From the IMG/VR virus record IMGVR_UViG_3300035180_000246, positions 1-64,000 of that record: a DNA stretch of 64,000 bases. One strand, written 5' to 3'. This document shows positions 1 to 64,000 of the stretch, piece by piece (positions within the stretch are counted from its first letter, which is position 1; each line of letters starts with the position of its first letter). This DNA is from a virus. The notes below the pieces were generated by a model. That model was not told the origin of the DNA. It did no database searches and saw only the letters and a list, made by a program, of their open reading frames with translations. A program made the position numbers and the translations under genes.

Positions 1-53
1 TATTAACAATATGAGTAGTATACCTATAAACCACAATATTGACTTAATCATTA

Positions 54-461
54 TCACACCTCGATATATGGTGTAATCTTGATTTCTACTCTTGGATTTA
101 GCTTATCTTGTCCTCCTACTGTTGCAGACTCTTTAATACAATATTGGACATTATCATTTACAACTGCACCATAGTTTTGTAAAGCATCATTAGTAAATTT
201 ACTAATTAAGCTTACTACGTTCATCAGATCACTAACTGTACTTTTATAGTAATAGACATATTCAATCTGGTATTTGCCTACTATTTTAGGAGGATCAAGA
301 TTAAGTAGTTGGTGAACTATTAACCGTTCAAAATGGACTTTAACCTTATTTTTAAGATGAAAGTGTATATTTCTATACACATTCATACCTAATAGGAAAG
401 TTTTACTTGGCTTAGTCTTGAATGTTTCTTCATAGTAGACAGGAAGTGTTAAGTTAATCAT
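54..461 (-). CDS. RusA-like Holliday junction resolvase
   Basis: SDLMN..K...DAL...G.V.ND-type acidic motif and C-terminal DKLNPRVEIKI; last gene of replication module in window. Confidence 0.65.
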   Translation of the reverse strand: MINLTLPVYYEETFKTKPSKTFLLGMNVYRNIHFHLKNKVKVHFERLIVHQLLNLDPPKIVGKYQIEYVYYYKSTVSDLMNVVSLISKFTNDALQNYGAVVNDNVQYCIKESATVGGQDKLNPRVEIKITPYIEV

Positions 462-739
462 ACGAAATACAGATCGTAAAATAAATCACGTACAGGTGTA
501 GATTGTGAATCTATATCGATAATATTATCAACTGCATCCATAACTGCTGCTGCACGTAATTTTTTATAAGCTTCTTCGTCAGGTTCTACAATACTTACAG
601 CAAATTGTGCTGAACCTACCATCTCAAAACCAGTGTTAAGTAACACAACAGCTGTAGCTGTATTCTTACTCGGTGATAGTTTTGTATGAATTTGTACAAT
701 ATCTACATTATAATTTGAATTAGTAGTTATGCTAATCAT
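458..739 (-). CDS. Divergent N4 Gp49/Sf6 Gp66-like (Tad1-like) small protein
   Basis: TATAVVLLNTGFEMVGSA...A..DAV.NI resembles the family pattern T.C.L.L.NGF.V.G.S...A..NA; adjacent to Acb2 and Tad2. Confidence 0.4.
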   Translation of the reverse strand: MISITTNSNYNVDIVQIHTKLSPSKNTATAVVLLNTGFEMVGSAQFAVSIVEPDEEAYKKLRAAAVMDAVDNIIDIDSQSTPVRDLFYDLYFV

Positions 740-789
740 AAATTCTCACCAGTAAATTAAATTTATCCATGCATGTATCCTTTTGATAA

Positions 790-1014
790 TTAAAAAGAAG
801 TTGGTTTAGCAACACTACGGACTAATGCCATAATGCCAGTTTGTAAGTCAGTTCGTCCGATACTTACCCAACGTTTATCAGTCGAGTCTGTATCTAATAA
901 ATACTGAACTAACGTTTCAAGTGTTTGACCTGCTTGCTTAATAGCGTTCATTAAGTTAATTTCTTCTTGACTTAATTCTCGATAACCAGTGATTAAACGA
1001 TGTTGATTTTCCAT
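790..1014 (-). CDS. acb2: Anti-CBASS cyclic-oligonucleotide sponge Acb2
   Basis: MENQHRLITGYRELSQEEINLMN...RWVSIGRTDLQTGIMALVRSVAKPTSF closely follows Acb2 of N4-like Pseudomonas phages. Confidence 0.9.
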   Translation of the reverse strand: MENQHRLITGYRELSQEEINLMNAIKQAGQTLETLVQYLLDTDSTDKRWVSIGRTDLQTGIMALVRSVAKPTSF

Positions 1015-1515
1015 TTAGTTCTCCTCTACTACATACCAGTCAGAACTTAGAAGGTCTGTCTGGCTCGCCAACCAAGGTACTTTTGCGTTAATGTGTGAGC
1101 TGGGCGCACTGTCACTTGCAGGGGTAGTCGGATACTGCATATACAGGTAAGGTAGACTCATGTCTGAGCCTTCTAAAGGCTGTTGCACAGAGATTTTTAA
1201 GCCTTTACCGTTCCAGCCGCGTCGTGCGATGGCGAAGCCTTGCTTTGCCAGCTCTAACGCTAGTCCGAATGGTAGATTACTATGTACGTTATGGTATGCA
1301 TCGTCGAATACTTGTTCTGGAGACCAAGATACATAGCCTTCGTGTCCCTGAACATTCGATTCTTCCCCTTGACGAGGTTCGTACTCGATTAGATACCCTT
1401 CGTCATCGAATTTCTCATCTGAAGGTAATGACCACCCTCTGTATGTGTTGTAGTCTCCACGTGTCATAGGCGTAGCTTTAACACTCTTTAACCCAATATG
1501 TGTTGTGGTATACAT
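1015..1515 (-). CDS. tad2: DUF2829/Tad2-family nucleotide sponge with extra N-terminal domain
   Basis: C-terminal FGLALE..K.G....RRGWNGK...W..SQTDLL..DW signature; N-terminal KSVKATPMTRGDY..GY.IEY..YVSWSP..VF domain. Confidence 0.8.
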   Translation of the reverse strand: MYTTTHIGLKSVKATPMTRGDYNTYRGWSLPSDEKFDDEGYLIEYEPRQGEESNVQGHEGYVSWSPEQVFDDAYHNVHSNLPFGLALELAKQGFAIARRGWNGKGLKISVQQPLEGSDMSLPYLYMQYPTTPASDSAPSSHINAKVPWLASQTDLLSSDWYVVEEN

Positions 1516-1541
1516 TCTGTATTTCCTTTATATGGTTTATA

Positions 1542-1616
1542 TGGTAGGACCGCAGGGACTTGAACCCTGATTGAACGATTATGAGTCGCCTATTCTAACC
1601 TTTGAATTACAGTCCT
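1542..1616 (-). tRNA. tRNA with CAT anticodon, most likely tRNA-Ile2 (lysidine, reads AUA)
   Basis: AGGACTG/CGGTCCT acceptor plus ACCA; GGTTAGA..AGGCGACTCATAATCG resembles bacterial ileX; T-arm CAGGG TTCAAGT CCCTG. Confidence 0.9.
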
Positions 1617-1619
1617 ATA

Positions 1620-2036
1620 TTAGTTACCGACAAACTTAGTTTTAATACCACTATCTTGTAGTAGTTTTAAACCAAGAGTATCTTTATAGTACTCGTTAAA
1701 GTACACAGTTTTAATTCCTGCCTGAATAATCAACAGAGCACAGTTTATGCATGGACTTAGGGTCACAAACATAATAGCTCTATCTGTTGAATGACCTAAC
1801 TTAGCTGCTTTAGAAATAGCATTAAGTTCTGCATGTATTGTTGTAGACTTAGTAATACCTTCCAGGTCTTCACAACAGTTATCCATACCTCTAGGACTTC
1901 CGTTAAAGCCATATGCAAGGATGTTACTAGCATCTTCTGAAACTAGTACTGCTCCGACTTTACGCCTTCTACAGTGACTTCTAGAAGCCACTAATGTAGC
2001 CATACTAGAATAGAAAGTTACGTCTGCTGGTTTCAT
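1620..2036 (-). CDS. dCMP deaminase
   Basis: HAELNAI and TLSPCINC zinc motifs; C.RRKVGAV; GFNG. Confidence 0.92.
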   Translation of the reverse strand: MKPADVTFYSSMATLVASRSHCRRRKVGAVLVSEDASNILAYGFNGSPRGMDNCCEDLEGITKSTTIHAELNAISKAAKLGHSTDRAIMFVTLSPCINCALLIIQAGIKTVYFNEYYKDTLGLKLLQDSGIKTKFVGN

Positions 2037-2087
2037 ATCTGTTCCTTAGCTAAATATCCTAAAATATCCTAGAAAAGATATTTAAAT

Positions 2088-2116
2088 AAAAAAGCTCTCT
2101 GTTATGAGCAGAGAGC
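2088..2116 (-). terminator. Rho-independent terminator after SSB
   Basis: GCTCTCTG-loop-CAGAGAGC followed by T6 on minus strand. Confidence 0.75.
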
Positions 2117-2141
2117 AAGGCACACTTATGGCAAGTGTTAG

Positions 2142-2870
2142 TTAAACTTTTTTACCGAACTTACTACTAATAGAAGTTCCGCCTACAGAAGGTGCAACTG
2201 TAGTTGAAGCACCTGTACCACCTTTAGACTGTACACGCTTATCTTTAGTACCTAAGTTAGGATTCTCAGTGGTAGGTGTGTTACGTTCAGCCCATGACTT
2301 AATATAAACACCTTCTGTTAAACCAGATTCGAGTTCTACTACAGTACAGCCTGTTTCTGTATGGAATACTTTATCAATACTAAAGACTGTACGTGATTTT
2401 GTAGGATCTTTGAATTGATCTTCCAAAGTAGCTGTAACACCTACAGTAATCTCTTTACCAATTAGATCGGTAAGAACTTGCTTAGTAGTAGGTACATCTT
2501 TATTAAGATCGTAGTTACGCACCATAACTGTTTTTTCTTCTGGTTCTAGCTCAAACAATTCTTGATCAGCAGTCAATCGAGACATATCGTTCATGGTAGT
2601 AAAGCTAGGTAAGTACTTCTGAGCACCTGATTGCTTGTCGATATAGTAATGTTTCTTACCTTTTTCACGACCAGATGTTACATACTCTTTAGTATTGAGT
2701 GTAACACCTGCTGGTGATACTAATTTTAATACTACTGCCAAAGCTTCACTAGCAGATTCTTCTAAATAAGCCATTTCGATAGTCATGTTATGAATACCTG
2801 TAGTCATTTTAGGACGATCAGTTGCAACTTCGATATCTGCGCTGCGTTTTAAATTAGCTAATAGTGACAT
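2142..2870 (-). CDS. N4 gp45-like single-stranded DNA-binding protein
   Basis: AYL..SAS.A, YVTSG.EKG, YLP.F, IDKVF motifs; C-terminal S.FG; synteny after gp44. Confidence 0.85.
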   Translation of the reverse strand: MSLLANLKRSADIEVATDRPKMTTGIHNMTIEMAYLEESASEALAVVLKLVSPAGVTLNTKEYVTSGREKGKKHYYIDKQSGAQKYLPSFTTMNDMSRLTADQELFELEPEEKTVMVRNYDLNKDVPTTKQVLTDLIGKEITVGVTATLEDQFKDPTKSRTVFSIDKVFHTETGCTVVELESGLTEGVYIKSWAERNTPTTENPNLGTKDKRVQSKGGTGASTTVAPSVGGTSISSKFGKKV

Positions 2871-2926
2871 AATGGGATTCCTTATAATTGATAGAGTTTG
2901 GTTTGTTAAATTGTTGAGAGTTAAAG

Positions 2927-3673
2927 TTAATCGTAATATTCATGTAAACGATCAATAACGTGTTGAAGATTGTTATCAATAAATGTTTCGTCGATAGACC
3001 ACATCTTCATAGGACTACGAATGCGTTCATTTACAGTTTCTTTAGTTAAGCGTGTTTGAAATACATACTTAAATCCTAAAGCTTCTTCTTCTGGTGTAAT
3101 CTCTAATAAAGGGTTAGTAGCTTTTAACTGTTTCATAGATACTTTTTTAGTACTAATTACAGTAGAAAAGAAAGCTTCTACACCAGCATTAGCTAACGAA
3201 CCTTTAACAGGTACTTTAGTTTCTAACACCATTTCAGATTCATTCATAATCTGACGTGTATGTGCTAAAAAGATTACATTCTTAGTAGATTTAGCTACAG
3301 TTTGTAGCATCAAATTTCTCAAGAATTGTGCGTAATCTCCCCATGCTTTCATAGTATTTGCACTATTAATAACATAAGTAGATTCAAACATATCCATTAG
3401 AAACGTTAAAGTATCCACTACGATAGTGTGAATGTGAGGCATACCTTCAGCAGCTGCAAATCCTTGTACTATCTCCAATGGATCTGTAATTTGATATTCC
3501 TCAAATTTACTTTTAAAGGGTAATTTTTTAGATTCACAGTTTAAGTACATTACACCTTCTGGATTTTTAAGATCCATAAGACATGCGCTCTTACCTGTTG
3601 CAGAAGCACCGCTAATCAATACTAAGTGGTCATTCTGGATAGTATCTTCTTCTGAATTTGAGTTGTCACTCAC
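2927..3673 (-). CDS. N4 gp44-like AAA ATPase (Sak4-like annealing protein)
   Basis: Walker A GASATGKS, IVVDTLTFLMD, IFLAH, ERIRSPM. Confidence 0.85.
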   Translation of the reverse strand: MSDNSNSEEDTIQNDHLVLISGASATGKSACLMDLKNPEGVMYLNCESKKLPFKSKFEEYQITDPLEIVQGFAAAEGMPHIHTIVVDTLTFLMDMFESTYVINSANTMKAWGDYAQFLRNLMLQTVAKSTKNVIFLAHTRQIMNESEMVLETKVPVKGSLANAGVEAFFSTVISTKKVSMKQLKATNPLLEITPEEEALGFKYVFQTRLTKETVNERIRSPMKMWSIDETFIDNNLQHVIDRLHEYYD

Positions 3674-5796
3674 GAACGTTTCTCCATATATTTACGATGT
3701 ACACTAATCATCACTGTTGTATCTAGTTCAGATACGGGTAATGGTTTAGGTAATTTGCTGTTAAACTCATTGATAGCAGACTTGATTACATCTAGGTCGT
3801 AACCTTTATCTACTAAAGCATAAGCATATTTAATGAGGGTATTACTTCTACTGCCTTCTGTGGCTTTAGATGCGAACCAGCGTTCTAAGTTATTTAGATT
3901 ACTATGTTCATTAATAAAAGTAGCTTGTTCATCGGCTTTCTTCGTCTTAGGAATAAACAAAGTATCGTCGAATAACATACCATCATTATAATAATGTGTA
4001 CCTGCGTTAGTAGCCCATTTACGAGCATAGTCAGCAGTAGCTTCATCTACCTTAAATGGTAACCAATCAAATACATTAGCCATAAAAGCTTTGTAGGCTT
4101 CTTGGTCAAGTAAAAGCTTGTGTGTCATAGGTAGAATAATTCTGAATCTGTTAGCAGCATCTGTATGTCGTTTAGTTGTATAAATTAGGTACTTGTAATC
4201 TTGTAATAAGATTCTAACTGTATCAATGGATGTACCACCATCTACATCTAAAACTACCATATCAAACCCTGGCATAACACTTTCAGAATTTCTATAGCCA
4301 TTACGTAAGTGGTGTGCTGTGAAATGTAAGTTATCACTACATACCAACTTATGTAAGTCATCCCAGTTAGCTAGTATATTCTCATAACCAGTAGTAATAT
4401 TATCACTATAGGCTATAGTAACTTCTTCTAGATTAGTCTCTTTCAGAGATTCACCTTTAAAGAACTCAACTGTACTATCAAAACTTTTAGTAATAACGAT
4501 GTTATGTTTATATCCATAAGCAATCGCTAAGTTCATAAGATCACGTCTACGAGATTCAGTACCGTTATAAAACTGCAAGTCTTCAAGTAGATCGGCATGT
4601 GTTACTGGATGCTCTACGTTAGCTAAATACTTAGCCAATTTAATGTAAGGCTTTTCACGATACATGATCGAATTGAATGCTGCACCTGAGTCTTCCGCTA
4701 ACTGAATTGCACAATCTAGATGATGTTGACTAATAGACTTAGCCTTATCAACAAATGCATATGCACCAGCTAATTTAAGTGCCTTATAATAACGATGAGT
4801 TACCTCAGCTTTTAAAGCTTCTTTATGATCTGGAATATTCTCTGCTAAACGTTCACAGTTAATCTTATACTCAATGAGTTTAAGACTAGTAGCTTTGTCC
4901 ATACTGAGAGCTACACTATAGTACTGAGAGTCTGCTAACTCATTAAACCAGTCTGAGATGTCTTGTACAGACGTAACCATAGCAGATGATGTCATTGCAT
5001 CATAGACTTCATCAGGTGTACGTGTATCGGCTTTACGGGCTGATTGAGTATACGCAAAATACATACGTCTAGCGTAACCAGTACGAAGTAAATCATCAAA
5101 GTCTTCTTCAGTTTTAGACGCATTTAACAACTTACTAGGAGTCCCAAACATAAGTAGATTGGCTGGACTTGCGCCATTCATTTCTACAGAACGTTTGTTC
5201 TCTGCAGTACTTTTAGTAATTTTTTGCTTAATAAGACCTTTATCAAATAATGATAGGTAGTCTACTAAAGCTTCAATATTGCCAGCTAAGTTAGAGCCTA
5301 CTTCATCAACAATTAAGTTTAATGAACCAGTGCGAGCCATTAGAAGCTTTCTGCGTAACTGCTTAATGGCAGCACTAGTAGCACTGTCAAAAGTAAATGG
5401 TAGAGTCCCTAGACCTTCATACTCAGCGGTTAATTGTTCCAGGATACGATCTGGATCATTACCAGTAGCTGATGCCGTCTTTAATGCAATAGCATTAAGA
5501 TTCTTGGCAGCATTTACGTTAAAGACCTCATCCATGAAATCATCTTTAAATGGATCTACAAGCAACTCTTCAAGAGTAGTCATGGTAAATGTTTTACCTG
5601 CTCCTGAAGGTTGTAGAGCCAATGCGTAAAGGTTTACTGGAATAGTACCTCTATCATGTGTCTTGATCTCTGTACGCATCATAGAAGCAATTAAGGACAT
5701 ATAATAAGCTGTCATGATACGGAAGAAGTGTCTATCTTCTCCACCAGTACGTCCTGCCAGCACATCTACGATCTGTTCTGAACGTGCATGGTACAT
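3670..5796 (-). CDS. N4 gp43-like DNA primase
   Basis: PSGAGKT P-loop, VLDVDGG, YTTKRH, RFRIILP, C-terminal G.RSNTL PriCT-like segment. Confidence 0.85.
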   Translation of the reverse strand: MYHARSEQIVDVLAGRTGGEDRHFFRIMTAYYMSLIASMMRTEIKTHDRGTIPVNLYALALQPSGAGKTFTMTTLEELLVDPFKDDFMDEVFNVNAAKNLNAIALKTASATGNDPDRILEQLTAEYEGLGTLPFTFDSATSAAIKQLRRKLLMARTGSLNLIVDEVGSNLAGNIEALVDYLSLFDKGLIKQKITKSTAENKRSVEMNGASPANLLMFGTPSKLLNASKTEEDFDDLLRTGYARRMYFAYTQSARKADTRTPDEVYDAMTSSAMVTSVQDISDWFNELADSQYYSVALSMDKATSLKLIEYKINCERLAENIPDHKEALKAEVTHRYYKALKLAGAYAFVDKAKSISQHHLDCAIQLAEDSGAAFNSIMYREKPYIKLAKYLANVEHPVTHADLLEDLQFYNGTESRRRDLMNLAIAYGYKHNIVITKSFDSTVEFFKGESLKETNLEEVTIAYSDNITTGYENILANWDDLHKLVCSDNLHFTAHHLRNGYRNSESVMPGFDMVVLDVDGGTSIDTVRILLQDYKYLIYTTKRHTDAANRFRIILPMTHKLLLDQEAYKAFMANVFDWLPFKVDEATADYARKWATNAGTHYYNDGMLFDDTLFIPKTKKADEQATFINEHSNLNNLERWFASKATEGSRSNTLIKYAYALVDKGYDLDVIKSAINEFNSKLPKPLPVSELDTTVMISVHRKYMEKRS

Positions 5797-5797
5797 A

Positions 5798-6166
5798 CTA
5801 ATCTCCCATATACTGAATAGTGTTCATATAGTTTTTAATAGCTACAGTCCAAGCAGATCTTGATTTATTAGTACCTAGACGTTGATTAAGCTCGGCATAC
5901 ATATCATCTAAAGTATCATAAATAGCTTTACCTAGTAGTTTATCTTGCTGATATTTCATAAGAGCTGCGTACCCTGCAGCAACTTGAAAGCTAGTAAGTG
6001 TTGATCTATCTACTTCTTTACGTGTTTTATAAGCAGTAGTCATAGTAATAGGTGTTTCAGTACTTACTACTTCTGGTTCTTTAGAGAATACTGATTTAAT
6101 TGATTTAACGAATCTATGTAACATTATAGTAGTCCTTGTTGTCTTAATGATTCTGCCTGTAGGCAC
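5798..6166 (-). CDS. Hypothetical protein (probable true start ATG near 6123, MLHRFVK)
   Basis: In-operon ORF between gp42-like gene and primase. Confidence 0.6.
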   Translation of the reverse strand: MPTGRIIKTTRTTIMLHRFVKSIKSVFSKEPEVVSTETPITMTTAYKTRKEVDRSTLTSFQVAAGYAALMKYQQDKLLGKAIYDTLDDMYAELNQRLGTNKSRSAWTVAIKNYMNTIQYMGD

Positions 6167-7104
6167 ATTGGGTTAGCTGAGCAGTAGTTACATGCTTTAG
6201 CTTTACCTTTAACTTCTAACACAATACCTTTACCCATATTTGCTAAATGAGTATGAGCACTGAGATAGTCATCAAAGTTTTTAGTAGATCTTCCTAACTT
6301 ATTTGGATCAGCATAATATTTATATACTGGTTCACTACGCCATAACTCATCATCAGTACAATCTGGCAACTCTTCTTGAGTCATAGATTTTGCTTGAGTT
6401 AGGCTATTTAGGCGGTCTTTGATAAAACGCTCTGTATCTCTAAGTGACATAAGCTCATACTTAACAGTCATAAGCTTACTTTGTGGATACCCTTTGTCTT
6501 TCTGAGTTTGAGCATTTAGTGCTGACCAATCAGTAAACTGATGATAAATCTCCATATAATCTTGAGTAATGATTGAAGGATTCAACCAACGATAGATACT
6601 TCCTTGTTGGATATATTTCTCTGCATTGGTTTGGTTCATGTAAGTAAATACAGAGGTATTTTTAAAGTCGCCTAGTGTACCATCAATTACAATATCAAAC
6701 TTACCTGACAATGTATATCCAAGAAATTCCTTATCAACACGTTGTTCTATATATACAGGAAGTTTATCCGTTAAATCTATATCAGCAGCAGGATTGACTA
6801 CTACTGAGTTGGTTATTTTTGAAGGATAGCCAGCTAATTTGAATGCTTTTTGCACAGATTCTGGAGTCATCCATGCACGTTCAATAGCATCATGAATAGC
6901 AGTACCGATACGAGAAGCTGTAAGTGTGCTAACCTCTACAGCTGCATCAGCAATTCTAGAAGTTAGTACAGCTTGCTTAATAGGTTTTAAAAGACCTGTA
7001 GCACTTATCTGATTTGGATTAGCCGAATGATCATAGGTATCATGTACTAACCAAGGTAGCATAGCTAAAGGTACGCCACCTGTATTTGTGTATTTTATGT
7101 TCAT
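6124..7104 (-). CDS. N4 gp42-like PD-(D/E)XK / Cas4-like nuclease
   Basis: SATGLLKP, IGTAIH, LSGKFD..D.K motif, C-terminal C.YC....MC.Q. Confidence 0.8.
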   Translation of the reverse strand: MNIKYTNTGGVPLAMLPWLVHDTYDHSANPNQISATGLLKPIKQAVLTSRIADAAVEVSTLTASRIGTAIHDAIERAWMTPESVQKAFKLAGYPSKITNSVVVNPAADIDLTDKLPVYIEQRVDKEFLGYTLSGKFDIVIDGTLGDFKNTSVFTYMNQTNAEKYIQQGSIYRWLNPSIITQDYMEIYHQFTDWSALNAQTQKDKGYPQSKLMTVKYELMSLRDTERFIKDRLNSLTQAKSMTQEELPDCTDDELWRSEPVYKYYADPNKLGRSTKNFDDYLSAHTHLANMGKGIVLEVKGKAKACNYCSANPMCLQAESLRQQGLL

Positions 7105-9671
7105 AAATTTTCCAAGAAATCTGTTATATATTCAATCGAAGCATTGTTAGGAATAGTCTTACCATTAGCCCATGTAGTGCCAATATCTAACTCTGCGCCT
7201 AATAGTACTTCTGTACTTTGGATTGCGGGATCTTCTTGCCAACTCATAACCTCAATAAGGTTCTGGTTAAGCCAGTAGATAGTCTCAGGATCTTTCTTAA
7301 CAATAAAGTAAGCTGCATCGTGAATACAGTTAGACATTAGAATCTCATTGGTTAAGTTATCTCTACGTAAACGTTGATCTAACTCAATGAGTGCTCTATT
7401 TAATAACATGCCATAAGACTGACTTTCAGCATTGTTAATAGTCCTACCTTCAGCAGCAGCTAATGCAGGTAAGTTCTTTACATTCATTACTGTGTTTTTG
7501 AGAATAGGAGTTCTTAAACGTAAACCAAAGGCTAGATCTGTGTATCCTTTGCGTGAAGCTTGTAGATTTACATAAGCAGCATGGTTGTTAGATACCTCGT
7601 ACATACGATGATACCTAGCTTCGGTACTTTCAGCTTCTTCTCTACTAAAACCTAGGTTCTTTACTAAAGTTTTCCAGCTACCACCATATTGCAAGGCAAA
7701 GGTTGGAGACTTACTTCTAGAGCGTAAAGACTTATACTTTTCAGCAATAGCGTTAATACTCTCTGGATCTGTTGGATCAATACCTTCCATCTGATCACCA
7801 TAATAGGTATAGGCATTTAAGCTATGAGAATCATAACCTTCAGCAAATACTTTAATCTTATTTGGATCAGCTGTAAGTAATGCATTAATCTTAGCTTCTA
7901 AAGCTGCAAAGTCTGCATATACAAATAAATAACCTTCTGGAGCTACAAAGCATTCTTTTACAGGTTTACCCCATGCAGAGTTGCTAGGTAAGTTTTGAAG
8001 GTTAGGTTCTCCACTACTGTATCTACCTGAGACAGTTCCTGTAGACTTGAGGTTACCATTAAGCCAAACAGTACCATTAAACTCTGTAGGAGACTTCCTA
8101 GTAAACGCATACGATTCAAATGCACTAATGAACGTATTCATGATAGTACTTGTCTCAGATACACCAATAATACTATCTAATAGATGTATATGAGGTTGCG
8201 CTAACTCATGGTCCTTGAGACGCTTAATTACTTTAGATGAGGTACTAGGAGCACCTGACTTAGTAGTATCAATTACAGGAAGTTTTAGTACGTCATAAAG
8301 CAGTACACTCAGTTGATCACCTGAATTAGGGTTAAATGGTTCATTAAACTCAGATAAAGGTCTGATTTTCTTTTTGAGTTTAGAATTTGCTTTACTCCAT
8401 CTAGCTACGTTATTTATGTGTCTAGCGTGCTTAACATAAGTGTTATTAGTGATTTGAGATGCATATCTAAGATTAAGTAAAAGAAGTTTACTCTTAGTCT
8501 TAGCTACTTGTTGCATATTCATTGGTAAACCTACAAGCATCATCTTTAATGATACTCTAAGAGTAGGGATAGCCATAGAATAGTAAAAATCTATCTGATT
8601 ATCATTCACCATCACAGGATAGTACTTGTTATAAACATACCAAGTAGCTAGACAGTCTGTTAGGTTATATTCCAACAAGTTTGCTTTATCTACTAAGCGA
8701 ATGTCTTTAACATCTTCTGCGTAATCACCTACATAGTCATATGCAAGCTCTTTTAGACCTATAGGAGCATCTGCAGTAGAGTTGGTAGCTAGGAATGCCA
8801 CAATCATTGAATCATGTATGTCGCTAAAGATCTCAAGACCTTTTTCTAAACCTTCCCAGTCTGCATCATGTTCCATGTACAATTGATAGATTAAAATCTT
8901 TGCATCGAATAGAGCATTATGAAAGATAAGCTTACCTTGGTAGGTATCAAAGAAGTCTTTTAACATACCTCTAATAATATGATTCTCTTGCATAGACTTT
9001 AAACAGTCTACTTCAAAAGCTATACCACTATGTAAGTCCCATGCAAATGCAATAGTACCAATACCTGCCTTCTCAAAGCGTAATGAGAAAGTCTCAATAT
9101 CACATGTGAGCATAGGTTGTAAGTGCAATCTTTGAAGTTGTGTGTATACATCGAGAAGGTTACTCGGGTAGTTACTACTCTGAATCACTTTATGATTGAA
9201 GTTACTTCCTTGGTTTGATAATACTAAACCAGTATAAGTAACTAGAGAACGTTCTAGATCAATAATAGCACTATCATTATGATAGATAACACCATAGTTC
9301 ATAGACAGAACTACATTCATATCCTTGTAGGGATAGATACTACATTTATGTACATATCCTCTAGCTGTAGTAGTCTTTTGGATTCCTGTTAAGAACTTAA
9401 AGTAGTTACTATCAGCAACAATGATGTGTTGGATACCCATAAAGTTAAGCATCTTTAAAAGATCTACTGCGTAAGCTTTACCGTCTTTAGCACTCACTTT
9501 ACCGTTAGTGTAAGCTAACTCGAATGCAATTATAGTCTTTGGATCAATACCTAATTTAGCTAAAGGCTTGATGTAGAAGTACTCTAACTGCTGCTTAATC
9601 ATGTTATCTGACTTGATTAAAATAGCGGTAGTGATACCTGACGTATCAACATCAAATGTTATCTGTTTCAT
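7101..9671 (-). CDS. Family A DNA polymerase (N4 gp39-like)
   Basis: Exo DIET, FHNALFD, YN..D; GTVSGRYS..PNLQN, ADFAALE, R..SK.PTFALQYG, IHDA. Confidence 0.95.
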   Translation of the reverse strand: MKQITFDVDTSGITTAILIKSDNMIKQQLEYFYIKPLAKLGIDPKTIIAFELAYTNGKVSAKDGKAYAVDLLKMLNFMGIQHIIVADSNYFKFLTGIQKTTTARGYVHKCSIYPYKDMNVVLSMNYGVIYHNDSAIIDLERSLVTYTGLVLSNQGSNFNHKVIQSSNYPSNLLDVYTQLQRLHLQPMLTCDIETFSLRFEKAGIGTIAFAWDLHSGIAFEVDCLKSMQENHIIRGMLKDFFDTYQGKLIFHNALFDAKILIYQLYMEHDADWEGLEKGLEIFSDIHDSMIVAFLATNSTADAPIGLKELAYDYVGDYAEDVKDIRLVDKANLLEYNLTDCLATWYVYNKYYPVMVNDNQIDFYYSMAIPTLRVSLKMMLVGLPMNMQQVAKTKSKLLLLNLRYASQITNNTYVKHARHINNVARWSKANSKLKKKIRPLSEFNEPFNPNSGDQLSVLLYDVLKLPVIDTTKSGAPSTSSKVIKRLKDHELAQPHIHLLDSIIGVSETSTIMNTFISAFESYAFTRKSPTEFNGTVWLNGNLKSTGTVSGRYSSGEPNLQNLPSNSAWGKPVKECFVAPEGYLFVYADFAALEAKINALLTADPNKIKVFAEGYDSHSLNAYTYYGDQMEGIDPTDPESINAIAEKYKSLRSRSKSPTFALQYGGSWKTLVKNLGFSREEAESTEARYHRMYEVSNNHAAYVNLQASRKGYTDLAFGLRLRTPILKNTVMNVKNLPALAAAEGRTINNAESQSYGMLLNRALIELDQRLRRDNLTNEILMSNCIHDAAYFIVKKDPETIYWLNQNLIEVMSWQEDPAIQSTEVLLGAELDIGTTWANGKTIPNNASIEYITDFLENL

Positions 9672-9710
9672 AGCATACCTTAGATCTGTTTATGGTTATT
9701 AATTCAATTA

Positions 9711-9786
9711 TGGTGCGCTTGGAGGGAATCGAACCCCCAATCGACGGAGTAGAAATCCGTTGCAGTATCCGTTATGCTACAAGCGC
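9711..9786 (-). tRNA. tRNA-Arg(TCT)
   Basis: GCGCTTG/CAAGCGC acceptor plus ACCA; anticodon arm ACGGA-TTTCTAC-TCCGT; T-arm GGGGG TTCGATT CCCTC. Confidence 0.92.
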
Positions 9787-9801
9787 ATCATAATTAAATT
9801 G

Positions 9802-9904
9802 TGGAGGTAATTGGATTTGCACCAATATGTCTAGACCCGATATACGTTCCATATAGTACTGCGTGTCTCTTGGGACAAGATGCTTTACATTAAGCGATAC
9901 CCCC
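9802..9904 (-). ncRNA. tRNA-like RNA with G3.U70 acceptor stem and an expanded, non-canonical anticodon region
   Basis: Acceptor GGGGGTA/TACCTCC plus A; D-arm GCTT-AATGTA-AAGC; T-arm ATTGG-TGCAAAT-CCAAT; about 55-nt middle region. Confidence 0.6.
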
Positions 9905-9986
9905 GTAGGTAAGCTAGTTTGAGAAACCTAAACTAGCAAACGGTTATAGCAAAGCTATTTAACCCATAGCTGGGGGTACTAATAGA

Positions 9987-12221
9987 TTACAATTTACATG
10001 CTCCACCAGCACAACCATCATCACTATCTTGGTTATTACCGTCACGAGTGTTATGGTAATAGAGGGCTTTGATACCTAGCTTGTAAGTAGTAATTAAATC
10101 ACGAATCAAGATGTTCATGGGAACTTTTTCCCCTTCAAACCGCATCGGATCATAGTTAGTATTAGCAGATACCGATTGATCGATAAATTTCTGCATAATA
10201 GCAACAATCTCCAAATAGCCTGTATTATCAGGAATATCCCATAAAAGCTCATAGTTAACAGTACCTACATCTGGAACTACTTGATTGTATGTACCAGACT
10301 TACTCGCTTTAACGGATACAAGACCTCTAGGAGGTTCTATACCGTTAGTTGAGTTAGTTACTGCAGAACTAGTCTCACAAGGCATCTGAGCAGTTACAGT
10401 AGAGTTACGTAAACCGTGAGTTGCAATATTCCTACGTAACAGCTCCCAATCCAATAAAAGTTCTTGTGTATGGACAGTATCTACATCTTTCTTGTAACGG
10501 TCAATAGGTAGAACGTTTTGCGAATATGATGTATTCCGATAGTATTCACAAGCACCTACTTCAAAAGCTAATGTATTACTAGCATCTAAAAGATAGTATT
10601 GGAGTGCTTCCATAGTTCTATGGACTAAGTTGTTAGCAGAACCGTTGGAATAGTAAACACCATTCTTTGCTAGATAGTAAGCAAAGTTAGTTACACCAAT
10701 ACCAAGTGATCTACGAGATTTAGCTTTTAAAGCCGCTTCTTCAGGATAATCTTGATAGTCTAATAGTGCATCTAAACCTCTAACTAGTAAGTCAGATAAG
10801 TGTGCTAATTCATGCAACTCATCAATAGCACCTAAATTAATAGCTGCTAATGTGCATAGAGCAATCTCTTCATCTTCTGTACCCATCGGTTTAGTAGGTA
10901 AAGTGATTTCCATACACAGATTGGATTGCTTAATTGGATCTACTTCAGCAATAAATGCACTGTTAGTATTGCAGTGATCTACGTTCTGAATATAGATACG
11001 TCCTGTCTGAGCACGTTCTTGCATAAGAGCAGCAAATAAAGCAGAAGCTTTAATTACATCTTTACGAATAGAAGTATCATGCTCATACTGAACATATAGA
11101 CGTTCAAACTCATCTTGGTCTTGGAAGAAAGCATCGTACAATCCAGGCACATCACTAGGACTAAATAAAGTAATAACACCATTTGTTAACAAACGTTGAT
11201 ACATAAGCTTATTTAGTTGCACACCATAGTCACTACCTCGAATACGCGTCTCTTCAGTACCTCTGTTATTTTTAAGTACTAACAGATCCATAATATCTAA
11301 TCGCCACAGTGGGTAGAACATAGTAGCACTACCTCCACGAATAGCTCCCTGTGAACAGCTTTTAACAGCTGAATGGAAGTGTTTCATGAATGGAATTACG
11401 CCAGTATGTCTAGCATCTCCATTACGGATCTTAGAACCTTCAGTACGAATACGTCCTACGTTAAGACCAATACCTGCCTTTTGAGAAATGTAGTTAATAA
11501 CGGCTGCTGCTGTAGCATTAATTGATTTCAGAGAATCATCCGATTCAATTAATACACATGAACTAAACTGACGTGTAGGAGTTCTTAAACCTCCCATAAT
11601 CGGTGTAGGTAAGCTAATCTTATGAAGTGATACTGCATCATAGAAAGCTTTAACATACATCATTCTAATAACTTTAGAGTACTTACCAAACAATGTTGCA
11701 GCAATCATCATATAAGCTGCTTGTGGAGTCTCATAATGTTGACCTGTAACACGATCTTGTACTAGATACTTAGTAAGTAGTTGGATTGTTGCAGCATAGC
11801 TGAATAAGAAATCTCGATCATAATCAATATGATCGGCTAACTCATTAAGCTCATCTGTAGAATACAATTCTAATACTTCTGGATCATACTTACCTAGATT
11901 AACGTTAGTTTTAACTACATCAGTAAAGTAAGTTGGGTTATTGCTGTTATGTACACGCTTTCTTAAAGCCATCATAGCAAGCTTAGCTGCCATATACTGA
12001 TAGTCAGGCTCATGAACACTAATAAGATCAGCAGCTGACTTAATAAGTAACTCATGAATGCTATCAGTACTGACACCATCAGCAAGCTGGATATGTGCTT
12101 TTAGAGCAACTTCGGATACAGATACATCTAATCCTTCTGCTGCCCATGAAAGTACATTTTCGATCTTCTTGATATCCAGTGGTTCTGATTCACCATTTCT
12201 TTTTAATACATTAATTATCAC
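9987..12221 (-). CDS. nrdA: Class Ia ribonucleotide reductase alpha subunit
   Basis: N-terminal ATP cone (KRNG), QFSSC, SNLCMEI, PCETSS, C-terminal GC.GGACKL. Confidence 0.97.
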   Translation of the reverse strand: MIINVLKRNGESEPLDIKKIENVLSWAAEGLDVSVSEVALKAHIQLADGVSTDSIHELLIKSAADLISVHEPDYQYMAAKLAMMALRKRVHNSNNPTYFTDVVKTNVNLGKYDPEVLELYSTDELNELADHIDYDRDFLFSYAATIQLLTKYLVQDRVTGQHYETPQAAYMMIAATLFGKYSKVIRMMYVKAFYDAVSLHKISLPTPIMGGLRTPTRQFSSCVLIESDDSLKSINATAAAVINYISQKAGIGLNVGRIRTEGSKIRNGDARHTGVIPFMKHFHSAVKSCSQGAIRGGSATMFYPLWRLDIMDLLVLKNNRGTEETRIRGSDYGVQLNKLMYQRLLTNGVITLFSPSDVPGLYDAFFQDQDEFERLYVQYEHDTSIRKDVIKASALFAALMQERAQTGRIYIQNVDHCNTNSAFIAEVDPIKQSNLCMEITLPTKPMGTEDEEIALCTLAAINLGAIDELHELAHLSDLLVRGLDALLDYQDYPEEAALKAKSRRSLGIGVTNFAYYLAKNGVYYSNGSANNLVHRTMEALQYYLLDASNTLAFEVGACEYYRNTSYSQNVLPIDRYKKDVDTVHTQELLLDWELLRRNIATHGLRNSTVTAQMPCETSSAVTNSTNGIEPPRGLVSVKASKSGTYNQVVPDVGTVNYELLWDIPDNTGYLEIVAIMQKFIDQSVSANTNYDPMRFEGEKVPMNILIRDLITTYKLGIKALYYHNTRDGNNQDSDDGCAGGACKL

Positions 12222-13312
12222 AAACTCATACCTCCAAATAAAGAACTGTCGATTGTACTATCAACTGCACCTGTAAGGTAAGAGCTGATTTCTGTCTCTT
12301 GAGGAGCTACTTGTACTGTATCTGAATTTAAGTATTTGTTAATCCAGGGGATTGGATTCTTTTTCTTATCTCCAGAATAGTTTGTAACTACTCCGATAGC
12401 TTTCATACGGATGTCAGCTATATAACGGATATATTGTGTAAGAATTTCTGCATTAAGACCAAGAACTGGACCTCTACTAAACAAGTATTCAGCCCAAGCT
12501 GTTTCCTGCTTAATTACAGCGTCCATAGTTGTTTTAATCCAAGTAGAGTTACCATTTGCTACACTAGCCCACAACTCTCCTTCAGAGCCATTTGCAAGCG
12601 TTGTAAGGATATGCTGAACTGCACTCATATGAAGACTTTCGTCTCTAGCAATAAGAGTGATGATCTTAGAGTTACCTTCCATCAGAGATCTTTCATTGAA
12701 ACTAAATGAGCAGGCAAATGATACATAGAATCTAACTGATTCAAGTGCATACACACTGAACAAAGTTCTATATATTTGTGACATACATCTAATTGGACCA
12801 ATCTCAGGTGTTTGATTCATTTTAATTAATAAATCGTACTCTTCCCCAACACTAGCAGCTCTTTCTAAAATCTCCTCAATAGAGGTAATCTGATCAAGTA
12901 CTTCACTAGGATTAGGGTACACATTACGGATAATGTGGGTGTAACTCCTACTATGGATAGTTTCACTAAATGCCCATGTTTCAATCCAAGTCTCTAATTC
13001 AGGTAAACTAACGATAGGTAGAAATGCTAAATTAGGACTACGACCTTGTACCGAATCTAAGAGGATTTGGTACTTTAGATTGCTAGTAAACATATGCTGT
13101 TCAGCTTCTGTAAGCTTATTGAAGTCATGCTTATCTTTAGTCAGATCAATCTCTTCTGGTCTCCAAAAGAAGCTTAATTGACGTTCTGTAAACTTATCAA
13201 TCCAAGGATATTTCATGTCATCATATCGAGCTACATCTACACCTTCACCTAGAAACATTGGCTGCTCTAGGTGGGATACTGCTGTCGGTCTAAATACACT
13301 CATCATGCCCAC
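12218..13312 (-). CDS. nrdB: Ribonucleotide reductase beta subunit
   Basis: FFWRPEE, ETIHSRSY, LESVRFYVSFACSF, RDESLH, VAPQETEISSY. Confidence 0.97.
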   Translation of the reverse strand: MGMMSVFRPTAVSHLEQPMFLGEGVDVARYDDMKYPWIDKFTERQLSFFWRPEEIDLTKDKHDFNKLTEAEQHMFTSNLKYQILLDSVQGRSPNLAFLPIVSLPELETWIETWAFSETIHSRSYTHIIRNVYPNPSEVLDQITSIEEILERAASVGEEYDLLIKMNQTPEIGPIRCMSQIYRTLFSVYALESVRFYVSFACSFSFNERSLMEGNSKIITLIARDESLHMSAVQHILTTLANGSEGELWASVANGNSTWIKTTMDAVIKQETAWAEYLFSRGPVLGLNAEILTQYIRYIADIRMKAIGVVTNYSGDKKKNPIPWINKYLNSDTVQVAPQETEISSYLTGAVDSTIDSSLFGGMSL

Positions 13313-13554
13313 TCATCTGCATTGTGTTTTTGTATGTTAGAAGCTTTAGTTTGCTCTAACTCAATCAACAGTTGCACATAGTGGATGATCTTGTGTAAGT
13401 CTTGTGTACCATTCTTATTACGCCATCGAGTAATATACTTAATAACATTCCCTTCAATATAAGGGATATTATTAGCAGTAATATACTCTACAGGCTGAAT
13501 AACTAGATTTTTGTAGTGATCTCCACCTACTTGGTTACTGAATGCTGTTGTCAT
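13303..13554 (-). CDS. DUF3310 protein (T7 gp1.7-like nucleotide kinase family)
   Basis: QVGGDHY..IQP.EY..GNVIKY..R..KNG..DL.K. Confidence 0.85.
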   Translation of the reverse strand: MTTAFSNQVGGDHYKNLVIQPVEYITANNIPYIEGNVIKYITRWRNKNGTQDLHKIIHYVQLLIELEQTKASNIQKHNADEWA

Positions 13555-14158
13555 TATTTGTATCCTTTAAAGCAAGACTGAAATCAGGTCCACGATAGTT
13601 AGTTACAGATTTAAGAATCTTACCTTTATGGTAAGTTTTACCGTTAATATCAGTACAATCTCTAGTAACTTTAACAAACCATAGACCTGATTTTGTATCG
13701 AATAGTGCTTCTGTTTTAATGTTTAGAGTAGCATAGTGAGCTACAGTATTAGATGCTTCAGTCATATCTTTATCAAATTTACTTAGATTTGATTCAACCA
13801 CTACATCTAAACAGTACTCGATGATATCTTGTGTAGTATCTACCAATGAGATTAGACCTTGTAAAGTGAAAAAAGCTTTCGTAGGGATACTTACATCTTG
13901 TAAGTGAGCTTTTAATAAGATTATTGTGACATACACAAATACACAGTCACCAATGCCGTCTAAAATTTCAACCTGATTGTGGGATACACAAGCAGAATAT
14001 AATTCTTCAACTTCTTCATCAAGCTGTCTGTACTGATTCTGTAATGCTTCTTCAGGATGATCATACATACCCGTAATCCGCATAAAAGTGTCAATTCTAT
14101 CCTCATCCTGTGCGTAATCAAAATCCGTAGTATTTTCTAGTTGTGGTTCGTGTGCCAT
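13535..14158 (-). CDS. MazG-like all-alpha NTP pyrophosphohydrolase
   Basis: EEVEEL..E.LD..GD..V, V.ESN.SK, GKILK..Y..PD. Confidence 0.75.
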   Translation of the reverse strand: MAHEPQLENTTDFDYAQDEDRIDTFMRITGMYDHPEEALQNQYRQLDEEVEELYSACVSHNQVEILDGIGDCVFVYVTIILLKAHLQDVSIPTKAFFTLQGLISLVDTTQDIIEYCLDVVVESNLSKFDKDMTEASNTVAHYATLNIKTEALFDTKSGLWFVKVTRDCTDINGKTYHKGKILKSVTNYRGPDFSLALKDTNNDNSIQ

Positions 14159-14173
14159 AAGCAGTTTCCTTTT

Positions 14174-15145
14174 TTAACAGTTGGTATAATCAAAGTTTTG
14201 TAAATATAGCTCAGCATATCGTTTATCAGTACTAAGAATATCGTGAATGTCGTTAGCTACATCTTGGATTTCAAGTTGAGCATGGGAATCTGTGCGGCTA
14301 ATTATCAATTTAGCCCAAGAAGCGATAGACCCAGTAAAGATAATACTAGTCTCCATAGCTTGAGGTAATACAAATCTGGCTTGCTCAGGTGCTACACCAT
14401 CAGCAATCATGTTATCATACAAAGCTAAATCTTCTTTATAGCTATACTGCATAGCATTGATCCACATAGTACTATTAGGATGCTCTCCAGCACTACCTTG
14501 TTTAACACTACCTTCTGGTTTAGAACGTAGCGAATCAAATAGATGTACTGTAGGACTAGCAGATACATATCTACGACTAATCTCATTAGTATCAAACATG
14601 CGGTGTGTAAATAGTTGTCGAGCTACAGGAATAGCACATGTAATACGTAAGCTTACATCTACCATTTCAGCTGTTAAAGATGAACTAGAATTAGGAATAT
14701 ATCTTTCACGCTGTGCTGGCAAAACCAAATCCGCATTATAAGTTAACTTATAAGCTTCATTTACATATTTCAAAGTACTCATATCTAAGAGTAATTTAGC
14801 AATACGATTACTGGCGAGATTGTTTAGTTGTCCTGATTGGATTAAACGAACCCATCCGTAATAAGAGGTACGAAACAGTAATGTCTGTTCTGCTTTAGAA
14901 TAATCCCATACAGCTCCTCTTAACAATGTTGGATCTGTGATAACTTTAAAGTCGATATCATTTTCATTAAGTAAGAATGTAAGCCTTACGTGGAAGAATG
15001 GACTAATGTGTTTATTAGTAGCAAGATATTTAATCAATCCTGCATCTCGTTCTTGAGGTTCTGTGCTCCACTTATCGAAACTAACTCTAGCTACATTTGC
15101 GATAAATGTATCATCTTGAGTATTTTCAAGTAATTCTACTTTCAT
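14174..15145 (-). CDS. thyX: Flavin-dependent thymidylate synthase
   Basis: ARVSF, H.SPF, VARQL.THR, NEISRRY, EQARFVLP, HAQLEIQ. Confidence 0.93.
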   Translation of the reverse strand: MKVELLENTQDDTFIANVARVSFDKWSTEPQERDAGLIKYLATNKHISPFFHVRLTFLLNENDIDFKVITDPTLLRGAVWDYSKAEQTLLFRTSYYGWVRLIQSGQLNNLASNRIAKLLLDMSTLKYVNEAYKLTYNADLVLPAQRERYIPNSSSSLTAEMVDVSLRITCAIPVARQLFTHRMFDTNEISRRYVSASPTVHLFDSLRSKPEGSVKQGSAGEHPNSTMWINAMQYSYKEDLALYDNMIADGVAPEQARFVLPQAMETSIIFTGSIASWAKLIISRTDSHAQLEIQDVANDIHDILSTDKRYAELYLQNFDYTNC

Positions 15146-15903
15146 TTATTTTCCTTTAGTCTGTTAGCTCTGTATTGTTCAAGTTCTTCGTATGTATCAA
15201 AGTACGTATTAATGTGAGCACGATCATCACCAATAGATTTTAGATAGTGTGCTACAAGTTTTTTAAAGTCTGATGCTTCTAGTAATCTAGTTAACCTTAC
15301 ATCTATAATAGTGTTATCAAGATAAGCTTGTATGTCTGAAATGTAAGCAATCACACTATGATTACTAGTACTAGGATTTAACCTCTTATTATTACTACGC
15401 ATAGATACCAATTCTTGCATATTATTTTTAATCCAAGAATTGACATATTTGATGTCAATAACAGTATGTACCCATTTGTGTTCCAAAGGTGTTAGTAAAT
15501 TGCCTGAAATATCCCAAGTCATGTTTCCAGATCTGAGGTTTAAAGCAATATACGTTTTTGTTACATAATCTTTTTGTGTAACTGGATTTACGAATATAAG
15601 TCTGATAATTTTTTCGTTATTAAAACTGGCAATGTATTCAATACCCGCTGGAATATGGATAATATCTAATACACTTGGAAAATAGTTTTTAACTAGTGTA
15701 AAGGAATCCTGCGTAGAAATTGATACTAAACAGTCTCTGTAGTACTGTTTAATTAAGTCTGTATCTCTACTGTACTTAAATACACATCTGTCTTTTACAG
15801 TACTTGTTGTAGAAACCATCTCAGATACGTTTATACGATCCATAATACTATTATTATAGTTATTCAAATAACTTTCAAATGTATTTGTTATTTTTAATTG
15901 CAT
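15142..15903 (-). CDS. Hypothetical protein
   Basis: 253-aa ORF with RBS; stop overlaps thyX start. Confidence 0.65.
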   Translation of the reverse strand: MQLKITNTFESYLNNYNNSIMDRINVSEMVSTTSTVKDRCVFKYSRDTDLIKQYYRDCLVSISTQDSFTLVKNYFPSVLDIIHIPAGIEYIASFNNEKIIRLIFVNPVTQKDYVTKTYIALNLRSGNMTWDISGNLLTPLEHKWVHTVIDIKYVNSWIKNNMQELVSMRSNNKRLNPSTSNHSVIAYISDIQAYLDNTIIDVRLTRLLEASDFKKLVAHYLKSIGDDRAHINTYFDTYEELEQYRANRLKENK

Positions 15904-15953
15904 GTTTTGATTCCTGTTTATTAAGATTTATTTTAGAAATGATACTAACTGTT

Positions 15954-16091
15954 TTAAGAGAGTTTTCCTAAAACAAAACCGATTACTAATGCCAATGTAA
16001 TTGTAATTCTGTTAAAGACTATAGCCTGTTTTAGTTGGTTTTCTAAGTTAACTACTTTTTGTTTAAGAGTTGTTCTGGTTGCTCTGTACAT
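15954..16091 (-). CDS. Small membrane protein, 45 aa (not in ORF track)
   Basis: MYRATRTTLKQKVVNLENQLKQAIVFNRITITLALVIGFVLGKLS; fills operon gap, C-terminal hydrophobic helix. Confidence 0.5.
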   Translation of the reverse strand: MYRATRTTLKQKVVNLENQLKQAIVFNRITITLALVIGFVLGKLS

Positions 16092-16306
16092 TCGGTTACT
16101 TCCTTTTCTTTACAGCTATCGCATTTCCAACCTTTAACCATATTTTTATCTGTTCTAGGTTGGTATGACTTGCAAGATTCACAATAGCGTAATGACCTAT
16201 TAAAATTAAGTGTGTACATTTTGATTACTGGTTTAGATTTGGTAATGATGTACTTATGTACGTCCATTTCATGTGCATACTTACGTTGCATATTAGTAAC
16301 GTTCAA
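16052..16306 (-). CDS. Small zinc-ribbon protein
   Basis: CESC...W.CDSC. Confidence 0.6.
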   Translation of the reverse strand: MNVTNMQRKYAHEMDVHKYIITKSKPVIKMYTLNFNRSLRYCESCKSYQPRTDKNMVKGWKCDSCKEKEVTECTEQPEQLLNKK

Positions 16307-16682
16307 TATGTCGTGCTACATACCAACGGCAGTCAGAATTATCACTAGATATTGTTGTAATATCAGAGTAATCTTCACCTACAGTGATTAATTCATGAGC
16401 TATTTGTATACCCAATTTCTGTAATACCTCAAGTTCGGCAATTAAAGCATCTATAATTTCTTCACGCCAATGGTATTTAATACACCCTGAATAGAATAGT
16501 ATTGATTCACTTTCTAAGGATAGATCTGTATTTAGATCCAAATTACTACTTTCTAGCCTAATCGCAAACTTATCTATCGTGTCTTTGAGCGTTAGTGCAA
16601 TAGTTGCTTCTACAGCTGACTTTTCTTCCTCAGTTTTAGCTACTGAGTAGACGTCTAATACCACATCTGTGTAATATCCCAT
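16293..16682 (-). CDS. Hypothetical phage protein
   Basis: MGYYTD start, GED..D motif, RBS GAGGTGA. Confidence 0.65.
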   Translation of the reverse strand: MGYYTDVVLDVYSVAKTEEEKSAVEATIALTLKDTIDKFAIRLESSNLDLNTDLSLESESILFYSGCIKYHWREEIIDALIAELEVLQKLGIQIAHELITVGEDYSDITTISSDNSDCRWYVARHIERY

Positions 16683-16701
16683 ATAATCACCTCAAGTGTA
16701 T

Positions 16702-16959
16702 TTAGTTGGTTTGTTTATTGGATACATACGGTGGTAAGTCTTCTAATAATCCAGATAAGAACTGAGAAGTCATAACGATCTCATATTCAGCATCTTCCAG
16801 GTATTCTTCATCTTCTTCGGACATATAAATAGCTTGTACTGTAGAGATAGCATTCTGTAATCGTGCAAAACGATTAGGTAAGAATTGGCGCATCTCTTGA
16901 AGTTCTAATTCGATAATCTGCTCTACTTGCAGTAAAGCTTTACGTTGTTCATTGTTCAT
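16702..16959 (-). CDS. Hypothetical acidic protein
   Basis: In-operon ORF. Confidence 0.6.
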   Translation of the reverse strand: MNNEQRKALLQVEQIIELELQEMRQFLPNRFARLQNAISTVQAIYMSEEDEEYLEDAEYEIVMTSQFLSGLLEDLPPYVSNKQTN

Positions 16960-16970
16960 GTTGATTCCAT

Positions 16971-17333
16971 TTAGGTTCTGGTTATTGATTTATGTAGGCT
17001 GATTATCATACCAACAGTTAAAATGTTGCTAGGACCCTCTACTTGATGTTCTGTTTCCGCAGTATACATTACGTTCTTAGAGTAGATAGTACAGTAACCA
17101 TGTAGTTTAAAAACTTGATCTCCTAACGAGTTTTCCAGCATAGTAAAAAACTCTAATAGAGGAGATTTCCATACTTCAGCTATACTAAAGTCTTTAAGTA
17201 ATGATCTGCGGATGTTATTAATAACACGAGTATCAAAATGTACTATATAAGTGTGTAAATCTACGGGTTGTCCTAAAGCTTTTAATACTTCAAAGTATTC
17301 GGTTAACTCTTTAACTTGCTGATTGTATTTCAA
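16971..17333 (-). CDS. Hypothetical protein
   Basis: In-operon ORF. Confidence 0.55.
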   Translation of the reverse strand: MKYNQQVKELTEYFEVLKALGQPVDLHTYIVHFDTRVINNIRRSLLKDFSIAEVWKSPLLEFFTMLENSLGDQVFKLHGYCTIYSKNVMYTAETEHQVEGPSNILTVGMIISLHKSITRT

Positions 17334-17751
17334 GGTTGTACTCCTTAACTGCTGTTATAAGTTGATTCCTTACTAAATCCTCATGTATTACAGTTTTAAG
17401 TTTATTCAGCAATACCAGTATAGTTATAAAGTGGTGGTATAAGAAGAAGTGTGTTGGTGCAGGTGCATCTGGTGTAGGTACTCCAAAAATAGAAGCTTCT
17501 ACTAATTCAGGTATAGACCTATCTAAATAGCACTCATCTTTGAATACCTGCCTAAGTCTGTGCATAGCTACAGTGGTGTACCCCATAATAGTAGATCCCT
17601 GCTTCATAGGTATGAGCAATTCGTACTGACTTCTGGATATGTTATAAAGTTCTCCGTGAGGTATTACACCCAACTTCACATAAACATCTAGATGCTGTAT
17701 GGTTTCAATATACAGCTCTGCAAATGTTTTAATCTTTGATTTACATTTCAA
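17311..17751 (-). CDS. Hypothetical protein
   Basis: In-operon ORF overlapping both neighbours. Confidence 0.55.
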   Translation of the reverse strand: MKCKSKIKTFAELYIETIQHLDVYVKLGVIPHGELYNISRSQYELLIPMKQGSTIMGYTTVAMHRLRQVFKDECYLDRSIPELVEASIFGVPTPDAPAPTHFFLYHHFITILVLLNKLKTVIHEDLVRNQLITAVKEYNLEIQSAS

Positions 17752-18850
17752 TAATAGTCCCCTTCTTAATATAACTACTTGTACCTCCTGGGATAATTAG
17801 GAAGATAGTATTATCTTGAGGGGGTGTGTAATTAGAAAAATAACCATCTGTAAGAATGATAGTGATACTTTCATCTTTCATGTACTCATCTAAACATGTA
17901 GGATCAGTACCTCCTCCTCCCATAGGCATTAAGTCCTCTTTAATAGAACTATAGTGGTTAGGGTCGATAGACTGCACATGAGATGCTGTATCCCACCAGA
18001 TAACATCTAAACTCTCTGGAGGCATTGAGGAAGCTAAATAAGCTACTTCACTAGCAGCTTCTGCAATAGTCTCTTCTGTAATAGATCCAGAAGTATCAAT
18101 ACAGAAATTGACATGCTTAGCAGCCATAGATACAGTTCCAGGTAAGTAGAAGCCCATAGATAGGTACACAGTGTTTACTCGTGACCAACTAGTATCATCT
18201 TTACCAGGTACTGTTGTAGACCACTCAGCTTGTAGTAGTTCCTTCCAATCTCGTTTAACTGCTAAAGCATTCTGTAAATCTCTAGCACGATTAGCTGGTA
18301 ACATTCCTGCAGCTTGTCGAATAGCTAAATCTAATTCATTAGAATCTTTAGCAGATAAAGCTGCACCATGTTGATGCTCATCAGCACCATTACCAGATCC
18401 TGGTTGATCATCATCATCACTCTCAGGATCTACTTCAATTACATGAAATACTTGAGGAGTGCTCATACCAGTATAATCAAAGTTAGTCTCATAGCCAGAA
18501 GGCAATTCTACTTTGAATGTGATAGAGTTCTGAACAATTTCGTTATTAACTACAAGATCCATAGCTTTATCAGCTTTCTTCTTATCTAGACGTACTAGAC
18601 CTTCCCATAAATGCATATGTTGATATGCTTTATGTAAGCCTTCGTGTAATAGGATAAAGTTGATCTCTTGATCTGAATGGCTATCTAACCATTCTGGATT
18701 ATAGAGTACATCTAAACCATCTGTTTTAATGGTTTTGGTATCTTCACTTGGTACTAATTTACCAGTTTTTAATACACCACCTAGAAATCCCCAATCAGGG
18801 GACATCATAATTCCTACCAATGACTTGGTAACACGTTGTTCAATCTTCAT
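17741..18850 (-). CDS. Metallopeptidase-like plus vWA protein (N4 gp25-like)
   Basis: TDG..YNP, LLHEGLH (HExxH), MIDAS DTSGS, GGGGTD, ILTDG. Confidence 0.88.
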   Translation of the reverse strand: MKIEQRVTKSLVGIMMSPDWGFLGGVLKTGKLVPSEDTKTIKTDGLDVLYNPEWLDSHSDQEINFILLHEGLHKAYQHMHLWEGLVRLDKKKADKAMDLVVNNEIVQNSITFKVELPSGYETNFDYTGMSTPQVFHVIEVDPESDDDDQPGSGNGADEHQHGAALSAKDSNELDLAIRQAAGMLPANRARDLQNALAVKRDWKELLQAEWSTTVPGKDDTSWSRVNTVYLSMGFYLPGTVSMAAKHVNFCIDTSGSITEETIAEAASEVAYLASSMPPESLDVIWWDTASHVQSIDPNHYSSIKEDLMPMGGGGTDPTCLDEYMKDESITIILTDGYFSNYTPPQDNTIFLIIPGGTSSYIKKGTIIEM

Positions 18851-19367
18851 GATTAATGATTCCTTTTTTCTTCTTTATGTAGTACAGATGCATCTGTCTT
18901 AACCTTTTTATATTTTTAGGTAAAACAGTACCTGCATTAACTAGATGAAGTACAGTATACGCAGCTAGTGCTGGAGATGGGGAATCTAACACTTTATTAA
19001 AGATAAATTCAGCAATATCGAAATTAACCAATTCTTCAAGACCATAACCATAGTGGAATATGTTGTATATCTGCTCCTCAGCTTCCCAAATAAACTTGTA
19101 ATAAGTTAAGTTATGTAGTTGAGTTATAGATAAGTCTTGCTGACTATAATAAGTTGAAGCTAGTAAATTCTGTGAAAATACGTCTTCATATCCTGCTAAC
19201 ACATCTTTAGTAATTGCAGCTATATCCATATCAGTTATATGTTTCTTACTCGTAACATATACCCATAGGTAGTATGTATTACGAGCTTGTGTATACGTTC
19301 CTGATAGTGATAGATAATTCTCTAAAGAATCTTTAAGCTTCTTTACTGTCTGAACTCTCTGAGTCAT
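18840..19367 (-). CDS. Hypothetical protein
   Basis: In-operon ORF. Confidence 0.6.
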   Translation of the reverse strand: MTQRVQTVKKLKDSLENYLSLSGTYTQARNTYYLWVYVTSKKHITDMDIAAITKDVLAGYEDVFSQNLLASTYYSQQDLSITQLHNLTYYKFIWEAEEQIYNIFHYGYGLEELVNFDIAEFIFNKVLDSPSPALAAYTVLHLVNAGTVLPKNIKRLRQMHLYYIKKKKGIINHED

Positions 19368-19713
19368 TTAATAAATCCTCAAGAATTCCAATAACACCTG
19401 GGGCTACAAACATGTACTCATACTTGGTAATATCTACTTTAAACATTCCTAGTACTGAGCTAGTACGTCCAACAGCAGCGTTAGTACCTGTAAGTGTGGC
19501 TGTCTTATCTGTGCTAGGATCACCAGTAGTACCAACTAGTAATACATGACTCTCAGCTAGTAACTTATGTTCATCACATAGCTTAAAACCAAGCATATTA
19601 TCACATTCTAAAGTATCTTTAAGACGCTTATCTAGTAGAACTACTTCACCATGCTCTTTACCGCAGTAGGGGCATACATAATGCCCCATACCTGCATGAG
19701 ATTTATCACTCAT
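19333..19713 (-). CDS. Hypothetical zinc-binding protein
   Basis: CPYCG ... LCDEH. Confidence 0.65.
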   Translation of the reverse strand: MSDKSHAGMGHYVCPYCGKEHGEVVLLDKRLKDTLECDNMLGFKLCDEHKLLAESHVLLVGTTGDPSTDKTATLTGTNAAVGRTSSVLGMFKVDITKYEYMFVAPGVIGILEDLLNDSESSDSKEA

Positions 19714-19727
19714 AATAATTTCCTTAA

Positions 19728-20777
19728 TTAACCAGCTAAGTACATAGCGTTTTCTTTAACCCAAGTAGAGACTACAGGGTGACGTAGTACGTTACGCTTT
19801 ACATGCATAGGAGCATTACGAGCTAACGAACTAAATGCTACAGCACTAACCTCTAATGGGTAGCGAGATAGGTACTCTACGACTGCTGTACAGCTCTCTG
19901 TGTCATCATTAGCTGTAAGTGTCTGTAATGCACCATAAGCCATAATTAGCTGAGCAGCAACACTTGTAGGAACTGAAGTACCCTTAGGATCAGCCATTAC
20001 AACTTTCCAACTAGGCAATTGATCAGCTAATTGGATATAAGCCATAATATCTGCAGCCGCAGATGCACCAATAGTACCTACTAGAGCTTGATGCAATGTA
20101 TTACTATCCAACTTATCACGTTTAGAAATAATACGACTAGCTTTATCTAAACTACGAGGACTTACAAACTGCTTGTTATTAGTCTTTGGATTGAATGTGT
20201 ATGGGTTATCCTGCTCACCTTCACTAAGAGCATGAGGAAACTGATTAACCCAAGCCATAACGATAGGATCTACACCTGCACCAGAAGCCCAGTTACACCA
20301 AGCATCTACACCAGGTTTGTCCATATGTACTTCAGTAACACGGTTAAGCATATGTGCAGGAAAACTATCACCTACACCATCCTTAGATTGGTTACCTGTA
20401 GCGAATACAATAGATCCCTCTGGTAACTTATAAGCACCAATTTGTTTATTCAACAATAGGCGTGTAAATAGCAGACGAGTAGTAGCATTAGATTTACTTA
20501 ACTCATCTAACATAATTACTTTAGGACGTGGATCATTGACTCCCCAACTAGAGTTAGTAGCAAAGTAAGATACACCATCTTCTACATATGGTAACTGTAC
20601 ATCAGGAACATCATTTACTGGGCAATCAATGTAGATAAATTGATGATTGTTTAATTCTGGAGCTTCTTGTAAGTAGTCTAAAATAGAGCTTTTACCTGTT
20701 CCTGGCTCACCTACTACTAAGTAAGTAATGTCTGTACCAGTGTTTAGAATAGCGTTAGCAACTTGTTGGATGTTCAT
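19728..20777 (-). CDS. MoxR-like AAA+ ATPase (N4 gp24-like)
   Basis: GEPGTGKS, IMLDE, ATGN, SPRS. Confidence 0.88.
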   Translation of the reverse strand: MNIQQVANAILNTGTDITYLVVGEPGTGKSSILDYLQEAPELNNHQFIYIDCPVNDVPDVQLPYVEDGVSYFATNSSWGVNDPRPKVIMLDELSKSNATTRLLFTRLLLNKQIGAYKLPEGSIVFATGNQSKDGVGDSFPAHMLNRVTEVHMDKPGVDAWCNWASGAGVDPIVMAWVNQFPHALSEGEQDNPYTFNPKTNNKQFVSPRSLDKASRIISKRDKLDSNTLHQALVGTIGASAAADIMAYIQLADQLPSWKVVMADPKGTSVPTSVAAQLIMAYGALQTLTANDDTESCTAVVEYLSRYPLEVSAVAFSSLARNAPMHVKRNVLRHPVVSTWVKENAMYLAG

Positions 20778-20863
20778 GGTTAAATACCTTTAATGATTGA
20801 TTGATTGATTTATGATTAGAATTAGATAGCACCTGTACAAGTAAACTCATACAGGGCATTATT

Positions 20864-21226
20864 TTAAGACTGCTGTAGTTCTACAAACTTACTATGCATA
20901 GCGCGTAAGAAAGAATTTTTGAATTTCTTTTTTAAAAAGTCTCCTGGAACTCCGTTTAGAGTTTCAAGACGAATCCCTTTAGACTCGTGCTTTTCAATTG
21001 CTACAAGTAATGAGATTTTATCGCAGAGTTCACCTTCATACAGATACATAGTAGTACTGTCTGCAGTTTTTACTGCTTTAACTAGTAAAAGTTTTAGACA
21101 ATCATCAGTAACTGTAGAATCTACATTACTATTATTTTTACTATTTTTACTATTATTTTCAGTACTGCTAGTAGCTGTTACTTCTTCAATAATACCTAAA
21201 ATTTCGAACAGTTCTTGCTTAGTCAT
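20864..21226 (-). CDS. Hypothetical protein
   Basis: RBS AAGGAG; low-complexity N/S/K stretch. Confidence 0.65.
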   Translation of the reverse strand: MTKQELFEILGIIEEVTATSSTENNSKNSKNNSNVDSTVTDDCLKLLLVKAVKTADSTTMYLYEGELCDKISLLVAIEKHESKGIRLETLNGVPGDFLKKKFKNSFLRAMHSKFVELQQS

Positions 21227-21282
21227 TTAAGACTCCTTGGTTTAGTTAAAATGATTAAAATGAATCCACAGAATAGTAAATA

Positions 21283-21468
21283 CTATCTGTTCTGTAATAC
21301 GAGTGTTTTCTTTACCTCTTTGGTTACTAACGAACTGAACTTCTGTCCAGCTTGTTGATCTCTACCATCAGAGTATGCAATCCAATATAGCTGCTCTAAG
21401 ATCTTAGTTTTTAGATCTTTGTCAGCCATCATGCGATCAATAGTCTTGATCACTTCCTGTTTATTCAT
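21283..21468 (-). CDS. Hypothetical protein
   Basis: RBS AGGA, in operon. Confidence 0.55.
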   Translation of the reverse strand: MNKQEVIKTIDRMMADKDLKTKILEQLYWIAYSDGRDQQAGQKFSSLVTKEVKKTLVLQNR

Positions 21469-21480
21469 GATTAGATTCCT

Positions 21481-21717
21481 TCAATTATCCTCTCTACTAT
21501 TCCTAACTGAATCAACATAAGCATATGCCTCCTCTTCTAACATGTCATAGTAACTCTGTTGAATTAGACTAGTAATACGTGTATCACCTACATAAATATT
21601 TAGGTAATCAATTTGATACTCTCCAGGAATACGAGTATCCATAGAAGTATTAGCCTCAATAAACAGTGTTACACCATGAAATACTGTTTTAAACTCGAAT
21701 GTCTCAGTGACTGTCAT
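21481..21717 (-). CDS. Hypothetical protein
   Basis: ATGA overlap with upstream gene. Confidence 0.6.
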   Translation of the reverse strand: MTVTETFEFKTVFHGVTLFIEANTSMDTRIPGEYQIDYLNIYVGDTRITSLIQQSYYDMLEEEAYAYVDSVRNSREDN

Positions 21718-21974
21718 AACTCGGTTGCCTTTGGTTTGGTAGGAGCTTTAATAACTACTTTATTCCAGAATAAAGACTGGATCAAATCAGGGCAATAACA
21801 GCCCTTTAACGTATAATAACTATGAACATCATTATTGAAAAAACGTACATAAATAGGACGTCTACTAAACAAGTCTTCTATATACTCAATTTCACCCCAT
21901 CCGTATGTAGGAGAGTATACTTTATCGCCAATCTTGGCGGTTTCAAACGTTGTAATTGTTGACATGAATGCCAC
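21714..21974 (-). CDS. Paralog family A member (short form)
   Basis: TTFETAKIGDKVYSPTYGWGEI...QSLFW. Confidence 0.7.
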   Translation of the reverse strand: MAFMSTITTFETAKIGDKVYSPTYGWGEIEYIEDLFSRRPIYVRFFNNDVHSYYTLKGCYCPDLIQSLFWNKVVIKAPTKPKATEL

Positions 21975-22009
21975 CTTTTAGTTATTGTTGATTTATAGAT
22001 TTATTGTTT

Positions 22010-22210
22010 TTACTTATTTGAGCATGATTTAATTAACATATCTTTAATTTTTTTATAATCAGTTTGAGCTGAGATTTTATATTCATATGCAATAGTAATC
22101 TCTGGCTCCTTATTAAAGTACTTTATCGTAATGTATAAACCATTATGGATACTAATAGCCTTAACTTGGTGTAGTGATATGATTGTTCTTGATGCTAATT
22201 CGATGAACAT
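22010..22210 (-). CDS. Hypothetical protein
   Basis: RBS AGGAG. Confidence 0.55.
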   Translation of the reverse strand: MFIELASRTIISLHQVKAISIHNGLYITIKYFNKEPEITIAYEYKISAQTDYKKIKDMLIKSCSNK

Positions 22211-22674
22211 TGCTTTACTCCTAGTAATGCTTTTGCATGTAAAATTGCTGCCGATTTACCTTCTTCTGTAAATGGATAACATAAGCAATTCTCGACAAGG
22301 TGACTAATGTCGTCAGGATTGTCACATTGTGTACCAATATATAGCTTCGGAATGATTGGTACGGGTAGGTAACAAAAGTCTCCATAAGAGGGAATAAAAG
22401 AAATATCTGGAACTTTAACACCGTTGATACTTTTCATAGGTGTAGGTTCTTTCTTAACATCAGAAATTACCTCACACCAAAATAAAGACTGTTCTTGCAA
22501 ATCTTCTGAGTATCCAGTAAATGTAAAGCTCCTAGTATTTTTATCAACATTATTGAAGAAACTTACTATGATAGGGTATTTACTATTCGCATCTATTTGT
22601 TCAATTTTTCCCCAACTGTAAATAGGTGAAAAAACTGTTTCCCCTACTTTAGAATTTTCAAATGTGGTTGTCAT
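22195..22674 (-). CDS. Paralog family A member (long form)
   Basis: TTFENSKVGETVFS..WGKI..QSLFW..INGV..P.ISF.P..TEEGK.AAI.HAKA.LG. Confidence 0.72.
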   Translation of the reverse strand: MTTTFENSKVGETVFSPIYSWGKIEQIDANSKYPIIVSFFNNVDKNTRSFTFTGYSEDLQEQSLFWCEVISDVKKEPTPMKSINGVKVPDISFIPSYGDFCYLPVPIIPKLYIGTQCDNPDDISHLVENCLCYPFTEEGKSAAILHAKALLGVKQCSSN

Positions 22675-22682
22675 AACTGCCT

Positions 22683-23126
22683 CTAAAATAATTTCTTAAT
22701 AGCAGCTAGTTTAGACTCTAGTTGCTTATTGCGTTCTTGTAACTCTTCAACCTTCCTAGAAAGCTCTTGGTTAGCTTTATTACTATCTATTAGTAGATTG
22801 GCTTCATCTACTGTTCTAGTAAGCCTAGAAGGAACTATATGAACTTTAAACCCACATCTAGTACCATCTGCACGCTCAAAGCATAGTAATTTGGTATCAT
22901 TTTCTAGATTAACAAATATGTCATAGGTAAAGCCTGTATTAATAGCTGTAGCTACTAGAGTAAACTCATGTACTTTACCTGTATCTAATCTGATTGAAGA
23001 TTTAACTGTGAAGTCTGCATGATACTTACAGGACTTATGTTTACTCATAAGCTTCCCTAATATATCCATCCAGAACATAATATCTTCTGTCATGGTTAAG
23101 TTTCCTTGTTTGTATTTACTGCTCAA
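22683..23126 (-). CDS. Hypothetical protein with C-terminal coiled coil
   Basis: Heptad-patterned C-terminus. Confidence 0.6.
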   Translation of the reverse strand: MSSKYKQGNLTMTEDIMFWMDILGKLMSKHKSCKYHADFTVKSSIRLDTGKVHEFTLVATAINTGFTYDIFVNLENDTKLLCFERADGTRCGFKVHIVPSRLTRTVDEANLLIDSNKANQELSRKVEELQERNKQLESKLAAIKKLF

Positions 23127-23490
23127 AAGGTACTAATAGTTTCTCATCAGATTGTAGGATACTGGGATTGTTTATAACATCTACTAATCTAGTAAGAATT
23201 GATTCATACGTACTGTCAGATACTTTTTCATTAGCTGCATGTAATGAACCAACTACTGCGTATACTTCACTAGCTAATTTAGCTACTAATGCGCTATGTA
23301 ACTTAAGCGGAATTGTAGGCTCCTGCTCAACAGCAGGTGCTGCTTTGTACATGGCTCTGTATGCTTCTCTGAATAGATCTATTCGGTACGACTTACAAAT
23401 ATCATGACCACTTAATACTAAGTACGTGTCACCAAATGTCCCAAGCATTTCATTGGTCGGTTCACTTGGTAGTAATTTGTGTTTATTCAT
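23116..23490 (-). CDS. Hypothetical protein (P.EPT..M domain)
   Basis: KLLPSEPTNEML...YRAMYKAAP. Confidence 0.6.
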   Translation of the reverse strand: MNKHKLLPSEPTNEMLGTFGDTYLVLSGHDICKSYRIDLFREAYRAMYKAAPAVEQEPTIPLKLHSALVAKLASEVYAVVGSLHAANEKVSDSTYESILTRLVDVINNPSILQSDEKLLVPFEQ

Positions 23491-23779
23491 CTTTAGATAC
23501 TTCTACTGCTTGGATTGTTGTAATGTCTGCATCACATCTTACAAAGTTACCATGCTGTTCTAATGGTTCAGCTCTTGGCATAAAATTACGGTCTAGGTAT
23601 TTCGTATATACGTCTACAACTACACCATGCTGACACTCTAGCCAATTTGTTGCACCTCCATGTTGATCCCTAAGCACTTGTAACTCTGGCGACACTATAC
23701 TTCCAGCACTTTGCATTTCACAGCCTGATAGTAATATTGCAGCTCCAATAGTAAGCAGCCATTTGTATTGTGTTGTCAT
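23483..23779 (-). CDS. Putative lipoprotein
   Basis: Signal peptide with lipobox LLSGC. Confidence 0.6.
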   Translation of the reverse strand: MTTQYKWLLTIGAAILLSGCEMQSAGSIVSPELQVLRDQHGGATNWLECQHGVVVDVYTKYLDRNFMPRAEPLEQHGNFVRCDADITTIQAVEVSKDE

Positions 23780-23781
23780 TG

Positions 23782-23952
23782 TTATTTTCTACCTTCACTT
23801 TGCTCAAATCTACGTAACTCTGCAATTAATGACGGGATAAGACTAGATTGGAGTACACACACCAATTCACCTTCTGGATTATTTGCTGGTGGTATCCAAA
23901 CCTCTACGCAGTCGTTATTACGGACAACGGTAAAGTTATTCCCTATTTTCAT
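23782..23952 (-). CDS. Small hypothetical protein, 56 aa (not in ORF track)
   Basis: MKIGNNFTVVRNNDCVEVWIPP...; fills operon gap. Confidence 0.5.
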   Translation of the reverse strand: MKIGNNFTVVRNNDCVEVWIPPANNPEGELVCVLQSSLIPSLIAELRRFEQSEGRK

Positions 23953-24017
23953 ATGTAACTAGCCTTCTTTGTAATGTCAGTTGTACTACGTAGCTTTTAA
24001 AGTCAATTAGTCCACGA

Positions 24018-24329
24018 TTATTTCCCACATTCCGATGAATAGATTGCATGATTCAGTGTGATATACGCTTTCCAAATTTTAACGACGTCTGATGGGAGTT
24101 CTGCTGATACGTTATCAAACCTATCGTCATCAGAAACACTGGTTACGATGTACCCAACGCCAGTTTTATTATCGATACGAATCAACGAACCGATTCTGTA
24201 TCTACTGTCGGGTTGAATGTCACATTCTGTCAATCGCTCTAAAATAATCTTATCAACAATAGTAGATAAGATTTCTTGAGAATCAATCTCAACATCAACA
24301 GCTTGTTTTGCTTTGGTTTTGATGATCAT
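24018..24329 (-). CDS. Hypothetical protein
   Basis: In-operon ORF. Confidence 0.6.
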   Translation of the reverse strand: MIIKTKAKQAVDVEIDSQEILSTIVDKIILERLTECDIQPDSRYRIGSLIRIDNKTGVGYIVTSVSDDDRFDNVSAELPSDVVKIWKAYITLNHAIYSSECGK

Positions 24330-24350
24330 TTAGTATTACTCTTAAATGGG

Positions 24351-24818
24351 TTAACTGGTACCAAGCATCGCCTTAGCGTGCATGATAGCTGCTTGTTTTC
24401 CTTCTTCTGTATATGTATAGCACAGACCATTATTACTAAGATGATCGCTAGTTTCATTAGGATAGTAATATACGTGAATATATAACTCGGGAAGATTTGG
24501 GGAAGGTGAATAACAGTACTCACCTGGATTAGGCTTAAAAGAGATATTTGGAATCTCTATACCGTTAATTGTTTTAGTGGGAACTAGTTTCACAGGAGCT
24601 TCGATATATACTTCATCCCAGAACAAAGACTGAATATGCGCATCTTTATAAAAGTAACCTTCGGGTGTAAAACACCTAGGCTCTCCGTTAATACTAGAAA
24701 AGCGTACGCTAATAGGATAAGAATTACACCAGGTTATACTTTTAATTTCACCCCATCCAAAAATGAGCGAAAAAACCTTATCCCCTACTTCAGCGCTCTC
24801 GAATGTAGTAGTTGACAT
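24351..24818 (-). CDS. Paralog family A member (long form)
   Basis: TTFESAEVGDKVFS..GWGEI..QSLFW..TEEGKQAAIMHAKAMLG; RBS AAGGAG. Confidence 0.72.
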   Translation of the reverse strand: MSTTTFESAEVGDKVFSLIFGWGEIKSITWCNSYPISVRFSSINGEPRCFTPEGYFYKDAHIQSLFWDEVYIEAPVKLVPTKTINGIEIPNISFKPNPGEYCYSPSPNLPELYIHVYYYPNETSDHLSNNGLCYTYTEEGKQAAIMHAKAMLGTS

Positions 24819-24915
24819 AACTAATTCTCCTTATTTGTGTCTATTACTTAAAAGTACTAACGATTCTTCACTAAATTGTAAAATATCAGTATTGTTTACA
24901 GTAGTCATTATTCTA

Positions 24916-25275
24916 CTATTCCTCTTGTTCGATCTTCATAATTTCTTCCTTCATACACACCTGTATTAGGTATTGGGCAGCTCGTAGTCGTGTCTTGAAC
25001 CCGTGCACTGTTTCAGCTACAGGTCTGCTCTTGAATGGGATAGCTGTGTATTCGCCATCCCAAGTTTTGTGGATTTGTCCTAGGAAGATATCACCAACAA
25101 AAAAATTAACAATATCTTTATTGTGTCTTTTGTAGTGGTAGTCCATTACTTGTTTATCCTTAGTTACGAATGAGTTCATGTCATTCTCCTTTAAACTAGG
25201 TAGTGTGATTAACACATAATAGATTACCGATTGCACTAGCGAATTTGTATATGTCGGTAACTTCCACACCTTCAT
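24916..25275 (-). CDS. Hypothetical protein (probable true start ATG near 25179, after AGGAG)
   Basis: GFKTR..AA.YL motif. Confidence 0.55.
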   Translation of the reverse strand: MKVWKLPTYTNSLVQSVIYYVLITLPSLKENDMNSFVTKDKQVMDYHYKRHNKDIVNFFVGDIFLGQIHKTWDGEYTAIPFKSRPVAETVHGFKTRLRAAQYLIQVCMKEEIMKIEQEE

Positions 25276-25477
25276 GGTTGGTTATCGTATATCTGTGGAA
25301 TAAGCCTAATACCACTTCTTCGCTTAGCGGCTCACTATCTGGTGCTGCTTCCCACATTGCGCTGAATACGCCATGTAGTTCTGTATTACTAAACTCTATG
25401 CTACGTAGGTAATCATTAGCTGCTTGTTTCATTGCCTTTGTAGGTTTTCTTGGTAACCATTTGTACTGCGTTGTCAT
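25196..25477 (-). CDS. Hypothetical protein (P..PT..M domain)
   Basis: WLPRKPTKAM...AMWEAAP, similar to 23116..23490. Confidence 0.6.
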   Translation of the reverse strand: MTTQYKWLPRKPTKAMKQAANDYLRSIEFSNTELHGVFSAMWEAAPDSEPLSEEVVLGLFHRYTITNHEGVEVTDIYKFASAIGNLLCVNHTT

Positions 25478-25605
25478 TTCAAGTATCCTTTAATTCATGT
25501 ACTACCGTTCCAGCTGCAAACCATATCGTAGAGATAACTAATAAAACGTCATCCACATATATAATGTAGGCAGCCATAAACATTAATCCTATAAGTCCAT
25601 ACATT

Positions 25606-25917
25606 CTATTCTCCTTTATATTCAGGTAGGGGCATCCAATACAGCACGCAGTCTTTACACCCAGAAAACATCCATGTCTTCAGTACTGACCATTTATCAG
25701 AGCCTACTGTTCCTGTATGGTATAAGACGATTACATGCTGTAAATTCTTCGGATGTGTTGATTTATCATCAATGTCAAACTTAATCCATGCTGCTTGAGT
25801 TGCCGCCTCTAAGGCTCTATGCATATCTGTAATATTACCACTAGGTAAATTGTAGTCATGCTGTCGTCCTAGATACTCACATGCTGCAACTTGCACCATT
25901 TTATCAGTCACTTTCAT
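25606..25917 (-). CDS. DUF551-like protein
   Basis: C-terminal V.YWMPLPE. Confidence 0.6.
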   Translation of the reverse strand: MKVTDKMVQVAACEYLGRQHDYNLPSGNITDMHRALEAATQAAWIKFDIDDKSTHPKNLQHVIVLYHTGTVGSDKWSVLKTWMFSGCKDCVLYWMPLPEYKGE

Positions 25918-26140
25918 TATTTAGTTTCCTACGTGTAAGTACACATGTAACACCATCTGGTATCTTATAAACAGAGGTTGGGTATCCCCATACAATAGTA
26001 CCCTTGTCTATATACAGACTTTCTACTTCTTTAGTGAATCCGTTATCACAAGTAGCTATGGTGGTATATGTACTCGTACAACCAACCATATTTAGTAAAA
26101 TCAACATGAAGATAATTAGTTTCATTTCACTAGCTCGCAT
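25904..26140 (-). CDS. Putative lipoprotein
   Basis: MKLIIFMLILLNMVGC signal and lipobox. Confidence 0.55.
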   Translation of the reverse strand: MRASEMKLIIFMLILLNMVGCTSTYTTIATCDNGFTKEVESLYIDKGTIVWGYPTSVYKIPDGVTCVLTRRKLNNESD

Positions 26141-26279
26141 TTGTAGGTTTTATGATTTATATAAAAGCCTCCGAGTTTTTCACAATCCATAGTTATACTA
26201 GATGCAGATATTACCCATGTAAGTGGTAGTAGTATCGCTGTAACTACTATCCACATAATAAAAGCCGATAAATAGTCAC

Positions 26280-26885
26280 TCATACTTCCACTTCCCATGA
26301 TCTGCCTGTTTTACGGTACTCATATTCGACATAGTGTACTTCAGCGTCGTCTTCGGTCATTAGTAATGTTGCAATCGTCCATTTTTGGTGTAACTTTGGT
26401 CTGAACATCCACTCGTACATGGTATTGGTGTCGGGTTTGGTACGATACTTCGTATCTTCATACCAGTCAGGGTTGGGTTCTTCTATCCAGTCACCGCAGA
26501 TATAGGCTTGAATCTTCACACCATCATGGTGCTTTTGGATTAACTCATTGTGTGGGTGTAAGCGATAGGTATTACACCCATCCCAGTTTGGGGTAATCCA
26601 ATTTCCAAACTGATCTGTGATGTTCTTAAACCCATACCCGTAATTAGATTGCCACGCTTGACCATCTTTATACGAATCAATAAGGTCTTGATGGGCGTGG
26701 CGAGGTGTGATTTCAGTCCAAATATCTTCGTTGTATAAAGCCCATAGAAAAAATATCTCGTTGGCATTATACATGAACGGGTTAGAGCGTTTTTCGTCGA
26801 AGTAAACCACTGACCCTAAGTTGTCTTTGAATCGCTTACCCGCAAGTAACTCTTGCACCATGTGTGATTTGCTGTCAAATTTCAT
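26280..26885 (-). CDS. Hypothetical protein with internal domain duplication
   Basis: Two copies of H.(D/E)LI....DG...Q...W..P.W...YR..P. Confidence 0.65.
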   Translation of the reverse strand: MKFDSKSHMVQELLAGKRFKDNLGSVVYFDEKRSNPFMYNANEIFFLWALYNEDIWTEITPRHAHQDLIDSYKDGQAWQSNYGYGFKNITDQFGNWITPNWDGCNTYRLHPHNELIQKHHDGVKIQAYICGDWIEEPNPDWYEDTKYRTKPDTNTMYEWMFRPKLHQKWTIATLLMTEDDAEVHYVEYEYRKTGRSWEVEV

Positions 26886-26969
26886 CTTAAAAGTTCCTTA
26901 ATAATTATTTAAGTGATGTGTATGAGGTATTCGTCTATTAATACTCTTCCCAGCCATCTTTCTTGTATG

Positions 26970-27233
26970 TCATTTTTCATCCCTATTTACATTAATTGGT
27001 GTGCTTGCAGAAATATTTAACACTGTTCCAGGAGTTGTTATAATAATTGTCTTATTTTTAGTAATTGCGTCAATAACAAAAGAAATACCAAAGAAAAATA
27101 GTGCTGTACTGACTAAGTACAAAGCACCAGATTCGTCATTTGTAGAAAAGTAAGTGTAGATAGTAAATATACTTAGTATGTATGCAATTACATCAGCCGA
27201 GTTGATATTTAATGCGAATTTTCGAGTATTCAT
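26970..27233 (-). CDS. Membrane protein (2 TM)
   Basis: Two hydrophobic helices; RBS AAGGA. Confidence 0.6.
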   Translation of the reverse strand: MNTRKFALNINSADVIAYILSIFTIYTYFSTNDESGALYLVSTALFFFGISFVIDAITKNKTIIITTPGTVLNISASTPINVNRDEK

Positions 27234-27261
27234 CGATTTGTCCTTTATACTTGTTTATTGG

Positions 27262-27894
27262 TTAAGCTTTTTTAGATTTGCTTGTTGGTTTAGTCTTTGA
27301 ATTGCTGATAGGTTTAATACCTTTAGCTTTTACGTATGTTGGTTTATCCATAAAAGTATGCTTACCAACTTTAGCAACTGGAGTGTACTGCTTAACCCAT
27401 ACATGTCTCTTAGTGTCTACTTTATTGATGTTAGCGTAGTACCTAGCACCGTTAGCTAGATCAGGTAACTTACCTTTCAACTCTAGATCAGCAATGTGTA
27501 ATGCCTCCTTCCACTTGTCTTCTTCAACAATCTCGATTGGATCTTTATTCATAGTCCAAGAGAATTGTTTAGGTTGGAATATCACATCGTAGTACGTCTT
27601 AGGAAACTCAGGATCATGCAATCTATGTCTTACTGTATTGGTAACAGCAATCATACCTGCTTTACCTTCGCCTCTTGCTTCTTGATAAGCATTAAGTGCA
27701 ATAGCTATCTTCTGATCAGGTAACACAGGAGCTAACATATTAGGTTTATCTAGCTGACCTATCTCTAATCCGTACACTTCTGGATTAGATTCTAGCAGTC
27801 TATCCATGTAATCGTTATAAGCTAGTACCAGACTTACTGGTAGCATGATTATAAGAAGTACAAGCATAGTAGATTTCGTTGATTGATTGAACAT
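27262..27894 (-). CDS. SleB/CwlJ-type cell wall hydrolase (Hydrolase_2)
   Basis: LNAYQEARGE..G.IAV, QFSW, GA.YY, GKH.F; N-terminal TM segment. Confidence 0.88.
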   Translation of the reverse strand: MFNQSTKSTMLVLLIIMLPVSLVLAYNDYMDRLLESNPEVYGLEIGQLDKPNMLAPVLPDQKIAIALNAYQEARGEGKAGMIAVTNTVRHRLHDPEFPKTYYDVIFQPKQFSWTMNKDPIEIVEEDKWKEALHIADLELKGKLPDLANGARYYANINKVDTKRHVWVKQYTPVAKVGKHTFMDKPTYVKAKGIKPISNSKTKPTSKSKKA

Positions 27895-28152
27895 TTAAAT
27901 AACTCCTAAAAAGGTTATATCATCTACAGTTATGTAACCTAAGTTTTCTAGTAACTCATCAGTTAAAGATAATTCGTATTCAGCAACAACTGCTCTCTCA
28001 TAGAATATGTCAAAAGGACATAGAGTCTCTTTGCAGATTGTTTCGTAAGTGGTAGTTAGATTTTTCCAATTGCACGCAATAGTAATTCTATAGTTATACA
28101 TGGATTTACTTCCTAATTCATGGTTAAGATTGCGGGTTAACATTAAGTACAC
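27895..28152 (-). CDS. Hypothetical protein (probable start MYNY near 28101)
   Basis: Follows sigma70 promoter; RBS AGGA. Confidence 0.55.
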   Translation of the reverse strand: MYLMLTRNLNHELGSKSMYNYRITIACNWKNLTTTYETICKETLCPFDIFYERAVVAEYELSLTDELLENLGYITVDDITFLGVI

Positions 28153-28285
28153 CTTATACCTAACTTAAATAATTTAAGCTATTTAGTATTTAGGTCTATA
28201 GACGGATAATTGTATTAAGACTGTCTTTAGATATTAATTATATCTAGAAGAAGAGAAAACCAGGTAAAAGAGAAGAAGAGCACTT

Positions 28286-28314
28286 AGTATAGTAAGCACT
28301 CAAGTGTGTGTCAA
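28286..28314 (-). promoter_or_regulatory. Near-consensus sigma70 promoter
   Basis: TTGACA-17 bp-TATACT on minus strand, intergenic. Confidence 0.75.
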
Positions 28315-28346
28315 ATTGAATTTTTCGATGAGAACAAGCTTGTTAA

Positions 28347-28649
28347 TCAAAAATTTCGATAAGCTACCTGTAAGCTGCTCGACCAATTTATATCTTTAAT
28401 CAAGTTGTATCTCTCAGCTTTAGCTTCAGCTTTGTTCACACAGTACTCTAAGTAGTACCAATTCACAAATTCAGTATACCCTCCTACATGCAGCAGTCCT
28501 GGATTAACTCTCAAGATTGCATTAATGTCATATTCAGTCAGCGCCTCTGTATCCATCTTTATTAAAGTTCTTTTACTTAAAGCTCTTATCAAAGGCTCTT
28601 CGACAGCTAGATAGTCACCTAACGCTTTAGCTGTAAATGTATTACTCAT
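28347..28649 (-). CDS. Paralog family B member
   Basis: TFTAKALGDYL..ALTE..I..EF..WYYLEY..RY.LI.D.NW. Confidence 0.7.
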   Translation of the reverse strand: MSNTFTAKALGDYLAVEEPLIRALSKRTLIKMDTEALTEYDINAILRVNPGLLHVGGYTEFVNWYYLEYCVNKAEAKAERYNLIKDINWSSSLQVAYRNF

Positions 28650-28696
28650 TTGTTTATACCTCCATTAAAGTGTAAGCCTAGCATCTACGATTCAGC

Positions 28697-28939
28697 CTAG
28701 AAAGGTAACTCATCTGGATCAGTTACATACTTACCAGCAAGTAGATACCAGTTCTTAAATTCGACTATGTGATCATCTACAGATCCTTCACAAGTCCTAA
28801 ATATTTTCTTTAAAGTTTCTTCCCTAACTACATACGAACTGTTCCATTTCATGAGTAAATGTTTAGTATTCCATCCACATGTAGCACATTGGTTAACAAA
28901 AGCTTCTACATGATAGACCTTACACTTAATGTTATTCAT
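28697..28939 (-). CDS. Hypothetical protein, possibly a distant family B member
   Basis: EFKNWYLL echoes family B; ends DELPF. Confidence 0.55.
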   Translation of the reverse strand: MNNIKCKVYHVEAFVNQCATCGWNTKHLLMKWNSSYVVREETLKKIFRTCEGSVDDHIVEFKNWYLLAGKYVTDPDELPF

Positions 28940-28942
28940 AAC

Positions 28943-29221
28943 CTACCATCCCATTGCCTGTTTCCAGTTATGGTCTTGTATTAGAGCATAACGTTTATCA
29001 GCAGCTTCAATCTCATCTACGCTGTATTCTAGATAGTACCAAGATATAAACTCATCTAGATTACCTATAAACCTACTGTTCCTGGTAAAAAGTAATGAAA
29101 TATTCCCTTCAGTTAATGCAGCTGGATTCATAGGTGTAAAGGTTGAGGCAATTATATGCTTTACAACATCTTCACTAATGCAAAGGTACTCACCTAACGC
29201 TTTAGCTGTAAATGTACTCAT
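28943..29221 (-). CDS. Paralog family B member
   Basis: TFTAKALGEYL..ALTE..EFISWYYLEY..RYALIQDHNW. Confidence 0.7.
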   Translation of the reverse strand: MSTFTAKALGEYLCISEDVVKHIIASTFTPMNPAALTEGNISLLFTRNSRFIGNLDEFISWYYLEYSVDEIEAADKRYALIQDHNWKQAMGW

Positions 29222-29328
29222 TGGCTTACACCTACAATTAGGTACATACCGACAGCAATGATAGTCATCAGTACACTAACAACCTCACAATGGTGGTTAA
29301 CTACTAATCGATTAATAAACTTACTCAT
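29218..29328 (-). CDS. Small membrane peptide, 36 aa (not in ORF track)
   Basis: MSKFINRLVVNHHCEVVSVLMTIIAVGMYLIVGVSQ; RBS AAGGA; ATGA overlap with next gene. Confidence 0.55.
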   Translation of the reverse strand: MSKFINRLVVNHHCEVVSVLMTIIAVGMYLIVGVSQ

Positions 29329-29380
29329 ATAGCATCCTTTAATTATTCATTAGATAGTAATTATTGTAATTACTAGATAG

Positions 29381-29425
29381 AAAAAAAAAAATACTACACA
29401 ACCTACCTAAGTAGATCATGTAGTA
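29381..29425 (-). terminator. Rho-independent terminator
   Basis: 15-bp stem with three G.U pairs, TTAG loop, T11. Confidence 0.8.
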
Positions 29426-29432
29426 AATTAGA

Positions 29433-29690
29433 TTAAGCTGAAGCTAAATTAGAGTCTTCCTGTTCTGGTTTACTCATCTCTTTAGCATAAGCCAATAGAC
29501 CAATAAAGCCAGCAATCGCAGCCCATACTGCTACAACAGATAGCTTAACACTTGATACTAGATAGCTTGTAATACTTTGATTTTCAAGGACATCTAGTGT
29601 ATTACCTACACCATTTGCGTTATAAGCTTCGCTTGCAATTGAAGTAGTCTTAATACTTTTTACTTGTCGAGTCGCCATTTTATTCACCAT
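29433..29690 (-). CDS. Early membrane protein, paralog family C
   Basis: KS.KT.SIAS.AY.A.GV..TLDVLE plus C-terminal TM. Confidence 0.7.
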   Translation of the reverse strand: MVNKMATRQVKSIKTTSIASEAYNANGVGNTLDVLENQSITSYLVSSVKLSVVAVWAAIAGFIGLLAYAKEMSKPEQEDSNLASA

Positions 29691-29700
29691 AATTTAGATT

Positions 29701-29748
29701 AAAAAAAAAAAAACAGTAGAGACTAAGGCTTTCGCCCTAATCTCTACC
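29701..29748 (-). terminator. Rho-independent terminator after RNAP
   Basis: GGTAGAGATTAGGGC-GAAA-GCCTTAGTCTCTACT followed by T13. Confidence 0.85.
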
Positions 29749-29799
29749 ATTAAATAGTACTCTATGTATAATCAGGTTATATCTAGTACATGTACTGTA

Positions 29800-31536
29800 C
29801 TAACTCAATGCATACTCTGAATTAAGAATATCAAGATGCAGATCGTTAGAGAGTTTATCAAGCTTAACAGGATACCCTGCTAGATCACTTATAATGCTCT
29901 CTAGTAGATTGCTCTGAGCTAAACGAGCTAACACCTCTTTAAAGATGTTGCGCATCGCCTTAGCGTTATTAGGATGACATACAAAGCTGTCATGAATATG
30001 AGCAACTTCGAAATCGCATGATCTAATTAACTCTCTTGCAACGTATGCATCCACAGAGTGAGTAACGTTAGCCCAAATATGCAATTTACTACCAGACGGT
30101 TTATTAACTAACTCTTGGTAGTCAAAGAACACATTCTCAGCCAAGTTAACTCGGGTAGTCTCAGATACTTGGGTTCTAACGCAAGCTGTATGACCATCTG
30201 GTAATGTCCATACAAACTCTGCTTTGTCTTCCCAAATGCTATCAATAACATTCATGAATGCTTCAGCACCCTTGAAGCCTACAGCTAGAGCCTTATAGAA
30301 AGCTTTTAACTGAGCATCGTTAAATGCCTTTCTTGGACTACCAATGCTACCGTACCAGTGAGTCATCAGCGGTTTCTTAACTAACTCACGATCTACATGA
30401 TCATTAGGAGCTAGTTGAGCATTCATTAACGCTACCAGATACGTATAAACGTCCTCACGTTTACCTGTATTGGTTAAGTTAACTTTAGTAGCTGTCTCTT
30501 TACAGCCTGTAAGTACAGCAAGGCACTGTAAGCCTGAAGCTGTGCAATCCCACATAGTAGGAATGCCAACAGGTAAACCATTAACAGCATCAAAGTATGC
30601 ATTAACAGCTTTCGTATAGAGGACAGGCTCAGCAATATCAGCAAGGTCAATAGACATATCGTCACCATTAAAGGTAACAGTTTTAGCTATTAACTGCTGT
30701 CCTTTAATTTTACGGTCAGCCCAAGACAATTTATCAAAACCTGCTGTATTAGCTACCCAGCATAAGAGTTCCTCTACAGCATCTTTGGTACATACTTCTT
30801 TGTTAGAGAAGCTTAATAGAGCTTTATGATATTCAGAGCTTTGAAGATTTACTTCATAACCCTTAGAGTACATTCTACCTCTGCTATCGTAGTTCCACAT
30901 AAAGTGAAATTTGTTACCTAAGAGTTGAGCAGTAATGTCCACAGATTTGTCCCAAGAATAACTAGTAGTATCTTTGAAATTACTAGCTATATCTAAGTCG
31001 ATCTCCCAAGAGATATCCTGCAATTTGTTAATTACATCAACACTTACAGGATACTCATGCTGGTTTTCATGACCTAATACTAAGTCATGTTTAATAGACA
31101 AGTAGCCTCCACTCTTTCCTAGTTTATTCCACTTACGTGGTTTAACAAGTAATGGTGGTAGTACTGTTGTGATACTGAATTGTCTTAATAACTCATTAGG
31201 TAACTTAACTAAAGGCTTTAACACGATGTTACCAGCACCGTGATTTACCAATGAGTAGTAGCCTGAAGATGTAAAGCTCATGATTACTTCTGTAGCAGAA
31301 GTTAAATCCATACCAGCATGGATCAGACTGTTTACTACAGACTGAATTGGGATGTTCTTACCTAGTCCAGACAGTACATTTACGAGTACTATCTCTTCTG
31401 GTTCAGTAATGCTTAGTTCCAACTCTTGAATGTACATCTTAACCTTATTCTTAATCAGTCTCTTAGAGTACTTGTCCTCTAAGTCTAATTGTCTAACATA
31501 GTTGTTATCGCTATTCATATTAAGATTCCTGTTCAA
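29800..31536 (-). CDS. T7-family RNA polymerase; N4 RNAP II with gp15 and gp16 fused (probable ATG at 31518)
   Basis: YDSRGRMY, motif A WDCTASGLQ, motif B RELVKKPLMTHWYG, ANVTHSVDA, motif C IHDSF. Confidence 0.9.
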   Translation of the reverse strand: MNRNLNMNSDNNYVRQLDLEDKYSKRLIKNKVKMYIQELELSITEPEEIVLVNVLSGLGKNIPIQSVVNSLIHAGMDLTSATEVIMSFTSSGYYSLVNHGAGNIVLKPLVKLPNELLRQFSITTVLPPLLVKPRKWNKLGKSGGYLSIKHDLVLGHENQHEYPVSVDVINKLQDISWEIDLDIASNFKDTTSYSWDKSVDITAQLLGNKFHFMWNYDSRGRMYSKGYEVNLQSSEYHKALLSFSNKEVCTKDAVEELLCWVANTAGFDKLSWADRKIKGQQLIAKTVTFNGDDMSIDLADIAEPVLYTKAVNAYFDAVNGLPVGIPTMWDCTASGLQCLAVLTGCKETATKVNLTNTGKREDVYTYLVALMNAQLAPNDHVDRELVKKPLMTHWYGSIGSPRKAFNDAQLKAFYKALAVGFKGAEAFMNVIDSIWEDKAEFVWTLPDGHTACVRTQVSETTRVNLAENVFFDYQELVNKPSGSKLHIWANVTHSVDAYVARELIRSCDFEVAHIHDSFVCHPNNAKAMRNIFKEVLARLAQSNLLESIISDLAGYPVKLDKLSNDLHLDILNSEYALS

Positions 31537-31547
31537 ATTAAAGGATT

Positions 31548-31580
31548 AAAAAATAGACATACCCTTAACAGGTATGCCTA
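31548..31580 (-). terminator. Rho-independent terminator
   Basis: TAGGCATACC-loop-GGTATGTCTA followed by T6. Confidence 0.75.
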
Positions 31581-31595
31581 AATATGTGAGAAGAA

Positions 31596-31715
31596 TTATA
31601 GACTTAACTGAGTCAAGTCAAATTCTTCCCACTCGAATTCATACTCAGATTCACATACTGAATCAGTATTAAAGTTCAGCTCTAACATGAGAGCATAAAT
31701 ATCATCGTAATCCAT
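31596..31715 (-). CDS. Highly acidic 39-aa early peptide (not in ORF track)
   Basis: MDYDDIYALMLELNFNTDSVCESEYEFEWEEFDLTQLSL; RBS AAGGAG; terminator immediately after. Confidence 0.65.
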   Translation of the reverse strand: MDYDDIYALMLELNFNTDSVCESEYEFEWEEFDLTQLSL

Positions 31716-31783
31716 TTGATTACTCCTTAATTAAGATTGAAATAACTATTGAACAGTTTTAAGACTTGTTCAGGTCTCAAGAG

Positions 31784-32110
31784 TTAAGATTTCTTAGCCA
31801 TTAGCTCCTTAATGCTAGGCTTAGAATTAATACGAGCTTGTTGCTCCTCTTTAGAGATTAACTCTTTAACAGTATCAAGGGTGCAGTTCTTTAGAAACCA
31901 CAACACTTCTTCTTCACTTTCAGCAGTGAAGTCACTGTTTTTGTTAAACTGTTCAAGATCAACACGCAATAACACGCCCATTACTGGACGGATAGACCCG
32001 TCTTCATGCGCTGTCGCCAGCGAAAAGGTCTTGAACTCAGACTTGGCATTGCTAACAGCTTGTAAGCCAGTAGTTGAAGCAGAAACAGAAGCTAAATTGA
32101 TTGTACGCAT
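31784..32110 (-). CDS. Early protein (positional candidate for an N4 gp2-like factor)
   Basis: RBS AAGGA; follows repeated promoter-like motif; function inferred from position only. Confidence 0.65.
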   Translation of the reverse strand: MRTINLASVSASTTGLQAVSNAKSEFKTFSLATAHEDGSIRPVMGVLLRVDLEQFNKNSDFTAESEEEVLWFLKNCTLDTVKELISKEEQQARINSKPSIKELMAKKS

Positions 32111-32168
32111 GATGAAGTCCTTTGAGCATATTGCTCATTAATTAAGATTGAAACAAATAAAACAAATA

Positions 32169-32202
32169 GATACAGAGAATCTGCATCAAAAAAGAAAGAG
32201 CA
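32169..32202 (-). promoter_or_regulatory. Candidate phage early promoter, copy 3
   Basis: TGCTCTTTCTTTTTT then hairpin GATGCAGA-TTC-TCTGTATC. Confidence 0.5.
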
Positions 32203-32261
32203 ACAGTTCAATACACACTGCTCTTGAGATATAACACAGTAAAGTGTGTAATTAGATGAGT

Positions 32262-32288
32262 AAAAAAGTAACTCCCCAAAGGGAGTTA
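32262..32288 (-). terminator. Rho-independent terminator
   Basis: TAACTCCC-TTTG-GGGAGTTA followed by CT6. Confidence 0.78.
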
Positions 32289-32303
32289 GCTTGGGAAAGG
32301 GAG

Positions 32304-32693
32304 TTAACAGATTTGCATCTTACTCCCTAATGTATGCATCATTTCGATATACTCTTCGAAGAAGCATCTTGGAATTTGCATATTACATACTACCATCTTG
32401 GTATGTAAAGCAAAGGCTTGATTGAACGCGCTAGAATACCTGTCAAGGTATCCTACAAGCCTTTTAATACGTATTTCTCTATACGGATCATTGAAATTAT
32501 TGACCCATGATAGGTCAAGAATAACTTTATGACTTAACCCTAAACGGGCTAAGGAATGAGGGCAGAACTCTGCCACATGTACTTCTTCAAATGTAGCTAG
32601 TGCATTTGAGTAGTATCCTGCATGATCGCCACAAAGAATATCACTTTTTAGGTGATGAGCTAAAGCCAATGGTACGAACACTTCGTATTTCAT
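32304..32693 (-). CDS. Early hypothetical protein
   Basis: RBS AGGAGG; own terminator. Confidence 0.7.
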   Translation of the reverse strand: MKYEVFVPLALAHHLKSDILCGDHAGYYSNALATFEEVHVAEFCPHSLARLGLSHKVILDLSWVNNFNDPYREIRIKRLVGYLDRYSSAFNQAFALHTKMVVCNMQIPRCFFEEYIEMMHTLGSKMQIC

Positions 32694-32739
32694 ATAACCT
32701 CCTAGGTTATTTTAAGATTTGAGAAAGAATTAGAGAATT

Positions 32740-32779
32740 AATACAGACTTGTTTATCTGCATCCAATAAAGAAAGAGCA
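32740..32779 (-). promoter_or_regulatory. Candidate phage early promoter, copy 2
   Basis: TGCTCTTTCTTTATT then GGATGCAGA...TCTGTATT hairpin. Confidence 0.5.
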
Positions 32780-32921
32780 CTAGTACTATTTACGCTGATC
32801 TATGGGTATAGCTAAGTGTATAAATGATTACCTATAGTTATAGGTAGTATTTAGGATTACTGAAAAGTGAATATGTGCTTTGTCTTAAGGGTGAGTTAAG
32901 GATAATTCTAGGTATAGTTAG

Positions 32922-33076
32922 TAACACTGATTAACAGTAACAATTAATTGTTAACACTTGTAACACTTATAACAGTACTGACAGCAGTAGCAGTAGCCCT
33001 ACTAGCCCTAACAGTAGTAACAGTGATAGTACCCTCTCTCGATGTACTGGATTGTGTGTGTGTGTGTTGTGTGTGT
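32922..33076. repeat. TAACA / CAGTA short-repeat array followed by a (TG)n tract
   Basis: About 8 TAACA units at 32922-33022, several CAGTAG/CAGTAC, TG microsatellite at about 33053-33076. Confidence 0.7.
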
Positions 33077-33086
33077 TTTTGTTTGG

Positions 33087-33117
33087 AAAAAAAAAATACC
33101 CCACCCGAAGGTGAGGA
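33087..33117 (-). terminator. Rho-independent terminator
   Basis: CCTCACC-TTCG-GGTGGGG followed by T10 (UUCG tetraloop). Confidence 0.85.
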
Positions 33118-33123
33118 TTTAGA

Positions 33124-33351
33124 TTAGTCTTGCTTTTTGCTAAGCTCTTTGAGGTATACAACGGTTGCAATAGAGCCTGCGATTAAGGCCCAAAAACCTA
33201 CAATACTTAACTTAGCAGAGCTTACGATATAAGCCCAGATACTAGCTGACTCTAGAACGTCTAGCGTTGGAGCTACTCCGTCAGCTTGGTAAGCTTGAGA
33301 CGCAATGCTAGATGTTTTAACAGACTTGATAGTACGAGTTGTAGTAGCCAT
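33124..33351 (-). CDS. First early gene; membrane protein, paralog family C
   Basis: Paralog of 29433..29690; RBS AAGGA. Confidence 0.7.
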   Translation of the reverse strand: MATTTRTIKSVKTSSIASQAYQADGVAPTLDVLESASIWAYIVSSAKLSIVGFWALIAGSIATVVYLKELSKKQD

Positions 33352-33375
33352 GATGATTGTCCTTAAGATTAATGC

Positions 33376-33400
33376 GGCAAGATTGCCAATAAAGAAAGTA
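33376..33400 (-). promoter_or_regulatory. Candidate phage early promoter, copy 1
   Basis: TACTTTCTTTATT then GGCAA-TC-TTGCC hairpin. Confidence 0.5.
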
Positions 33401-33473
33401 ATGCTTAAGAATTACTCCATAAGTAAGATATGGGGGGGGGTATACCAGGCTAATCACTCTCAGAATGATAGTA

Positions 33474-33553
33474 ATACACTCGTACCAAAATTATAAAAGT
33501 TGTAAAAACCTGTGATACACTCATACCAAAAATAAAAAATTCCAAAAAACCTG
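33474..33553. repeat. Imperfect ~41-bp tandem direct repeat at the early/late divergence (probable genome-end region)
   Basis: ATACACTC(G/A)TACCAAAA...AAAAACCTG occurs twice; G9 tract at 33432-33440. Confidence 0.65.
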
Positions 33554-33559
33554 AAAAAG

Positions 33560-33589
33560 TTGACTATAACCTATCCTTAATGCTATCTT
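33560..33589 (+). promoter_or_regulatory. Putative sigma70 late promoter
   Basis: TTGACT-18 bp-TATCTT with TGn extended -10, upstream of first plus-strand gene. Confidence 0.5.
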
Positions 33590-33616
33590 ATAAACATCAG
33601 GTATAAAGGAACATTT

Positions 33617-34342
33617 ATGGAACAAGAAGTATTAGAGTCACAGGTAGCTACCACTACTATCAGTGACGATCTACTCAAGAACAGCTTACCTAAGCATCTA
33701 AGAGGGTTAGTTACTGACTCCTTGGTTTCTACTGTTAACAGTATTGCTAATACAGATGGAGTAATGAGAGAAAGCTTTAGAGATAATCTCATTGGTTACA
33801 TGCATGTATTGCAAGATGGTAAGTATAAGATTCAAGATTATATTAGTGCTGTAAGATACTGCAGCTATAGACTAATGGGTAGAGGTATTAGTGATAGTTA
33901 TCGTAGTACATTCCCAGATAGATATGCTAGACTAATTCAAGAAGGTGCTAGTGCTAATCATGTTAGTGGGTTTGCTAGTGCTTATAATAAGAATAAGTTA
34001 GTTAATCTTATTATGGAACAGAGTTTAATACCTACTTATGTATTGAACCAAGACATCTATCAAGAAGCTATTAATGTACAAGCAGAACTAATGAGATCAG
34101 CTACTAGCGAGAAGGTTAGGAGTGATGCTGCTAATAGTTTACTGACTCATCTTAAACAACCTGAGACTAGAAAGATTGAGATTGAGATGGGTGTTAAAGA
34201 GAGTAAGAGTATTGATGAATTAAGAGAAGCTACTAGAGCGTTAGCTCAAGCACAGTTAGTTGCTATTAATGCTGGCACAATGAGTGTAGTTGATGTAGCT
34301 CATAGTAAAATTATCCAAGGTACATGTGAGGAGCATGAGTGA
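33617..34342 (+). CDS. N4 gp69-like protein (putative terminase small subunit)
   Basis: Y..AV.Y.S..LMG, TFPDRY, AYNK.KLV, SEKVRSDAANSLLTHLK.PE; upstream of TerL. Confidence 0.85.
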   Translation: MEQEVLESQVATTTISDDLLKNSLPKHLRGLVTDSLVSTVNSIANTDGVMRESFRDNLIGYMHVLQDGKYKIQDYISAVRYCSYRLMGRGISDSYRSTFPDRYARLIQEGASANHVSGFASAYNKNKLVNLIMEQSLIPTYVLNQDIYQEAINVQAELMRSATSEKVRSDAANSLLTHLKQPETRKIEIEMGVKESKSIDELREATRALAQAQLVAINAGTMSVVDVAHSKIIQGTCEEHE

Positions 34343-34692
34343 TGTTAAAACATAAAGCTGTTAACTTATTTCTAGAAAAGTTTAGGAATACAAGTGAGGT
34401 TAGAGATATAGCTTCTAAGACTAGTAAAGTTATGTTAAAAGAAATTACTTTAGATAATCTAGAAGATATTACTAGGATCATGCGATATAACGCTAACGGT
34501 TCTGTGTATATGCCTATTGTAGAAGAGTTTGATTTAGAAGGTAAAGTTGCTAAATGCGGTATGGTACTGGTAAATTATAAAGAAGATCTTCTTGGTTTAT
34601 ATTTAGGTATTGGGTACTTTGATGTACCTGAAGAAGGTACAATATTAATAATCAATAAAGAAAATTTAGATCTACTGTATCCCTTGGTTTAA
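34339..34692 (+). CDS. Hypothetical protein
   Basis: Overlaps upstream stop; inserted before TerL. Confidence 0.55.
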   Translation: MMLKHKAVNLFLEKFRNTSEVRDIASKTSKVMLKEITLDNLEDITRIMRYNANGSVYMPIVEEFDLEGKVAKCGMVLVNYKEDLLGLYLGIGYFDVPEEGTILIINKENLDLLYPLV

Positions 34693-34718
34693 CTGTTCTT
34701 TTATGTGGAGACTGATGA

Positions 34719-36305
34719 TTGATGAATAAACCTATAAAGCAATCTGTAGAGCATTGGCTTAATCAAGTTGATTACGGTGATGATATTAACTACGTCCCTA
34801 GTGAGTTCTCACTAGAGTTTGTTAACTTTATTAAGTTGGTTAATGGTACTGAAGGGGAAGAGAACTTAACTCCTATCATCCATTATAAGATGTTGGATCA
34901 GATTGCTGGAGGTAAGTCTAACACACTTAACATGTTGTTTCGTGGTTCAGGTAAGACTACTGTATTTGGTGAGTATATGTTCTTATACCTTGCTACTTAT
35001 GGGGAATTACCTGACTTCGGGAGAATTGATCTAGCTATCTATGTTAGTGATAGTGTAGAGAACGGTGTAAAGAATATGAGGAAGAACTTAGAGTTTAGGT
35101 GGGAGAATAGTGAGTTTTTACAGCAGTATGTCCCTGAAGCTAAGTTTACTGATATTAGATGGGAGTTTATTAATAAAGACGGGAAGAGGCTTATCATCAA
35201 AGGGTATGGTGCATTAACTGGGGTTCGCGGTAGTAAAGAGATGGGTAAGAGACCTAACTTTGCACTACTAGATGACTTGGTTTCCGATGATGGTGCTAGA
35301 AGTCCTACAATTACAGCCAGTATTGAAGATACTGTATACAAGGCTATTGATTATGCATTACATCCCACAAGACGTAAAATTATTTGGAACGGTACTCCGT
35401 TCAACAGCAACGATCCTTTATACAAAGCTGCAGAATCTGGTGCATGGCATGTCAACGTGTTTCCTGTGTGTAACACTTTCCCGTGCAGTCCAGAAGAGTT
35501 TAGAGGAGCGTGGGAAGATCGATTTACATATGAGTATGTTAGAACTCAATATGATAAAGCAGTCCTTGCAGGGAAGGTAGATAGCTTCATGCAAGAGTTA
35601 ATGTTAAGAATTATTAGTGATGATGATAGGTTAGTCTTCGATCATGACTTAGTGTGGTACGATTCTAAGAGAGTTCAGCAGAATAAAGAAAGGTTTAACT
35701 TCTATATTACTACTGACTTTGCTACTAGTGAAGGTAAGGCTAGTGACTTTAGTGTTATAAGCGTATGGGCTTACAATAATAATGGTGACTGGTTACTAGT
35801 AGACGGTATCTGTGCTAGGCAGTTAATGGATAAGAATATTGATGATCTATTTAGATTGGCTCAGATGTATAGACCTCAACAGGTAGGTATTGAGGTATCT
35901 GGTCAGCAGGGAGGTTTTATCTCTTGGATCTATGATCAGATGGCTACTAGAAACATTTACTTTACTTTGGCTAGTGAAAATAATAATGGTAGAGCAGGTA
36001 TTAGACCAGCCACTAATAAGATGGAAAGATTCAACGTAGTACTTCCTTGGTTTAAAACTAAGAAGATTTGGCTACCAGAGGATATGCGTGAGCATCCTTT
36101 AGTGTTAGAATTATTGGAAGAATTGAAATATGCTTCACCTAAAGGGTTTAAGAGTAAACATGATGATGCTATCGATACGGTATCTATGTTAGCTAAACTA
36201 ACTCCTTGGAAGCCTACAGAAGAGACTGTAAATACAAAGACAGGTGATATGTTTGAAGATGAGCCTGAGTTGACTGGTGGAGCTTATAGCTCGTACATTG
36301 TATAA
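34719..36305 (+). CDS. terL: Terminase large subunit (N4 gp68-like)
   Basis: FRGSGKTT, RP..ALLDD, GTPF, ITTDFATS, HDDAIDTVSML. Confidence 0.95.
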   Translation: MMNKPIKQSVEHWLNQVDYGDDINYVPSEFSLEFVNFIKLVNGTEGEENLTPIIHYKMLDQIAGGKSNTLNMLFRGSGKTTVFGEYMFLYLATYGELPDFGRIDLAIYVSDSVENGVKNMRKNLEFRWENSEFLQQYVPEAKFTDIRWEFINKDGKRLIIKGYGALTGVRGSKEMGKRPNFALLDDLVSDDGARSPTITASIEDTVYKAIDYALHPTRRKIIWNGTPFNSNDPLYKAAESGAWHVNVFPVCNTFPCSPEEFRGAWEDRFTYEYVRTQYDKAVLAGKVDSFMQELMLRIISDDDRLVFDHDLVWYDSKRVQQNKERFNFYITTDFATSEGKASDFSVISVWAYNNNGDWLLVDGICARQLMDKNIDDLFRLAQMYRPQQVGIEVSGQQGGFISWIYDQMATRNIYFTLASENNNGRAGIRPATNKMERFNVVLPWFKTKKIWLPEDMREHPLVLELLEELKYASPKGFKSKHDDAIDTVSMLAKLTPWKPTEETVNTKTGDMFEDEPELTGGAYSSYIV

Positions 36306-36323
36306 GTAAGGATTTTATATACT

Positions 36324-36611
36324 ATGAGCAATGTTTATTATGTAAAACTTAATGCACAAAATAGAGTACTGAAGAGTAAAGTATATCCTAATACTACATC
36401 AGATGCTGTTAAGTTCCCTCCTTCAGATATGATTGATATTACAGATCAAGTAAAAGATGGGGTATCACTTTCAAAAGTAGCAGCAAAAGTTGTGAATAAT
36501 GTCAATAAAGATATGTACTTCATCAATGGAGAATTTATCATTATTGATAGATACTCATTCAATGATGCTATAAAGTTAGAAAAATTACTAGAAAGTGGTA
36601 ATGCAAATTAA
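36324..36611 (+). CDS. Small hypothetical protein
   Basis: RBS AAGGA; first gene of insert after TerL. Confidence 0.6.
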   Translation: MSNVYYVKLNAQNRVLKSKVYPNTTSDAVKFPPSDMIDITDQVKDGVSLSKVAAKVVNNVNKDMYFINGEFIIIDRYSFNDAIKLEKLLESGNAN

Positions 36612-36623
36612 GGGTACTGATCC

Positions 36624-37229
36624 ATGTTTAACATTGTAAAAATACCTGCAGGAGATACTGCTGTACTCCAGTCAAGCAGTTATGATTTATATACCTATAC
36701 TGTGTATGTAGGTGAACACGTAGTAGATATCCCTTTAGGCGATTCTTTATGGTTAATTGGTGATACCTGTGCCAGTGTACATAGAGGTGGTACTAAAGTT
36801 AGAAGTGAATCTTTAGCTGTATTAATCAGAGGTTACCAATGTGAAAGTAAAGCATCTAGTTATGAGAGTATGGTAAATTTACCGTATATTAATGGCTGTA
36901 GTTCACAACAAGTGTTCCCTCCTGTAAGACATGGTGATCCTACGCTACAGCTGCTGTATATGCCTAAAGGTACTAAAGAACAAGCTCACCATATCCACTC
37001 AACTGTTAGAGTGGTTAGGGTTATTGGTGGAAGTGGTTACAGTATTCAAGGTATGACAGATGAGTCTAAAGTTCCGTTAAATCCTGGCGATGTGCTAGTG
37101 CTTGATAAGATGACACCACACCACTTTATTACTGAAGATGCTTACTTACTTGTAGCACCTATGCATGTGTATAGCTCTACAGTATTAGAGAATAATCATC
37201 CAATGCGTAATGGTACATTTGAAATTTAG
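36624..37229 (+). CDS. Cupin-domain protein
   Basis: HHIH...V..V..G.G...LNPGDVLVL....PHHF metal-binding cupin motifs. Confidence 0.78.
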   Translation: MFNIVKIPAGDTAVLQSSSYDLYTYTVYVGEHVVDIPLGDSLWLIGDTCASVHRGGTKVRSESLAVLIRGYQCESKASSYESMVNLPYINGCSSQQVFPPVRHGDPTLQLLYMPKGTKEQAHHIHSTVRVVRVIGGSGYSIQGMTDESKVPLNPGDVLVLDKMTPHHFITEDAYLLVAPMHVYSSTVLENNHPMRNGTFEI

Positions 37230-38130
37230 TAGGAGTATTCGTATGTTAGGTTTAGAAAATTCAGCAGATTCTGTAAGATTCTTTCAGTTTTTTGGTGTAA
37301 TACCTTGCGATAGGACAGGTACATTAGAAGGTTTAATCAATACTGTAAATACTGCCCCTACTGCTGAAGATAGAGTTGAGTACGTAAATACCACTTTTCA
37401 AGAATGTATTGATATGCAGATTGAAAAAATTAAAGCACATCCAATTAAAGATGTAGTACTTCTTTGGAGTGGCGGTATAGATTCTACTTTAGTATTCTAT
37501 GCTTTAGTTGCTGCTGGAATTACATTTAGTGTAGGTATGTCTTTATCATCTGTTAAAGAGTATCCTATGCTTGCTGCACAAATACAACAAGATGTATCAA
37601 CAGTAGGTAGTAGAATGTTTCCTACACTTCTAGCCTATGAGTTTATTAGAGAAATGCCTGAAGGATTCTTAGACAATAAGCTAGTAATTACTGGGGAAAT
37701 CGGAGATCAGTTAGTAGGTAGTGTACAAATGTTGAACTACACTGACCAACAAAGGTGTATGCCTTACGATGAAGTATTGAATACTAGTGAGTATGGTTTA
37801 TTTGATAACGTTATAAAAACACTTGTTAATACCGACAGTTTAACGTTAGGTGAATTTCTATGGGGCATGAATTTTGTATTTAAGTATCATGATGTATTAG
37901 ATAGGATTTCTGATAAACCTTTCTTTGGTACTGGTAGCATTGCTTTTAACTTTTTTGACAGCATACCTTTACAAGTATGGAGTATAAATAATTACAAGCA
38001 AAATGCTAATTTTACTAAACAAACTGACTACAAAAAAGTATATAAGCAGTACATTTACGATGCTAATGGTGATGAAGTGTACTTCAAGTATAAACGTAAA
38101 GTAGTGTCTTTACCTCAAATTAATAGATAA
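37210..38130 (+). CDS. Asparagine-synthetase C-terminal-like PP-loop adenylyltransferase (probable start MLGL at 37243)
   Basis: LLWSGGIDST PP-loop and VITGEIGDQL; no N-terminal Ntn glutaminase domain. Confidence 0.75.
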   Translation: MVHLKFSRSIRMLGLENSADSVRFFQFFGVIPCDRTGTLEGLINTVNTAPTAEDRVEYVNTTFQECIDMQIEKIKAHPIKDVVLLWSGGIDSTLVFYALVAAGITFSVGMSLSSVKEYPMLAAQIQQDVSTVGSRMFPTLLAYEFIREMPEGFLDNKLVITGEIGDQLVGSVQMLNYTDQQRCMPYDEVLNTSEYGLFDNVIKTLVNTDSLTLGEFLWGMNFVFKYHDVLDRISDKPFFGTGSIAFNFFDSIPLQVWSINNYKQNANFTKQTDYKKVYKQYIYDANGDEVYFKYKRKVVSLPQINR

Positions 38131-38209
38131 TGTAAGTAGTGTGTGTGTTATAATTTACCGTAAATAGATAAATTGATAACTAACTCTCAGCTGTATTGGA
38201 GTTTACTTA

Positions 38210-38848
38210 ATGTTAGTAAGTACTGTGTTAAATGATGTAGCTTCTGGAGATATTTATAATATAGCTCTAGGAGAGTCATTTAGAAATAATCCTTATAATG
38301 CTGCTAACGCTGATGCTGCCAATACTCTGATTAGCTATCTAAATCTAGCACTTACAGAATTGAGCACTAGGTTTAATATAAAAACAACTGTAGTTACTGT
38401 ACCTACTTATGAAGGTATTCGATTATATACGCTTAGAGATCCTGACTTAATTAGGGTACTTGAAGTGTATGATGATTTTGGAGTGCCTTTAACATTTCCG
38501 AATACAGTTGATGATCTTGATTCTTTTGACATTAAAGAAGTTACATTCAACACTTTTTTAGTAAACAATCCTTTAAATGACCTACACCTTAATTTTGTAT
38601 GTAAGATGCTACTTCCTGAAGTAACAGATATTTCAGAAGATATAGCTATTTCTAGAATGTTTTTAGAACCTGTATGTAACTACATAGCGTATAAAGCTTA
38701 TAGTTCTTTAGGTGGACCTAATAATCAAAAAACAAGTGATAGTTATTTTGCACGTTTTGAGAACAATTGTACAAAATTGTTAGAACGAGGATTTACAAAT
38801 AATCAAGAAAGCTTGTTTAAAAATGTACGTAACAAAGGCTTTGTATAA
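38210..38848 (+). CDS. N4 gp67-like virion / head-tail adaptor protein
   Basis: YLN.ALT.L.TRF, EP..NYIAY..Y, Y...FE..C..L, C-terminal .KGFV. Confidence 0.75.
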   Translation: MLVSTVLNDVASGDIYNIALGESFRNNPYNAANADAANTLISYLNLALTELSTRFNIKTTVVTVPTYEGIRLYTLRDPDLIRVLEVYDDFGVPLTFPNTVDDLDSFDIKEVTFNTFLVNNPLNDLHLNFVCKMLLPEVTDISEDIAISRMFLEPVCNYIAYKAYSSLGGPNNQKTSDSYFARFENNCTKLLERGFTNNQESLFKNVRNKGFV

Positions 38849-39281
38849 CATTATGGCTACAGAAAATAATAACATTTACACAGATGATGGTAGTGTCAGT
38901 ACAAATAATGGTACTATTGATGGGGAAAATGTAGCTTGCGTTTTTACAGAAAAGCCAACATGTATAGATGCTAATAGAAAATCTAGAAGCATATCAACTA
39001 CAAATTTAAGTAATAATAGGTACTCTAACTACAGGCAAGGTGTCTATTATACTGTAACAAAATTTCAAACAAGTGGTACTGATACTCTAGTAGATTACGA
39101 ATATAGTCGCTTATTTGCTAAAATTTTAGATGTGTTTTTTATCCATAAAAACTCAAATGTACTATCAGATGATCAGTTAAAATTATTATCAAAGTTTGCT
39201 GATACTAGTTACAATACTTTTACTATGCCGTTAGATGTTATACGTCTAGATCAATTCTTAGGAGCATTCCGTGAATACTAA
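38823..39281 (+). CDS. Hypothetical (tail-associated) protein
   Basis: In-operon ORF. Confidence 0.55.
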   Translation: MYVTKALYNIMATENNNIYTDDGSVSTNNGTIDGENVACVFTEKPTCIDANRKSRSISTTNLSNNRYSNYRQGVYYTVTKFQTSGTDTLVDYEYSRLFAKILDVFFIHKNSNVLSDDQLKLLSKFADTSYNTFTMPLDVIRLDQFLGAFREY

Positions 39282-40770
39282 TAGCTTTATTACCAATGTA
39301 AATATACTGGTAGATAATTTAGAAGAAATAGCATCTTTTAACTATTTGAGCAGTAACAAAAAAACTCTAGATGACTTTGTAGCAAGTGGTGTTTCAGAGT
39401 ACTTACCTTTAGTTGAAGATCTAGTTAAAGGAACTTATAAAGGCAATAGACAAATACAATTAAACATCTATCGTAACCTTCCTATAAATGTACAAACTGA
39501 CTTAGAAAGCTTTTTTAATCAGTATTTAGTCAACAATATAAATACTGAAATTGACTATAGTCACTATGTACCAGAGCTGACTCAATATAAAGCTGTCAAA
39601 TTTGTGCTACTTGATAACTCAATAGTTACTTATAACTTCGATAGTGTAAGTGCTAATACAAGTTCTATAGCTACAATATTCGACCAAATAGGTCTAGCTT
39701 TGACATCAAATTCCAATGTAATTATTAATACTAGTAAGGCTTTAATACGTAATTACACTTTAGATTTTAGTGCTGTACTCTATGATCATTTAAACCAATT
39801 TAGCAATATACAGCAAATTTTATTGATTACATCTGACAACTCTGTACAAACTTTTGATTGGAGTTCTTCGACTTCTTCTGTAGAATACTTGTCTGGTAAC
39901 CTCGATGAAATCATTAATGTAGTAGTACCTACAATCGTAAATACTAAAAATGAAATTCAAATTATTGCTGATAATGCCACTGCTGCGGTAAATGCTGCTG
40001 ATGCTTCAATTACTCAAAGTACTATTGCGCTAAATGCCTCTACTACTGCACTGAATGCCGCTGATGTCTTAATTAGTGAAAGTACTGCTGCAGTAAACTC
40101 TTCTAATGATTTATTAGCTGCTGCTAACACTTTAATTAATACAAGCACTACTACGCTTGCTTCCTACACTACTGTGTTAAATACCAGTACTACTGCATTA
40201 AGTACTGCTAATAGTGAATTAGCATCATCTACTACTGCAGTAAATACTGCTAATACTTTGATTGTTGAAAGCACTACTGCGGTAAATGCTTCTAACGTTT
40301 TAATCAGTGAGAGTACTGCTGCATTAGACGCTTATACTGCTGCGCTAAATGCTTCTAATACAACAGTAGATGCCTTAAATAGTAATATGGGTAATTTGGT
40401 TAACTATACTGCTACAAGTGTTACAGTGTCGTCTAACAGTTCTCATATAGTGTTAATCACTAATAGTGTTCCTTCTTGGTACATGGTTTACAGTTTGAGT
40501 GCAGTACCATCAGATGTCCAAGCTAACTATACTATAAGCATTTATAATGGTGATGCTTCTCAAAGTTCTGTAGTAAATGATACAAGTAATCTGTCATATC
40601 TATCGTCTAACAATTCAGGAGAATTGCTAGATAATATTCCTTTTGCAGTTATTGGATCTTCTGCCACTAAAAGTATCGTTATCAATAATAGTAGTGGTGT
40701 AAGTAATACTTTTAATATTGTTTTAGCTGCTACTAGATACGATGTACCATCAACGACAGTGGTAATTTAA
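39271..40770 (+). CDS. Tail fibre/appendage protein with heptad-repeat stalk
   Basis: Repeated STTA(L/V)NA and D.LISES heptads at about 39975-40380. Confidence 0.65.
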   Translation: MNTNSFITNVNILVDNLEEIASFNYLSSNKKTLDDFVASGVSEYLPLVEDLVKGTYKGNRQIQLNIYRNLPINVQTDLESFFNQYLVNNINTEIDYSHYVPELTQYKAVKFVLLDNSIVTYNFDSVSANTSSIATIFDQIGLALTSNSNVIINTSKALIRNYTLDFSAVLYDHLNQFSNIQQILLITSDNSVQTFDWSSSTSSVEYLSGNLDEIINVVVPTIVNTKNEIQIIADNATAAVNAADASITQSTIALNASTTALNAADVLISESTAAVNSSNDLLAAANTLINTSTTTLASYTTVLNTSTTALSTANSELASSTTAVNTANTLIVESTTAVNASNVLISESTAALDAYTAALNASNTTVDALNSNMGNLVNYTATSVTVSSNSSHIVLITNSVPSWYMVYSLSAVPSDVQANYTISIYNGDASQSSVVNDTSNLSYLSSNNSGELLDNIPFAVIGSSATKSIVINNSSGVSNTFNIVLAATRYDVPSTTVVI

Positions 40771-40771
40771 T

Positions 40772-43700
40772 ATGAGTAGTTATTTAGATAAGTTATGCGT
40801 TTATAGTGATAAGTATAGAGCTGGACAGGATTTAATTAATTTAAGATTAGCGTATAAAGAGTTAATCGAAATAAGTTTTCCTGCAAACTTTAGCTATCCA
40901 AACACCACTGCCGTAGTTCAATCAGACTGGGTTACGGATGTAGATCAAACTTTGTCTGCTTCTATTCGAGAGAAAAGAACTTTCTGTACTAAAGGTAAAG
41001 CTATTGTAAATTTTACTGGTACTACATGTATTATTAGAGTAGGTATATCTTATGGTTGGGGGGATGCGGATGTCTATATTGATGGTGTAAAACCATCTAC
41101 AATTACTAACGTAGTTAGTCCCTTAGATACTGTATCTTCAAATGAGACTGTCAATGTCAATACTGGATATTACGATTACGTACTAGCAGACAATTTACTA
41201 TCAGGGCAGCATACACTTGAATTGTATGTTAATAACAGTGCAGGTGTTCCTTTCGTATTTACATGTGTAAAATACACGGATAATACTAGCAGTAGTTTAG
41301 TTTTGAACTTACCTTCACCTATGTATGTAAATCCTTATGTAAATTTAGATGCATATGGCAATACTCAACTTGCTACAGAACATGCTAAACAGTTGTATAA
41401 TTTGTGCAATTCTCATAGTAATAACGTAAATATAAAGATACAAAACCTAACTTCAAATAGTATTTATAATACAAACATAACTTTAATTAGTAATCCATCT
41501 ATAGATTATTTAAATTTTGGACTTGATGCCGTTTCTGGAGAAGTATTAAGTGTACAAGCTTACCCTACAAATACTTTAACTTTTGCTTCAGATAGTACTC
41601 TACTAAATGATACTACTATTACAACTGGCATTAGTGTTTTACCTCAGTATGTAACAACATTTAATAACCAATCTATATACCTTCAATTGTCTGCTGAATA
41701 TCCAGATCCTAATGGAAGTATTATACGAACTAATGCTACTATTGTACCTTTGGATTCAAGCCTTGTTACATATACAGGTAGTTGGAGTTATGATAATGAC
41801 TTTAGCGAAAAACGTTATTATGCTGATACCTCTAGTGCTAGATTCTCGTTTTCAGCTAAGGGTACTCTAACTATTAGAGTTCAGAAAGATTGGGGTTGGG
41901 GAAAATTTACTGTATATAAGGATGGTGTTTTATTTTCTAACGCATCAACTTTAACGTGTGGTGCTGATACAGATCCTTCACCATATTTTGAAGATATTGT
42001 TGTAGGAGATTTAGGGTCGAGTTTGTGTACTGTACAGGTAAGAAACGCAGCAAATAATACTGTTGTGTTTACAGGTGTTAAGTACGAATATAACGCTACA
42101 TTTACTAGTGTTATCGAGAATATAACAGTTAATGCAAATTTACTACATGTACCGAACTATACTCCTTACGAGTATTCTCAAGTATTGCCACACATAATCG
42201 ATGGTAAAGTTTCCATTGGTAGTGTTGATATGTCTAGCAAAACTACTGATTTAACTATACCAGCTATTAGTAATTACGAACAACCTTTAAAAACTTCTGT
42301 AGATGTTTACGTAAGATTTCCTTCATATAATATTTGTTATATGGGTGGTTTTGATAAAGAGTTAAGTACCTACGATTTAGTAGTAACAGATCCTTATGCT
42401 ACATCAAACAGTAAAGTTGATGCTTATCATAAAGCTGGCTGTAAGGTTATGTTGTATATATCTTTTGGTGAAGAAGATGCAGTAAATACTAAATTATATG
42501 ATTTTGCAAATACTAGCGTAGAACCTTGGAGTGTTTCTACAGCAGGATCTGATGTAGGTAATTCAGGTCCAGGTGGGTATGCTAGTTACTACTGTAAAGA
42601 TAACGATAATTTCTCAGAAATCAGTGAATGCACGCATGACAACTCTAGATCAGGTACAAAAACTTGCAGTATAAACAGAAGTGAATATTTTTCTGGTTTA
42701 GGCAGATGTTCTAAAATTTGCACCAAAGATTCTGTTAATGGTTACGTTACTTACAGTGCAGGAGGTAATTGTGGTGGAGGGTATAACTCAACCAATTACT
42801 GGAGTAGAGATGCTATGTCAGCATGTAGTAACTCTTCCTGCCCTCAATACATACCTAATAATCATAAATGTCCTGTATACGAAGGTGGTGCAGGTTGGGG
42901 TCAAGATTTTTCAGTTGTAACTGTAAACTTTCCAGATCAAAACGGTATTTGGGGTTCTAGTTTTATTAATGCAGGAAATATCAATTGGCACAATAGAATA
43001 CTAAAATACTATCTACCAATTATATTTGGTCCTAGACAAAGTCCTGTAACTTTTACAGCTACACTACTTTCTGTAGATTCAGGTGGTGGAGCTAATAGTG
43101 GGTTAGGTTTTAGAGTCCCATACATTAGTGAGAGTGCTAGTACTAGCTACCCTGATGGTAGACAGGGATATTTTCCTGTGGATACCGATGAACCCCTAGA
43201 AATTAAGTACGGTAATGTTGTTTTAGTAAAAGATTTAGATTATAGCTACAATACCAAATTAGGTACATTTGTAGTTCAATCTGGTGCCTCTGGTTTAACA
43301 CTAAAGGCAGGTGATCAATTAACTGTAACTTTAACTTATTTTTCTCCAAATGCAGATGGTGTATTTATGGATACTATGGATAGTGTAGATATATATCCTT
43401 CTACAAATTATCAGACTGGTATGGTAGATCTTGTAAGTAAAGTACGTATAAGTTGGTCTAACAAAGAAATTTGTTCTAATAGAGGATTCACCGTTCTAGG
43501 TAGTACTGTTAAAGATATTAATTACGTTATGGCAGAAAGTATTCGTTCTGAGTATAATTGGAGTACAGGTCAGTATTACACAATTACAGATCCTGAAACT
43601 GTTGCCTATAATCAAGGTATAATCGATCAGCTAAGAGCACTAAGACAAAATCATGTATTTGATGTACTATCTTTAAATTATGCAGCTGATGATTCTTCTG

Positions 43701-43867
43701 GTGATACAATAAGAGAATCAAATACATTAGCAGATTATCAAGATGGGTTTTTATCAGCTACTGCTAATATTTTACTAAATAATGTTTTACCTTTTAAACC
43801 AGTCAATTTAGCTAATTTAAGAATAAAAACTAACTTATTTACAAAAGTAGGTGAATATGAGCAGTAA
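40772..43867 (+). CDS. Tail-associated depolymerase: CBM-like repeats plus GH114/PelA-like barrel with Cys-rich insertion
   Basis: YDLVVTD..AG.KV..YISFGEE, DGVFMDT.D, NRGF, VMAES; two GWG...VY.DG beta-sandwich repeats. Confidence 0.65.
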   Translation: MSSYLDKLCVYSDKYRAGQDLINLRLAYKELIEISFPANFSYPNTTAVVQSDWVTDVDQTLSASIREKRTFCTKGKAIVNFTGTTCIIRVGISYGWGDADVYIDGVKPSTITNVVSPLDTVSSNETVNVNTGYYDYVLADNLLSGQHTLELYVNNSAGVPFVFTCVKYTDNTSSSLVLNLPSPMYVNPYVNLDAYGNTQLATEHAKQLYNLCNSHSNNVNIKIQNLTSNSIYNTNITLISNPSIDYLNFGLDAVSGEVLSVQAYPTNTLTFASDSTLLNDTTITTGISVLPQYVTTFNNQSIYLQLSAEYPDPNGSIIRTNATIVPLDSSLVTYTGSWSYDNDFSEKRYYADTSSARFSFSAKGTLTIRVQKDWGWGKFTVYKDGVLFSNASTLTCGADTDPSPYFEDIVVGDLGSSLCTVQVRNAANNTVVFTGVKYEYNATFTSVIENITVNANLLHVPNYTPYEYSQVLPHIIDGKVSIGSVDMSSKTTDLTIPAISNYEQPLKTSVDVYVRFPSYNICYMGGFDKELSTYDLVVTDPYATSNSKVDAYHKAGCKVMLYISFGEEDAVNTKLYDFANTSVEPWSVSTAGSDVGNSGPGGYASYYCKDNDNFSEISECTHDNSRSGTKTCSINRSEYFSGLGRCSKICTKDSVNGYVTYSAGGNCGGGYNSTNYWSRDAMSACSNSSCPQYIPNNHKCPVYEGGAGWGQDFSVVTVNFPDQNGIWGSSFINAGNINWHNRILKYYLPIIFGPRQSPVTFTATLLSVDSGGGANSGLGFRVPYISESASTSYPDGRQGYFPVDTDEPLEIKYGNVVLVKDLDYSYNTKLGTFVVQSGASGLTLKAGDQLTVTLTYFSPNADGVFMDTMDSVDIYPSTNYQTGMVDLVSKVRISWSNKEICSNRGFTVLGSTVKDINYVMAESIRSEYNWSTGQYYTITDPETVAYNQGIIDQLRALRQNHVFDVLSLNYAADDSSGDTIRESNTLADYQDGFLSATANILLNNVLPFKPVNLANLRIKTNLFTKVGEYEQ

Positions 43868-44132
43868 CTTTAATCCGTTTTTTACATCTGTACCTTTAGT
43901 AATTCAGTATGTTACTACAACTGTATTAGATAACGGTACTGCAAATCCTACTGTAGTTCAGACATCTTTTAACAATACTAACAGGGTATGGGTAAGGTTG
44001 CCTAATTCTAGACTGTATCCAAGCATTCCTAAAGATTTCGACATAATTGCGAGCATAAGTACACAAGGTAGGGGTAGCATACCTGATGTTATTCAGACTA
44101 ACAAACTTAAACCTTATATGGCTAATACCTAA
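43851..44132 (+). CDS. Hypothetical tail-region protein
   Basis: In-operon ORF. Confidence 0.55.
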   Translation: MNMSSNFNPFFTSVPLVIQYVTTTVLDNGTANPTVVQTSFNNTNRVWVRLPNSRLYPSIPKDFDIIASISTQGRGSIPDVIQTNKLKPYMANT

Positions 44133-44134
44133 TT

Positions 44135-44449
44135 ATGGAAATAATTACACATAGAATAGGCAGTACTTTTGAATTGCAATGTCAATATACGGATACTAGT
44201 AATCTACCTATTGATATTACAAGCATTGCCATTAAGAGCCAGATTAGAGATTCTACTAATAAACTTATAGCAAACTGTACAGTAACTATAGTAGATCCAG
44301 CATTGGGTAAATTTACTATGAGAGTAAGTAATACTTCAAATTGGCCTGTAGCTAAGCTTTCTCAAGACATTCAATATGTACTATCTGATGGTAGAACTAT
44401 TATTACTACTCCTTTTACTATCTATACTGTAGCATCTGTAACAGTATGA
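44135..44449 (+). CDS. BppU-like adaptor / beta-sandwich tail protein
   Basis: G.TF....PIDIT...SQIRD..G.F...T..WP....DIQ. Confidence 0.55.
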   Translation: MEIITHRIGSTFELQCQYTDTSNLPIDITSIAIKSQIRDSTNKLIANCTVTIVDPALGKFTMRVSNTSNWPVAKLSQDIQYVLSDGRTIITTPFTIYTVASVTV

Positions 44450-44883
44450 GTGATTTACTTAGTCTTACTTCGGTATTCCATTCAGACAGTAATGTCAATT
44501 TAGTTGTTAGTACAAATAATACTGAAGTACATACCACAGAATACCCTACTAAACTAACTTTACTAGATACCGCTAAAACTTCTATACTAGTTGGTACTAC
44601 CAATATAGTAGTAACTTCAAGTCTTACGGGTTCTCAAGGCCCTAAAGGAGATAAAGGAGATAAAGGGGACAAAGGAGATAGTTCTGTAATTCCTCTACTA
44701 GATGCTGCTTTTATCTACGGTGGTGGTAGATTGATTAGAGTAAACTACGCAGATGGTTCTTATAGGAATTTTACGTATTTAGGTGATAAGTTAGTACAGG
44801 TAATCTATACTAAAGGTTCTATAAACGAAACAAGAACTCTAAATTACTTAGGTGATATTCTTGTTAGTGTAGTAAATACTTAA
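44446..44883 (+). CDS. Tail protein with short collagen-like repeat
   Basis: GSQGPKGDKGDKGDKGD. Confidence 0.65.
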   Translation: MSDLLSLTSVFHSDSNVNLVVSTNNTEVHTTEYPTKLTLLDTAKTSILVGTTNIVVTSSLTGSQGPKGDKGDKGDKGDSSVIPLLDAAFIYGGGRLIRVNYADGSYRNFTYLGDKLVQVIYTKGSINETRTLNYLGDILVSVVNT

Positions 44884-44898
44884 TAAAGGCTAATATAA

Positions 44899-47484
44899 AT
44901 GGCAACTTTTACCATCACATCTACTCAAAATATTGATGCTCTCACAAGCAAAGCTGGTGGTGATTTATACAATATTAATGGTGGCACTCTTACTATTGAT
45001 CAACATAGTAGATTTGGGTTAAACAATAATAACTCAAGTGCTACTGCTGCAACTTCAATGGGTAATATTACTATTTCCGCTACGTTAGGTGGTACATGTA
45101 ATATTGATGGTAGAAATGTAAGGTTAATTCCATTTAATAACGGTAGTGGTACTATACCAGCATTAAATTCTACAGTTACTCAAGGAAGTGCTAGTGGATT
45201 ATTAATGTGTGTTTATAGTTCATTAACTGCCGCACCGCTTGTAAACGGTGGTACTATGCCTACTACAGGCTGGATAATGATTAAACAATGGAATAGTACA
45301 GAGTATGTATCAGGAGTATTAACACTATCTGGGGTTACATCGAGTGCTACAGGGGCAAGTACCGTTGGATTCTTAGAGATCATGGGAGATGAGGCATCTA
45401 CGGTCACTGGTTATAGACTAGGATCGTTTAACGTCTATGGTGCTTGGTATTCTGTCGGTACTACTAACGGCACATCTAACCAAACTATGCAGATACCTAA
45501 CAATGGTACACTGAAACATATTGCTGGTGTTTTTATCGAGAAAACTGCTGGTGCTGGAGACTATGAGTTTTATCCTAATGCAGGTACTGCCACAACTGTT
45601 GGAACTGAAGCAGCCAGAGGTAAGGTAGTTTGGATTGATAACACAGGATTAGTGCGTATTGGTAACTCTGGTTCTGCTACAAATGGTTATACTCCACCTT
45701 CTGGACTTGCTGTTGTTGTAGGTAATGTGTTTTTCTGTAATTGTACAACAGCAGCAAGAAATGCAGTAGCGATTCCAAATGCTACATTAGCAACAAGATA
45801 TGACTTTACATCTACTGGTGGTGGTGTTGTTAATATAGATAAGTGTAATATGGAATGGTATCTATCGCTTACTCAACCTTACTCAGTGGCCTTATCAAAT
45901 AGTGGATTTGTAGATGCCATTTATCTTGATGAGATAGCCACACCAGTTTCATTTTCAAAAATTGGTGTGGGTAATAAGCCAACAACAGCATTATCAACTC
46001 CAGGTTTAACAATATTGTTTTGTTCTGCTGGTGGGACTATGTCTGATTGTGTGTTTGCTAGGGTGGATCTTGCCATTTCTGGTGCATATACTTCGGTAAT
46101 ACAAGATATTGCTGGATTTACTTTTAATAATTGTACAATTAGGGCAAATACCAACCAAGCAAATGCTACTGTTTACTCGATCTATGGAACTCGCATAACT
46201 AACTGCACATTTAATAATACAAATATTATAGAAGCATCAATTCAGTTAAGTATGTGCGATACTGCAACATTTAATAACACTTCATTCGTTAATGGAGTAT
46301 CAGGTACAACATCAACTACTTATACAACATACGTATGGTATTTAATGTCAACGACTAAAAATTGTACACTTAATGGGCTATCTTTACCCGTTGCAAATAA
46401 TCAACCATATACCGCAATATTGTATGGAAGTTATGGATGTTCTAATATAAAACTAAGAAATATAGGGACAAGAACATCGCCATTATCATTAGGTACAACA
46501 AATGCTTGTGGCTACATTTATAATACAACAAATAACTGTTCAAGTTTCAAAATACAAAGAGTTTATGTGAGTAACACCAGAACAGGTATTGGATCTAGTG
46601 ATAACTCGTGTCATGATTGTACCGAACAAAACGTGTTTGGAGATTATGCCGATGCTACAGATGTAATGGCAATACTTAATCAAACAAGAATGGGTATGGG
46701 TGGTACTGGTGCTTTAACTGCTCAGTTATCAGTATATGGTACACACTGGATGGATTGCTTTACATCTACTACTGCTGGTCGTATTGCGGTATTGATGAAT
46801 GAGCCAACAGCAAGTACAACAGGTCAGGTATCACTAACAGGTGGTGCAGCATTTACATCTGCTGGTGGATTGTATATGCCAACTGTAGGGCAAAGTGCTA
46901 CATTTACAATGCCAAACTATTTGCTCGGACATACTCAATATGCTAATAGTGCTTTAGTAATGGGAAATGCCACTGCTACCAACTACAATTATAATTTTGC
47001 TATTAATAAAAATGATGGTGCTGGTTGGTCTATAATGACTACTGCAAACTATACCTCGACTACATTAGGTACAGCACTTAACGCGATAGGTGCGCTTGAT
47101 CCTAGTAAAGGGCATAAACTACAACTGAAGATAACCACAATTACTACAAACACAATATCAATTGCTTCTGTGTACATGCCTACAATAAGTACAGCTTCTG
47201 CACAAGATTATCAGTATCCATTAGACATTATTACTTTAACTTTAACTGGGTTAGTTCCTAATAGTGATATTGTTATTCTAGATACTGGTACTATAAATGA
47301 ACGAGTTAATGTGGATAGTAACCCAACTAATACATATAACTATGTATATTCTAGTACTGGTGCAGTAGATATTAAAGTGTATAAACAAGGATATGTTCCA
47401 TTCAGTATCCTAAATTATAGCTTAGGTACAACAGATACAAGTTTACCGATTCAGCAGATTATTGATAGAAACTTTTTAGCATAG
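44899..47484 (+). CDS. Tail spike / receptor-binding protein with probable beta-helix
   Basis: T/N/S/G-rich; repeated F.NCT / TFNNT rungs; C-terminal Ig-like segment. Confidence 0.65.
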   Translation: MATFTITSTQNIDALTSKAGGDLYNINGGTLTIDQHSRFGLNNNNSSATAATSMGNITISATLGGTCNIDGRNVRLIPFNNGSGTIPALNSTVTQGSASGLLMCVYSSLTAAPLVNGGTMPTTGWIMIKQWNSTEYVSGVLTLSGVTSSATGASTVGFLEIMGDEASTVTGYRLGSFNVYGAWYSVGTTNGTSNQTMQIPNNGTLKHIAGVFIEKTAGAGDYEFYPNAGTATTVGTEAARGKVVWIDNTGLVRIGNSGSATNGYTPPSGLAVVVGNVFFCNCTTAARNAVAIPNATLATRYDFTSTGGGVVNIDKCNMEWYLSLTQPYSVALSNSGFVDAIYLDEIATPVSFSKIGVGNKPTTALSTPGLTILFCSAGGTMSDCVFARVDLAISGAYTSVIQDIAGFTFNNCTIRANTNQANATVYSIYGTRITNCTFNNTNIIEASIQLSMCDTATFNNTSFVNGVSGTTSTTYTTYVWYLMSTTKNCTLNGLSLPVANNQPYTAILYGSYGCSNIKLRNIGTRTSPLSLGTTNACGYIYNTTNNCSSFKIQRVYVSNTRTGIGSSDNSCHDCTEQNVFGDYADATDVMAILNQTRMGMGGTGALTAQLSVYGTHWMDCFTSTTAGRIAVLMNEPTASTTGQVSLTGGAAFTSAGGLYMPTVGQSATFTMPNYLLGHTQYANSALVMGNATATNYNYNFAINKNDGAGWSIMTTANYTSTTLGTALNAIGALDPSKGHKLQLKITTITTNTISIASVYMPTISTASAQDYQYPLDIITLTLTGLVPNSDIVILDTGTINERVNVDSNPTNTYNYVYSSTGAVDIKVYKQGYVPFSILNYSLGTTDTSLPIQQIIDRNFLA

Positions 47485-47497
47485 GGGATACATTTAA

Positions 47498-48844
47498 ATG
47501 GCAAAAATTACTGATGGTAATTTGTTAGTAGTAGGTACAGAAATTACCATTGATACTACTGCAAAAACTTTTACATTGAATCAATCAGGAAACTTGATTT
47601 ATAAAGACGGTGTAACATTGCAGGCACTCTACTCAAAGTTTATTAAACTTTGGGAAACAAGTTCTTATAACAAATACCCATTTCCAATGTATGTAATTGA
47701 TGCTAAATCAGGTCAGTTCCAGTTTGGTACAGATGGTGGTAGCTATAATGGTTGGAAGCCTGCTAATGATACAACACGTCAAGCATTGCGTGATGGTGGT
47801 TGGTCTGAATACGATAGTACTGGTAATCTAAATCGTCAACATGTAGGTATCGTATCGTTAGGTGATGTAAATACTGGTGCTCAATTGTACTATCAAAAAG
47901 TACAAAGTGGCGCACCTACTAACTTTACATTTACAGACGAAGTTAACGAGGGTATCCAGGTATTTGGTGATACCAATAATGGTAATTTTGATAGTCGTGT
48001 ATATTTCAAAGCATTTGCTAGAGAGTATGCTAAAAAGTATAAATCATCTACACTTGCCGATACAGCTCAATCAGGTACTGGTGCTTATACTGTAAACGTA
48101 CTTTTATCTAATGAAGACGATTTAAAAATTCAAGCACCTGATAATTCAATGACATCAGCACCATATAATAACGTTACTGTGACTTATTATACTACTGACC
48201 AGAATAAAGCAATCGGATCAGGCTCATATCCATTTAGAGTAGTTATTGATGGTAATGGGGCAACACTAGAGCAGATCTATACAAAAGCACAATACCTATT
48301 ACGCCAAACTACAGATATTGATTCTGGTACTGGTACAGTAATTGGTAAAACTGCTGATGAGTTATGCTATTTTGTAGGGGATACACTCGTTACTACTGCA
48401 GGTGTGTTTATTACTAACATCCAAGCAGCTGATATTAACAGAATTCAATTTACAGATTATACTGGCGTAGTCCGTACATACCCATTCAGTTCTGCTGGTA
48501 CAACTACATTTAATACACCATTAACTACTGCTGCTGCTGGTTATTACATTATGTATTTCTTGGATACTGTTACTGGTGATTATGGTACTTCTACTGCTAT
48601 CACTGTTAATGATGAAGATGGTATACCTATCCAAGGTACAATTACAGGTAGTTCATTACCATTTACATTTGATTATGATGGTAATACTCAAGGTGGTCGT
48701 ACTGCGGGTACTGATGCTCAAATTGTAATTGTAGCAGGTAACAAAGGTTATGCTAAACCTGTAGTTGTTCAGGGTACTATTACTCGTGCTAAAGGTATCA
48801 GTTTTGGTGCAGTAGCAGAAGCAGACCGTGCTTATATTGGGTAA
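47498..48844 (+). CDS. Virion structural (tail) protein
   Basis: 448-aa beta-rich ORF; LQALYS..K..W, DGGW motifs. Confidence 0.6.
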   Translation: MAKITDGNLLVVGTEITIDTTAKTFTLNQSGNLIYKDGVTLQALYSKFIKLWETSSYNKYPFPMYVIDAKSGQFQFGTDGGSYNGWKPANDTTRQALRDGGWSEYDSTGNLNRQHVGIVSLGDVNTGAQLYYQKVQSGAPTNFTFTDEVNEGIQVFGDTNNGNFDSRVYFKAFAREYAKKYKSSTLADTAQSGTGAYTVNVLLSNEDDLKIQAPDNSMTSAPYNNVTVTYYTTDQNKAIGSGSYPFRVVIDGNGATLEQIYTKAQYLLRQTTDIDSGTGTVIGKTADELCYFVGDTLVTTAGVFITNIQAADINRIQFTDYTGVVRTYPFSSAGTTTFNTPLTTAAAGYYIMYFLDTVTGDYGTSTAITVNDEDGIPIQGTITGSSLPFTFDYDGNTQGGRTAGTDAQIVIVAGNKGYAKPVVVQGTITRAKGISFGAVAEADRAYIG

Positions 48845-48853
48845 ATAAGTTAT

Positions 48854-49351
48854 ATGTCATATACATTTGATGGTGTTAGTAAAGTAATTGCTCTCGATGC
48901 GGGAGTAGTTACTATGTCTGTTAGGGATGTGTATAGTAGATGGGTAGATTGGTTTATCAGTACTGGTGGTAATCAAAAGTATTTACCAGCATTCTTAACA
49001 GTAGGTGGTGATGTAATTGATGCTACTGCTGGAACTAGTATTCCTGTCTATGGATTTTTAGTCAATGGTTGGCGAATTAGACCACAAGAAGCAGATCATA
49101 CATTGATAGTAAATGATGGCATCTTATTGGTTTCTGGTGGGGGTGATCCATTTCTTAATACATTAGGAAGTCATGTTGTAAGGATTAACTACCAACAACC
49201 AGTGCAAGCAATTACTGTTGATACTGGTGGTAGTGGTAATAGTTACACACTAGAACAGATTGCTAATGCTGTTTGGTCTAGTACTAGTAGAACACTCACA
49301 CAGAAAGTGGCAAGTCCTGGCGATGTTATTGCTGCTGTGTTTGCTAAATAG
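48854..49351 (+). CDS. Tail-associated protein
   Basis: DVYSRW.DW..FL.NGWRIRP; IANAVW motif. Confidence 0.6.
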   Translation: MSYTFDGVSKVIALDAGVVTMSVRDVYSRWVDWFISTGGNQKYLPAFLTVGGDVIDATAGTSIPVYGFLVNGWRIRPQEADHTLIVNDGILLVSGGGDPFLNTLGSHVVRINYQQPVQAITVDTGGSGNSYTLEQIANAVWSSTSRTLTQKVASPGDVIAAVFAK

Positions 49352-49486
49352 TTTTAATAATTGCAGTTAAGATGTTAAAATAAAGAAAGAAATAGCTAGA
49401 AAAGATTTATAGCATCGTAGGTGGTGTCTTAATAACACAGGCTATGTTAGCTGAATCAACTGCAAACACATTAACTAAAGGAAACA

Positions 49487-49825
49487 TTGATGGATGATAT
49501 AACTGAACGGGTCATGCGATTAGAGAATGATTTCGCTCATTTTGATAAAACTTTATCAAAGCTCGATACGACGATGGAAAAGCAAGTTCAAAGTAATTTA
49601 ACACTATCACACAGTATTTCTGAACTCACCAGAGAAATCTCACGGAATAGTATGGAAAATGAGCAAACGTTTACACGTATCCATAAAAATATCGATACGA
49701 TGGACACAATGATAAACAGTTTACGTGATGACTATCGAGAGACAAAAACACGCCTTTATGCGTATGGTGGCGTACTCACACTTATTGTCGCCCCAGCTAT
49801 GGCGCTGCTGGTCAAACATCTTTAA
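49487..49825 (+). CDS. Coiled-coil protein with C-terminal TM (lysis-associated, antiholin/XhlA-like)
   Basis: ERV.RLE coiled coil and C-terminal hydrophobic helix; first gene of lysis cassette. Confidence 0.55.
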   Translation: MMDDITERVMRLENDFAHFDKTLSKLDTTMEKQVQSNLTLSHSISELTREISRNSMENEQTFTRIHKNIDTMDTMINSLRDDYRETKTRLYAYGGVLTLIVAPAMALLVKHL

Positions 49826-49848
49826 CTTAAACACAAGGAAACATACAG

Positions 49849-50142
49849 ATGAAACACTTTGATAAACGCCTGTTCTGGTTATTCGTGCCAGCAATTGCCT
49901 TTCTTTATGCCGTTAACGCCAGCTTGTTATTGGAATTTGTTAGCGTTCTGTCGCTAGGTATGTTGGTTGCTGGATTGACGCATATTATCCGCAAAATCTT
50001 ATTACCTTATGTTGATATGGGGGATATGGTAGAACAAGCATCATTATCATCTACAGGTAGTGGGTTGGTCTTTCTAGGTGCATCTGTGATGGTAGCCTCT
50101 TTTGCATTAATGATTAGTATGCTTATGTCAGCAGGGCATTAA
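49849..50142 (+). CDS. Putative holin
   Basis: 97 aa, about 3 TM helices, directly upstream of endolysin. Confidence 0.7.
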   Translation: MKHFDKRLFWLFVPAIAFLYAVNASLLLEFVSVLSLGMLVAGLTHIIRKILLPYVDMGDMVEQASLSSTGSGLVFLGASVMVASFALMISMLMSAGH

Positions 50143-50143
50143 T

Positions 50144-50761
50144 ATGGATGCCTTGCCAGTCAATGCGCTTACCTATTTGCCAGTTCTTAAACAAGAGCAA
50201 GTATCATATTGGCATGAACACTATAAGCCCAGCCTATTAGCTGGACAGGTTGAGCAAGAAAGTTGTACCTCACTTAAATCCCCCAAATGTTGGTCACCCA
50301 ATGCAGAGCTTAAGACTGACAGAGAATGGGGAGTAGGCTTGAGCCAATTCACCAAGACACAGTCTTTTGATGCTATTGAGGAGATCAAAGCCAAACATCC
50401 AGAAATTAACTGGGGAAACTGGTCGTTTAATCATCCATATCAAGCTAACTATCAGTTGCGTGGGTTAGTTGTCTATATGCGAGATTTAAGTAGCGAGGTC
50501 AAAGGGGCAGAAACACCGAATGATAATTATCAAATGGCGTTATCCGCCTATAATGGCGGCATTGGTGGGCTACGTAAAGAACGATTAAAGTGTAGCTTAC
50601 TGCTAACCTGCAACCCCAATATATGGTTTGGCAATGTAGAGTTAAGCAGCATTAAAAGCCACAAACCATTCAAGGGATACGGTCAAAGTCCATATGATAT
50701 TAATCGTGGTTACATTGGATTAGTATATAGCCGTGCTGATAAATATGAAGGGCGATATTGA
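50144..50761 (+). CDS. Endolysin, lytic transglycosylase (SLT-like)
   Basis: QVEQES catalytic Glu, GLSQF, ALSAYNGG.G. Confidence 0.85.
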   Translation: MDALPVNALTYLPVLKQEQVSYWHEHYKPSLLAGQVEQESCTSLKSPKCWSPNAELKTDREWGVGLSQFTKTQSFDAIEEIKAKHPEINWGNWSFNHPYQANYQLRGLVVYMRDLSSEVKGAETPNDNYQMALSAYNGGIGGLRKERLKCSLLLTCNPNIWFGNVELSSIKSHKPFKGYGQSPYDINRGYIGLVYSRADKYEGRY

Positions 50762-51237
50762 TGTGGTTTTACCCAATGATTACAGCAGCGGCTATCAGTT
50801 TCTTTGCTGGATGGTATGTAAATGGATTAAAGCTTAACGCTGAAATTGCACAACTTCATGCTACTTGGAATGAAGCCTACAGCAATCAAGTTAAAGCGAC
50901 GCTAGACAAAGAACACAATATTAACCAGTTAAACACTACGATAGAGGTGAATAATGCTATCAAAGCAAGAGCAATCGATGATGCACATGCTGAAAATATC
51001 AAGCTTGCTGCTGATGTTAAGCGGTTGCAGCACGCAGCCAGTGGCAGTAACCGCACCATGCCCAAAACTAGTGCTGCCTGCCAGTGTACAAGCTCAACCG
51101 CCACAAGCGGATTTTCAGACGAGAGTATCAACATTCTTGTCGAACTGGCAAAAGAAGCTGATGACGCTGCAAGATACGCAAACACCTGCCATGAATGGGC
51201 AGTAGGCGTTACGCAAGAATTAGATAAATCTTACTAA
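50758..51237 (+). CDS. Rz-like inner-membrane spanin
   Basis: N-terminal TM, coiled coil, A.EAD...C. Confidence 0.8.
   Translation: MMWFYPMITAAAISFFAGWYVNGLKLNAEIAQLHATWNEAYSNQVKATLDKEHNINQLNTTIEVNNAIKARAIDDAHAENIKLAADVKRLQHAASGSNRTMPKTSAACQCTSSTATSGFSDESINILVELAKEADDAARYANTCHEWAVGVTQELDKSY
50954..51205 (+). CDS. Rz1-like outer-membrane spanin embedded in Rz (start probably near 50978-50988)
   Basis: Alternate frame; lipobox LMLSGC; Pro-rich CP.L.LP. Confidence 0.75.
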   Translation: MLSKQEQSMMHMLKISSLLLMLSGCSTQPVAVTAPCPKLVLPASVQAQPPQADFQTRVSTFLSNWQKKLMTLQDTQTPAMNGQ

Positions 51238-51259
51238 AGATTGGACAATAAGGGTATGT

Positions 51260-51796
51260 ATGCTTAAAAAGTATATCGAAGAAGGTTATACATTTACTTA
51301 TGGTATTGCTTCAGATTATAGTGCTGTAGAGATAACCAATATTATAGATAAGCTTAAAATAGCTATGAATAAAATGAATGCAACTCTTACTGTAGATATT
51401 ATCAAAATTAATATAGATACGTATGTTAAGGAGATACTGAGCAATCGTTATCAAGTTTTAGCCATGTATGGAGAATCTGAATTAGTTGCTGCTTTTGTTT
51501 ACACCATTGGTAGCTCTGTAACTTACAATGGTGTAATACCTTGCTTCATATGTAACACTGTTTGGGTGTCTGATAGTGTTGTAGCTCATGATGTATTTGA
51601 CAGACTTAGAAATTTTTTATACAGTATAAACGTGTATTGTATAAAAGTGGTAGATGCTAGAAAAGGTTTTATAGATGTATTTGATAAAACTAGATTAAGG
51701 GAAGGTATGGTAGTAAATGAGTTAAATACATCCGATGTTATGGTATACTTTGATAAAAATGATAAAAATACAATAAATTTTATAGTACGAAGGTAG
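51260..51796 (+). CDS. Putative GNAT-fold acyltransferase-like protein
   Basis: Strand/helix pattern YQVLAM..ELVAAFVY..FICNTVWV..L..F....CI.V..ARKGF typical of small phage GNAT-like proteins; precedes ACP. Confidence 0.45.
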   Translation: MLKKYIEEGYTFTYGIASDYSAVEITNIIDKLKIAMNKMNATLTVDIIKINIDTYVKEILSNRYQVLAMYGESELVAAFVYTIGSSVTYNGVIPCFICNTVWVSDSVVAHDVFDRLRNFLYSINVYCIKVVDARKGFIDVFDKTRLREGMVVNELNTSDVMVYFDKNDKNTINFIVRR

Positions 51797-51801
51797 TAGT
51801 A

Positions 51802-52113
51802 ATGAATAAAGAAATCCCTCTACAAGAATTTTTAAATATCTTAAAAGAAACTATCGAATATGAATCTACAGGTTTAGACTTAGATTTTAGTAACTATTCT
51901 ACTAATTCTAAGTTAAAAGATCTAAATTTAGATAGCTTAGATACTGCATTAACTTTAACTGGTTTAGGTAATTATTTTAATATGCCTAGCGATGCTAATG
52001 TAGAAGGTTACTTTCCAGATGTAAAAGGTCCTAAAGCACATCTAACAGTTATGGATTTAGCTGTTTGGATTAATAAGTATAATAATAATGGAGTAAGTAT
52101 TGATGTATCTTAA
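51802..52113 (+). CDS. Acyl carrier protein
   Basis: Acidic 103 aa; LKDLNLDSLD phosphopantetheine Ser motif; L..YF....; TV.DL..WI. Confidence 0.82.
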   Translation: MNKEIPLQEFLNILKETIEYESTGLDLDFSNYSTNSKLKDLNLDSLDTALTLTGLGNYFNMPSDANVEGYFPDVKGPKAHLTVMDLAVWINKYNNNGVSIDVS

Positions 52114-52957
52114 TTCCTATTCTTATACTTTAGATCTTTTAGAATCACGTACTAGTGCATCTCCGCTAACTTTTACAGTTAGTAAACTGGTTTCAGATTT
52201 TAAGTATACACCTGTAGGTGATAAGGTAGGTACTCTACTTGCTGCAGGTAATAGTACTTGGGCAGGCACAGAGACTGTATATCTATCTACTATTAGTAAA
52301 GAAAGTGCTAGAGTATCTTTTATGCAGCAATCGCAAATAGTAGCAGGAAAGTGGGCTAAACAACTAAAAGCTACTGATTGGTTAAGTACAGATGGTTCTG
52401 CTTGTAGTTCTTTAATCATTACTTTAGATTGGGTTAAATATTTATTTGAATCAAGTAAGCTTACAGATGCTATTATTATTAGCGCAGATGATGGTACTAC
52501 TGAACTAGTAAAGCAAGCTTTTACTCAAGCAGGTGTTTTAGGTAAAGCATTTAACGTAGGTTTTGGTGCTAGTATATTTCACGTATCTGCTAAGCAAACT
52601 GCAAATAGTATATGTAAGATATCTAATGTAGTTAATAAATATGCAATTGCTAATACTTTGGTAGATGTGTGTGAAGAAGGGTATACTAGTGTTATTACTA
52701 AAGATTTACCTTTAAACTATGTAAAGATGCATGATACCAATACAGAATCAAATAAGGTAGAATTGGTAGCTGTTAATGTAGCGTATCCAGGATGTGATAC
52801 ATTAAGCTTTAAACAGGAAATAGGACACACTATGGGAAGTTCTACAGGTGTAGAATTATGCCTATGTTTAGATAGGTATCCAAATAGTAATATATTGCAT
52901 TTAAGTGCAGGTATGGGTGGAATGTACGGATCTTTTTTTACGGAGAAACTTAACTAA
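52100..52957 (+). CDS. Compact beta-ketoacyl-ACP synthase (FabF/FabB-like ketosynthase)
   Basis: Cys in GSACSS, F...G.L, F.VG.GA, YVKMHDTNT..N..E, K..IGHTMG.S, GMGG. Confidence 0.8.
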   Translation: MMYLNSYSYTLDLLESRTSASPLTFTVSKLVSDFKYTPVGDKVGTLLAAGNSTWAGTETVYLSTISKESARVSFMQQSQIVAGKWAKQLKATDWLSTDGSACSSLIITLDWVKYLFESSKLTDAIIISADDGTTELVKQAFTQAGVLGKAFNVGFGASIFHVSAKQTANSICKISNVVNKYAIANTLVDVCEEGYTSVITKDLPLNYVKMHDTNTESNKVELVAVNVAYPGCDTLSFKQEIGHTMGSSTGVELCLCLDRYPNSNILHLSAGMGGMYGSFFTEKLN

Positions 52958-55074
52958 TGAAAGATAAATACCTTTCTGCAGATGACAACCTAATTGATGC
53001 AGTTTCTGAAGAACAGTTAGAAAATAATGTTACAGAGACATTTGAGGTTAAGTGGAAGAATCCTCCTAAAGTGTCTAACCTAAAAGGCGACTATATTGCA
53101 GCTTTACCTACACATTCATCACATATTACTAATGTGGGTAATTGGTTAGATTTACTAAGTGGTAAATCTAAAACTAAGTTTGCTAAGAACAGATCTAGCG
53201 TACAACCTAAACTTGCACGTAAACAGGCTGAATGGCGTTATGCTTCATTATCAGAACCTTTTTTAAGTTCTAGTAACATATTTGATGCGCAACCTGTTAC
53301 GTGGGAAGATACTAAGGCTGCTGAACAAAATACTTTAGTACTTAACCACCAATTTAATAACAAAATTAATAAAGTAAGATTTGTTGACGAGTATGTACGT
53401 ACAGCTGTTGATGAAGGTACTATCGTTGTTAAGGTAGGTTGGGAATACGAAGAAGCTGAGCAAATGGTAGAAGAGCCTGTAATGGGTCAGCTTCCTGTAC
53501 AAGATCCTGCTCAAGCTCAACAAATGATTTCTCAAGGTATTCCTCCATTCCAAGAAGCTCAAGTAGGTACTAAACTTGTTAAAAAGATGGTTGCTGTTGA
53601 GAATCATCCTACTACTGAAATTTGTGAATTCGAAAACGTAATCATTGATCCTACATGTAAAGGTGACATTTCAAAAGCGAAGTTTGTCATACATAGATAC
53701 AATGTATCTATGGATGTATTGAAAGCTGATAAGCGTTATAAAAACTTAGACAATATTCAATTTACTGGTGAAGATCCTAGTACTTATCCAGACTACAATG
53801 ATAAAGATGCTGGTAACCTATTTACGTTTAAAGATAAAACTCGCAAGAAAGTAGTAATGTATGAGTATTGGGGATACTGGGATGTTAATAATGATGGTTC
53901 ATTAACTTCTATTTTAGTGTGCTATATTGGTAACACTATTGTTCGTATGGAAGAGAATCCATACCCAGATAAGAAATTGCCTTTTGTAGTAGTTCAATAT
54001 TTACCTGTACGTAAATCTATTTATGGTGAACCTGACAGTGTATTGTTAGAAGATAACCAAGCAATTATTGGAGCTATTACTAGGGGTATGATTGACCTTA
54101 TGGGTAGATCTGCCAATGCTCAACAAGGTATTAGAAAAGATGCTTTAGATGTAATTAATAAGCGTAAATTTGATCTAGGTGAAGATTACCAATTTAGCCC
54201 TAATATCATGAATCCTGAGCAAGCAGTATTTATGCATAGATACCCTGAAATTCCTCAATCAGCTATGATGATGATTCAGTATATGAATAATGAAGCTGAG
54301 TCTATTACAGGCGTTAAAGCTTATAATACAGGCATTGGTGGTCAAGGTTTAGGTAATACAGCTACAGGTGTTAGAGGAGCTTTAGATGCAGCTTCTAAGC
54401 GTGAACTAGGTATTCTTCGCAGATTAGCTGACGGTATTATTCAAATAGGTCGTAAATTCATTTCAATGAATGCTGAATTTTTATCTGATACTGAAGTAGT
54501 TAGAATTACAAATGATGAATTTGTTCCAGTTAAGAGAGATGATTTAGCAGGTAATATTGACTTACGCTTGACAATTAGTACTGCAGAGACAGATAATGAA
54601 AAAGCTCAGGAATTAGCGTTTATGCTACAGACATTAGGTAATAGTGTACCAATGGATGTAACTATGATGATTATGTCTGATATTGCTAAGCTTCGTAAGA
54701 TGCCTGAATTAGCTAAGAGACTTAAAGACTATCAACCCCCTGCTCCAGATCCTATGCAACAACAGATGCAACAATTGCAGTTACAGATGTTACAAGCAGA
54801 GGTTGTAAATGAACAGGCTAAGGGTCAAGATAGACAAGTTGATGCTAAATTGAAATTAGCTAAAGCAGGTGTAGCACAGGCTCAAACTCGTAAGATGAGT
54901 AGTGATGCAGATATGACTGACTTAGATTTTGTAAATAAATCTACAGGTGTTGATCATCAACAGACTCAGGAATTAGCTGCACAAAATCATCAACAAAACA
55001 TTGATGAACATGCAGCAAAAGCATTGCTTGAATTTCATAAAGAAAAAGCAATGCCTAAAGAAGACGCAAAATAA
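52957..55074 (+). CDS. Portal protein (N4 gp59-like)
   Basis: RSSVQPKL.RKQAEWRYA.LSEPFL, YEYWGYWD, TRGMIDL.GRSAN, ASKRE..ILRRLA. Confidence 0.95.
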   Translation: MKDKYLSADDNLIDAVSEEQLENNVTETFEVKWKNPPKVSNLKGDYIAALPTHSSHITNVGNWLDLLSGKSKTKFAKNRSSVQPKLARKQAEWRYASLSEPFLSSSNIFDAQPVTWEDTKAAEQNTLVLNHQFNNKINKVRFVDEYVRTAVDEGTIVVKVGWEYEEAEQMVEEPVMGQLPVQDPAQAQQMISQGIPPFQEAQVGTKLVKKMVAVENHPTTEICEFENVIIDPTCKGDISKAKFVIHRYNVSMDVLKADKRYKNLDNIQFTGEDPSTYPDYNDKDAGNLFTFKDKTRKKVVMYEYWGYWDVNNDGSLTSILVCYIGNTIVRMEENPYPDKKLPFVVVQYLPVRKSIYGEPDSVLLEDNQAIIGAITRGMIDLMGRSANAQQGIRKDALDVINKRKFDLGEDYQFSPNIMNPEQAVFMHRYPEIPQSAMMMIQYMNNEAESITGVKAYNTGIGGQGLGNTATGVRGALDAASKRELGILRRLADGIIQIGRKFISMNAEFLSDTEVVRITNDEFVPVKRDDLAGNIDLRLTISTAETDNEKAQELAFMLQTLGNSVPMDVTMMIMSDIAKLRKMPELAKRLKDYQPPAPDPMQQQMQQLQLQMLQAEVVNEQAKGQDRQVDAKLKLAKAGVAQAQTRKMSSDADMTDLDFVNKSTGVDHQQTQELAAQNHQQNIDEHAAKALLEFHKEKAMPKEDAK

Positions 55075-55111
55075 CTAGGGTAGGCGTACCCATAACTAAA
55101 GGTAAATAGAA

Positions 55112-55462
55112 ATGACTGAATTAAACCAAGAAGCTCAACTAGCTGAAATTGAAATCTCATTAGAGCAAGCAAAAGAAGTAGTAGCCGCAGGATTAGCATT
55201 ACAACGACTTTATGCAAACCAAGACTTTATTAAAGTACTTGCAGATGGTTACTTTAAAGATGAAGCATTACGTTTAGTATACCTTAAAGGTGATAGTGTA
55301 CTTGATGTTGAAGCCATGAAAGATGTTGATAATCAAATTACTGCTATTGGATTGCTGCGAACTTATTTCCGCAGAGTTATGGGTCAAGCTCAACAAGCTC
55401 AACAAGCTATTCAAGATATGCAAGATATGCAGCATGAGATTCTGAATGGTGAAGATGTATGA
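55112..55462 (+). CDS. N4 gp58-like protein
   Basis: AL.RL..N.DF......GYF..EA.RLV; synteny. Confidence 0.8.
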   Translation: MTELNQEAQLAEIEISLEQAKEVVAAGLALQRLYANQDFIKVLADGYFKDEALRLVYLKGDSVLDVEAMKDVDNQITAIGLLRTYFRRVMGQAQQAQQAIQDMQDMQHEILNGEDV

Positions 55463-56568
55463 GTGATGAAGTTAACTATTTAGGAATGTCTGATGAAGAC
55501 ATTCTAGCAATGGATCTAGAAGACTTAAAAGAGTCTTCTAGCGATACAACGAATTCTGATGAAGCAGATAGTACACCTAAAGAAGATAATACTGTAGAAG
55601 GCTCTACAGAAGCTTCTGAAGCTAGTACTTCTGAAACTGAGGGTGAAGCAGAGCAAACTACAGATACCAATCCAGTTGACGGACAGGAAGTATCTGGCGA
55701 ATCTCAGCAAAAAGATGTCTCTACCAAAGATGTCAAAGATGTTTCTGAACCAGAAACTGTAGACTACAAAGCAGCTTATGAACGGTTACTAGCACCGTTT
55801 AAAGCTAATGGTAAGACTGTGCAAGTGGATAGCGTTGAGGACGCTGTATCGCTTATGCAAATGGGTGCAAATTACAACAAACGTATGCAGGAATTAAAAC
55901 CTAACTTACGTATTGTGAAGATGCTAGGGGATAACGGACTATTAGATGAAGCTAAACTTAATATGCTTATTGAAGTTGCTCAAGGTAAACCTGAAGCAAT
56001 TAAGAAGCTGGTAGCTGATAATCAGTTAGATGCATACTCCCTAGATGCTGAAACAGACTCTAAGTATATGCCCAATGATTACCGCGTAAATGACTCACAA
56101 CTTGAGTTAGACGAAGTAATTACGGAATTACGTGAATCACCAGCATTTACACGTACTGCAGATATTGTAGGAAATAGGTGGGATGCTGCAAGCAAAGCTA
56201 CCATTGCTGCCAATCCAAGACTACTTCGTGACATTAATGCTCATATGGAATCAGGTGCTTATGACGCAATTGCAGCTGAAATTGAAAAGCAAAGAATGTT
56301 AGGAAGAACTCCTGCAGGAGTATCTGATTTACAGTTATATGAGCTTACCGCTAAGTACATGTTAGAAATGTACAACAAAGCTCAACAAACTCAAAATAAG
56401 ACACCTATGGATAATGTTAAAGAACAACAACGGAATGCTAAAAAGCAGGCCCTAGCTCCTACAAAAAGTATGTCTTCTACAAAAAGTCAGGCAGTTCCAG
56501 ATTTTTTATCTATGTCAGATGAAGAGTTTGAGAAGTATGCTAAAGCTGATTTGTTTAAGACAGTTTAA
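55459..56568 (+). CDS. N4 gp57-like protein (scaffold / so-called tape measure)
   Basis: MSDE repeats, PFKANG, LMQMGANY..M. Confidence 0.85.
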   Translation: MSDEVNYLGMSDEDILAMDLEDLKESSSDTTNSDEADSTPKEDNTVEGSTEASEASTSETEGEAEQTTDTNPVDGQEVSGESQQKDVSTKDVKDVSEPETVDYKAAYERLLAPFKANGKTVQVDSVEDAVSLMQMGANYNKRMQELKPNLRIVKMLGDNGLLDEAKLNMLIEVAQGKPEAIKKLVADNQLDAYSLDAETDSKYMPNDYRVNDSQLELDEVITELRESPAFTRTADIVGNRWDAASKATIAANPRLLRDINAHMESGAYDAIAAEIEKQRMLGRTPAGVSDLQLYELTAKYMLEMYNKAQQTQNKTPMDNVKEQQRNAKKQALAPTKSMSSTKSQAVPDFLSMSDEEFEKYAKADLFKTV

Positions 56569-56595
56569 GTCTATTTAGGTTGAAGGAATATTATT

Positions 56596-57780
56596 ATGGC
56601 TCAAATTTTTGGTACAGGCGATAATGCCACGATTAACGGTACTGGTGCTACTCAGATCCAGCAACAGTATTACTATAAGAAAGCTCTTATTGATCTTGTC
56701 AAAGATCAGCACTTTATGCCATTGGCTGATGTGCGCTCTATGCCTAAGAACTTTGGTAAAACAATTAAACAATACCACTATCTACCTTTACTAGATGATC
56801 GTAACGTAAACGACCAAGGTCTTGATGCTAACGGTGCTACTATTGCGAACGGTAACTTATATGGTTCATCTAAAGACATCGGTACTATCTCAGGTAAGTT
56901 ACCTGCATTGTCTGAAACTGGTGGACGTGTAAACCGTGTTGGTTTCAAACGTTTAGAATTGCAAGGCTCTTTTAATAAGTTTGGTTTCTTTGATGAGTAC
57001 ACTCAAGAGTCTTTAGACTTTGACACTGATGCAGAATTGGAAATGCATGTTACTCGTGAAGCTTTACGTGGTGCTAACTACATGACTGAAGCTGCTTTAC
57101 AGATCGACTTGTTAAATGCTGCTGGTGTAGTTCGTTATGCTGGTGTAGCTACTTCAAACGCTACTATTACAGGTGAAGGTGCTACGCCTTCTGTAGTTTC
57201 TTATACTGACTTAATGAAGTTAGGTATTACTTTAGATAACAACCGTTGTCCTAAGCAGACTACATACATGAAAGGTTCAACAATGTTTGATACTGCAACT
57301 ATTCCTAGTGCACGTAGTCTATTCGTTGGTACTGAGCTGATCCCTACAATCCGTGGAATGAAAGATCTGTTTGGTAATCAAGCATTTATTCCTGTACAGC
57401 GTTATGCTGCTGCTGGTGCGATTCTTCCTCATGAATATGGTACTATTGATCAGTTCCGTATTATTGTTAACTTAGACATGGCTAAATGGGCAGGTGCTGG
57501 TGCATCAGCTACTTCTGCTAATTTAGGTTACCAAACTACTTCTGGTAAATATGATGTGTTCCCAATGTTAACTGTTGGTTCTGGTTCATTTACTGCTATT
57601 GGTTTCCAAACTGATGGTAAGACTGTTAAGTTTGTGATTAAGCATAGAAAACCAAGTGATAATATCACTACTCAAGATCCTTACGGTGAAGTTGGTTTCC
57701 ACTCTATTAAATGGTACTACGGCTTTATGGCTTTACGTCCAGAATGGATTGGTCTTGTTAAAACTGTAGCTCCAGTTTAA
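56596..57780 (+). CDS. Major capsid protein (N4 gp56-like)
   Basis: [59 protein letters not shown]. Confidence 0.96.
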
Positions 57781-57790
57781 TTGAGCTAAT

Positions 57791-57816
57791 TAAGTAGAGG
57801 GGTAACCCTCTACTTA
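57791..57816 (+). terminator. Strong hairpin after MCP (terminator or stability element)
   Basis: TAAGTAGAGGG-GTAA-CCCTCTACTTA perfect 11-bp stem; weak U-tract. Confidence 0.6.
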
Positions 57817-57860
57817 TCAATTCTTATTAATATAATAAATTAATTTAAAGGTACAAGAAT

Positions 57861-58418
57861 ATGTCTGATGAAATGCTAAATGATGTACAAGAAGAGAGTA
57901 CACTGGATGAGCTTACTATGCTTAAAGCTAGAGCTGACCAACTAGGTATTAACTACCACCACAAAGTAGGTTTAGAGAAGTTACGTAAAATGGTTAATGA
58001 TGCTATTAACGGTGATTCTGAAGAAGTAGAGGAAGCTTCTGATGCACTTACAGAGCATCAACAACGTATGAAAATTCGTGAAGATATGATGGCTCTAGTA
58101 CGTGTCAACATCCATTGTAATGATCCAGCTAAGAAAGAATGGCCTGGTGAGATTATCACTGTATCCAACTCTGTACTTGAAGCTAAAAAGTATGTTAAAT
58201 ATGATACCACTGAAGGTTATCACATTCCTTACATTATCTATCTTGCCCTTAAAGACAAAGAGATTCAATTGTTCCGCACAATTAAGTCAGATAAGGGTAT
58301 AGATATCAAAGAACCTTATCTAGCTAAAGCATATGCTATTGAAGTTATGCCTCCACTTACTCAGAAAGAATTGGAGCAATTAGCTGCTGATCAACGTGCT
58401 CGACATGCTATTGATTAA
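57861..58418 (+). CDS. N4 gp55-like protein
   Basis: LKARA..LGI....G.EKLR, PAKKE.PGEI.TV.N, V.PPLT..EL. Confidence 0.85.
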   Translation: MSDEMLNDVQEESTLDELTMLKARADQLGINYHHKVGLEKLRKMVNDAINGDSEEVEEASDALTEHQQRMKIREDMMALVRVNIHCNDPAKKEWPGEIITVSNSVLEAKKYVKYDTTEGYHIPYIIYLALKDKEIQLFRTIKSDKGIDIKEPYLAKAYAIEVMPPLTQKELEQLAADQRARHAID

Positions 58419-58443
58419 TTAATAATAAAGTAACATACCTTTT

Positions 58444-58469
58444 CACCTCCTGCTGAGGAGGTGCTTTTT
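58444..58469 (+). terminator. Rho-independent terminator
   Basis: CACCTCCT-GCTG-AGGAGGTG followed by CT5. Confidence 0.75.
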
Positions 58470-58490
58470 ACATAAGATTTAGGAAATACT

Positions 58491-59150
58491 ATGCCAATTA
58501 CGATAAATACAGATGATTTTAAAGCTATTGTAGATAATGATCCAGTAGCAAATACCTCTGGATTTTTTACTGAATTGATGACTAGTATTAATGCTTATGT
58601 AAAAGGTGAATTCAGTTCTGGACGTATTACAGGTACAGAATATGCTACTGTATACTTAGGAGCTATGCAGAGTGCTATTGCTCAGTCAGTACAATATGCT
58701 TCACAAAAAGCTACTAGTGATGCTCAAGTAGCTTTACTTGGTGCTCAAAAATTACAAGTAGAAGCCGAGATTGCTAAAATAGATGCTGAAACTTTAAATG
58801 TACCTAAACAAGGTGCTTTATTAGATGCACAAGTATTAGAGGCTTATAAAGATATCGATTTAAAAGGTGCTGAAATTGGTAAGACAGATGCTGAAACAGC
58901 TTTATTACCTAAACAAGGTGATTTACTAGACGCAAAAATAGCAAGTGAACGGAAGTCTCTAGACGTAGCTGACCAGCAGATAGCACTATACAGTGCTCAA
59001 GCAAAAGGCTTTGCTGATAAATCTAAAGTAGATTCAGCTAAAGTATTGTCTGATATTTTGAGTATGCGTATGTCTTTAAGTAATGATGTCTCTACTGGTC
59101 AAAGTATTTCAGATGCTTTCAACAGTACTCAAAGTAAACTACCTTACTAA
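58491..59150 (+). CDS. N4 gp54-like structural protein
   Basis: G.F..LM....EF..GRITG.EYA.VY; Q..LY..Q. Confidence 0.8.
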   Translation: MPITINTDDFKAIVDNDPVANTSGFFTELMTSINAYVKGEFSSGRITGTEYATVYLGAMQSAIAQSVQYASQKATSDAQVALLGAQKLQVEAEIAKIDAETLNVPKQGALLDAQVLEAYKDIDLKGAEIGKTDAETALLPKQGDLLDAKIASERKSLDVADQQIALYSAQAKGFADKSKVDSAKVLSDILSMRMSLSNDVSTGQSISDAFNSTQSKLPY

Positions 59151-59174
59151 TTATCTATAACTTGAGTAGTTGAT

Positions 59175-61328
59175 ATGAGTGCAATCATAGATGCCATAGG
59201 AAGTGCTATTACAAGTGTTTCTAATGCATTAGGTATTAAAGATGTTTTAGATAGTGCATTTAGAGGTTCTGAAATTGTAGTTGCATCTGCTAGTTTTAGC
59301 AGACTTTATTCTATAAAGTTAGATATGCCTATAGTAAAACAGACAGCAATATCAGCTCTACTTGGTAATAGAAGTGTTGTAGATGAATTAATACTTACAA
59401 TTCAGAAATCTCCTGCACGTAATCTTGAAAAAGCTTATGCATATGCGATGAGTCAGCAGACAAGTGAAACTTACGCATACTCTGCATCTTATGTAGCAGC
59501 AATGGATATATATTCTCAAGACACTATTGATTATACCAATTCAGTAAATGATATTAAAAATAGTGTAACGTTCACTGTAGTAAACTCTAAGGGTAGTGTA
59601 GTAAAAACTTATGTAGGATATGATAATCTACTAAATGCTCTAAATGCCTCTGATGCAGATACCAAATTTCCGACAATAGCCACGGAAGTACTTCCTAGTA
59701 CTACACCTAAAACTTATACGTATAACTATCAGAAACAAAATGCATTAAATGCTTTAGCACAAGCTGATACTCAAATAGATGCTATATCTGCACCTACATT
59801 TAATCCACCTACCCAATTAGGTTATTATTACTACCGCTTACCTGATATCCAGTCTTCTGGATTTTTAGCAACTAATTTAGAAAGCTACCCTATCATCATT
59901 ATTAAAAGAGAAGGTGGGTATGCGGCAACAGACTCAGATGAATATAACAGTACACTAAAGTTAAGCAATTTTTATGGGTTTGACTACGATTCATTGAAAA
60001 AAAGTATCTTAAATATCGATACTCCAGATGTAAAAGCTGCTGGAGTAATGTTAGGTGTAGATTTGTTTTCAAATACAGTAGCAGCTAAACAATATATCTC
60101 AGGATTTTTTGATTCCATAATTCCTTATGGCACTACTCAGCCTATAGAAGAAATTTCATATGTAAATAGTTATCAAGAAAGTGGTACAACTCTTGAAGAA
60201 GTTATTACATATATAAACCCTTATATTAAAGTTTCAGAATCAAGTATAAACTTGTTTATTACTATAAAAACTTCTACAAAGTATACTACTAATACTTCTG
60301 ACTCGGAGTTCTTACAGCGTTTACATGATAGCCCTACTGTTGATGTAGTAAGAACTGATGATAATGGTAAATATAGTATAAACATAAATAAGTACGTAAA
60401 TGATTCTAGCTACTTATCTATATATGTTGAAGACTTTACTCTACAAACTTACGTAGCTACAGACACATCCTATCATGGTACAGAGATAGGTATGTTTACA
60501 TTCAAGTCTTCTGCAACAGTTGCTACAGATAGTACAGATCCACTCATCTTACCCCTATTGAGAGCACCTTACTTACTTCTAGGCCCATTAGATAGAATAG
60601 ATTTAAGTAGAGAGTCTGGATTTCTGATAATGATGTCTGCTCAAGTTGTTGCCCTAACTTGGGTACAAGAACATGCTGCGCTTATTCAAGTTATTGCAGT
60701 AGTTTTTGCTGTGTTTACTATGGGGCAATCTTTAGCTGTCGTAGGTACTGCTACAGCTACAACTGCAGCAGGAGTAGCCACTACTACAGTAACTTACAGT
60801 ATATCTGCTCTTGTTATAAATTTTGCAGTAAATGTAGTTATTATATTGGCAATAAAAGAACTTGCTATTAAGTTATTTCCTGACAATGAATTTGTACAAC
60901 TAGCCGCTACTGCACTCACTATGTACTACCTTAGTGATTCCGACTTTTCTAGTGGTAATAGTTTGGAAGATGTACTTAATGATCGTAGTTTAATTGACAA
61001 CATGTTAAAATATTCACAAGCAGCTATAGATGTTTATAATCAAGGTTTGCAAGAAAAACTTAAAAAAGATAAGGAACAGTATACTGTTGAGCTTAATAAG
61101 CTTACAGAAGAGTATAATGAAAATGCTGCAAAATTGGAAGCATTACCTCAACTCACTGATTTAGTTAGAGAAGATTTCAGAAATGGTGTTTTATTAAGAA
61201 ATAAAGTTAAACCGTCAGAAACAGTTGATATGTTTTATACTAGAACTTTAAATAGTAATTTAGCTGAAGTATCTACAAACCCTTCATATTACTACAATAG
61301 TAAATTGAGTTTAAATAACATAGCATAA
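59175..61328 (+). CDS. N4 gp53-like structural/tail protein
   Basis: Synteny; C-terminal hydrophobic helices, coiled coil, E....F..RTL. Confidence 0.65.
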   Translation: MSAIIDAIGSAITSVSNALGIKDVLDSAFRGSEIVVASASFSRLYSIKLDMPIVKQTAISALLGNRSVVDELILTIQKSPARNLEKAYAYAMSQQTSETYAYSASYVAAMDIYSQDTIDYTNSVNDIKNSVTFTVVNSKGSVVKTYVGYDNLLNALNASDADTKFPTIATEVLPSTTPKTYTYNYQKQNALNALAQADTQIDAISAPTFNPPTQLGYYYYRLPDIQSSGFLATNLESYPIIIIKREGGYAATDSDEYNSTLKLSNFYGFDYDSLKKSILNIDTPDVKAAGVMLGVDLFSNTVAAKQYISGFFDSIIPYGTTQPIEEISYVNSYQESGTTLEEVITYINPYIKVSESSINLFITIKTSTKYTTNTSDSEFLQRLHDSPTVDVVRTDDNGKYSININKYVNDSSYLSIYVEDFTLQTYVATDTSYHGTEIGMFTFKSSATVATDSTDPLILPLLRAPYLLLGPLDRIDLSRESGFLIMMSAQVVALTWVQEHAALIQVIAVVFAVFTMGQSLAVVGTATATTAAGVATTTVTYSISALVINFAVNVVIILAIKELAIKLFPDNEFVQLAATALTMYYLSDSDFSSGNSLEDVLNDRSLIDNMLKYSQAAIDVYNQGLQEKLKKDKEQYTVELNKLTEEYNENAAKLEALPQLTDLVREDFRNGVLLRNKVKPSETVDMFYTRTLNSNLAEVSTNPSYYYNSKLSLNNIA

Positions 61329-61339
61329 AGGAACACGAT

Positions 61340-61840
61340 ATGGCTGATAATCCTTACGATAGTGGTCTTAATTACAGTTTAGGTTCTCCTGTTAAAAAAC
61401 CTAATCCATACATTATGAACATGGGTGTATCAAGCAACTTTGGTACAGATAATACCCCTGTAACTGGTGCAGACACTAAGATTAATCCTTCACTAGATTT
61501 TGGTGGTGGTGGTAATCCTACTCCAGGTTCTGGCTCTGGTTTAGGAGGTTTATTAGATTCTTTAGGTGGAATGGATGGTCTTTCTAAGTTTGGTTCTGCT
61601 ATTGGCGGTATAATGACTGCTATGAATGGGCATGAACTTGGTAGTATCATGCGAGATCAGTATAATACAGCTAAAGCTAATACCAATATTGGTTTAGATA
61701 ACCAAGGACGTATTGCTAATACTACTAACGGTATCCAAGGATACTTAAGGGGTGGTGCTCAAGGTTTAACTGGTAATAGTTTAAATGCATTTAATGATAA
61801 ATATGTACAGGAACATGCACTAAGTAGTGCAAGAGTTTAA
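61340..61840 (+). CDS. N4 gp52-like Gly-rich ejection protein
   Basis: Gly-rich, 166 aa, synteny. Confidence 0.65.
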   Translation: MADNPYDSGLNYSLGSPVKKPNPYIMNMGVSSNFGTDNTPVTGADTKINPSLDFGGGGNPTPGSGSGLGGLLDSLGGMDGLSKFGSAIGGIMTAMNGHELGSIMRDQYNTAKANTNIGLDNQGRIANTTNGIQGYLRGGAQGLTGNSLNAFNDKYVQEHALSSARV

Positions 61841-61851
61841 GGAATAAGTAT

Positions 61852-63777
61852 ATGGCAGCGTATGTACCAACGTTTACACAAGTTAAAGCACCTGAGTTTG
61901 ATTCTAAAGGTATGTACCTTGCCAATAACATGTTTAGCCAAGGACTAAACAGTGTTGTAAATGTATTTAAAGATGAAGCAGCTAAGCAGAAGGAAGATAA
62001 TACTTATGCAGCTATAGGTAGGATTAAGCAAGCAGCTCAAGAGGGTATTACTAGAAACGATCAAGTACAGGCTGCTTATTCAGATCCAGGTATAGCTACA
62101 TTTGATGCTAATGATGCTGCTAATTTAAGAGCTTCACAAGCTAGTTCTGCTCCTACTCAATTAAGTGAAATGCTTAATCAGTATACTGAAAATAGGGGTA
62201 CTACTCCTATCGACTTGAGATTACTTAATCAACAGTACGATACTACCAATAAGGATATGCAGGATAGGTTTGATCATCGTGAAGATCTAAGTATGAAGTT
62301 ACATGATGCCTCTACTAAAGAAGATCAGTGGAATCAAACTTATTCGGCTGGTAGAACAGATGCTGCGAATACTCAAAGTAATGCTGAAGCAAGATTGAAG
62401 AATGATCAGGCAAGATTAGCTGGTGAAGCTACAGAAAGATCACAACGTATGAGGTATTCGACAGAAGATCATCAACGTAGTAAAGATATTTACGATGCTG
62501 GTTTAGCTCAAAATAGTATACTAAATGGTAGTAAAGTTTTTGAGAATGGTCTAGTAGGTGATTTATCTATACCTGCAGGAGATGGTAATGCAGTTACAGT
62601 AAGTAAAGCTGATCATGATTTAGTACTTCAAGATCCAACTAAAGTAAATGATATTGCTACTAAATACGGCGTAACTGCTGCACAATTTATGGATACGTTG
62701 GGTGCTGCTAAAGCTGATAGGGCAGCGCAAGTAAAGAACTTCATAAGTTCTGGTATAAATACTGGTAGCTACACCCCTAGAGCAAAGCAACTACTAGCTA
62801 ATACATTATCTGGTGAATTGACAAAGTATACAGGGCAGATTCCTAGTACTGTAGAAGCTGCGGCTAGTAATAATAATGGCCAATTAACTTCTGGATTTAA
62901 CAGTGTGGTAAATGCCACTAATAATGTATTCAAAGATAACATTGCACATGCTTTAACGTATACTAAAGGTAGTGATGGTAACTATGGTTTTAGTATTGAT
63001 CCTGAAGCGTTTACGCAAATTACAGGAATGTCTGTGAATGATCCTAGAGCTGCAGAAAGGGTACAAAAGATAACTGAGTATGCAAACAAAGCAGGGGTAG
63101 ATAGCAACTTTTCAGCTTTACTGAAAAATACTAAAGCATCTGGTATACCTAGTTTAATTGCACAACAAGCTAAAACACTTCAAGATAATGTAGCTGATGC
63201 AGCTAAAAAACAAAGTGCAGATTTAGATGCTCAGCTTAATGCTAAAAAAGCTCATGTACTGAATCCTAGTGAAATTTCTAGCTATTTTGAAAATACTGCT
63301 AAAGAGTTTGGATCTAGTCCCGAAGCAACTAATGGATCTAAGATTGCTGCGTCTTTATTACAGAATGTAGTTTTAGATCCAACCTTATCAAGGGTAGTAA
63401 ATGAAAAGTTCATAGATGACTTTAAGCAAAGATTGGCTAATACTGGTATTTTTGAAGATCGCAAAGGTAAGGTATTTAGTATAGATAGAGACTATAGTGA
63501 TATATACAGAACCTTTACTGATACTTTAGCAGATAATGGAGTAATTGATACAGACACTGCTGATAAAATGAGGGAAAAGGCAGGAACTAACTACAGCCTT
63601 TTACCTGGTTTTTCAGATTTAGATCAACCAGGTGTAGCATATAAGGAAAGTGTAGCAAAAGCTGCTTCAAATGTACGTACAGCTTTAAGTGATTATATGA
63701 AAACTAAACCTAATCCAGCTAACACTCTAAATGCTTTAGGAAACAATGCAACTCTAACGACGTACCCTAACAAATAA
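61852..63777 (+). CDS. N4 gp51-like ejection / internal virion protein
   Basis: A/Q/N-rich helical 641 aa; synteny before vRNAP. Confidence 0.65.
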   Translation: MAAYVPTFTQVKAPEFDSKGMYLANNMFSQGLNSVVNVFKDEAAKQKEDNTYAAIGRIKQAAQEGITRNDQVQAAYSDPGIATFDANDAANLRASQASSAPTQLSEMLNQYTENRGTTPIDLRLLNQQYDTTNKDMQDRFDHREDLSMKLHDASTKEDQWNQTYSAGRTDAANTQSNAEARLKNDQARLAGEATERSQRMRYSTEDHQRSKDIYDAGLAQNSILNGSKVFENGLVGDLSIPAGDGNAVTVSKADHDLVLQDPTKVNDIATKYGVTAAQFMDTLGAAKADRAAQVKNFISSGINTGSYTPRAKQLLANTLSGELTKYTGQIPSTVEAAASNNNGQLTSGFNSVVNATNNVFKDNIAHALTYTKGSDGNYGFSIDPEAFTQITGMSVNDPRAAERVQKITEYANKAGVDSNFSALLKNTKASGIPSLIAQQAKTLQDNVADAAKKQSADLDAQLNAKKAHVLNPSEISSYFENTAKEFGSSPEATNGSKIAASLLQNVVLDPTLSRVVNEKFIDDFKQRLANTGIFEDRKGKVFSIDRDYSDIYRTFTDTLADNGVIDTDTADKMREKAGTNYSLLPGFSDLDQPGVAYKESVAKAASNVRTALSDYMKTKPNPANTLNALGNNATLTTYPNK

Positions 63778-63845
63778 GGTAGTATAGCTCGGTAAAGTAG
63801 GTTATATTAATAACAATATTAGTAACAAATTTAAGGTAATTTTAC

Positions 63846-64000
63846 ATGTTAGCTACAGGTATTCTAGATGGTTCAGTAAATAGTGAAGCTTATGCTAATC
63901 TACTAGTAAGTAAACTAAGTTCAGTACAAGAAGCTTTGCAACAGAAACGGGCTGAAGGTATTGAACCTACTGCAACTGCATATAAACCTGAAGGCGATAC
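63846..64000 (+). CDS. 5' start of a large ORF, probably virion RNA polymerase (N4 gp50), truncated by window
   Basis: ATG at 63846 with AAGG RBS, open to window end; assignment by synteny only. Confidence 0.45.
   Translation, partial: MLATGILDGSVNSEAYANLLVSKLSSVQEALQQKRAEGIEPTATAYKPEGD

Follow-up and report, generated by a model that had tools for sequence, protein, structure and literature searches.

The stretch of DNA that was analysed (64,000 nucleotides, hereafter the window) derives from the complete genome of an uncultured N4-like phage. Three small ORFs, which we refer to as ORF-A, ORF-B and ORF-C, are located side by side on the minus strand near the start of this window, as the initial annotation had described. 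Searches of a phage collection with the locus and with ORF-C, both near and at the protein level, returned no match. The features of the locus are as follows:

1015–1515, minus strand: ORF-A, a two-domain Tad2-type protein of 166 aa (PF11195, phrog_872, solved Tad2s)
1282–1515, minus strand: residues 1–78 of ORF-A, a conserved accessory ‘YRGW’ domain
1018–1275, minus strand: residues 81–166 of ORF-A, the Tad2/DUF2829 sponge domain
790–1014, minus strand: ORF-B, a short-form Acb2 sponge of 74 aa (PF24729, PaMx33 Acb2 8h2j)
458–739, minus strand: ORF-C, an orphan protein of 93 aa, probably a remote Acb4 (PF13876-like) relative
54–461, minus strand: a RusA-like Holliday-junction resolvase (phrog_1682, E = 5.9e-27)
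1542–1616, minus strand: tRNA-Met(CAT), just upstream of ORF-A (ARAGORN)
2094–2116, minus strand: a terminator-like hairpin after the SSB gene (a T-run follows the 8-bp stem, which has 5 GC pairs; consensus scan only)

The genes are tightly packed. The ATG of ORF-B directly follows the stop codon of ORF-A, a spacer of 50 nt separates ORF-B from ORF-C, which is preceded by the ribosome-binding site GGTGA, and ORF-C overlaps the RusA gene by 4 nt (ATGA), an overlap that is kept in the related loci L002 and L004. The RusA gene is the last one before the convergent gene for the virion RNA polymerase (vRNAP), an ORF of at least 3,168 aa that lies at the opposite end of the contig. On the coding strand between the hairpin at 2094–2116 and the RusA gene, a consensus scan identified no other terminator-like site except for a weak 5-bp palindrome within ORF-C. 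Since no strong terminator-like site separates them, the genes for a deaminase, the tRNA, ORF-A, ORF-B, ORF-C and RusA may belong to a single unit.

ORF-A contains the motifs RRGWNGK (residues 98–104) and SQTDLLSSDW (residues 151–160), and residues 83–163 match positions 3–73 of the 73-position Pfam model PF11195 for Tad2-like proteins (E = 6.3e-17; 62.3 bits at a cut-off of 25). The initial annotation had recognised this DUF2829/Tad2 domain, but had missed the second, N-terminal domain of the protein. Over its full length ORF-A matches phrog_872 (E = 9.7e-45), and more than 2,200 full-length relatives were found. In phmmer searches it matched solved Tad2s with E-values from 1e-9 to 3e-5, and the comparison of its AF2 model (pLDDT 92.9) yielded the Tad2 fold. 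The residues W21/N22 and S90/T92/D93 of HgmTad2, which mutagenesis has assigned to the gcADPR pocket, correspond to W101/N102 and S151/T153/D154 of ORF-A in the phmmer alignment. Fold and gcADPR-pocket residues are common to residues 80–164 of ORF-A and HgmTad2/AcrIIA7, SptTad2, SPO1 Tad2 and ModTad2 (PDB 8kbi, 8wjd, 8sme and 9eib), from which ORF-A differs by its extra N-terminal domain. HgmTad2 also has a long β2–β5 insertion like that of ORF-A (about 35 residues), whereas the residues of its cyclic-dinucleotide pocket are, by sequence register, not kept in ORF-A (R31 to Q111, N85 to V146). Judged by its sequence, ORF-A belongs to the Tad2 family and retains the residues tested in the literature. 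It would form a tetrameric sponge, the conserved pocket of which should bind Thoeris gcADPR-type signals.

The accessory domain of ORF-A (residues 1–78) has a β-α-β-β-α topology and resembles an SH3/Tudor-like small barrel. In Pfam it matched neither PF21825 (Sequestin) nor RyR, which were therefore rejected as its identity, and a search for its motif in the supplements of Hadary et al. did not find it. The same type of domain was found joined to five different sponge families. Its closest described setting is gp68 (‘RyR-Tad’) of Pectobacterium phage CB1, the N-terminal domain of which is homologous to residues 8–76 of ORF-A (hhalign 93.8%, E = 1.7e-7). In both proteins this domain precedes a sponge domain encoded in an N4-like hotspot, the C-terminal partner being a RyR-repeat sponge in gp68 and Tad2 in ORF-A. 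In a recent experiment the accessory domain alone was inactive against type I Thoeris. We consider it a widespread accessory module, possibly with a role in dimerisation through a strand swap like that of RyR-Tad.

ORF-B had been annotated as an Acb2 homologue abutting Tad2, and this was borne out by its matches to the Acb2/Tad1 hairpin family PF24729 (E = 1.2e-17; 64.2 bits at a cut-off of 27) and to Acb2 of phage PaMx33 (PDB 8h2j; E = 2.9e-19), with which it aligns end to end. ORF-B keeps Y11, L14, K26, R48 (R67 in PaMx33 Acb2), T55 (T74) and P71 (P90). In PaMx33 Acb2, Y11 and K26 are the cyclic dinucleotide residues, and R67 and T74 are the cyclic trinucleotide residues (PMC10312549), so that all four mutationally tested residues are present in ORF-B. 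With 74 aa, ORF-B is shorter than PaMx33 Acb2 (93 aa), its hairpin tip lacking about 19 residues; the 74-aa form also occurs in 236 phage records, and this short form is common in phages. ORF-B is, at the level of its amino acid sequence, a member of the Acb2 family in which the residues tested in the literature are conserved. As the residues for both cyclic dinucleotides (Y11, K26) and cyclic trinucleotides (R, T) are retained, ORF-B should take up CBASS signals, presumably as a hexameric sponge.

The identity of ORF-C is less obvious. Neither singly nor as a profile did it match Pfam, PHROGs or PDB sequences, and the best score in a feature search of the ESM Atlas was 0.82, with no Pfam family. 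An exhaustive HMMER search of 1.84 billion representatives yielded a family of only seven members; a further candidate, P0008, was discarded as a spurious match to a low-complexity repeat protein of 2,839 aa. The AF2 model of ORF-C (pLDDT 93.1) shows four strands and, C-terminal to them, two helices. This gross layout superficially resembles that of Tad1, and ORF-C had initially been labelled a divergent Tad1, that is, an N-terminal sheet with a C-terminal Acb2/Tad1-type hairpin in a gcADPR-binding hexamer. However, ORF-C gave no match to PF24729 at E ≤ 1, a model that ORF-B next to it matches at 1e-17. Nor does ORF-C match the sequences of solved Tad1 chains, and no Tad1 entry was present among the top 50 matches listed in three fold searches. 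Moreover, the Gp49-like motif of ORF-C (LNTGFEMVGSA) belongs to PF13876, the N4 Gp49/Sf6 gp66 family, which is Acb4 (Chang et al.). We therefore set the Tad1 identity aside as very improbable. The Gp49-like pattern itself had been correctly perceived, but the label ‘Tad1/Gp49-like’ merges two families. The reported lack of the LEGY motif was also confirmed, the WELEGY block of PF13876 being absent from ORF-C.

Several lines of evidence, each weak but concordant with the others, connect ORF-C to Acb4. Neither ORF-C nor P0006 and P0007 matched PF13876 in Pfam at E ≤ 1 to 10 (gathering score 27 bits), and the complete genome contains no canonical PF13876 gene. Because ORF-C remains below the gathering score, we call it Acb4-like rather than a member of PF13876. 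In profile–profile alignments with hhalign, ORF-C and PF13876 were matched with P-values of 7.1e-4 (24 sequences) and 3.4e-4 (120 sequences), at a probability of only 26–38%. The corresponding scores (24.9–27.2) were reached by none of 400 column-shuffled controls, the maximum of which was 20.0, so that the motif exceeds chance expectation. The aligned region comprises T-x-x-[AC]...L-x-[NT]-G-F-x-[VM]-x-G-x-S-A...[DE]-P and the following helix; the NGF...G.SAC.DP block of PF13876 is partly kept in ORF-C (LNTGFEMVGSA...EP). Unfiltered PF13876 HMMs ranked ORF-C first among 423 frames of the window (E = 0.0076 and 0.073, corresponding to only 8–11 bits), the next-best frame scoring 0.43–0.55. Conversely, when 271 frames were searched with an HMM of ORF-C, the Acb4 genes of N4 and PGN829.1 came second and third, and among seven hotspot proteins of phage Ab09 the HMM ranked Acb4-Sequestin first. 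At the level of structure, the top PDB match of ORF-C is Acb4 (9e4w). A PF13876 protein and a fusion with a Tad2 domain are among the BFVD neighbours of ORF-C; fusions of Tad2 with Acb4 are frequent. Taken together with the N4-like synteny, the profile alignments, HMM rankings and fold make it probable that ORF-C is a highly diverged, remote relative of Acb4.

On a different view, ORF-C could be a small accessory protein that binds nucleic acids or acts in recombination, with a dsRBD-like or Rad52/Sak-like β-β-β-α core, which would work with the translationally coupled RusA and would not be a sponge. We regard this as unlikely. ATGA overlaps are common among unrelated phage genes, the Rad52-type matches are confined to a sub-core of oligomerising domains that are much larger, and the phage already encodes a Sak4-like annealase and SSB. 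In addition, the strong acidity of ORF-C (pI 4.35, net charge about −6) is ill suited to nucleic acid binding, and the sole sequence-level signal, in both search directions, is PF13876, the members of which share the acidic pI.

The best structural match of ORF-C, SPO1 Acb4 (gp1.3; PDB 9e4w), is a tetrameric 3′3′-cGAMP sponge. At 14–21% identity, the model of ORF-C resembles it in a three-stranded sheet and two C-terminal helices, but SPO1 Acb4 has N-terminal helices where ORF-C has strands. F38/E39 of ORF-C are in register with F48/E49 of SPO1 Acb4, which contact guanine, while the contacts V56, Y57, F62, N63, I66 and T70 are not recognisably kept, and the pocket-forming β3–α4 loop is 4 residues longer in ORF-C. 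The profile alignment stops just before the WELEGY block (profile position 70 of 93). K25 of ORF-C was considered as the equivalent of Acb4 K36 and was dropped, as the alignment register gives N26. Of the basic positions, R62 alone is conserved in all seven family members, an uncommon feature for a pocket that binds phosphate.

ORF-C could also be an anti-defence protein of the hotspot that works in a different way, as Bes1/Bes2 do in phage Ab09, its Acb4-like fold being convergent or vestigial. The published hotspot (bioRxiv 10.64898/2026.06.04.730250) does include non-sponge inhibitors, Bes1/Bes2 neither binding nor cleaving the signals. The missing WELEGY block, the remodelled loop and the fast evolution of ORF-C (22 non-synonymous versus 18 synonymous codon changes relative to L002) would fit this idea. 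Yet the hairpin equivalent to the Acb4 pocket is the most conserved part of the ORF-C family, and ORF-C has no sequence similarity to Ab09 Bes2, ORF58 or ORF62–64 or to the CB1 hotspot frames, and these proteins were rejected as its relatives. This explanation is improbable, somewhat more so than a role in nucleic acid binding. As an Acb4 relative, ORF-C would be an oligomeric sponge with a pocket built around the invariant GFEMVGSxQF hairpin. A more specific proposal, which we put forward tentatively and consider rather unlikely, is that ORF-C represents a small, previously unrecognised Acb4-fold offshoot, the remodelled pocket loop of which (4-residue insertion, no WELEGY joint) binds a signal other than that of canonical Acb4, or has lost the binding of decoys (c-di-AMP, 2′3′-cAA) and thereby escapes sponge-sensing guards (Panoptes, PanDA). 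If ORF-C is such an offshoot, the phage would have three or four separate binding modules for complementary signals, the N-terminal domain of ORF-A included.

Overall, we infer with a probability of roughly 0.6 that the locus is a counter-defence cluster in a variable N4-like anti-signalling hotspot, the three small proteins of which most likely sequester host immune second messengers; the relationship of ORF-C, the oligomers and the ligands are the presumptive parts of this reading. From such sponge islands one can read which signalling defences of its hosts a phage lineage encounters. Very divergent Acb4-type proteins, of which ORF-C is probably one, escape Pfam-based censuses, and counts of phage sponges would consequently be underestimates. 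Given its altered pocket, ORF-C is also a candidate protein in which to look for a novel ligand specificity.

The compact anti-nucleotide-signalling island proposed initially corresponds to a published N4-like hotspot, exemplified by gp59–61 of Ab09 (bioRxiv 10.64898/2026.06.04.730250). The synteny and location of the cluster agree with this hotspot, which is already known, as are the Tad2 and Acb2 families; ORF-C adds one divergent member. Both loci lie between primase/Sak4/SSB and the convergent vRNAP gene, and both contain several adjacent small anti-signalling genes with a Holliday-junction resolvase gene within the cluster. This resolvase is of the RuvC type in Ab09 (Bes1) and of the RusA type here, and no Bes2-like sequence was found. 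In the text consulted, the hotspot paper names Tad2, Tad3, Acb4, Sequestin and Bes1/2, and Acb2 is not among them; the uncultured N4-like lineage described here differs in content, combining an Acb4-like orphan with Acb2 and a Tad2 of two domains. In N4 and PGN829.1, a two-domain Tad2 gene of the same kind adjoins a PF13876 gene immediately ahead of the vRNAP gene. N4 gp49 is the counterpart of ORF-A, with the same two-domain architecture and about 37–41% identity, and its neighbour near the vRNAP gene is gp48 (Acb4, PF13876), just as the probably Acb4-type ORF-C is located near ORF-A. The gene order differs from that in N4, an Acb2 gene being inserted here. On PF13876, N4 gp48 reaches 119 bits; ORF-C has no Pfam score and lacks both the WELEGY block and the C-terminal Cys-rich tail of gp48. 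The Acb4 protein of N4 binds c-di-AMP at 111 nM.

The parent IMG/VR record comprises 73,858 bp and is graded complete by CheckV, the window representing its initial 64 kb. Gene set and gene order match those of an N4-like (Schitoviridae-type) podovirus, and an ORF for the virion RNA polymerase (vRNAP), 3,168 aa or longer, is located at the opposite contig end, convergent with the RusA gene. Since the DNA polymerase shares only 42% identity with its counterparts in cultured N4-like Klebsiella phages, and no DNA-level match to the locus was found among phage records, the virus represents an uncultured lineage. The relevant features are the following:

3670-5796, minus strand, primase
2927-3673, minus strand, Sak4-like annealase
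2142-2870, minus strand, SSB
2094-2116, minus strand, terminator-like hairpin 3' of the SSB gene (consensus scan)
1620-2036, minus strand, dCMP deaminase
1542-1616, minus strand, tRNA-Met
1015-1515, minus strand, ORF-A (166 aa)
790-1014, minus strand, ORF-B (74 aa)
458-739, minus strand, ORF-C (93 aa)
54-461, minus strand, RusA-like resolvase, downstream of ORF-C within the cluster

Because the consensus scan revealed no convincing terminator between the hairpin and RusA, the deaminase, tRNA, ORF-A, ORF-B, ORF-C and RusA genes may be co-transcribed. The TAA of ORF-A directly abuts the ATG of ORF-B, a gap of 50 nt containing a GGTGA Shine-Dalgarno sequence precedes the start of ORF-C, and ORF-C and RusA overlap by ATGA. 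A perfect 14-nt palindrome, ACAGCTGTAGCTGT, at positions 648-661 within ORF-C was also flagged as terminator-like on both strands and is probably incidental.

The initial annotation had read the three ORFs as Tad2, Acb2 and a divergent Tad1/Gp49-like protein; all three, and the motifs quoted for them, are indeed present, so that the observation is confirmed and its interpretation partly supported. For ORF-A the Tad2 assignment holds: residues 83-163 score 62.3 bits against the Pfam Tad2-like model (cut-off 25), and its sequence matches the solved proteins HgmTad2/AcrIIA7 (1.1e-9), SptTad2, SPO1 Tad2 and ModTad2. Mutation of W21/N22 or S90/T92/D93 in HgmTad2 abolishes gcADPR binding (bioRxiv 10.1101/2023.11.15.567273), and in the alignment the counterparts of these residues are W101/N102 and S151/T153/D154 of ORF-A. 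In contrast, R31 and N85 of the HgmTad2 cyclic-dinucleotide pocket are not kept, their places in the sequence register being taken by Q111 and V146, while the insertion that forms this pocket is still long (about 35 residues).

The N-terminal part of ORF-A is an accessory 'YRGW' domain of about 78 aa (1282-1515, minus strand), for which there is no Pfam model. Of 80 viral loci containing it, 73 have it fused to Tad2, and in the remaining 7 it is paired with Acb2 (PF24729), Acb4 (PF13876, in either order) or Sequestin (PF21825), partner families that were confirmed by Pfam on five representative ORFs. Loci with the domain include L016, L022, L030, L041, L046 and L091 (14143-14694). A further homologue is the N-domain of the Pectobacterium phage CB1 gp68 "RyR-Tad" (hhalign 93.8%, E 1.7e-7), which brings the partners of the 'YRGW' domain in viral contigs and published CB1 gp68 to five sponge families: Tad2, Acb2, Acb4, Sequestin and RyR-Tad. 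A 'YRGW'-type N-domain alone was inactive against type I Thoeris (preprint); oligomerisation or the binding of another ligand would be obvious candidate roles.

ORF-B was correctly named as Acb2, scoring 64.2 bits against the Pfam Acb2/Tad1 hairpin model (cut-off 27) and matching PaMx33 Acb2 with an E-value of 2.9e-19. PaMx33 Acb2 needs Y11 and K26 for cyclic-dinucleotide binding and R67 and T74 for cA3 binding (PMC10312549; Hadary et al.). In the alignment, ORF-B retains Y11 and K26, R67/T74 correspond to R48/T55, and L14 and P90 (P71 in ORF-B) are also conserved, although about 19 hairpin-tip residues are missing compared to the PaMx33 protein. This 74-aa form is a normal short form, as it was found in 236 phage records. 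An equally abutting Tad2-like/Acb2 pair (1432-2235) recurs in L014, an unrelated, non-syntenic viral contig of 40.8 kb, where an unrelated 85-aa ORF (2382-2639) takes the place of ORF-C after the pair, which suggests that ORF-A and ORF-B form a mobile two-gene cassette.

ORF-C has no sequence match in Pfam, PHROG or PDB, and only six further relatives (44-86% identity) were found in a word-indexed search of 5.8 billion proteins and an exhaustive HMMER search of 1.84 billion representatives. The three with visible context each lie between Acb2 and RusA on related N4-like contigs. It is a real gene, since the family keeps frame and length, with 24 invariant columns, and the codon changes relative to the homologue in L002 comprise 18 synonymous and 22 non-synonymous ones. 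In the AF2 model, which is confident (pLDDT 93.1, pTM 0.82), four strands precede helices 55-74 and 81-91. Several close homologues of ORF-C and ORF-A (P0003, P0139, P0154) carry the NCBI label of an 'Ignisphaera sp.' MAG; the cause is almost certainly erroneous binning of phage contigs with an archaeal MAG.

The Tad1 reading of ORF-C was not borne out: there was no PF24729 match, no sequence match to a solved Tad1, and no Tad1 among the top fold matches listed. The "Gp49-like" pattern is present, but it had been attributed to the wrong family, as N4 Gp49/Sf6 gp66 (PF13876) is the Acb4 sponge family (Chang et al., bioRxiv 10.1101/2024.12.30.630793), to which Tad1 is unrelated. Among the BFVD neighbours of ORF-C are one PF13876 protein and one Tad2-domain fusion protein. 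With hhalign, the ORF-C family matched PF13876 alignments, which had been constructed with homologues of N4 gp48, with P-values of 7.1e-4 and 3.4e-4 and scores of 24.9-27.2, at a probability of just 26-38%; the maximum in 400 column shuffles was 20.0, and a Tad2 alignment serving as control scored 12.7. Unfiltered PF13876 HMMs ranked ORF-C first of 423 window frames (E 0.0076 and 0.073; next frame 0.43-0.55). In reverse, an ORF-C HMM placed the PGN829.1 and N4 Acb4 genes at ranks 2 and 3 of 271 frames, and of seven proteins from the Ab09 hotspot it ranked Acb4-Sequestin highest. In N4 and PGN829.1 the PF13876 gene adjoins a two-domain Tad2 gene immediately before vRNAP, and the complete genome studied here has no canonical PF13876 gene. 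Two alignments pair F38/E39 of ORF-C with F48/E49 of SPO1 Acb4, two residues that recognise the cGAMP guanine and stack against it, and the family-invariant GFEMVGSxQF is a predicted pocket-forming hairpin and loop. Against this, Pfam's own PF13876 model gives ORF-C no score, the beta3-alpha4 loop has a 4-residue insertion compared to Acb4, and only one basic position is conserved across the family. The WELEGY block is missing, as had been noted for a LEGY-type motif, and the profile alignment to SPO1 Acb4 likewise ends ahead of it. We regard remote homology to Acb4 as probable (roughly 0.7) and put a sponge function at about even odds; our preferred reading of ORF-C is that of a divergent Acb4-like candidate sponge, not assigned to PF13876.

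The locus adds one more example to an already known type of phage counter-defence locus. Its position coincides exactly with the N4-like "anti-signalling hotspot", described in the available text of one preprint as lying between primase and vRNAP, with SSB and RecA-like genes interspersed, and as containing Tad2, Tad3, Acb4, Sequestin, RuvC-like Bes1 and Bes2 (bioRxiv 10.64898/2026.06.04.730250). Tad2-Acb4 fusions are frequent and led to the discovery of Sequestin (Tal et al.), and the PanDA guard system is triggered by N4 Acb4, for which c-di-AMP binding at 111 nM is reported (bioRxiv 10.64898/2026.08.10.743972). Hotspot content differs among close relatives, as seen between the window and the related N4-like contig L004. 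The latter has a 63-aa ORF (2859-3050) at the position held by tRNA-Met in the window, a lysine-rich 62-aa ORF (3798-3986; weak Hc1-like match, below the Pfam cut-off) between Acb2 and the ORF-C homologue, and beyond RusA an extra 98-aa ORF (4813-5109) with an LDNGFEY motif. This last ORF weakly matches the N-terminal half of PF13876 (hhalign probability 21%, P 1e-3) and possibly represents one more highly divergent Acb4-like gene. Compared to the published hotspots, three features are new: Acb2, which is absent from the contents listed in the available text of that preprint; an in-cluster resolvase of the RusA type (54-461, minus strand) instead of the usual RuvC-like Bes1, with its reported anti-Thoeris II activity; and, in ORF-C, an Acb4-like lineage that is invisible to Pfam.

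Follow-up and report, generated by a model that had tools for sequence, protein, structure and literature searches.

What do a cupin and a PP-loop protein do for an N4-like phage that carries them in a ~1.9-kb stretch between its large terminase subunit (TerL) and its head-tail adaptor? The pair might modify the virion, or nucleic acids, or a small molecule. We addressed this question with a 64,000-nucleotide stretch of DNA (the window) from IMG/VR virus record IMGVR_UViG_3300035180_000246. The whole genome is 73.9 kb and is 100% complete according to CheckV. The matching sequencing runs are four DNA runs from microbial-mat and sediment metagenomes, and no RNA run was among those listed.

The stretch between the terminase and the adaptor

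An earlier interpretation of the window, made from the DNA sequence without database searches (the sequence-only reading), described three ORFs after the terminase. We found all three, on the plus strand (Table 1).

Table 1. Genes in the cupin/PP-loop block of the window and at its borders
Feature	Coordinates	Strand	Evidence or remark
Large terminase subunit (TerL; N4 gp68-like)	34719..36305	+	phrog_38, E 5.7e-95; upstream border of the insertion
ORF95, small ORF without assigned family	36324..36611	+	Lineage-specific
Metal-binding cupin (Cupin_2)	36624..37229	+	Pfam Cupin_2, 27.4 bits (cut-off 27.2)
Stand-alone AsnB-class PP-loop protein, predicted ATP pyrophosphatase	37243..38130	+	Motifs, fold, hhalign
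Head-tail adaptor (N4 gp67-like)	38210..38848	+	Pfam SU10_adaptor, 7.3e-10; phrog_2125, 1.6e-26; downstream border

The window's TerL is 61-65% identical to the TerL of cultured Schitoviridae. Its adaptor is homologous to the gene straight after TerL in pYD6-A and MIF8, where the gap between the two genes is 44 bp and 8 bp, respectively. We also used TerL to recruit 58 IMG/VR records of N4-like relatives. The block is present in just two of them, both with 92% TerL identity, and is absent from the other 56. Among the 26 block-less relatives with a recognizable adaptor, the spacing from TerL to the adaptor is -7 to +100 bp in 25 cases and 292 bp in the other. The adjacency of these two genes, in the cultured phages and in the block-less relatives, shows that the block was inserted after the terminase, as the sequence-only reading had proposed.

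The block's genes are on the same strand and are separated by spacers of 12-18 bp with Shine-Dalgarno sequences. We found no terminator and no convincing promoter within the block, which agrees with the proposal that it is read with the late genes. The block is not a chance assembly, because each enzyme comes from a conserved family in which catalytic-type residues are invariant.

ORF95 is another matter. Its only homologs are in the two closest relatives (L001 and L002; 82-83% identity), and it did not match any family in Pfam, PHROG, NCBIfam, or PADLOC. Small ORFs upstream of the pair in other loci are unrelated to ORF95 and to one another. This rules out ORF95 as a conserved third component: it is outside the conserved module. 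The earlier suggestion that ORF95 is a substrate or a chaperone is not supported, since it is confined to those two relatives and no similar small ORF was found elsewhere.

The PP-loop protein and the cupin

The ORF for the PP-loop protein opens at 37210, and its probable start is the ATG at 37243, which has an AGGAG Shine-Dalgarno sequence 8 nt upstream. Homologs (295-296 amino acids) and an ESM Atlas record start at the equivalent position. Depending on the start, the protein has 295-306 amino acids. It contains both motifs that had been picked out from the sequence, within LWSGGIDST and TGEIGDQLVGS. Among 42 family members, S87-G-G-I-D-S-T93 is invariant, and true Asn_synthase proteins have SGGLDS at the aligned position. 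In the other motif (TGEIGDQxxGS), G162, E163, G165, D166, Q167, and G170 are nearly invariant in the family. This motif is in register with tGEgGDPxxGG of Asn_synthase-positive proteins from L096, L130, L134, L267, and L247. (The second signature motif of AsnB is xGEGxDExxGG.) When we compared the PP-loop family to Asn_synthase proteins with hhalign (95.6%, E = 1.2e-8), both signature motifs were in register. In other words, SGGxDS and TGEIGDQxxG of the phage enzyme correspond to SGGLDS and tGEgGDPxxGG of the AsnB class.

The AF2 model of the PP-loop protein (pLDDT 89.7) is a single synthetase-type domain. The five most similar folds were beta-lactam synthetase (Z = 12.6), ASNS (12.3), the hydroxyamidotransferase TsnB9 (11.8), the carbapenam synthetase CarA (10.8), and AsnB (10.1), while other PP-loop enzymes had Z of at most 8.9 (the next ones were GMP synthase, FAD synthase, TilS, and LarE). 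The ranking from Foldseek agreed with the order of Z, with weak E-values (~1e-3). The protein is thus of the same fold class as the synthetase domain of AsnB, beta-lactam synthetase, CarA, and TsnB9 (Z of 10.1-12.6, with 187-236 residues aligned). The model aligns to about residues 155-540 of the two-domain enzymes, and the protein has no family match to a GATase or glutaminase domain, so the earlier claim that it lacks a glutaminase domain holds. The fold ranking and hhalign also agree with the view of it as an adenylating enzyme that resembles the C-terminal domain of AsnB. Sequence comparisons and the predicted fold thus place the PP-loop protein in the asparagine-synthetase-B class, as a divergent member.

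The divergence is considerable. PF00733 did not match the window's protein at E up to 1, TIGR01536 gave 12.5 bits (cut-off 267), and other family members had sub-threshold scores of 16-17 bits (cut-off 21). More broadly, Pfam and NCBIfam gave only sub-threshold matches in the PP-loop region, to NAD synthase, LarE, and AsnB, and the alignment from a sequence-profile search of the PDB was limited to the PP-loop stretch. No model in Pfam, NCBIfam, PHROG, or PADLOC covers the family, which comprises ~2,000 clusters (at 50% identity) in metagenomes; canonical AsnB was not recruited. Compared to the AsnB class, the phage enzyme falls below the PF00733 and NCBIfam thresholds and forms its own family, has no N-terminal or vestigial glutaminase domain, is just about 295 amino acids long, carries a conserved C-terminal segment rich in Lys and Tyr (K275, K279, K295, and K297), and is paired with a dedicated cupin. 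Longer members of the family (534-654 amino acids) have extra regions, without a cupin or anything recognizable.

Lasso cyclases belong to the AsnB class, and both lasso cyclase and QueC are PP-loop ATP pyrophosphatases. The sequence-only reading had named both enzymes as relatives, but our results do not bear out such roles. Across 160 loci, there was no B-protease, RRE, or conserved precursor gene beside the pair. Similarity to QueC was limited to a 31-residue PP-loop stretch (phrog_1550, E = 1.9e-4), PF06508 (QueC) did not match the PP-loop protein, the fold search ranked the AsnB class higher, and the genome has no TGT/DpdA.

The cupin contains the motifs that were quoted from it earlier, within EQAHHIHSTVR and TPHHF. 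Its score with Cupin_2 (PF07883) was 27.4 bits in one search and 28.5 bits in another (cut-off 27.2). Nine residues are invariant in 40 homologs (H123, H125, H166, H181, H192, C92, D105, Q120, and R129), and these include the His ligands of a two-motif cupin, H123-x-H125 and H166. In the AF2 model (pLDDT 85.5), the fold resembles that of a bicupin: the N-terminal barrel is degenerate, and the C-terminal barrel holds the His site. The Cupin_2 score, the invariant histidines, and the fold all support the identification of the partner as a metal cupin.

As to which cupin, the nearest folds are DUF861/DR1152 (Z = 14.6), (S)-ureidoglycine aminohydrolase (14.4), and YlbA (13.9), and the nearest named ESM Atlas cluster is DUF861/(S)-ureidoglycine aminohydrolase (score 0.89). 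The match to this group (YlbA/AllE) spans the whole chain (Z of 13.9-14.6 over ~180 residues), and the phage cupin is likewise predicted to have two barrels and one metal site. However, identity is only 8-14%, the margin in Z over dioxygenase bicupins (12-13) is small, and searches of Pfam and NCBIfam gave no sequence-level match to the DUF861/(S)-ureidoglycine aminohydrolase family. The phage cupin's family is also marked by invariant residues of its own (HxH...H plus H181, H192, C92, and R129), and there are no ureide-pathway genes nearby. Because the nearest folds differ little in Z, they point to no single type of reaction for the cupin.

Pairing, spread, and surroundings of the two genes

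Homologs occurring independently, in unrelated contexts, would have counted against the sequence-only reading. This is not the case for the pair: a cupin gene neighbors the PP-loop gene at 70 of 160 loci (23 viral, 46 bacterial, and the window; the loci are not fully de-replicated). Viewed from the cupin's side, 34 of 62 well-flanked loci carry a partner from this PP-loop family. The pair occurs in both gene orders, sometimes with unrelated small ORFs in between, and it is found in phages as well as in bacteria of at least five phyla. The PP-loop family itself is common in uncultured phages of several morphotypes. Linkage to the cupin is scattered across the whole PP-loop tree, and well-supported branches force at least nine changes. 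As for cultured phages, tblastn with the cupin and four PP-loop family members had no matches in 50,697 GenBank phage records, and full-text literature searches turned up no description of the pair.

About 20 further cupin loci are near another adenylate-forming enzyme: an IbrA-like PAPS_reduct/DUF3440 protein, a full Asn_synthase, or an ANL AMP-binding protein. The cupin's adenylate-forming partners are of four unrelated kinds, which suggests a general logic of activating a carboxylate and then performing cupin chemistry. A similar arrangement was described in secondary metabolism, where cupins are fused to paralogous MetRS-like, ATP-grasp, or condensation ligases or lie beside them, and some of those operons contain AsnB-like PP-loop ATPases (Biol Direct 2010, PMC2922099). 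The likeness is one of gene logic, in that a metal cupin is strictly linked to an ATP-dependent activator of carboxylates. The phage's adenylating enzyme is from a different family, it is not accompanied by lysine N6-monooxygenase or other pathway genes, and we found no fusion proteins containing the phage-type cupin (which is weak evidence).

The bacterial cassettes lie amid ordinary chromosomal genes. In a census of 147 flanking proteins, there was no phage, defense, or biosynthetic-cluster signature, and two AbiEii-type AAA_21 matches were the sole defense-island content. Each cassette is a self-contained unit of 2-3 genes whose flanks differ even between congeneric species. The third gene varies: it encodes a 127-amino-acid basic protein in one set and a 160-amino-acid membrane-anchored protein in another. 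Tenacibaculum and Aquimarina are examples of bacteria with the three-gene form.

Viral pairs tend toward the packaging and structural module. In 23 of 52 non-redundant pair loci, TerL lies no more than 6 kb away, as compared to 3 of 42 loci with the PP-loop gene only. This placement also fits a virion or DNA target, which counts against a small-molecule substrate.

Cupin-less sister clades of the PP-loop enzyme adjoin solute transporters. A viral clade linked to a sodium:solute symporter (SSF) is the sister of the window's clade, and in a marine viral clade of 42 rows, the linked gene encodes a TRAP DctP solute-binding protein. The closest relatives of known structure are not informative about the substrate: for DctP, they are generic TRAP binding proteins, and the SSF protein weakly resembles the DUR3 urea symporter at its N-terminus. 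These links sit in the sister clades and not in the cupin-linked clade itself, which is another point against a small-molecule substrate.

Two other candidates were discarded. Clusters 23 and 71, considered as divergent PP-loop or cupin relatives, were rejected by hhalign and are an SSF transporter and a DUF4376 protein. A split pathway with an ACP/KS/GNAT cassette was rejected because PF00109, PF08541, PF00550, and PF00583 had no match in the 73.9-kb genome (the control, PF07883, was positive).

What the pair might act on

Our best explanation is that the block is a lineage-specific accessory insertion, transcribed late with the structural genes, and that it carries a conserved two-enzyme module that acts on a small-molecule carboxylate and not on a virion component. 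We give this explanation as a whole a probability of about one half. AsnB-class enzymes adenylate a carboxylate, which is then attacked by a nitrogen nucleophile. By this family chemistry, the PP-loop enzyme would bind ATP at its PP-loop, adenylate the substrate's carboxylate, and release pyrophosphate; free ammonia or an amine would then displace AMP to form an amide. The cupin, with its His-ligated metal, may act on the same substrate as an oxygenase, isomerase, or hydrolase, before or after amidation. The substrate would probably be a carboxylate metabolite or precursor of ordinary cells, which the phage's module would re-route or tailor late in infection.

A more specific idea is that the cupin is a functional stand-in for the missing glutaminase domain, or else a partner that processes the acyl-adenylate product. 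We view this as quite improbable. In the former case, a cupin like ureidoglycine aminohydrolase would release ammonia, or some other nitrogen nucleophile, from a solute rich in nitrogen for use by the synthetase. If so, the pair would be a new kind of two-component amidotransferase, and phages would be tapping alternative nitrogen sources. In the latter case, the cupin might rearrange the activated intermediate into an unusual nitrogen-containing bond, by analogy to the cupin/adenylating-enzyme hydrazine synthetases.

Alternatively, the pair might modify a structural protein or a glycan attached to the virion. For example, an acidic residue or the C-terminus of a tail fiber might be amidated or cross-linked, with hydroxylation by the cupin. 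The window's block is within the late structural operon, and tail-fiber genes adjoin the pair in several viral loci. In other phages, the pair follows long tail-fiber genes, a gp38-like adhesin and DUF4376, or precedes neck genes; an ORF of at least 700 amino acids is within 2.5 kb of the pair in 14 of 52 viral loci; and 2OG-Fe(II) oxygenases are near the pair in locus L005. But accessory genes often insert at the ends of tail-fiber modules, which makes adjacency to tail fibers weak evidence. Furthermore, the same pair is found in the 46 bacterial loci without phage structural genes, all 56 of the other N4-like relatives build virions without the block, and sister clades lie beside transporters. 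We therefore consider the virion target that was proposed originally to be unlikely. With ORF95 as the substrate, virion tailoring gains little support, because the bacterial copies are amid ordinary genes and neither ORF95 nor the other small upstream ORFs are conserved; amidation of a small-molecule carboxylate is more likely.

Many PP-loop enzymes work on nucleotides or tRNA, so the pair might amidate or otherwise modify a base or nucleotide that bears a carboxyl group, in phage DNA or in a tRNA, around the time of packaging. Proximity to TerL is more common for the pair than for the PP-loop gene alone, and in 11 loci, the cupin is straight after an IbrA/IbrB-like trio (ParB_N, PAPS_reduct+DUF3440, and ParB_N), beside TerL. 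Yet the fold and motifs are of the AsnB type, not of the TilS, QueC, or ThiI types. No TGT/DpdA or PAPS_reduct was found in the 73.9-kb genome (the cupin was recovered as a positive control), no nucleic-acid-binding domain was detected, and the sister clades pair with solute transporters. Nucleic-acid modification thus seems improbable. We think it very unlikely that the cassette is a mobile defense, toxin-like, or counter-defense module, acting for instance on a signaling nucleotide or cofactor. In its favor, the bacterial unit is self-contained, with differing flanks and a variable third gene, and the cassette is common to phages and bacteria. However, PADLOC did not match any component, defense-island content in the flanks was limited to the two AbiEii-type matches, and we found no nuclease, effector, or sensor domain.

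Overall, the PP-loop proteins are a well-delimited, uncharacterized enzyme family, with ~2,000 clusters, in uncultured phages and at least five bacterial phyla. Together with the equally conserved cupin to which they are tightly linked, they make up a two-enzyme module that can be tested. The suggested logic of carboxylate activation followed by a cupin is so far undescribed for phages. Knowing the substrate would assign a function to thousands of metagenomic genes, and it could uncover a new auxiliary activity in metabolism (perhaps in the handling of nitrogen or organic acids) or a new modification chemistry.

The block behind TerL

The window belongs to a 73,858-bp record of an N4-like (Schitoviridae-type) phage, which CheckV rates as 100% complete. 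The motifs that the sequence-only reading quoted for the cupin and the PP-loop protein are present in the ORFs of the block. ATG 37243 is the most probable start of the PP-loop gene: AGGAG precedes it by 8 nt, the nearest homologs have 295-296 amino acids, and the ESM Atlas record begins at the same methionine. Spacers in the block are 12-18 bp, with Shine-Dalgarno-like sequences; our scan detected nothing terminator-like within the block; and shuffled sequence had promoter-like matches at least as often as this region. So, judging from the sequence, ORF95, the cupin gene, and the PP-loop gene would be members of a late transcription unit.

Features of the block and of nearby parts of the window
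Feature	Position	Strand	Remark
Hairpin	33116-33099	-	terminator-like, G+C-rich
TerL	34719-36305	+	upstream edge of block
ORF95	36324-36611	+	first gene after TerL
Cupin, 201 aa	36624-37229	+	second gene after TerL
PP-loop ORF	37210-38130	+	probable start 37243
gp67-like adaptor	38210-38848	+	downstream edge of block
499-aa ORF	39271-40770	+	quasi-repeats
1031-aa ORF	40772-43867		follows the 499-aa ORF

An adaptor homolog follows TerL after 44 bp in Pseudoalteromonas phage pYD6-A and after 8 bp in Erwinia phage MIF8. Searching with TerL, we recovered 58 relatives from IMG/VR; just 2 of these, the two with 92% TerL identity, carry the block, and neither the cupin nor the PP-loop gene was found within the fetched flanks of the other 56. 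Where the adaptor was recognizable, its start lay -7 to +100 bp after TerL in 25 of 26 loci (292 bp in the other). From this distribution, we take the cassette to be a recent, lineage-specific accessory acquisition.

At ~32000-33600, around the hairpin in the table, the GC skew changes sign and genes switch from the - to the + strand; this is probably where the divergently transcribed modules of the N4-like genome meet. Beyond the adaptor, the 499-aa ORF contains a long Ser/Thr/Ala/Asn-rich run of quasi-repeats (…STTALNA…NxLIxESTxAxNxSN…). Neither it nor the 1031-aa ORF has had a family match so far, and both probably encode tail-fibre or appendage proteins.

Families and folds of the two proteins

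No model from Pfam, NCBIfam, PHROG, or PADLOC covers the PP-loop protein, and sub-threshold matches are confined to the PP-loop stretch. Its AlphaFold model is confident (pLDDT 89.7, pTM 0.89). When we aligned this model to about 48,000 PDB representatives, the five best folds were all AsnB-class synthetase domains: beta-lactam synthetase (the best, Z = 12.6), human ASNS (12.3), TsnB9 (11.8), carbapenam synthetase (10.8), and E. coli AsnB (10.1). In contrast, GMP synthase, FAD synthase, TilS, LarE, PAPS reductases, and NAD synthetase had Z ≤ 8.9. Foldseek also put the AsnB class ahead of other PP-loop enzymes, and the protein lacks a glutaminase domain, as the sequence-only reading said. Compared profile to profile with genuine Asn_synthase-positive proteins of related loci, it reached 95.6% probability (E = 1.2e-8), with both signature motifs in register.

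Among 42 aligned homologs, S87-GGIDS-T93, E117, W218, K275, and K297 are invariant; the motif TGEIGDQxxGS and a C-terminal segment rich in Lys and Tyr come close to invariance. A profile run exhaustively against 1.84 billion cluster representatives found 1,989 relatives at E ≤ 1e-3, including 891 at ≤ 1e-30. Neighbors in ESM Atlas and BFVD are stand-alone proteins of ~310-400 amino acids, mostly from uncultured Caudovirales, and some are auto-named "asparagine synthase". Four different family members had no tblastn matches among 50,697 GenBank phage records. These proteins are a real, delimited family, distinct from canonical AsnB. One NCBI homolog, P0008, is a 197-aa fragment with 76% identity to the window protein; its source, an Ignisphaera sp. 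(archaeal) MAG, most likely includes a mis-binned phage contig.

The window cupin scores barely above the threshold for Cupin_2, but conservation in its family is strong: phage and bacterial members are 46-62% identical. H123-x-H125, H166, H181, H192, C92, D105, Q120, and R129 are invariant, with R129 at the Glu-ligand position of the canonical motif. The model is bicupin-like (pLDDT 85.5). In fold it most resembles DUF861 proteins and (S)-ureidoglycine aminohydrolase (Z = 13.9-14.6), and these also lead in ESM Atlas (0.89). Gentisate, salicylate, and quercetin dioxygenases are behind (Z = 12-13), by a margin too small to indicate reaction type. We found no fusion proteins containing the cupin.

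Linkage of the cupin and PP-loop genes

We analyzed 80 viral and 80 bacterial loci around PP-loop genes; these include near-duplicates, and ORFs were called mechanically by script. The cupin adjoins the PP-loop gene, on either side, in 70 of the 160 loci (23 viral, 46 bacterial, and the window). Bacteroidota have either cupin, a 127-aa basic protein, and PP-loop, or else a 160-aa membrane-anchored protein, PP-loop, and cupin; in Verrucomicrobiota, the pair comes after a full-length AsnB. In a FastTree tree of 187 family members, which has several long branches, cupin-linked rows are spread throughout. Linkage requires 16 changes (at least 9 forced by well-supported branches), versus a mean of 54 after shuffling. 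Given this scatter, the linkage is old or has re-formed repeatedly.

Seen from the cupin side, this PP-loop partner is present in 34 of the 62 loci whose flanks each reach 3 kb or more. In 11 cupin-side loci, including L173:1263-5762 and L177:2318-6600, the cupin is preceded by an IbrA/IbrB-like trio (ParB_N, PAPS_reduct+DUF3440, ParB_N), and 4 of the 11 also have a second PAPS_reduct protein and a GATase-like protein. A full Asn_synthase with a double methyltransferase occurs at 5 loci and an ANL AMP-binding enzyme at 4 (for example, L260:635-6594, L274:1048-4331, and L299:4243-6588). Together, these place an adenylate-forming enzyme near the cupin in ~54 of 62 loci (counts not fully de-replicated). 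The pair is very probably a conserved AsnB-class adenylating enzyme and a metal cupin. Standard Pfam models for KS, FabH-type KS, ACP, and GNAT had no match in the phage genome, and no KS, ACP, or GNAT genes co-occurred with the pair within the fetched flanks of other loci.

Some loci have other neighbors. L173 encodes a Terminase_3 TerL just downstream of the trio and cupin. A PglD-like hexapeptide transferase lies beside the ANL enzyme and cupin in L260 and L274, and L260 also has the nonulosonic-acid synthase NeuB, which suggests a sugar-modification context for that cupin.

Possible roles of the pair

We favor, at a probability of roughly 50%, an accessory two-enzyme module whose target is a small-molecule carboxylate. 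This carboxylate would be adenylated, then amidated or ligated, by the AsnB-type enzyme, with the cupin working on it as well. That the cupin replaces the missing glutaminase as the source of the nitrogen nucleophile, or re-works the activated intermediate, seems quite unlikely; the leads for a nitrogen source are just the cupin's aminohydrolase-like fold and a weak N-terminal match of a symporter partner, in bacterial locus L146, to the urea symporter DUR3.

The sequence-only reading had proposed that the pair tailors the virion. We consider this target unlikely, and modification of nucleic acids equally so. Either would fit where phages carry the pair, in the packaging/structural region. The window has it just behind TerL; T4-like contigs have it with the distal tail fibre on one side and gp13/14/15 plus TerS/TerL on the other; further contigs have it immediately ahead of TerL; and in several more it follows tail-fibre genes or a gp38-like adhesin. 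Of 52 non-redundant pair loci, 23 have TerL no more than 6 kb away, as compared to 3 of 42 loci with PP-loop only and 5 of 24 with cupin only. However, bacterial cassettes lie amid ordinary genes (response regulators, BipA, AraC regulators, ion channels, and similar), and their flanks vary even among congeneric species. The 147 flanking proteins from 45 such loci gave no phage, defence, or biosynthetic-cluster signal apart from two AbiEii-type AAA_21 hits; a conflict system is the least likely role that we considered. Also, neither TGT/DpdA nor PAPS reductase was found in the phage genome, in a search whose positive control worked. The small ORFs ahead of the pair, including ORF95, are unrelated to each other, which argues against a virion or DNA target and against ORF95 as substrate or chaperone. 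The pair itself stands, by fold, motifs, and linkage, while the bacterial contexts weaken the virion target. In viral contig L005, which belongs to the same PP-loop clade as the window, the pair is followed directly by two genes for 2OG-Fe(II) oxygenases (L005:8954-10143) and preceded by a gp38-like adhesin.

Related PP-loop clades adjoin transporter genes, which also argues against a virion or DNA target. The window's clade is sister to a viral clade adjoining a sodium:solute symporter. Such a symporter (PF00474) adjoins family genes in L068:6533-10039, L011, L016-L021, L065-L070, L146, and L156; in L068, a T4-like contig, TerS and TerL flank the transporter gene together with two PP-loop paralogs. 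Another viral clade, marine and of 42 rows, often has tandem paralogs and adjoins the TRAP solute-binding protein DctP. In IMG/VR marine phage contigs (L022:4227-6541 and the L026-L052 series), the DctP gene directly precedes one AsnB-like PP-loop gene or a tandem of two, with DnaB-, RecA-, and MazG-like genes nearby. A phage-borne solute-binding protein coupled to a predicted amide synthetase appears to be an auxiliary metabolic unit that has not been described.

Follow-up and report, generated by a model that had tools for sequence, protein, structure and literature searches.

The window analyzed here, 64,000 nucleotides in length, derives from an uncultured N4-like phage from samples of sediment or microbial mat. 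Three tightly packed open reading frames on the + strand, of 178, 103 and 284/285 aa, lie between its spanin and portal genes, in the position given by the original prediction. On the 5′ side of this cassette are genes for a holin (at 49849), an endolysin (50144) and an Rz-like spanin (50758). ORF1 (51260–51796, +) encodes a probable GNAT-fold protein, as judged from structural models, ORF2 (51802–52113, +) a diverged acyl carrier protein (ACP), and ORF3 (52100–52957, +) a minimal ketosynthase (KS) of the KAS I/II type. Their 3′ neighbor is the portal gene (52957–55074, +), which matches PHROG 1216 with an E value of 2.5e-234 and whose product is about 52% identical to the portals of Schitoviridae isolates. 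N4 itself had been described as carrying lysis genes only at this spot, and the same is seen beside the portal of the known N4-like phage Pylas. The succession of candidate GNAT, ACP, KS and portal genes is a new arrangement, and we found no paper in the literature that describes the cassette.

The cassette genes lie on one strand, with a gap of only 5 nt between ORF1 and the ACP gene. ORF3 measures 285 aa when read from a TTG codon and 284 aa when read from the ATG at 52103; the latter is likely to be the true start, since the same start and length are found in the related contigs L002 and L003. The ACP and KS genes overlap, as had been noticed, by 11–14 nt (52100–52113, +), and the 11-nt version is also present in L002 and L003. 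This overlap suggests translational coupling. The reported TAATG junction (52955–52959, +) was likewise confirmed: the last A of the KS stop codon TAA (52955–52957) is the first base of the portal ATG (52957–52959), and both related contigs share it. No terminator was predicted between the cassette genes, and a scan for promoters and terminators gave counts no higher than those in shuffled sequence. The cassette is probably transcribed together with the virion genes.

The GC content of the ORF1-ACP stretch (0.26–0.32) is markedly below that of its flanks. Relative to L003, dN/dS values are 0.20 for ORF1, 0.17 for the ACP and 0.15 for the KS, with 0.08 for the portal. ORF1, ACP and KS are thus all under purifying selection, which marks them as real genes rather than chance reading frames.

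The ketosynthase and its carrier protein

The thiolase fold predicted for ORF3 was recovered by AlphaFold2 modeling on an 80-sequence alignment, with the double α-β-α-β-α core present. The Cys-His-His positions also proved to be as first read from the sequence, with Cys102 in GSACSS, His211 in MHDTNT and His243 in IGHTMG, and Lys238 is the catalytic lysine. These four residues are invariant or at least 90% conserved among 80 relatives and align with the catalytic positions of FabF. Membership of the KAS I/II class was judged by Pfam families PF00109 and PF02801. ORF3 falls below the Pfam gathering threshold (Ketoacyl-synt_C, 16 bits against a cut-off of 20.8, E 0.013) and has no Pfam match to an N-terminal ketosynthase domain; PF02801 is matched by 67 of the 80 KS relatives.

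The phage KS shares its fold and the Cys-His-His-Lys set with FabF/FabB, and the phage ACP shares the DSL serine with AcpP. Other features differ. The phage KS is 13–18% identical to solved ketosynthases, its C-terminal GFGG loop reads GMGG, and at 285 aa, compared with about 400 aa for canonical enzymes, it is missing the full-length cap and loop architecture. Relative to canonical-like relatives, deletions follow residues at about 18, 34, 149, 203 and 260. The loss of about 125 loop residues may mean that the substrate pocket and the dimer interface are not those of canonical enzymes. Both KS and ACP fall in a separate, viral-only clade. The closest outgroup ketosynthase (P0005) is 39% identical, and its genomic context was not recovered from viral or metagenome contigs. 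Searching genome contigs with an alignment of long-form ketosynthases returned only generic cellular ketosynthases (27–36% identity, mostly partial), which are uninformative about function.

ORF2 belongs to the ACP family, as proposed, although it is very diverged. The motif DLNLDSLD occupies residues 40–47, with Ser45, where helix II begins, as the candidate phosphopantetheine-attachment site. D44 and S45 are the sole invariant columns among 58 ORFs found upstream of viral KS genes, and in alignments they fall on the DSL of ACPs with known structures. A profile of this family matched 127 solved ACP chains at E < 1, nearly over its full length and with a best E value of 2.3e-7; the second-best solved match was NodF (1fh1, E 6e-7). 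ORF2 itself aligned with the other viral KS-upstream ORFs in hhalign with a probability of 96.6% (E 6e-10). Taken alone, it lies under the thresholds of Pfam PP-binding (PF00550) and TIGR00517, and the PP-binding threshold was reached by no individual ACP-like ORF. ACPs fold as a four-helix bundle; the ESM Atlas model of ORF2 (pTM 0.64) superposed on ACP clusters with TM scores of 0.57–0.70, both sides of this comparison being predicted models. The protein, at 103 aa, carries an insert after helix II.

ORF1 and the third genes of other lineages

The conserved unit is the ACP-KS pair, and the third gene differs by lineage. This pair was found in more than 600 IMG/VR stretches, usually inside virion gene blocks, and the ACP adjoins or is fused to the KS in 94 of 95 dereplicated viral loci, with one locus (L031) encoding a natural ACP-KS fusion. 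A collection of 50,697 phage records contained no cultured phage with the cassette by megablast or tblastn, its sole match being the uncultured MW202545. Conservation of all three genes together holds in the immediate lineage of the window phage (two IMG/VR contigs and a few short metagenome contigs) but not across phages. In nearly every other lineage, the third gene is a small ORF 3′ of the KS that looks unrelated to ORF1. ORF1 is placed differently, 5′ of the ACP, and in the window's lineage the downstream third ORF is missing.

KS clades follow the type of third gene, with 23 changes compared with 55 in shuffles. When ORF1 was compared by hhalign with four third-gene families, the best result (E 0.004, probability 8%, family c3) was not significant; between the third-gene families themselves, c8 and c18 showed a weak similarity (E 0.002). 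The third-gene families had no match in Pfam (c17 and c8 representatives included) or NCBIfam, and PDB profile searches with c3 and c17 gave nothing meaningful.

The proposal that ORF1 adopts a GNAT fold draws on predicted structures, and sequence searches gave it no support. Its ESM Atlas model (pTM 0.78) aligned with GNAT clusters, themselves predicted, with TM scores of 0.56–0.68 over 135–159 residues, and eight of the ten structure matches listed bear a GNAT name. By eye, the sequence also fits the strand-helix order of a GNAT. ORF1 found no Pfam match at E values up to 10, PF02794 included, and none in NCBIfam, PHROG or a PDB profile search; PF00583 was not found in the genome. The acyl-CoA pyrophosphate-binding motif Q/R-x-x-G-x-G/A was not found after predicted strand 4, where ORF1 reads WVSD-SVVAHDVF, and in our visual alignment the motif glycines are unfilled in seven of seven homologs. 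These seven homologs (67–75% identity) all come from the lineage of the window phage, and ARKGF is conserved near the C-terminus. Based on the models, we regard ORF1 as a probable GNAT-fold protein. Confined as it is to one narrow lineage, it could be an unrelated insertion. A complex prediction for ACP with ORF1, run without controls, gave an ipSAE of 0.00, which speaks neither for nor against an interaction.

Proposed function and alternatives

We give roughly an even chance to the reading of the three genes as an acyl cassette private to the phage, in which ORF2 would serve as carrier, ORF3 as extender and ORF1 as transferase. Host priming, catalysis itself, what ORF1 does and what is made or modified are all inferred in the following scheme. 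ORF2 would be a dedicated carrier that a phosphopantetheinyl transferase (PPTase) of the host turns into holo-ACP. ORF3, a pared-down ketosynthase of the decarboxylating type that appears catalytically complete by its residues, would lengthen an acyl primer on ORF2 by malonyl units, loaded either through self-malonylation or by the FabD of the host. ORF1, in which the usual CoA-binding loop is missing, would most likely take the acyl group off the phage ACP and pass it to an amine acceptor. The original prediction had seen no PPTase in the window, and none is detectable in the 100%-complete genome; the same is true of FabD and FabZ. The host would therefore have to provide these activities. 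In the original prediction, acyl chains would be drawn from host fatty acid synthesis and passed to a virion protein, lipid A or a small molecule, a course that is likewise hypothetical. A PADLOC search found nothing.

Rhizobial NodF, NodE and NodA are, respectively, a dedicated ACP, a dedicated KAS II-type synthase and an N-acyltransferase that uses acyl-NodF. The likeness to the phage genes lies in a private ACP and a private ketosynthase that rely on housekeeping fatty acid synthesis (FAS) for the other steps, after which a dedicated transferase shifts the acyl group from the ACP to an amine, as we propose for the phage. The setting differs, with bacterial symbiosis genes on one side and a phage virion operon on the other, and NodE has the full length of about 400 aa, as against 285 aa and five loop deletions in the phage KS. 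To our knowledge, NodA is not a GNAT. Toxin-activating acyltransferases of the HlyC type, with about 170 aa and a GNAT-related fold, perform acyl-ACP-dependent acylation of protein lysines. Close to ORF1 in size and using acyl-ACP rather than acyl-CoA as donor, they provide a model for virus-encoded protein lipidation, in which the GNAT-fold protein would transfer a specific acyl chain, built by the phage on its own carrier, to a virion, portal-associated, ejection or other entry protein, giving the particle a lipid anchor for assembly or membrane penetration. Unlike these enzymes, ORF1 has no PF02794 match, and a toxin substrate gene is absent here. We consider this particular destination for the acyl chain quite unlikely.

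The role assigned to ORF1 is where two other explanations depart from a three-gene acyl cassette. In one, which we hold to be rather unlikely, the ACP and KS work as a pair and ORF1 is an independent, lineage-specific gene with no part in what they do. It might then encode an acetyltransferase of the acetyl-CoA type, a factor against host defence or one of the acetyltransferase-like morphogenesis factors that are reported from the start of podovirus ejection modules. Its occurrence in the window's lineage only, when the ACP-KS pair is widespread, agrees with such independence, as do its position 5′ of the ACP rather than 3′ of the KS and its lack of significant similarity to the third genes found elsewhere, and the low GC content of the ORF1-ACP stretch fits a separate acquisition. 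Contrary to this, ORF1 shares its strand and a 5-nt junction with the ACP gene, the missing downstream ORF makes it a positional substitute for the third gene, and the canonical acetyl-CoA-binding motif is absent. Nor does ORF1 match T7 gp13 (PF11090) or P22 gp14 (PF11039), the podoviral internal virion protein A families, whose small acetyltransferase-like genes also lie within virion and ejection blocks; nothing was found for either family anywhere in the genome at E values up to 10. The other explanation places ORF1 at the start of the pathway, where, in the manner of a curacin-type GNAT loading domain, it would turn malonyl into acetyl by decarboxylation and charge the ACP with it; GNAT, ACP and KS would then be colinear with loading and one condensation, yielding acetoacetyl-ACP or a short β-keto acyl product. 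CurA-type loading modules reportedly have a GNAT before ACP and KS, which is the same order of three functions with a GNAT-fold unit beside ACP and KS, and a pared-down KS might suit short substrates. In the curacin-type system, however, these are domains of a megasynthase with AT and others, to which no sequence link from ORF1 was found. Given also that ORF1 has no sequence or profile similarity to any solved protein and that the third gene follows the KS in other lineages, we judge starter loading to be very unlikely.

Two further alternatives concern the pair itself. The Alteromonas Schitoviridae phage R22Y carries a lone ACP, gp30, that has been read as a fatty-acid helper gene (PMC11705849), and Rhodobacteraceae prophages carry acpP, fabF and fabG (PMC8224337). 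R22Y resembles the window phage in having an ACP gene in an N4-like genome, but a KS partner and placement in a virion operon are not described in PMC11705849. With phage ACP genes already annotated as fatty-acid auxiliary genes, the cassette might be an auxiliary metabolic module: late in infection it would keep up or raise the host's bulk fatty-acid synthesis by contributing more condensing capacity and more carrier for the supply of membrane lipid. The KAS I/II catalytic set and the need for the host to supply the remaining FAS steps would suit this function, which we nevertheless think improbable: KS and ACP are far from cellular homologs, with low identity to solved ketosynthases, sub-threshold Pfam scores and best genome-contig matches that are partial and at most 36% identical; they form their own viral clade; the private pair and its third gene usually lie in virion blocks and not beside metabolic genes; and the KS deletions remove loops that canonical enzymes use. 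The proteins might, finally, be non-catalytic, either as a ketosynthase-derived structural or assembly factor or as decoys that inhibit host FAS components. Although the usual location among virion genes and the heavy trimming of the KS are compatible with this, the KS Cys, His, His and Lys and the ACP Asp-Ser stay invariant, or nearly so, at 20–30% identity. Such conservation is hard to explain without catalysis, and we consider a non-catalytic role extremely improbable.

In bacteria, dedicated sets of ACP, ketosynthase and acyltransferase produce special acyl chains that go into signals or envelope lipids. Should the virion be what the phage cassette acts on, this would be the first acylation system made by a phage; a small-molecule product would instead point to a new class of secondary metabolism in viruses. 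The viral-only, strongly trimmed ACP and KS are a fixed pair in more than 600 uncultured viral stretches, and the 285-aa KS, as a natural minimal ketosynthase, is of enzymological interest.

The acyl carrier protein and the ketosynthase

Searched alone against Pfam, ORF3, the ketosynthase (KS) candidate of the cassette, gave a sub-threshold match to Ketoacyl-synt_C (E 0.013), and PHROG 35856 was matched at E 3e-21. When all 1.8 billion representatives were searched with a profile, 95 relatives were recovered. Across an alignment of 80 KS sequences, five residues do not vary (His211, Glu221, Lys238, Gly242 and His243), and Cys102 is kept in at least 90%; 67 of these 80 relatives match PF02801, and the family profile matches FabF structures at E 2e-36. 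Based on these conserved catalytic residues and profile matches, ORF3 is a ketosynthase with a complete thiolase-fold core. The protein is short of about 125 loop residues, lost at five places, and carries GMGG where the C-terminal loop of FabF has GFGG.

For ORF2, single-sequence searches gave acyl carrier protein (ACP) matches that were all sub-threshold. By hhalign (probability 96.6%, E 6e-10), ORF2 is homologous to the small ORFs lying 5' of KS in other viral loci. Asp44 and Ser45 are the sole invariant columns of a 58-sequence alignment. With its DSL motif in register, the family profile matches 127 solved ACP chains, the best of them at E 2.3e-7, and the ESM Atlas model of ORF2 agrees with an ACP. 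ORF2 is an ACP and, since none of ten tested KS-upstream ACP-family ORFs reached the Pfam threshold, it belongs to a very diverged branch. The N-terminal 25 residues of the family (window 51802-51876) resemble the 29-residue antirepressor peptide of Bacillus phage phi106 (PDB 9sf2_B; profile E 6.7e-4), a likeness that probably reflects chance or composition.

Genomic setting of the cassette

The full IMG/VR record is 73,858 bp long and 100% complete by CheckV, the window being its first 64 kb. Portals of Schitoviridae (N4-like) isolates are about 52% identical to that of the window, and DNA nearly identical to the region is present in sediment and microbial-mat metagenomes.

On the plus strand, a holin (49849), an endolysin (50144) and an Rz-like spanin (50758-51237) precede ORF1 (178 aa, 51260-51796), ORF2 (103 aa, 51802-52113) and ORF3 (285 or 284 aa, from 52100 or 52103 to 52957). 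The portal gene (52957) follows directly on the same strand, with a scaffold-like gene, whose family is labeled tape measure in PHROGs, and then the capsid gene. Gaps of 22 nt and 5 nt separate spanin from ORF1 and ORF1 from ORF2. The ACP and KS genes share 11-14 nt, and in TAATG one base belongs to both the KS stop and the portal start. The gene trio, motifs and overlaps of the original prediction were all located in the sequence, which confirms the observation. Measured against the related contig L003, dN/dS is 0.20, 0.17 and 0.15 for ORF1, ORF2 and ORF3, and 0.08 for the portal. GC content over ORF1 and the ACP gene (51200-52200) is 0.26-0.32, against 0.37-0.44 in the upstream lysis genes and 0.32-0.38 in the downstream portal, suggesting that this stretch of the cassette arose separately or more recently.

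The lysis genes (49849-51237) lie upstream of the portal on its own strand, unlike in Klebsiella phage Pylas (L137), where the lysis cassette adjoins the portal directly, in divergent orientation. Within the spanin gene, an 83-aa ORF in another frame (50954-51205) has a hydrophobic stretch followed by a lipobox-like LSGC and is probably an o-spanin of the Rz1 type.

Distribution of the ACP-KS pair and its third gene

The short-KS family has more than 600 matching stretches in IMG/VR, and a single one of 50,697 GenBank phage records carries it (uncultured MW202545). Our census comprised 99 dereplicated full-length loci, 95 of them with upstream DNA; in 94 of the latter an ACP-family ORF is directly upstream of KS, at -2, or fused to it. 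The natural ACP-KS fusion is a 363-aa ORF in L031 (IMGVR_UViG_3300032212_000021, ~5001-6090). The portal family of the window lies at +1 or +2 after KS in 43 loci. In 24 loci the pair is 3' of capsid to gp54-like genes and 5' of a protein of about 800 aa, and in nine from a non-N4 set, including MW202545, its neighbors are a 'stabilization protein' and, further downstream, large proteins.

A small same-strand third ORF lies 3' of KS in nearly all lineages and falls into at least four families. Four of these sit directly 3' of KS: c3 (114 aa, comparison loci L056-L135), c8 (162 aa, L018-L054), c17 (155 aa, L001/L119-L135) and c18 (151 aa, L005-L022). They have no match in Pfam, NCBIfam or PDB profiles and no clear similarity to one another. 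The window lineage has no downstream third ORF and carries ORF1 upstream instead. In a KS tree from a quick search, whose long branches call for caution, the viral family stands apart from canonical-like sequences, partner type follows KS clade, and the window lineage shares its own long branch with P0005, the nearest outgroup KS. The window is a new arrangement, in which a full-size predicted GNAT-fold gene 5' of the pair is combined with the shortest KS branch.

ORF1 and the potential role of the cassette

ORF1 gave nothing significant in Pfam (E up to 10), NCBIfam, PHROGs or PDB profile searches. GNAT clusters align to its ESM Atlas model (pTM 0.78) at TM 0.56-0.68. Read by eye, its sequence is compatible with the strand-helix order of GNATs and conserves ARKGF, and the CoA loop Q/R-x-x-G-x-G/A is absent. 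ORF1 probably has a GNAT fold, on what is thin evidence. No PPTase, FabD or FabA/FabZ model matched anywhere in the genome, so any cassette activity would need host priming and loading; the GNAT Pfam models also gave no match.

We give roughly even chances to a reading in which host enzymes would prime and load the phage ACP, the private ACP-KS pair would, late in infection, make or alter an acyl group, and the predicted GNAT-fold ORF1 would pass it on. The rhizobial NodF/NodE/NodA system is the closest functional analogue, and NodF is among the top structural-database matches of the viral ACP profile. ORF1 homologs are confined to the narrow lineage of the window, and that ORF1 is unrelated to the ACP-KS pair is unlikely but deserves weight; that it acts as a CurA-like loader seems improbable. 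With the catalytic residues of KS and the Asp-Ser of the ACP invariant or nearly so, non-catalytic cassette proteins are very improbable indeed.

Phage ACPs and prophage acpP/fabF/fabG have been interpreted as helper genes (PMC11705849, PMC8224337), and our literature searches found no paper on the present cassette. A plain boost to host FAS appears a rather doubtful account. The boldest reading, in which a hypothetical acceptor among the virion or ejection proteins would be acylated, is held with similar doubt. Models of T7 gp13 and P22 gp14 (IVP-A) had no match in the genome.

After the terminase region, window 36624-38130 encodes a 201-aa protein that only just passes the Cupin_2 cut-off (E 2.8e-6; 27.4 bits against 27.2), overlapped by a 306-aa ORF for which Pfam gave no match; nothing was found tying this gene pair to the cassette as one split pathway. 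A match to the SU10 adaptor family (PF24175, E 7e-10) makes the 212-aa protein encoded at 38210-38848 a candidate head-tail adaptor.
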